Shown here one piece after another: positions 1 through 5,959 of a stretch of 5,959 bases of DNA. The notes beneath the pieces were generated by a model, which saw only the letters and a program-made list of their open reading frames with translations, was not told the origin of the DNA and did no database searches. The DNA comes from a virus. The position numbers and the translations under genes are program-made. Positions within the stretch are counted from its first letter, which is position 1; every line of letters begins with the position of its first letter. Where the stretch lies: IMG/VR virus record IMGVR_UViG_3300007153_000040. The stretch is one strand, 5' to 3'.

Positions 1-279
1 TATAATACAGGCCATGTCCCTTCATCGGAATTAATTGAAAAATATGAAGATGGTCTCATAGACTATGAAGGATTAGGTAGGGATCGATTTTATGATCCTG
101 TCAAAACTCCTAACGGTTCCCCGCCACTAGCAGGAAAAGACCCAACTACTGACAGCATGGGTATTTTCTATAAGGATGATTTCGGTTACTATAATTGGTA
201 TCGAAACATTGAAGGTGAATACCAGTGGCAAAGAGAAAGTCTAACGGAACGGTCGCAACGCGAAAAGAAAACAAACTGA
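1..279 (+). CDS. VP4: Replication initiation protein, 3'-terminal fragment. Duplicate of 5379..5657 and truncated by the window start.
   Basis: It is in frame from position 1, and 5379 is in frame with the 4680 start. The translation matches the Rep C-terminus (...YNTGHVPSSELIEKYEDGLIDYEG...SQREKKTN*), with the TGA stop at 277..279. Confidence 0.9.
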   Translation, partial: YNTGHVPSSELIEKYEDGLIDYEGLGRDRFYDPVKTPNGSPPLAGKDPTTDSMGIFYKDDFGYYNWYRNIEGEYQWQRESLTERSQREKKTN

Positions 280-581
280 CCACAAGGGCAAGTTCAAGGA
301 TGGATCAAACAACTTTAGTTGCCCCTGATCCTCTGGAACATATGAACGCTTATAGAACGTTCAAACCAAGAATAAGAGAGGCACGAATTCGTGAGAATTC
401 TGAGCCTACAGAAAGATTATCTAATCATAACGATAATCATCAAAAGCATATGGCGCTCAGAGCGGAAGCACATTCATTGCTTCCAAAAGACAGCGTTACA
501 CATAGGTCTCAACTAAAACTAGAGCATGACAATTCACCCCATAAGGTGCGCGATAGAGTTTGCAAAAAAAGACCGGAAAGC
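1..581. repeat. Terminal direct repeat, copy 1, matching 5379..5959. Wrap-around of a circular 5,378-nt genome.
   Basis: Position 1 (tataatacaggccatgtccc) aligns with 5379 and position 581 aligns with 5959, the last base of the window. Several internal stretches compared by eye are identical. The offset is constant at 5,378 nt. Confidence 0.95.
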
Positions 582-641
582 AATGTCAAGGGCAGCGGAG
601 GAGGAAAAAAAGCACGAGTGTTCATACCGTGGTGCAGATAG
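225..641 (+). CDS. Hypothetical hydrophilic, basic protein of 138 aa from GTG 225, or 113 aa from ATG 300. Possibly an internal-scaffolding or DNA-associated protein.
   Basis: The ORF is open to TAG 639..641. GTG 225 is preceded by AGGTGA (213..218) with a 6-nt spacer. The alternative ATG 300 is preceded by AAGGG (284..288). The long form overlaps the Rep 3' end (225..279) in another frame. The sequence is rich in K/R/E/N/S/H with no hydrophobic core, and the C-terminus is basic-aromatic (KKRPESNVKGSGGGKKARVFIPWCR). I recognise no family motif. Confidence 0.6.
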   Translation: MAKRKSNGTVATRKENKLTTRASSRMDQTTLVAPDPLEHMNAYRTFKPRIREARIRENSEPTERLSNHNDNHQKHMALRAEAHSLLPKDSVTHRSQLKLEHDNSPHKVRDRVCKKRPESNVKGSGGGKKARVFIPWCR

Positions 642-687
642 AAAGCGAGCGCACAATTAAAATAGTGCCGTAGCGAGCTTTCTATCT
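636..687. repeat. Imperfect extended hairpin (inverted repeat) overlapping the stop codon of the 225..641 ORF.
   Basis: agatagaaagc (636..646) pairs perfectly with gctttctatct (677..687), giving 11 bp. Inner pairs are gc/gc (649-650 with 673-674) and gcac/gtgc (651..654 with 665..668), around an A/T-rich loop aattaaaata. No U-tract follows. Confidence 0.7.
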
Positions 688-689
688 AT

Positions 690-727
690 TGACAGTGACA
701 GCCGAATTGATTTAGCTGTCACTGTCA
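690..727. repeat. Perfect 13-bp stem with a 12-nt loop, built from tandem TGACAG units. Candidate ssDNA origin or regulatory structure.
   Basis: tgacagtgacagc (690..702) is the exact reverse complement of gctgtcactgtca (715..727). The loop is cgaattgattta (703..714). Each arm is a tandem hexamer (TGACAG x2 / CTGTCA x2). TTGACA lies at 689..694. Confidence 0.85.
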
Positions 728-744
728 CTAATAAGAGGCTAATT

Positions 745-936
745 ATGGAGAACAATATGGTGCGGCGTGTTTTAACGCCGCTTGCTGAAAGACTAGGGAC
801 AGCAGCAGCTGTTTACCTAGTTTCAAAAACTGGCGGTGACGCAAGTTTGGTAAGGGAATTGGCGACTGCGATTGTAGCCATTTCCTTAGTTGGTGCAGAC
901 ATTGTCATCGCTCGACTAATGAGGTCTAAAACGTGA
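745..936 (+). CDS. Small hydrophobic protein of 63 aa. Candidate membrane protein or holin.
   Basis: ATG 745 is preceded by AAGAGG (733..738) with a 6-nt spacer. There is a hydrophobic segment LATAIVAISLVGADIVIARLM (residues 39-59, nt 859..921), a shorter one LGTAAAVYLVS, and a charged C-terminal tail RSKT. The TGA stop overlaps the next gene's GTG start (GTGA at 933..936). Confidence 0.65.
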   Translation: MENNMVRRVLTPLAERLGTAAAVYLVSKTGGDASLVRELATAIVAISLVGADIVIARLMRSKT

Positions 937-1850
937 GTTTTTGGGGCGCAATCGGTTCTATAGGTTCATCCGTTCTAGGTGGACTCTTTGGACGAAAAAA
1001 AAAGGCTGAAAGCTCTACAACTACAAGCTACGTCGATTATGACAGGCTTGTTAGAGATTCAGAAGCAGCAGGGTTTAACCCGCTGACTGCGCTTAGAAAC
1101 GGTGGCTCCGCTGGGTTCTCCGTTTCTACAACTACCTCTCCGAGTACACCGCTATCATCGCCCACCTTGGGCGGTACTGTAGCAAGTGGGATCAATGCTT
1201 TCTTAGAAAACTTTGATCCCCATAAAGATGATGCGAGGGACATAGGATATGGCGTTATCAGGGCGCAATTGCAAAATTTGCAAAATGATCCCCGAAGGAA
1301 AATTGGCTTTGGCGATGTTCCTTCTACTACCGGCCGTAGGGTTGTTTCTTCTTCTCCTGTGCTATCGTCTAGAGATAAAGAAGTAAAATTTAAGGGTTCC
1401 GTTCCCGAAGGTGTCCAGAGAATGGAATTACCGGAAACGGATAACTTAGTAACTACTATCCCAGGCTCTGCCGTTCCTAGCCTTAATCCGTTATCTTCCC
1501 ACCCTCCTGAACTGGAGCGACCAAAGCGACTAAATCCATATCCTTCATATTTAGGATTGGAAATTAACCCGTGGACTTCCTCTGCTGAGGCTTGGGAAGA
1601 TTGGTACGGTGATAACGCTGTCGTTTCACTCGGTGCCACACTCCTTAACGGTTCTCATGATGTTGCGTGGAACAGTTATAGAATGGGCAGATGGGGTTAT
1701 AGAAAAGGCAAAGAACTTTATAAAAATCCGCCATTATCTGCCAAGCGTTTCCGTAAGGAAGATTATCACAATCAAGGCACAAATATTTATGGCTTGCCAT
1801 CAGGTACAATACCGAGTGGCGGCATAGTCCCGAGGCCGAAATTAAAATGA
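933..1850 (+). CDS. VP2: DNA pilot / minor capsid protein (VP2 / protein H-like), 305 aa with a GTG start.
   Basis: GAGG (921..924) lies 8 nt upstream of GTG 933, and there is no in-frame ATG until residue 164. The Gly-rich hydrophobic N-terminus (MSFWGAIGSIGSSVLGGLFGRKKK) followed by AAGFNPLTAL resembles microvirus VP2 N-termini as I recall them. The rest is S/T/P-rich and low complexity. The gene sits immediately upstream of the capsid gene. Confidence 0.82.
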   Translation: MSFWGAIGSIGSSVLGGLFGRKKKAESSTTTSYVDYDRLVRDSEAAGFNPLTALRNGGSAGFSVSTTTSPSTPLSSPTLGGTVASGINAFLENFDPHKDDARDIGYGVIRAQLQNLQNDPRRKIGFGDVPSTTGRRVVSSSPVLSSRDKEVKFKGSVPEGVQRMELPETDNLVTTIPGSAVPSLNPLSSHPPELERPKRLNPYPSYLGLEINPWTSSAEAWEDWYGDNAVVSLGATLLNGSHDVAWNSYRMGRWGYRKGKELYKNPPLSAKRFRKEDYHNQGTNIYGLPSGTIPSGGIVPRPKLK

Positions 1851-1927
1851 AGTGTAAAAGTTGCGCTAAACGAAGAAAAGCAATTAAGCAAACTTTCAAA
1901 AAAATCTTCAAAAGAAAGAAAAAGTAA
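1847..1927 (+). CDS. 26-aa highly basic mini-protein, MKCKSCAKRRKAIKQTFKKIFKRKKK. Candidate J/VP8-like DNA-binding and packaging protein.
   Basis: I translated this by hand because it is below the ORF-track size cut-off. ATG 1847 overlaps the VP2 stop (ATGA), and TAA 1925..1927 overlaps the VP1 start (TAATG). GAGG (1832..1835) lies 11 nt upstream. 14 of 26 residues are K/R and there is a CxxC pair. The position directly before the major capsid gene mirrors gene J in phiX174. Confidence 0.6.
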   Translation: MKCKSCAKRRKAIKQTFKKIFKRKKK

Positions 1928-3567
1928 TGTCACTTTCTAACACCCGTTTAAATACAAATCCTATTTATACTCCGCAGACAATTCGTCGTCAGACAGCGCG
2001 AGGCATAACTAGCGTCGATGCTGGCAAGATGGTTCCTATCGCTGCCTATCCTCTGCTACGCGAAGAAAGTATTGTTTCTGGCCGCGTGCGTTTCAATTTT
2101 GAAATGATGGAAACGGCAGAAATGCTAATGAACGCTGTTAACGTTCGAGTTATGGCGTATTTAGTGCCTACTCTGGCACTTGAGCGTTTCGAAGGCTCTA
2201 TGGATCAGCTGAACCGCTCTTACTCTGGTGAGAGCTTTAAGGATTTGCCAGTCGTCCCATATATTGAAACTCAACTTATGGGCGCACACGGCTCCAATGC
2301 CGTTTATAAATCTATAGGTTTACATGCTCGGCCAAATCAGCGCGTCAATACCATGTATTTGGAAGCCTACAACACTATTTGGAACTTCCGAGCTACAAAC
2401 CGCTCTAAGGATTTGAAAAAGCGTGACAGATTGCAAGCCGATCTCGCACCAGCTTTCTGGCAGCATGAACGATTTAAGCATATCGTTCCTGATTTCGATC
2501 AGGCTGTTATCGATGGTGAAGTGCCGTTAAATGTAACAAACGCTAAGCTGCCAGTGCGCGGCATTGGTTTCAATGCTACAAACAACGGTTGGCGCACAAC
2601 TCAAGACGCTCCGGCTCTCCGTGAGAGCACAGGTAAACTTGGCGTCTCTCCGCATCCTTACCGTTATGACAATCCAACAATTTCAGGACAAAATATCGGT
2701 GGTCAATTCTTCCCCGATATTTTTGCTGAAATGCAAGATAACGGTATTACTGTATCTCTGTCCAACATCGAGCTGGCACGTAAGACACAAGCATTTGCGC
2801 GTCTGCGTGAACAATATAATGGCCACGATGATGAATACATTATCAACCTTCTCATGGATGGTATCACCGTTCCTGAAAAGGCTTTCACACAACCAATGTT
2901 AATTGGTGAACGGAATACAGTATTCGGCATGGCTAAGCGTTATGCAACTGACGGTGCAAATCTGACCGACAGCGTAGTAAACGGTGCGACCTTCGTCGAT
3001 ATGTCTCTACAGTTGCCCCGAATTCCTACAGGTGGCGTTATTATGATTTTGGTGGAAATTACACCAGATCAGATTTTCGAGCGTCAGAAAGACCCGTTCT
3101 TTCATGCGCAAACTGTTGAGGATTTCCCATCGTATCTCCGCGATTACCTCGATCCTGAAAAAGTGTCGGTAGTCCCGAATGATTACATTGACGTCGATCA
3201 CAACAAGCCGACAAGCACCTTCGGTTATGCACCTCTAAACTATGAGTGGCAGCGAGATGCACCATTAGTTGGCGGTAAATTTTACCGTCCTAAAGTGGAT
3301 GCAGGATTTAACGAAGACAGACAAAGAATTTGGGCTGTTGAAACTGCCAATCCTACTTTGTCGGAGAATTTTTATATTTGCTCCGACATTCACAAAAAAC
3401 CTTTCGTTGTTACGAATAAAGACCCGTTTGAAGTTACAAGCACAGGCGAATTGTTAATTCGCGGTTCAACAGTCTTCGGTCAGCAGCTTCACGAAGCTAC
3501 CAACGATTACGATAAAGTCTTGGAAAAAGCGCCAATGGAACGCATCAAGAAAGAGGAAAAGAAATGA
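1927..3567 (+). CDS. VP1: Major capsid protein (Microviridae F / VP1 family), 546 aa.
   Basis: This is the longest ORF. Its size and layout are typical of microvirus capsid proteins. The N-terminal region (...SVDAGKMVPIAAYPLLREESIVSGRVRFNFEM...), the segment YLEAYNTIWNFRA and the mid-protein LSNIELARKTQAFARLREQY parallel phiX174 F segments (YLNIYNNYF; IDIMGLQAAYANLH...) as I recall them. It is flanked by pilot and Rep genes in a roughly 5.4-kb circle. Confidence 0.93.
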   Translation: MSLSNTRLNTNPIYTPQTIRRQTARGITSVDAGKMVPIAAYPLLREESIVSGRVRFNFEMMETAEMLMNAVNVRVMAYLVPTLALERFEGSMDQLNRSYSGESFKDLPVVPYIETQLMGAHGSNAVYKSIGLHARPNQRVNTMYLEAYNTIWNFRATNRSKDLKKRDRLQADLAPAFWQHERFKHIVPDFDQAVIDGEVPLNVTNAKLPVRGIGFNATNNGWRTTQDAPALRESTGKLGVSPHPYRYDNPTISGQNIGGQFFPDIFAEMQDNGITVSLSNIELARKTQAFARLREQYNGHDDEYIINLLMDGITVPEKAFTQPMLIGERNTVFGMAKRYATDGANLTDSVVNGATFVDMSLQLPRIPTGGVIMILVEITPDQIFERQKDPFFHAQTVEDFPSYLRDYLDPEKVSVVPNDYIDVDHNKPTSTFGYAPLNYEWQRDAPLVGGKFYRPKVDAGFNEDRQRIWAVETANPTLSENFYICSDIHKKPFVVTNKDPFEVTSTGELLIRGSTVFGQQLHEATNDYDKVLEKAPMERIKKEEKK

Positions 3568-4094
3568 TTAAGATTGGTGAGATTGACCGTTGGCTGCGTT
3601 TGAAGCCGTCTAGCAGCCTGATGCTTTCAGGCTATGACGCTCGAACAATACGTCTGGACGTTAACTGTCGAGATAAAGCTCGTCTTTATCTTACAGACCA
3701 AATAACAGGCGAGGAACAGTTTCTTGCTACCGTAACAGGCCTCGACCGTGTTGAGTTCGTTAAAGCAGGCAATGTCTGCATCACAACACCTGATGAAGAT
3801 GTGTTTGTTTTTACAAGCGAAGTTGAAGAAACACACCTTCACTTTGACCATCAGGACGTTTATACCCGCATCGCTGAGCGTGCGGCACGAAACACCGATC
3901 TTGAAATTATTCTAGCAAGACAGGCTGAAAATTTTGAAAGACGATTTAACCAAATGGCAGTCGATTTTGAAAATAGACTTGCCTACCAAACAGCCGCACA
4001 AGCTCACTATGAGCCAGAGGGCGTTGCTCCAGCTCCACAACCGGAATCCAAACCGAACGGTGATGAAGGGGCACCCGCTGGAGATAATGAATAG
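3564..4094 (+). CDS. Hypothetical 176-aa protein, function unknown. Candidate scaffolding or spike-type structural protein.
   Basis: ATG 3564 overlaps the VP1 stop (ATGA), with GAGG (3553..3556) 7 nt upstream. The N-terminal half shows alternating, beta-strand-like patterns (TIRLDVNC, RLYLTD, FLATVTG, VEFVKAGNVCITT, VFVFTSEV). The C-terminal half looks helical (RIAERAARNTDLEIILARQAENFERRFNQMAVDFENRLAYQ) and ends in an acidic Pro-rich tail. I recognise no family motif. Confidence 0.72.
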   Translation: MIKIGEIDRWLRLKPSSSLMLSGYDARTIRLDVNCRDKARLYLTDQITGEEQFLATVTGLDRVEFVKAGNVCITTPDEDVFVFTSEVEETHLHFDHQDVYTRIAERAARNTDLEIILARQAENFERRFNQMAVDFENRLAYQTAAQAHYEPEGVAPAPQPESKPNGDEGAPAGDNE

Positions 4095-4608
4095 GTTAAA
4101 CCCTCCGCCAACTGAGGAAATTGAGGTCGTGGATTATTCCACGGCCTTCCGGTCTATGATCGATGAGAATTTCCTCAAATCTATAAAATATAGCGAACAG
4201 CAAATGCGGGCTGATAGAACAGCCGCGCACCCTGATATTCTCGAATTTGAGAAAAAGTTTGTAACTAAATGTTACAAACTTAAAATACCAGTATTTGCAC
4301 ATTGCGTTATGCGAGATAAGCACACGCAAAATGAGCTGTTCGTAAAAGGCCATAGTAAGGCCGTATACGGCAAATCCGCACATAATTACGGATTTGCCGT
4401 TGATATAATACATTCAACCAAGGCTTGGAATTTAGACCGTCTTGCATGGTCTGAATTGGGACATATTGGCAAGGAACTTGCCATACAAGCCGGAATAAAA
4501 ATTGAATGGGGCGGGGATTGGAAGTTTTACGACCCCGCCCACTGGGAAATTAAAAACTGGAAACAGTTTATAGGACCCCAACCCATGCCCCAACTTAATC
4601 TCGATTAG
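4087..4608 (+). CDS. Zinc D-Ala-D-Ala carboxypeptidase-type peptidase, MEROPS family M15 (VanY / Peptidase_M15_4-like). Probable endolysin, 173 aa.
   Basis: It carries the metal-binding signature SAHNYGFAVD (H at 4381..4383, D at 4402..4404) and the downstream WGGDW...DPAHWE (H at 4540..4542), giving the H-x6-D...H triad of M15 / LAS-fold peptidases. The upstream R-x4-QNELF-x-KG is also typical. I chose ATG 4087 as the start because GGAG lies at 4080..4083 and it makes an 8-nt overlap (ATGAATAG) with the upstream stop. The track's 3934 start is a TTG codon with no RBS. There is no N-terminal signal peptide or TM segment. Confidence 0.88.
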   Translation: MNRLNPPPTEEIEVVDYSTAFRSMIDENFLKSIKYSEQQMRADRTAAHPDILEFEKKFVTKCYKLKIPVFAHCVMRDKHTQNELFVKGHSKAVYGKSAHNYGFAVDIIHSTKAWNLDRLAWSELGHIGKELAIQAGIKIEWGGDWKFYDPAHWEIKNWKQFIGPQPMPQLNLD

Positions 4609-4614
4609 TTGGGG
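4588..4614. repeat. 27-nt near-perfect palindrome spanning the peptidase stop codon. Candidate Rep recognition / plus-strand origin hairpin, or a terminator element.
   Basis: ccccaac (4588..4594) pairs with gttgggg (4608..4614). After a 1-nt bulge (t4595), the inner taatc (4596..4600) pairs with gatta (4603..4607). The 5' arm contains CAACTT, the first six bases of the phiX174 origin core CAACTTGATA. Confidence 0.7.
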
Positions 4615-4615
4615 C

Positions 4616-4641
4616 GCATACACATCCTTGAGTGTGTATGC
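4616..4641. repeat. 9-bp perfect hairpin in the peptidase-Rep intergenic region. Possible weak terminator or structural element.
   Basis: gcatacaca (4616..4624) is the exact reverse complement of tgtgtatgc (4633..4641). The loop is tccttgag and the hairpin is followed by aTTTa. It occludes the upstream in-frame GTG 4632 and ATG 4638 codons. Confidence 0.75.
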
Positions 4642-4679
4642 ATTTAGTGACAGGGATTTTCTGGAGAAGGGAACGATTT

Positions 4680-5657
4680 ATGTGTTTAGCAAGTGGACAA
4701 CTACCGGATGGAACAGAAATACCCTGTCGCGAATGCTGGCAATGCAGAAACGACAAGATCAACGATTGGGTAGGTAGATGTATTGCCGAAAATAAAACCT
4801 CCAAAGCTGCCCATTTCATTACTTTGACTTATGGCAAAGATGATGAAGAGAACTCTGAGCATATAAGATCACAACTACTGACTTATTCTGATGTTCAAAA
4901 ATATTTCAAACTTTTACGATCCAAAGGATATATATTTAGATACTTGGTCGCTGGCGAATATGGATCGTTAAAAGGCCGCTCACATTGGCATTTGATAATG
5001 TACTGGAAAAATGTAGTTCCACCCCACGAACTTACAGACCAGTTTAGAGTTAGGCGGTTCACTGATAGAAATTGGCCACACGGCCACCAAGTATGGAAGA
5101 AAGTTACACCTGAAACCGTTAGATATGTATGCAAATACATTAATAAGGATATTGGAAAAGATGAAAGACAAGCTCACTTTTCCATGAGTAAAAAACCACC
5201 GTTAGGATTTGATTACTTCAACGATCTGGCTGAGAAATACGCAATGCAAGGTTTGGCACCGCAAAACCTGATATATTCTTTCAACGAATACAAGAAGCAT
5301 GGCAAAAAGGTCGAATTTAGAATGACCGGAACTACAGCACAGAATTTTATTAAAAAATTTATTGAAGTTTGGCCGAACTATAATACAGGCCATGTCCCTT
5401 CATCGGAATTAATTGAAAAATATGAAGATGGTCTCATAGACTATGAAGGATTAGGTAGGGATCGATTTTATGATCCTGTCAAAACTCCTAACGGTTCCCC
5501 GCCACTAGCAGGAAAAGACCCAACTACTGACAGCATGGGTATTTTCTATAAGGATGATTTCGGTTACTATAATTGGTATCGAAACATTGAAGGTGAATAC
5601 CAGTGGCAAAGAGAAAGTCTAACGGAACGGTCGCAACGCGAAAAGAAAACAAACTGA
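4680..5657 (+). CDS. VP4: Rolling-circle replication initiation protein (HUH endonuclease; Microviridae VP4 / protein A family), 325 aa.
   Basis: Motif I is HFITLTY (FITLTY at 4815..4832). The HUH motif II is SHWHLIMYW (HWH at 4983..4991). The two-tyrosine motif III is YVCKYINK (5124..5147), compared with phiX174 A protein YVAKYVNK. The N-terminal PCRECWQCR cysteine cluster (4725..4745) is typical of microvirus Rep. I chose ATG 4680 because GGAGAAGGG lies at 4663..4671. The track's 4632 start is a GTG inside a hairpin with no RBS. Confidence 0.93.
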   Translation: MCLASGQLPDGTEIPCRECWQCRNDKINDWVGRCIAENKTSKAAHFITLTYGKDDEENSEHIRSQLLTYSDVQKYFKLLRSKGYIFRYLVAGEYGSLKGRSHWHLIMYWKNVVPPHELTDQFRVRRFTDRNWPHGHQVWKKVTPETVRYVCKYINKDIGKDERQAHFSMSKKPPLGFDYFNDLAEKYAMQGLAPQNLIYSFNEYKKHGKKVEFRMTGTTAQNFIKKFIEVWPNYNTGHVPSSELIEKYEDGLIDYEGLGRDRFYDPVKTPNGSPPLAGKDPTTDSMGIFYKDDFGYYNWYRNIEGEYQWQRESLTERSQREKKTN

Positions 5658-5959
5658 CCACAAGGGCAAGTTCAAGGATGGATCAAACAACTTTAGTTGC
5701 CCCTGATCCTCTGGAACATATGAACGCTTATAGAACGTTCAAACCAAGAATAAGAGAGGCACGAATTCGTGAGAATTCTGAGCCTACAGAAAGATTATCT
5801 AATCATAACGATAATCATCAAAAGCATATGGCGCTCAGAGCGGAAGCACATTCATTGCTTCCAAAAGACAGCGTTACACATAGGTCTCAACTAAAACTAG
5901 AGCATGACAATTCACCCCATAAGGTGCGCGATAGAGTTTGCAAAAAAAGACCGGAAAGC
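5379..5959. repeat. Terminal direct repeat, copy 2, matching 1..581.
   Basis: Same comparison as copy 1. The repeat runs to the window edge, as expected for assembly redundancy of a circular molecule. Confidence 0.95.
5603..5959 (+). CDS. Second, window-truncated copy of the 225..641 hypothetical basic protein. Duplicate created by the wrap-around.
   Basis: 5603 = 225 + 5378, and the ATG alternative is at 5678 = 300 + 5378. The sequence matches copy 1 and the ORF runs off the window end. Confidence 0.55.
   Translation, partial: MAKRKSNGTVATRKENKLTTRASSRMDQTTLVAPDPLEHMNAYRTFKPRIREARIRENSEPTERLSNHNDNHQKHMALRAEAHSLLPKDSVTHRSQLKLEHDNSPHKVRDRVCKKRPES

Follow-up and report, generated by a model that had tools for sequence, protein, structure and literature searches.

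A conserved lysine/arginine-rich mini-gene with an invariant cysteine pair between the pilot and capsid genes of Occultatumvirinae microviruses encodes a candidate DNA-binding peptide

The window analyzed here, the whole 5,959-nucleotide stretch of the IMG/VR record IMGVR_UViG_3300007153_000040, comes from an 'Occultatumvirinae' (Family 7) microvirus. The gene for the VP1/F major capsid protein occupies positions 1927 to 3567 on the plus strand (546 codons); its product matches phrog_514 at E = 3.5e-11, tblastn with the capsid ORF matched 72 microvirus capsid genes (best 65%), and there is a distant match to the Ebor capsid (PDB 9FFG, 4e-9). On the same strand, positions 933 to 1850 hold a VP2/H-like DNA pilot gene (305 codons as listed, with a GTG start), which lies in the pilot position taken by VP2 in relatives and whose N-terminus gives weak matches to six PHROGs for 'pilot protein for DNA ejection' (best E = 6e-4). 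Pfam and PHROGs place an M15 peptidase endolysin at about 3934-4608, a small hydrophobic ORF lies at 745-936, and no recognizable spanin was evident in the genome of the window. A basic ORF of 138 codons at 225 to 641, also on the plus strand, is a homolog of Ebor Gp10 and carries a C-terminal two-cysteine motif, CKKRPESNVKGSGGGKKARVFIPWC, at nt 561-635. By BLASTP this ORF matches an ORF of Tortoise microvirus 47 (5e-9), and the motif CK.RP..[FYW][IVLM]PWC, in practice [FY][IV]PWC at its end, is found in the window and in 47 loci including Ebor Gp10 and ICBM5. BLASTP of the 138-aa product against the 149-aa ORF of ICBM5 returned no similarity, and the relationship is visible through the C-terminal motif only. 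Judged from its sequence, this second, larger basic protein, which an earlier sequence-only reading of the window had overlooked, is the other candidate for an internal DNA-binding protein.

The gap between the pilot and capsid genes is filled by a plus-strand frame at 1847 to 1927, referred to here as the mini-gene. It consists of 26 codons and a stop, with the predicted product MKCKSCAKRRKAIKQTFKKIFKRKKK; the start ATG (1847-1849) is the sole start codon within the open stretch and the stop is TAA (1925-1927). The peptide contains 11 lysines and 3 arginines, i.e., 14 of 26 residues, and no Asp or Glu, giving a net charge of +14 and a pI of about 11.3. Close to its N-terminus is a CxxC pair, Cys-Lys-Ser-Cys (plus strand, 1853 to 1864), with Cys3 encoded at 1853-1855 and Cys6 at 1862-1864. 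At the upstream end, the VP2 stop TGA (1848-1850) overlaps the mini-gene ATG as ATGA, and at the downstream end the stop of the mini-gene and the VP1 start ATG (1927-1929) overlap as TAATG (1925 to 1929, plus strand), a termination-reinitiation coupling site. A Shine-Dalgarno-like GAGG lies at 1832 to 1835 on the plus strand, separated from the ATG by 11 nt, and the energy of the anti-Shine-Dalgarno duplex comes to –5.9 kcal/mol over the 20 nt before the mini-gene, compared to –0.9 kcal/mol over the 20 nt before VP1. The frame and its exact fit, the overlapping codons at both ends, the GAGG and its spacing, the 14 basic residues and the CxxC pair had all been described in the sequence-only reading, and each of these, including the coordinates and the translation, was confirmed.

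The same reading had proposed that, if the mini-gene were real, a short basic ORF should be conserved at the same junction in relatives. A short, CxxC-containing, Lys/Arg-rich ORF was found at the VP2-VP1 junction in 100 of the 102 evaluable relatives (76 of 78 IMG/VR loci, 9 of 9 GenBank genomes and 15 of 15 prophages). These relatives span 43-79% VP1 identity and both low- and high-GC lineages, and the carriers are free phages as well as prophages, the latter from 11 named taxa of Alphaproteobacteria (Hyphomicrobiales and Rhodobacterales). When a strict motif was applied, defined as CxxC followed by 14-36 aa up to the stop with K/R of at least 38%, it was present at the junction in 70 of 78 related loci; elsewhere, in about 347 kb searched in six frames, there were 3 matches, all of them one homologous stretch within another gene. 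Junction enrichment of this order, together with the conservation, bears out the earlier judgment that the fit of the frame is hard to attribute to chance. Interruption of the frame in relatives with intact neighbors had been named as evidence that would speak against a gene. The mini-gene is disrupted in only two loci, L075 and L077, which are closely related; here the state of the neighbors was judged on the capsid gene, these loci being too short for VP2. The mini-gene is absent from the sister subfamily Tainavirinae (Ebor, ICBM5), in which VP2 runs straight into VP1, overlapping it by 7 nt or leaving a gap of 28 nt.

Codon-aware comparison, which had also been suggested, showed pN/pS to be lowest in the frame of the mini-gene. 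In four independent length groups the in-frame values were 0.17, 0.38, 0.35 and 0.57, measured over short pairwise comparisons that are not independent of one another, whereas frame +1 gave 0.8-1.5 and frame +2 gave 0.26-1.0. The N-terminal region of VP1 has a pN/pS of 0.03-0.14, so that the mini-gene is intermediate between the VP1 value and neutrality. The C-terminal region of VP2 was left out as a benchmark: its pN/pS was about 1 with pS of about 0.6, and the ungapped slices were probably misaligned. An RNA or DNA element as the cause of the conservation was looked for and found neither as an Rfam match at the locus nor in the fold z-score (–0.69). Judged from these sequence comparisons, the mini-gene is under purifying selection in its own frame and is a real protein-coding gene.

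Members of the mini-protein family are about 20-45 residues long and have an N-proximal CxxC and, after it, a tail rich almost purely in Lys/Arg. Only C3 and C6 are invariant columns (alignments A2, A3 and A4), and beyond these two cysteines there is no conserved Cys or His that would make up a four-ligand zinc ribbon or knuckle within one chain. Per residue, the net charge has a median of +0.50, and 6 of 1912 residues are acidic. The last 4 residues of the family peptides are 72% K/R, with an aromatic residue there in 3 of 67 unique members; the peptide of the window ends in KRKKK. The helical hydrophobic moment was compared with shuffled sequences, giving z = 0.7 for the window peptide and a median z of 1.3 for the family, with 20 of 47 members below 0.05 in this test. 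An amphipathic helix was dropped as a description of the window peptide, the moment of which is not significantly above shuffles.

The junctions on either side of the mini-gene suggest how it may be translated. In 71 of 75 relatives, the mini-gene stop lies between a 14-nt overlap with the VP1 start and 2 nt short of it, the commonest offsets being –4, +2, +1 and –1. The VP1 leader sequences inside the mini-gene are Shine-Dalgarno-like in 94% of relatives, compared to 26% for background windows. VP1 of the window itself has no Shine-Dalgarno of its own and the mini-gene alone has one, so translation of VP1 here probably depends on ribosomes leaving the mini-gene. VP2, the mini-gene and VP1 would thus be read as a coupled translation cassette, and in most relatives the VP1 Shine-Dalgarno is also carried by the Lys/Arg codons of the mini-gene. 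The mini-gene is nonetheless kept in 4 IMG/VR loci and 2 prophage loci despite a spacer of about 120-150 nt that uncouples VP1. A programmed frameshift joining the peptide to VP2 was considered and rejected: the register of the VP2 overlap varies among relatives (–1, –4, –8, –11 and +2), and for this reason there is no common slippery geometry.

The expectation that such a gene would normally go unannotated held as well. None of the inspected GenBank records annotates the mini-gene; about 98% of the genomes have it, and it was missed because it is shorter than the limits of gene callers. An exact match to any of 10 family peptides was not found among 15 billion proteins, and a homolog search over 5.8 billion protein clusters, with a 48-aa family member heading the alignment, gave one marginal, unnamed match (P0001). 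Searches of Pfam and PHROGs with the 26-aa peptide and 22 family members returned nothing significant; phrog_32883, of unknown function, has weak matches to 5 family members (best E = 0.031). In the literature we found no published description of the mini-gene for Occultatumvirinae, nor did a virion proteome or virion structure from this subfamily turn up there.

The small DNA-binding proteins J and VP8 of Microviridae are about 25-40 aa long, lie inside the virion at about 60 copies, bind ssDNA and take the place of the internal scaffold. Protein J of phiX174 (38 aa; Pfam Microvir_J), the DNA-binding or 'DNA condensation' core protein in Bullavirinae, resembles the mini-peptide in being tiny, Lys/Arg-rich and free of acidic residues. 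Its gene also resembles the mini-gene in lying directly upstream of the capsid gene with an ATG that overlaps the preceding stop (J 848-964, with D ending at 848 and F starting at 1001). At 60 copies, the charge of +14 on the mini-peptide would correspond to about 14% of 5959 phosphates, and the +12 of J to about 13% of 5386. VP8 of the Gokushovirinae (39 aa in EC6098, 38 aa in SpV4) is likewise small and Arg/Lys-rich, has an interior location in the capsid and a DNA-binding role (PMC11281519), and is encoded in EC6098 (4355-4474) immediately 3' of the pilot gene vp2 (3573-4352); in gene order, however, vp8 comes after vp1-vp2, whereas the mini-gene precedes the capsid gene. The comparison with the J and VP8 families that the sequence-only reading had called for revealed no relationship: the hhalign probability was 0.2% with phiX174 J as partner and 0.07% with EC6098 VP8, there was no Pfam match at E ≤ 0.1, and the family profile had no match among PDB chains at E ≤ 10, although short biased peptides carry little signal in such comparisons. 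The proteins also differ in their make-up. J is Gly/Pro-rich and Cys-free and VP8 is Cys-free, in contrast to the invariant N-proximal CxxC and purely basic C-terminus of the mini-protein. The C-terminal hydrophobic anchor of J and VP8, buried in the capsid, is their sole structurally conserved part (PMC11281519); J ends in LWYVGGQQF and VP8 in MRGGIRL, and the mini-protein has no such C-terminal hydrophobic or aromatic anchor. The proposal of a J-like packaging protein therefore stands in part: size, charge and gene position fit, but similarity to J or VP8 and the C-terminal anchor are missing.

Two further basic proteins of microviruses bear comparison. Ebor Gp10 is the only highly basic component that LC-MS/MS detected in virions and has been proposed to mitigate charge there, in place of J/VP8 (PMC11980548). 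Like the mini-protein it is basic (pI about 11) and has exactly two conserved cysteines, but it is 5-6 times longer and less charged (+0.12 to +0.19 per residue vs +0.54), and its length of about 80-150 aa, its encoding beside or overlapping the 3' end of the Rep gene and its C-terminal motif, with CKxRP, a Gly-rich part and the hydrophobic F[IV]PWC end, have no counterpart in the mini-protein. The two genes are distinct, the window having its own Gp10 homolog at 225-641. OG6 of Roodoodoovirus is a 'tentative DNA-binding protein' described as J-like, its N-terminus being basic and its C-terminus hydrophobic/aromatic (PMC9865509); it resembles the mini-gene in being a small basic ORF of uncultured microviruses recognized solely via conservation and pN/pS. 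It belongs to a different clade, and a CxxC is not reported for it.

Taking these features together, our preferred reading, to which we assign a probability of about one half, is that the mini-gene encodes a translationally coupled, polycationic DNA-binding peptide that is probably packaged. DNA binding is suggested by the composition, in which acidic residues are almost absent and the charge density exceeds that of J; a structural or packaging role is suggested by a gene position within the structural module that parallels those of J and vp8, and production together with the capsid protein by the coupling to VP1. The peptide would then coat the ssDNA genome, enter the capsid with it and neutralize phosphate charge, acting alongside the Gp10-like basic protein as a counterpart of J/VP8 in function and not by descent. 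Weighing against packaging, the layout of Gp10, with a basic N-terminus and a hydrophobic FIPWC C-terminus, fits the J/VP8 pattern better than does the mini-protein, and the function of the mini-gene should in principle be dispensable because the sister subfamily makes virions without it. Charge neutralization by itself also does not explain the invariant CxxC, and the cysteine pair must have a specific task, which could be pairing or attachment through a metal or a disulfide.

The same conservation and selection would be expected if the peptide were a nucleic-acid-binding factor that is not packaged, with the CxxC forming half of a zinc knuckle that dimerizes on its target; it might regulate translation or the transition from RF replication to ssDNA synthesis, or bind host DNA or RNA. 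Specific metal-dependent binding is a more typical setting for an invariant CxxC than the bulk neutralization of charge, a Gp10-type virion protein is already present to neutralize the DNA (PMC11980548), and the lack of a J/VP8-type capsid anchor points the same way. However, the mini-gene lies inside the structural block and is coupled to the gene for the most abundantly needed protein, which implies a high, capsid-like output, not regulatory amounts; moreover, 20-26 residues of which about 50% are K/R leave little room for sequence-specific recognition, and the conserved residues are limited to the two cysteines. We consider such a factor possible, if rather unlikely. Cationic membrane-active peptides can also act in lysis, as does the disruptin gp28 of phage phiKT, and a disruptin-like accessory that breaches the outer membrane after the M15 endolysin has cut the wall would suit a short, strongly cationic peptide from a genome that encodes an M15 endolysin and a small hydrophobic ORF and nothing recognizable as a spanin. 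Some helical amphipathicity is seen in about 20 of 47 family members, but it is weak both in the window peptide and at the family median, and with about 50% K/R and few hydrophobic residues the peptides are more polar than membrane-active peptides typically are. Moreover, in two loci that carry the mini-gene (L010 and L011) the region from VP1 to Rep yielded no M15 homolog, the mini-gene lies within and is coupled to the structural genes without adjoining the endolysin, and the Tainavirinae have a peptidoglycan hydrolase yet no mini-gene. A role in lysis is thus improbable.

It could also be asked whether the peptide matters at all, since a translated spacer, i.e., an upstream ORF or leader that passes ribosomes from VP2 to VP1 and houses the VP1 ribosome-binding site, would equally give overlapping stops and starts at both ends in nearly all relatives, a VP1 Shine-Dalgarno inside the mini-gene in most of them and a window VP1 that lacks its own; its Lys/Arg codons (AAA, AAG, AGA and AGG) do resemble a purine-rich leader. 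Such a spacer would not account for two invariant Cys codons at fixed spacing, for a pN/pS well under 1 in the mini-gene frame and not in the others, for the near exclusion of acidic residues, or for retention of the mini-gene at the six loci with an uncoupling spacer, and a spacer ORF is not needed because the Tainavirinae join VP2 to VP1 directly. We regard a functionless peptide as very unlikely. Least credible, to a degree that we would hardly entertain it, is the view that there is no gene here at all and that A-rich intergenic sequence has stayed open by chance. The frame has only 26 codons, A-rich sequence is stop-poor in some frames, the peptide has no database entry and two relatives have broken copies; against this stand conservation in nearly every relative across wide capsid divergence, enrichment at the junction, frame-specific constraint and the invariant cysteines.

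Within the preferred reading of a packaged DNA-binding peptide, the cysteines might act as a staple, an idea that we put forward as speculative and on balance doubtful: within the capsid, a Zn(Cys)4 site or disulfides would link two peptides with each other, or one peptide with the conserved two-cysteine tail of the Gp10-like protein. If so, a bridged polycation network would condense and tether the ssDNA, a packaging mechanism unknown in Microviridae and loosely like retroviral nucleocapsid zinc knuckles or the Rad50 zinc hook, and the Occultatumvirinae would have split the job of J/VP8 between two proteins, with the Tainavirinae using Gp10 alone. How DNA condensation in a T=1 capsid is shared by the mini-protein and the Gp10-like protein becomes a testable question, and among the DNA-associated peptides of microviruses an invariant pair of cysteines is new.

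The Occultatumvirinae, for which 433 genomes have been compiled (PMC11499846), are ssDNA phages with a global distribution whose alphaproteobacterial hosts include rhizobia and marine Roseobacter, and their gene inventories serve both taxonomy and ecology. With the mini-gene added, the core set of VP1, VP2 and VP4 (plus the peptidase) gains a fourth or fifth universal gene, and a definite candidate is at hand for the 'missing short J/VP8' noted in the sister clade (PMC11980548). For virion proteomics there is a caution, in that trypsin shreds a peptide of 54% K/R and tryptic LC-MS/MS is blind to peptides of this kind. As a further example of the family, the predicted mini-peptide of Roseobacter phage CRPss-153 is MACAKCKKIRNLIKKLRRKK. 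In one marine lineage a third cysteine is present (C-K-C-K-N-C), and in many records the mini-gene also spans the point at which the circular genome was linearized.

All recognisable genes of the window lie on the + strand, and it is apparently a near-complete microvirus genome. Two entries in the ORF list, a basic ORF of 138 codons (225-641) and a hydrophobic ORF of 63 codons (745-936), are followed by the pilot-like gene VP2 (933-1850; weak N-terminal matches to six pilot PHROGs, best 6e-4), the mini-gene (1847-1927), which exactly fills the VP2-VP1 gap, the major capsid protein gene VP1 (1927-3567; phrog_514, 3.5e-11), a listed ORF of 176 codons with no function assigned (3564-4094), an M15 peptidase endolysin (about 3934-4608) and a Rep protein (4632-5657). 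A tblastn search of GenBank with the capsid protein matched 72 microviruses at up to 65% identity, comprising tortoise and flying-fox faecal microviruses, Rhizobium microviruses and Roseobacter CRPss phages; these relatives constitute 'Occultatumvirinae', a proposed subfamily equivalent to Kirchberger's Family 7 (PMC9753089, PMC11499846). The sole solved relative is the capsid of Ebor, a phage of the sister subfamily 'Tainavirinae' (PDB 9FFG/9FFH), matched at only 4e-9. A 5369-nt IMG/VR contig (IMGVR_UViG_3300005311_000015; L006/L009) shares the first 324 VP1 codons at 100% identity and has an identical mini-gene, and is probably the same virus, from a metagenome.

The mini-gene translates as MKCKSCAKRRKAIKQTFKKIFKRKKK. 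Its ATG overlaps the VP2 TGA (ATGA), its TAA overlaps the VP1 ATG (TAATG), and a GAGG precedes it at 1832-1835; 14/26 residues of the product are Lys or Arg, and its CxxC comprises Cys3 and Cys6. All of these features had been described correctly in the sequence-only reading, and the short basic ORF that it had proposed to look for at the VP2/VP1 junction of relatives was present. Inside the unannotated pilot-like/capsid gap, four GenBank genomes carry a short basic ORF with CxxC, as do five more at the same place. A capsid-profile scan of IMG/VR provided 80 loci (capsid identity 43-79%), 78 of them evaluable, having 90 nt or more ahead of VP1; an intact CxxC/Lys-Arg ORF was found in 75 of the 78 before the three exceptions were re-examined, typically terminating at, or a few nt from, the VP1 start (for example MCAKCKKIRKIITKIIARRKRK, ..PCKCKNCRKQYKLKRKVKK and MKCRRCKKRAVKIRKIFRKIKGKK). 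One apparent exception, L011, in fact has an intact ORF, of 45 codons, that overlaps VP1 at its tail end. The other two are marine loci in which the mini-gene is disrupted and VP1 is intact: in L077 the second Cys codon is replaced by TGA (MCAK*KKIRKIITKIFARRKRK*, about nt 60-125), and its close relative L075 retains a frameshifted remnant (about nt 60-175). This could be a true loss in one lineage or an assembly error. The mini-gene is carried by 15/15 prophage copies from named genomes of Hyphomicrobiales and Rhodobacterales, including Mesorhizobium, Agrobacterium, Rhizobium, Aminobacter, Roseovarius and Maritimibacter, so that in total it is intact in 100/102 evaluable loci.

Frame-specific constraint was assessed by Nei-Gojobori pN/pS in four independent length classes. 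In every class the proposed frame gave the lowest ratio (0.17, 0.38, 0.35 and 0.57), compared with 0.8-1.5 in frame +1 and 0.26-1.0 in frame +2; these in-frame ratios are above those for the VP1 N-terminal region of the same loci (0.03-0.14) and below neutrality. In alignments of 23-37 diverse members exactly two columns are invariant, both cysteines, and acidic residues number 6/1912 across 67 unique mini-proteins. At the RNA level, no Rfam family matched the locus and the secondary structure of the region was not unusual (z = -0.69). A strict motif scan also indicated more than chance, with a match at the junction in 70/78 loci and only three elsewhere in the other ~347 kb in six frames. From these sequence comparisons we conclude that the frame is translated, with selection acting on its peptide product, and the mini-gene is almost certainly a real gene. 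The three off-junction matches (L062 nt 768, L074 nt 611, L086 nt 638) come from three related marine loci and represent one homologous stretch in another gene, CxxC/Arg-rich (CKICRT[ML]DRR[TP]RRRNI then stop), about 1.7-1.8 kb upstream of VP1.

Among relatives, the start of the mini-gene overlaps the VP2 stop or lies next to it (offset -4 in 22 loci, -1 in 18, -11 in 14), and its stop likewise overlaps or adjoins the VP1 start (-4 in 36 loci, +2 in 17, +1 in 7, -1 in 7). When paired with the anti-Shine-Dalgarno sequence, 94% of distinct VP1 leaders (the 20 nt before VP1, i.e., the mini-gene 3' end) reach -4 kcal/mol or better, compared with 26% of random windows; thus, the Lys/Arg codons of the mini-gene double as the VP1 ribosome-binding site. 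Unlike these relatives, the window's own VP1 leader (1907-1926) is not Shine-Dalgarno-like (-0.9 kcal/mol), whereas the GAGG of its mini-gene pairs at -5.9 kcal/mol. We infer that capsid translation in the window would rely on termination-reinitiation at TAATG, in which case the mini-gene must be translated efficiently. Three findings contradict a role as a coupling ORF only, with no function for the product: the invariant cysteines, constraint specific to the mini-gene frame, and retention of the mini-gene at loci where it is uncoupled from VP1 by a spacer. In four IMG/VR loci and two prophage loci, ~120-150 nt separate its stop from the VP1 start, and it is intact although the usual stop/start coupling is gone. 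The spacer loci are L050, L053, L056 and L084 (IMG/VR) and L103 and L107 (prophages).

The expectation that such a gene would go unannotated held: it carries no annotation in any of the ten GenBank records inspected, and protein databases are nearly empty of it. Ten family peptides had no entry in a 15-billion-sequence collection, and a single marginal match emerged from a profile search of 5.8 billion clusters: an unnamed 43-aa protein (P0001), which has been called on metagenome contigs and is flanked there by a 302-aa pilot-like gene and a capsid gene. No DNA-binding, J or VP8 protein is mentioned in the clade's papers (PMC9753089, PMC11499846, PMC9512667), whose gene calls came from MetaGeneAnnotator, GeneMarkS or Prodigal; Kirchberger et al. 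relied solely on jackhmmer from known phages to annotate VP8. By a route comparable to ours, conservation and pN/pS, a J-like protein has been proposed in roodoodooviruses, a different clade. In most of 24 Rhizobium phage records the mini-gene is split by the linearisation point. In L001 (MN988475, 4-75) and 20 similar Rhizobium phage records, the annotated capsid CDS starts at nt 4; in L001 capsid homology begins only at about nt 76, a better-placed ATG lies at nt 49, and the N-terminal extension of the annotated CDS overlaps the mini-gene, itself straddling the linearisation point. The capsid start in such records is probably mis-annotated.

The proposal that the product is J-like stands for size, composition, charge and gene position, and fails for profile similarity and the C-terminal anchor. 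At 60 copies, a charge of +14 would offset about 14% of 5959 phosphates, compared with about 13% for phiX174 J (60 x +12 over 5386). In phiX174, J lies just upstream of capsid gene F and overlaps the stop of the gene before it, and vp8 of EC6098 lies 2 nt downstream of the pilot gene vp2; the mini-gene occupies both positions simultaneously. However, Pfam, a PDB-chain profile search and hhalign against J and VP8, the kind of comparison suggested earlier, revealed no profile similarity to either. What is structurally conserved in J and VP8 is the C-terminus, a hydrophobic anchor that lies buried in the capsid, the basic DNA-binding part being N-terminal to it (PMC11281519); J ends in ..LWYVGGQQF and VP8 in ..MRGGIRL. 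The mini-protein has no such anchor: its last four residues are 72% Lys/Arg, with an aromatic there in only 3/67 members, and its layout, a Cys-pair head and then a basic tail, is effectively inverted. It is at best J/VP8-like in function, not a family member.

The layout of the Gp10-type protein, with a basic N-terminus and hydrophobic C-terminus, is closer to that of J/VP8. In Ebor virions, LC-MS/MS detected significant amounts of just three proteins: the pilot protein, the capsid protein and Gp10. The last of these, which is basic, 145 aa long and encoded over the Rep 3' end, was proposed as the charge-mitigating VP8/J analogue, and the lack of a short VP8/J was remarked on as unexplained (PMC11980548). 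Ebor Gp10 ends in ..HCKMRPMDHSSKGGGSRPFVPWCKKV and the product of window ORF 225-641 in ..CKKRPESNVKGSGGGKKARVFIPWCR. The motif C-K-x-R-P...G-rich...[FY]-[IV]-P-W-C, with exactly two conserved Cys, occurs in the window (nt 561-635) and 47 loci of both subfamilies, including ICBM5 (for example L088 5719-6156, which is Ebor Gp10; L087 5244-5693 wrapped, from ICBM5; L002 3877-4275; L004 1008-1244). Because of this common C-terminal motif, ORF 225-641 is a Gp10 homolog; BLASTP alone did not link it to the ICBM5 ORF. The Gp10-type protein is only about 78 aa in marine lineages. The mini-gene is not present in Ebor and ICBM5, where VP2 and VP1 are 28 nt apart or overlap by 7 nt. It is thus an addition specific to Occultatumvirinae, in a clade that already possesses a basic internal protein.

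The most likely mechanism, to which we give a probability of about one half, is that the mini-protein is a translationally coupled polycation that would bind ssDNA and be packaged with it, acting alongside the Gp10-like protein. The invariant CxxC implies an additional specific interaction, through metal, a disulfide or attachment. The main rival is a non-structural regulator with a nucleic-acid-binding role. A cationic lysis peptide, acting as a partner of the M15 endolysin, is a weakened alternative: the peptides are weakly amphipathic (z = 0.7 for that of the window, family median 1.3), the mini-gene is placed in the structural block and kept in two loci without detectable M15, and Tainavirinae have a hydrolase but no mini-gene.

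Two other ORFs merit mention. ORF 3564-4094, which had no family match, directly follows VP1 with an ATGA-type overlap (3564-3567) and has an acidic, Pro/Glu-rich C-terminus; the start region listed for the M15 peptidase ORF (3934-4608) overlaps the end of this 176-codon ORF. The position of the latter, that of Ebor Gp5, suggests a scaffolding-type protein. The 3' end of ORF 745-936 overlaps the VP2 start, and its product could act with the M15 endolysin as a holin-like partner; its counterparts by position are hypothetical proteins in relatives (e.g., Rhizobium phage 4792-4995) and, in Ebor, Gp1, annotated as 'putative membrane protein'.

Follow-up and report, generated by a model that had tools for sequence, protein, structure and literature searches.

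A predicted M15 endolysin in the conserved gene order of a microvirus lineage, with a candidate holin

Introduction

Protein E of phiX174 is an overprinted membrane amurin that inhibits MraY and blocks cell wall synthesis by a non-enzymatic route. [quoted passage not shown] The locus raises the questions of what a wall peptidase does in so small a genome, how it came to be there, and how it would reach its substrate. An earlier note, made from the sequence alone, had read the ORF at 4087-4608 as an endolysin-type M15 (LAS-fold) zinc peptidase of a microvirus, suggestive of capture from a tailed phage or host and in need of a partner to cross the inner membrane.

Results and Discussion

A complete circular microvirus genome

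The ends of the window form an exact 581-nt repeat that closes it to a circle of 5378 nt, and the window is a complete circular microvirus genome. The genes follow one another on the circle as VP2, VP1, a hypothetical gene, M15, and VP4, on one strand throughout (Table 1). A rolling-circle Rep, a major capsid protein (phrog_514), and a pilot protein bear out the earlier assignment to the microviruses, and the peptidase gene, put at about 10% of a 5.4-kb genome in the earlier note, makes up 9.7% of the circle. VP2 homologs occur at the equivalent position in 55 of 83 loci. The 176-aa protein encoded between VP1 and the peptidase had no match in Pfam, PHROG or NCBIfam and is kept in four related loci (L068, L069, L176, and L178) and in 12 of the 29 prophages described below. 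An NCBIfam scan of six window proteins gave a single spurious match below threshold, and promoter and terminator consensus scans returned counts at the shuffle expectation.

Table 1. Features of the window discussed in the text, with the evidence for each.
Feature	Coordinates	Strand	Basis
63-aa two-helix hydrophobic protein, candidate holin; lies immediately 5' of VP2 and overlaps its start	745..936	+	conservation, family HMM, AF2
VP2, DNA pilot protein	933..1850	+	weak PHROG pilot-protein matches
VP1, major capsid protein	1927..3567	+	phrog_514 major head protein, E = 3.5e-11
Conserved 176-aa protein between VP1 and peptidase; stop overlaps peptidase start	3564..4094	+	ORF list
Possible 8-codon N-terminal extension (MKGHPLEI) with upstream ATG	4063..4086	+	public gene call P0001
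GGAG, Shine-Dalgarno-like, 3 nt 5' of ATG 4087	4080..4083	+	sequence reading; function inferred
M15 (LAS-fold) zinc peptidase gene, 173 aa + stop; predicted L-alanyl-D-glutamate endopeptidase/endolysin	4087..4608	+	PF13539, PHROG 465, AF2, Foldseek, PDB profile search
R76...Q81 motif (RDKHTQ)	4312..4329	+	aligned to R-S-x-x-E-Q of LysB4 (6akv) and Ply500 (2vo9)
H99-x6-D106 zinc-ligand motif (HNYGFAVD)	4381..4404	+	aligns to HNYGVAVD of LysB4/Ply500 and HLHGFAVD of RB49 peptidase
D149-P-A-H152, catalytic Asp and third zinc ligand	4531..4542	+	aligns to D-Y-P-H and D-G-x-H of solved L-Ala-D-Glu peptidases
VP4, replication initiator, directly 3' of peptidase	4632..5657	+	PF23343, 65 bits; phrog_942, E = 7e-43

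The window has two of the features given for 'Family 7' or 'Occultatumvirinae': the core genes VP1, VP2, and VP4 on a circular genome of ssDNA-phage size, and the order VP2, VP1, peptidase, VP4. The order 'VP1-peptidase/amidase-VP4-VP2' is conserved in microvirus Families 7 and 14 (PMC9239249), and most 'Occultatumvirinae' carry an M15 peptidase in the gene order seen here (PMC11499846). In pairwise comparison the window VP1 is 44% identical to that of CRPss-151 ('Occultatumvirinae') as against 23% to that of Ebor ('Tainavirinae'), and it shares 44-79% identity with VP1 of related microviruses.

An M15 peptidase with an intact active site

The peptidase ORF runs for 522 nt from the ATG at 4087 to the TAG at 4606-4608, is nested in a longer open frame from 3934, and at its start overlaps the end of the ORF at 3564-4094. 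In the public gene call P0001 (181 aa, 100% identical) translation begins instead at the ATG at 4063. We prefer ATG 4087 because the genes of the relatives L176 and L178, whose products begin MKKLDPP... and MEPGTPE..., start at the position aligned with it.

The earlier note proposed an HMM search as a check, and Pfam PF13539 (Peptidase_M15_4) matched residues 96-154 with 32.4 bits, above its gathering cut-off of 25 (E = 1.4e-7); VanY (PF02557) stayed below threshold (16.6 vs 25). PHROG 465, annotated 'endolysin', matched at E = 3.9e-17, and PF13539 is found in nearly all of the 222 database homologs at E <= 1e-5. The strings quoted in the note are all present: SAHNYGFAVD at residues 97-106, WGGDW at 141-145, and DPAHWE at 149-154. 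On alignment of 66 homologs R76, Q81, H99, D106, D149, P150, A151, and H152 are invariant, a set that includes the proposed H/D/H zinc ligands H99 (nt 4381-4383), D106 (nt 4402-4404), and H152 (nt 4540-4542). The microvirus proteins differ from the tailed-phage endopeptidases in a conserved stretch of about 45 extra residues N-terminal to the catalytic core, in which Q38, R41, A42, and R44 are nearly invariant, and in an additional invariant histidine, H109.

The AF2 model of the peptidase (pLDDT 92, pTM 0.86) had 13 PDB matches at E <= 1e-3 in Foldseek, all of them M15 enzymes. The best five were ChiX, Ply500, LysECD7, LysB4, and the RB49 peptidase. Every one of these is an L-Ala-D-Glu endopeptidase, and four are endolysins of phages. 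Hedgehog N-terminal domains ranked lower, as an LAS fold would predict. A PDB profile search gave LysB4 (1.3e-14) and Ply500 (6.6e-14), and all five of its matches fell within the same set. Ply500 (2vo9), LysB4 (6akv), LysECD7 (8q2g), RB49 (23ri), and T5 (2mxz) have the M15 fold and the R...Q, H-x6-D, and D-x-x-H motifs in common with the window protein, and the T5, RB49, and LysECD7 enzymes are, like it, single globular domains lacking a wall-binding module. Identity to the tailed-phage endopeptidases is 20-26%, and their genes lie in a lysis cassette whereas the window gene lies in a 5.4-kb ssDNA genome. By sequence and predicted fold the product of 4087-4608 is an M15/LAS zinc peptidase with its catalytic residues intact and a predicted activity; HMM match, invariant residues, fold, and closest solved structures all agree with the identity first proposed. 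The bond cut is most likely L-Ala-D-Glu in peptidoglycan stem peptides, by analogy with these relatives only.

Judged by hydropathy, the protein has no signal peptide or SAR segment, as the earlier note had said: its N-terminus is acidic, and no 19-residue segment has a Kyte-Doolittle mean above 0.67.

The gene has diverged together with the capsid gene

The synteny of VP1, M15, and VP4 is kept in 95 of 102 related loci. VP1 and VP4 also flank M15 in all 29 homologs from bacterial genomes, which are therefore microvirus prophages; they occur only in Hyphomicrobiales and Rhodobacterales. VP1 identity correlates with M15 identity (Pearson 0.76), and of 22 near-complete genomes selected solely on VP1, 21 carry M15. 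A single clade holds all 107 microvirus copies, separate from 54 tailed-phage homologs, the nearest of which are 27-34% identical and all about equally distant within the sample.

These comparisons indicate that M15 is not a recent capture and has been passed on vertically with the capsid gene in this lineage. Acquisition from a tailed phage or host, as suggested in the earlier note, can only be an ancient event; with the sampled tailed-phage homologs about equidistant, no donor stood out among them. That the gene might instead be a dispensable moron, recently taken up by horizontal transfer, has precedents in the independent M15_3 acquisitions documented in gut microviruses (PMC3394797) and in the reported recombination of peptidases between microvirus families (PMC9239249). 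Against it stand the low identity to the closest tailed-phage homologs, the single clade, and the synteny and co-divergence with VP1 throughout the lineage, and we regard it as extremely improbable. M15 is nonetheless not indispensable across the subfamily, since CRPss-154 and 'Occultatumvirinae' subgroups 6 and 7 have no peptidase (PMC11499846).

The host of the window phage is probably an alphaproteobacterium. All cellular homologs found lie in microvirus prophages of Hyphomicrobiales or Rhodobacterales, which restricts the hosts likely for this uncultured phage.

A conserved small membrane protein is a candidate holin

The need for a membrane partner, raised in the earlier note, was a fair inference, and the conserved 63-aa protein encoded just upstream of VP2 is a concrete candidate for the missing holin. 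Of 53 related loci, 52 have a similar short hydrophobic ORF 5' of VP2. A family HMM built with the window protein left out matched it with 44 bits (E = 7.8e-14). R16, G18, G30, and D52 are invariant in the family and the C-terminus is basic. AF2 predicts a helical hairpin (H2-29 and H33-62, pLDDT 80); a Foldseek search of this model against viral structures gave nothing below E = 0.89, an outcome to be expected of such a fold.

The family comprises 571 cluster representatives, all from microviruses. PF23987 (Phage_holin_10) was matched weakly by 22 of 146 members (best E = 3.3e-6); the window protein itself has no Pfam match, PF23987 included. A search of 63 tailed-phage loci around M15 genes gave no match to the family at E <= 1, and tblastn of the 63-aa protein against 50,697 phage records returned microvirus matches only, with marginal E-values. 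A literature search for the Pam3 gp28 holin of the PF23987 family found no paper.

M15 and the 63-aa family are both present in 70 of 78 genomes, a comparison that counts just three M15-negative genomes and ignores kinship. Negatives are few because most genomes retrieved by the profile-based VP1 scan have M15, and a search with CRPss-154 VP1 as sole query found no relatives of this peptidase-less phage. Two isolates, CRPss-154 and Ebor, have neither M15 nor the 63-aa family, and five M15-positive genomes lack the family or encode another small protein instead. The candidate gene is not adjacent to the peptidase gene: VP2, VP1, and the 176-aa ORF come between, and the distance to the peptidase gene downstream is about 3.1 kb. 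In a one-strand genome of 5.4 kb, adjacency of holin and endolysin genes may matter less.

Other small ORFs were inspected as lysis genes. A lipobox search for a spanin or outer-membrane factor gave no credible conserved candidate in the window; the sole candidate on the + strand is a 29-aa ORF (2018-2107) overprinted in VP1. An ORF overprinted in VP2 (1249-1386; 45 aa, strong hydrophobic helix) was considered as an E-like lysis gene, but neither its position nor its sequence is kept in the closest complete relatives, L176 and L178; it is probably compositional, because the VP2 +1 frame gives different hydrophobic ORFs in each genome. Many relatives, unlike the window, have a further ORF ahead of VP2 that encodes 30-35 aa with a single hydrophobic helix. 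A search for a XerCD/dif-like attachment site gave nothing convincing: the best matches to the Ebor and E. coli dif queries (20/28 and 16/28) lie inside coding regions.

Lysis, entry, or an accessory role

The reading that we favor, with a probability of about 0.8, is that the M15 protein is an endolysin that frees progeny from a probable alphaproteobacterial host, with the 63-aa protein as the most likely candidate for its holin partner. The soluble single-domain zinc metallopeptidase would accumulate in the cytoplasm because it has no export signal, and would reach the wall only once the inner membrane is breached, most likely by the 63-aa two-helix protein acting as a holin. It would then cut the L-Ala-D-Glu bond of the stem peptides and release the progeny. 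We infer the lytic rather than entry role and the holin partnership, like the bond specificity. ChiX is a signal-less M15 L-Ala-D-Glu endopeptidase that depends on a holin-like membrane protein, ChiW. The ChiX of Serratia marcescens (5opz) is the best structural match to the window protein (E = 1.6e-7), although ChiX and ChiW serve bacterial protein secretion and the system proposed here would serve phage release. Cultured relatives with the M15 gene lyse their hosts, and the authors of those studies assign the gene to lysis (PMC11499846, PMC9512667). Our search of the literature found no enzyme assay of an M15 protein from any microvirus.

More specifically, the two proteins may form a true holin-endolysin system split across a 5.4-kb ssDNA phage genome and operating with no spanin, a proposal that we hold tentatively and at slightly less than even odds. 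If true, the 63-aa protein would be the first holin family recognized in Microviridae, and the family a remote relative of the tailed-phage Pam3 gp28 holin family.

The peptidase could instead travel in or on the capsid and open the peptidoglycan locally while the pilot protein delivers the DNA. The conserved residues ahead of the catalytic core of the microvirus proteins could serve such a role, and M15 domains do occur within very large tailed-phage proteins (phrog_1768, a 1577-position profile; BFVD matches of 800-1190 aa). Entry of the phiX174 type, however, requires no wall hydrolase, there is not much room to spare in a T=1 capsid, the window protein is free-standing and unfused to VP1 or VP2, and its closest solved relatives are endolysins. 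Traces of Ebor's unrelated wall hydrolase Gp7 were detected in purified virions, but carry-over from the lysate would also give such amounts. We consider a role in entry unlikely. Nor do we give much credence to lysis by the small membrane protein alone, as an amurin or membrane-disrupting protein in the manner of phiX174 E, with the peptidase as an accessory that hastens or finishes the breakdown of the wall. The near-universal small hydrophobic ORFs 5' of VP2 and the five M15 genomes with another small protein or none of the 63-aa family are compatible with it, and the peptidase-less isolate CRPss-154 was recovered by monitoring culture lysis (PMC11499846). CRPss-154 also lacks the 63-aa family, however, and its lysis therefore cannot be credited to that family, while retention of M15 with an intact active site in 21 of 22 VP1-selected genomes argues for strong selection on the enzyme. 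An endolysin remains the reading that we prefer.

Relation to other microvirus wall hydrolases

Wall peptidases in Microviridae were first reported as M15_3 genes in 11 gut microviruses and proposed to be endolysins (Roux et al. 2012, PMC3394797), and the M15 gene and its gene order have been described before in microviruses of Alphaproteobacteria ('Family 7' of Kirchberger et al., 'Occultatumvirinae'). The earlier note's mention of sporadic reports was correct but understated (PMC3394797, PMC9239249, PMC11499846). The gut Gokushovirinae and Alpavirinae genes belong to another Pfam subfamily (M15_3, PF08291) than the window gene (PF13539). They are sporadic and varied in position, with at least two independent acquisitions inferred (PMC3394797), whereas M15 in the window lineage is stable and near-universal. 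Lysis of the phiX174 kind is probably not general to microviruses: a whole lineage infecting Alphaproteobacteria has a predicted wall-degrading enzyme, which is already in the literature, and the window is one further member.

The sole microvirus wall hydrolase with zymogram evidence is Gp7 of the Rhodobacter microvirus Ebor ('Tainavirinae'), whose gene lies similarly between VP1 and VP4. Homology to the window peptidase was rejected (BLASTP E = 1.8; Gp7 has no Pfam M15 match), and by sequence Gp7 is a non-orthologous replacement. The only assayed microvirus hydrolase comes from a family other than M15.

Closer counterparts are the M15 or 'endolysin' proteins of Roseobacter phage CRPss-151 (PP558214) and of Rhizobium RHph_TM24 and RHph_Y2, with 41-45% identity over 84-95% of the length; in GenBank, relatives carry the annotation 'endolysin' or 'M15 family metallopeptidase'. 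Among named viruses the nearest to the window are the Tortoise and Flyfo microviruses (55-57%), which are unannotated. In these microviruses M15 occupies the VP1-VP4 slot with the gene order and predicted role seen in the window, and the differences lie only in sequence divergence and base composition. The GC content of the window is 43.7%, as against about 50-62% in the first 12 prophage relatives examined and a reported 59-60% in the Rhizobium microviruses.

Identity and predicted fold of the M15 peptidase

The product of the M15 ORF (173 aa) matched Pfam Peptidase_M15_4 at 32.4 bits, against a gathering cut-off of 25 (E = 1.4e-7), and PHROG 465, 'endolysin' (E = 3.9e-17). It contains all three strings quoted in an earlier note, SAHNYGFAVD, WGGDW and DPAHWE, and across 66 aligned homologs R76, Q81, H99, D106, H109, D149, P150, A151 and H152 are invariant, covering the M15 signature of Arg, H-x6-D and D-x-x-H. 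When the PDB was searched by sequence and by profile, the only matches were L-alanyl-D-glutamate endopeptidases, namely LysB4 (1.3e-14), Ply500 (6.6e-14), LysECD7 (9.4e-11), the RB49 peptidase (2.9e-10) and ChiX (1.7e-7), whose M15 motifs align with those of the query residue by residue. An AlphaFold2 model made from the homolog alignment is confident (pLDDT 92, pTM 0.86); the same five enzymes are its top Foldseek matches, followed by the VanXY and LdcB carboxypeptidases and, lower down, by Hedgehog N-terminal domains, as expected for the LAS fold. The HMM score, invariant residues and PDB relatives bear out the earlier identification of an M15 peptidase, and the estimate that it takes about 10% of a 5.4-kb genome agrees with 9.7% of the 5378-nt circle. 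The start at 4087 aligns with the gene start in two related genomes; a public gene call uses an alternative ATG at 4063. The protein is a single domain whose N-terminus is acidic. Its hydropathy peaks at a Kyte-Doolittle 19-mer value of 0.67, so no segment is hydrophobic and both a Sec signal and a SAR anchor are absent. Both points had been read correctly beforehand, as had the need of an enzyme lacking an export signal for a membrane partner.

Distribution and inheritance of the M15 gene

A tblastn search of 50,697 phage records with the M15 protein matched 243. The best matches, 55–57% identical, are Tortoise and Flyfo microviruses without annotation; also among the best are Roseobacter microviruses CRPss-151, -152, -153 and -155 ('M15 family metallopeptidase') and Rhizobium microviruses ('endolysin protein'). 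Of the 102 related loci holding all three genes, 95 have VP1, M15 and VP4 in this order on one strand, separated by short gaps. Scanning 185,579 species genomes yielded 29 M15 loci, in Hyphomicrobiales or Rhodobacterales only, and since microvirus VP1 and VP4 flank the peptidase in 29/29, these 'bacterial' homologs are integrated microviruses.

The earlier note had suggested capture from a tailed phage or host, and looked to a phylogeny with tailed-phage and bacterial homologs for the donor. As a recent event, capture is contradicted. Identities to the window correlate between VP1 and M15 (Pearson 0.76, n = 99 loci), the tailed-phage homologs are just 27–34% identical to the M15 protein, and the gene is present in 21/22 near-complete genomes chosen by VP1 alone. 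A neighbour-joining tree of 161 sequences, built without bootstrap and with a tailed-phage sample found via patterns from the M15 protein, places 107/107 microvirus copies cleanly apart from 54 tailed-phage homologs, and the bacterial copies are prophages. The M15 gene is therefore old, vertically inherited and near-universal in this lineage.

M15_3 peptidases were reported in 11 gut microviruses, with an endolysin role proposed, by Roux et al. 2012 (PMC3394797). In Families 2, 7 and 14, lysis-associated genes have a conserved place between VP1 and VP4 according to Kirchberger et al. 2022 (PMC9239249), who give 'VP1-peptidase/amidase-VP4-VP2' as the arrangement for Families 7 and 14. One family in that paper, which we take to be Family 7, includes both lytic and temperate members infecting Rhodobacteraceae and Hyphomicrobiaceae. 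A 'lysis' protein belongs to the usual complement of such genomes in Zucker et al. 2022 (PMC9753089), and a Rhizobium microvirus paper (PMC9512667) gives the basic gene set as capsid, rep and endolysin. Zhang et al. 2024 (PMC11499846) found an M15 peptidase in most 'Occultatumvirinae', with the prophage order VP2, VP1, peptidase, VP4; CRPss-154 and subgroups 6 and 7 are without it. The gene is thus already known; it is real, looks functional and is ordinary for its lineage.

A candidate holin upstream of VP2

In 52/53 related genomes, VP2 is closely preceded by a small + strand ORF that encodes a hydrophobic helix. An HMM from 14 such ORFs, the window excluded, recovered the window's 63-aa ORF at 44 bits (E = 7.8e-14, 96 frames). 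R16, G18, G30 and D52 are invariant in this family, the C-terminus is basic, and AlphaFold2 predicts a helical hairpin (H2-29 and H33-62, turn at G30). At E <= 1e-3, a search of 1.84 billion proteins assigned 571 cluster representatives to the family. In an annotated search all members lay on microvirus-sized contigs, and the sole functional name was one automatic mannosyltransferase label, taken to be spurious. Pfam PF23987 (Phage_holin_10, Pam3 gp28 family) was matched by 22/146 members (best E = 3.3e-6); no other Pfam family recurred among the 146, and the window's own protein had no Pfam match. The isolates CRPss-154 and Ebor, which lack M15, also lack this family. Among 78 near-complete genomes, 70 have both genes, 5 M15 only, 1 the small protein only and 2 neither (Fisher p = 0.02, counting genomes regardless of phylogeny and with few M15 negatives).

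We infer that the 63-aa protein is a reasonable holin candidate, and put the chance that it is the cognate holin of the peptidase slightly below even. If so, this 5.4-kb ssDNA phage would have a complete two-component lysis system and Microviridae their first holin family. Counting against a holin are the position of the ORF, which is not adjacent to the peptidase gene, the lack of relatives beside M15 genes in 63 tailed-phage loci, and the lack of a recognisable spanin in the window.

In many marine relatives a second tiny ORF, encoding 30–35 aa with a single strong hydrophobic helix, separates the holin-like ORF from VP2 and could be antiholin-like or another lysis accessory; the window has none because its 63-aa ORF directly overlaps the VP2 start. 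In a few M15-positive genomes another, unrelated small hydrophobic ORF replaces the family upstream of VP2. Non-orthologous replacement is typical of holins.

Features of the window and of related loci (window genes from the ORF list)
Feature	Genome	Coordinates	Strand
Basic ORF, 138 aa	Window	225-641	+
Inverted repeat, 21 nt	Window	687-730	
Hydrophobic ORF, 63 aa	Window	745-936	+
VP2 pilot protein	Window	933-1850	+
Overprinted ORF, 45 aa	Window	1249-1386	+
VP1 capsid protein	Window	1927-3567	+
ORF, 176 aa	Window	3564-4094	+
M15 ORF, 173 aa	Window	4087-4608	+
Hairpin	Window	4616-4641	
VP4 Rep	Window	4632-5657	+
Second tiny ORF (also in many other loci)	L002	1616-1711	
Second tiny ORF	L081	2927-3022	
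Second tiny ORF	L115	1600-1704	
Unrelated hydrophobic ORF	L073	2221-2376	
Unrelated hydrophobic ORF	L075		
Unrelated hydrophobic ORF	L114	1941-2069	
Slot protein, 191 aa	L182 (CRPss-154)	5145-5720	

Proposed lysis mechanism and alternatives

In the best-supported mechanism, the enzyme would be synthesised in soluble form in the cytoplasm, perhaps by translation coupled to that of the 176-aa ORF, whose stop overlaps the M15 start. Permeabilisation of the inner membrane, a step requiring a partner, would give it access to peptidoglycan, where it would cut stem peptides at L-Ala-D-Glu; the wall would fail and progeny be released.

A virion-borne entry enzyme is less likely: the peptidase is free-standing and its relatives are endolysins, although large tailed-phage virion proteins include M15 domains and the microvirus M15 proteins share a conserved N-terminal stretch of ~45 residues (n = 66). 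Among microvirus wall hydrolases in the literature searched, only Ebor Gp7 (PMC11980548) has zymogram evidence; it was detected in virions in trace amounts and is not homologous to the M15 protein. The existence of relatives without peptidase suggests another alternative, in which a small membrane protein does most of the lysis with the peptidase as helper, but CRPss-154 also lacks the 63-aa protein family. In CRPss-154 a 191-aa protein occupies the position between the post-VP1 ORF and Rep; it had no match in a Pfam search and might be an unrecognised replacement lysis protein.

A 45-aa ORF overprinted in the VP2 +1 frame recalls phiX174 E; its product has a basic tail and a very hydrophobic helix, whose mean Kyte-Doolittle value over 17 residues is 2.79. 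In L176 and L178, the two closest complete relatives, this ORF is not conserved and the same frame holds other hydrophobic ORFs, so its origin is probably compositional.

Genome layout and non-coding elements

The window ends in an exact 581-nt repeat (1-581 = 5379-5959) and is therefore a complete circle of 5378 nt written with an overlap, in which ORFs 146-283 and 391-516 recur at 5524-5661 and 5769-5894. It is identical to IMG/VR contig UViG_3300005311_000015, and every credible gene is on the + strand. L176 (19.2-kb contig) and L178 (22.7-kb contig) are assembled as head-to-tail concatemers of 3–4 copies of a 5.3–5.5-kb unit, a form that probably arose as an artefact when circular ssDNA genomes were amplified or assembled. 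VP1 had no Pfam match at E <= 0.01 and a modest PHROG match (E = 3.5e-11); curated capsid models cover the capsid of this lineage poorly. The GC content (43.7%) is near that of marine relatives (median 40%; CRPss-151 44%). It is far lower than in the first 12 prophage relatives examined (about 50–62%), which are all Hyphomicrobiales and, despite this gap, resemble the window most closely in VP1 (up to 67%). The host cannot be inferred from the closest capsid.

The very basic 138-aa ORF starts within the VP4 3' end in another frame, a layout recurring in L176 and L178, and its product ends in a conserved CKKRPE...IPWCR motif. It resembles Ebor Gp10, a virion protein proposed to neutralise DNA charge, and is probably a DNA-binding internal protein.

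The non-coding stretch directly upstream of the 63-aa ORF holds an inverted repeat, imperfect overall but with a 12-bp core that pairs perfectly, GACAGTGACAGC / GCTGTCACTGTC. Related prophages are linearised in this region, and no dif-like site was recognised. Between the peptidase stop and the VP4 start lies a perfect 9-bp hairpin, GCATACACA / TGTGTATGC (z = -3.3 vs shuffles). L176 has the same stem and L178 a strong hairpin of other sequence in the same place, suggesting a conserved structural element, e.g. a terminator or replication signal.
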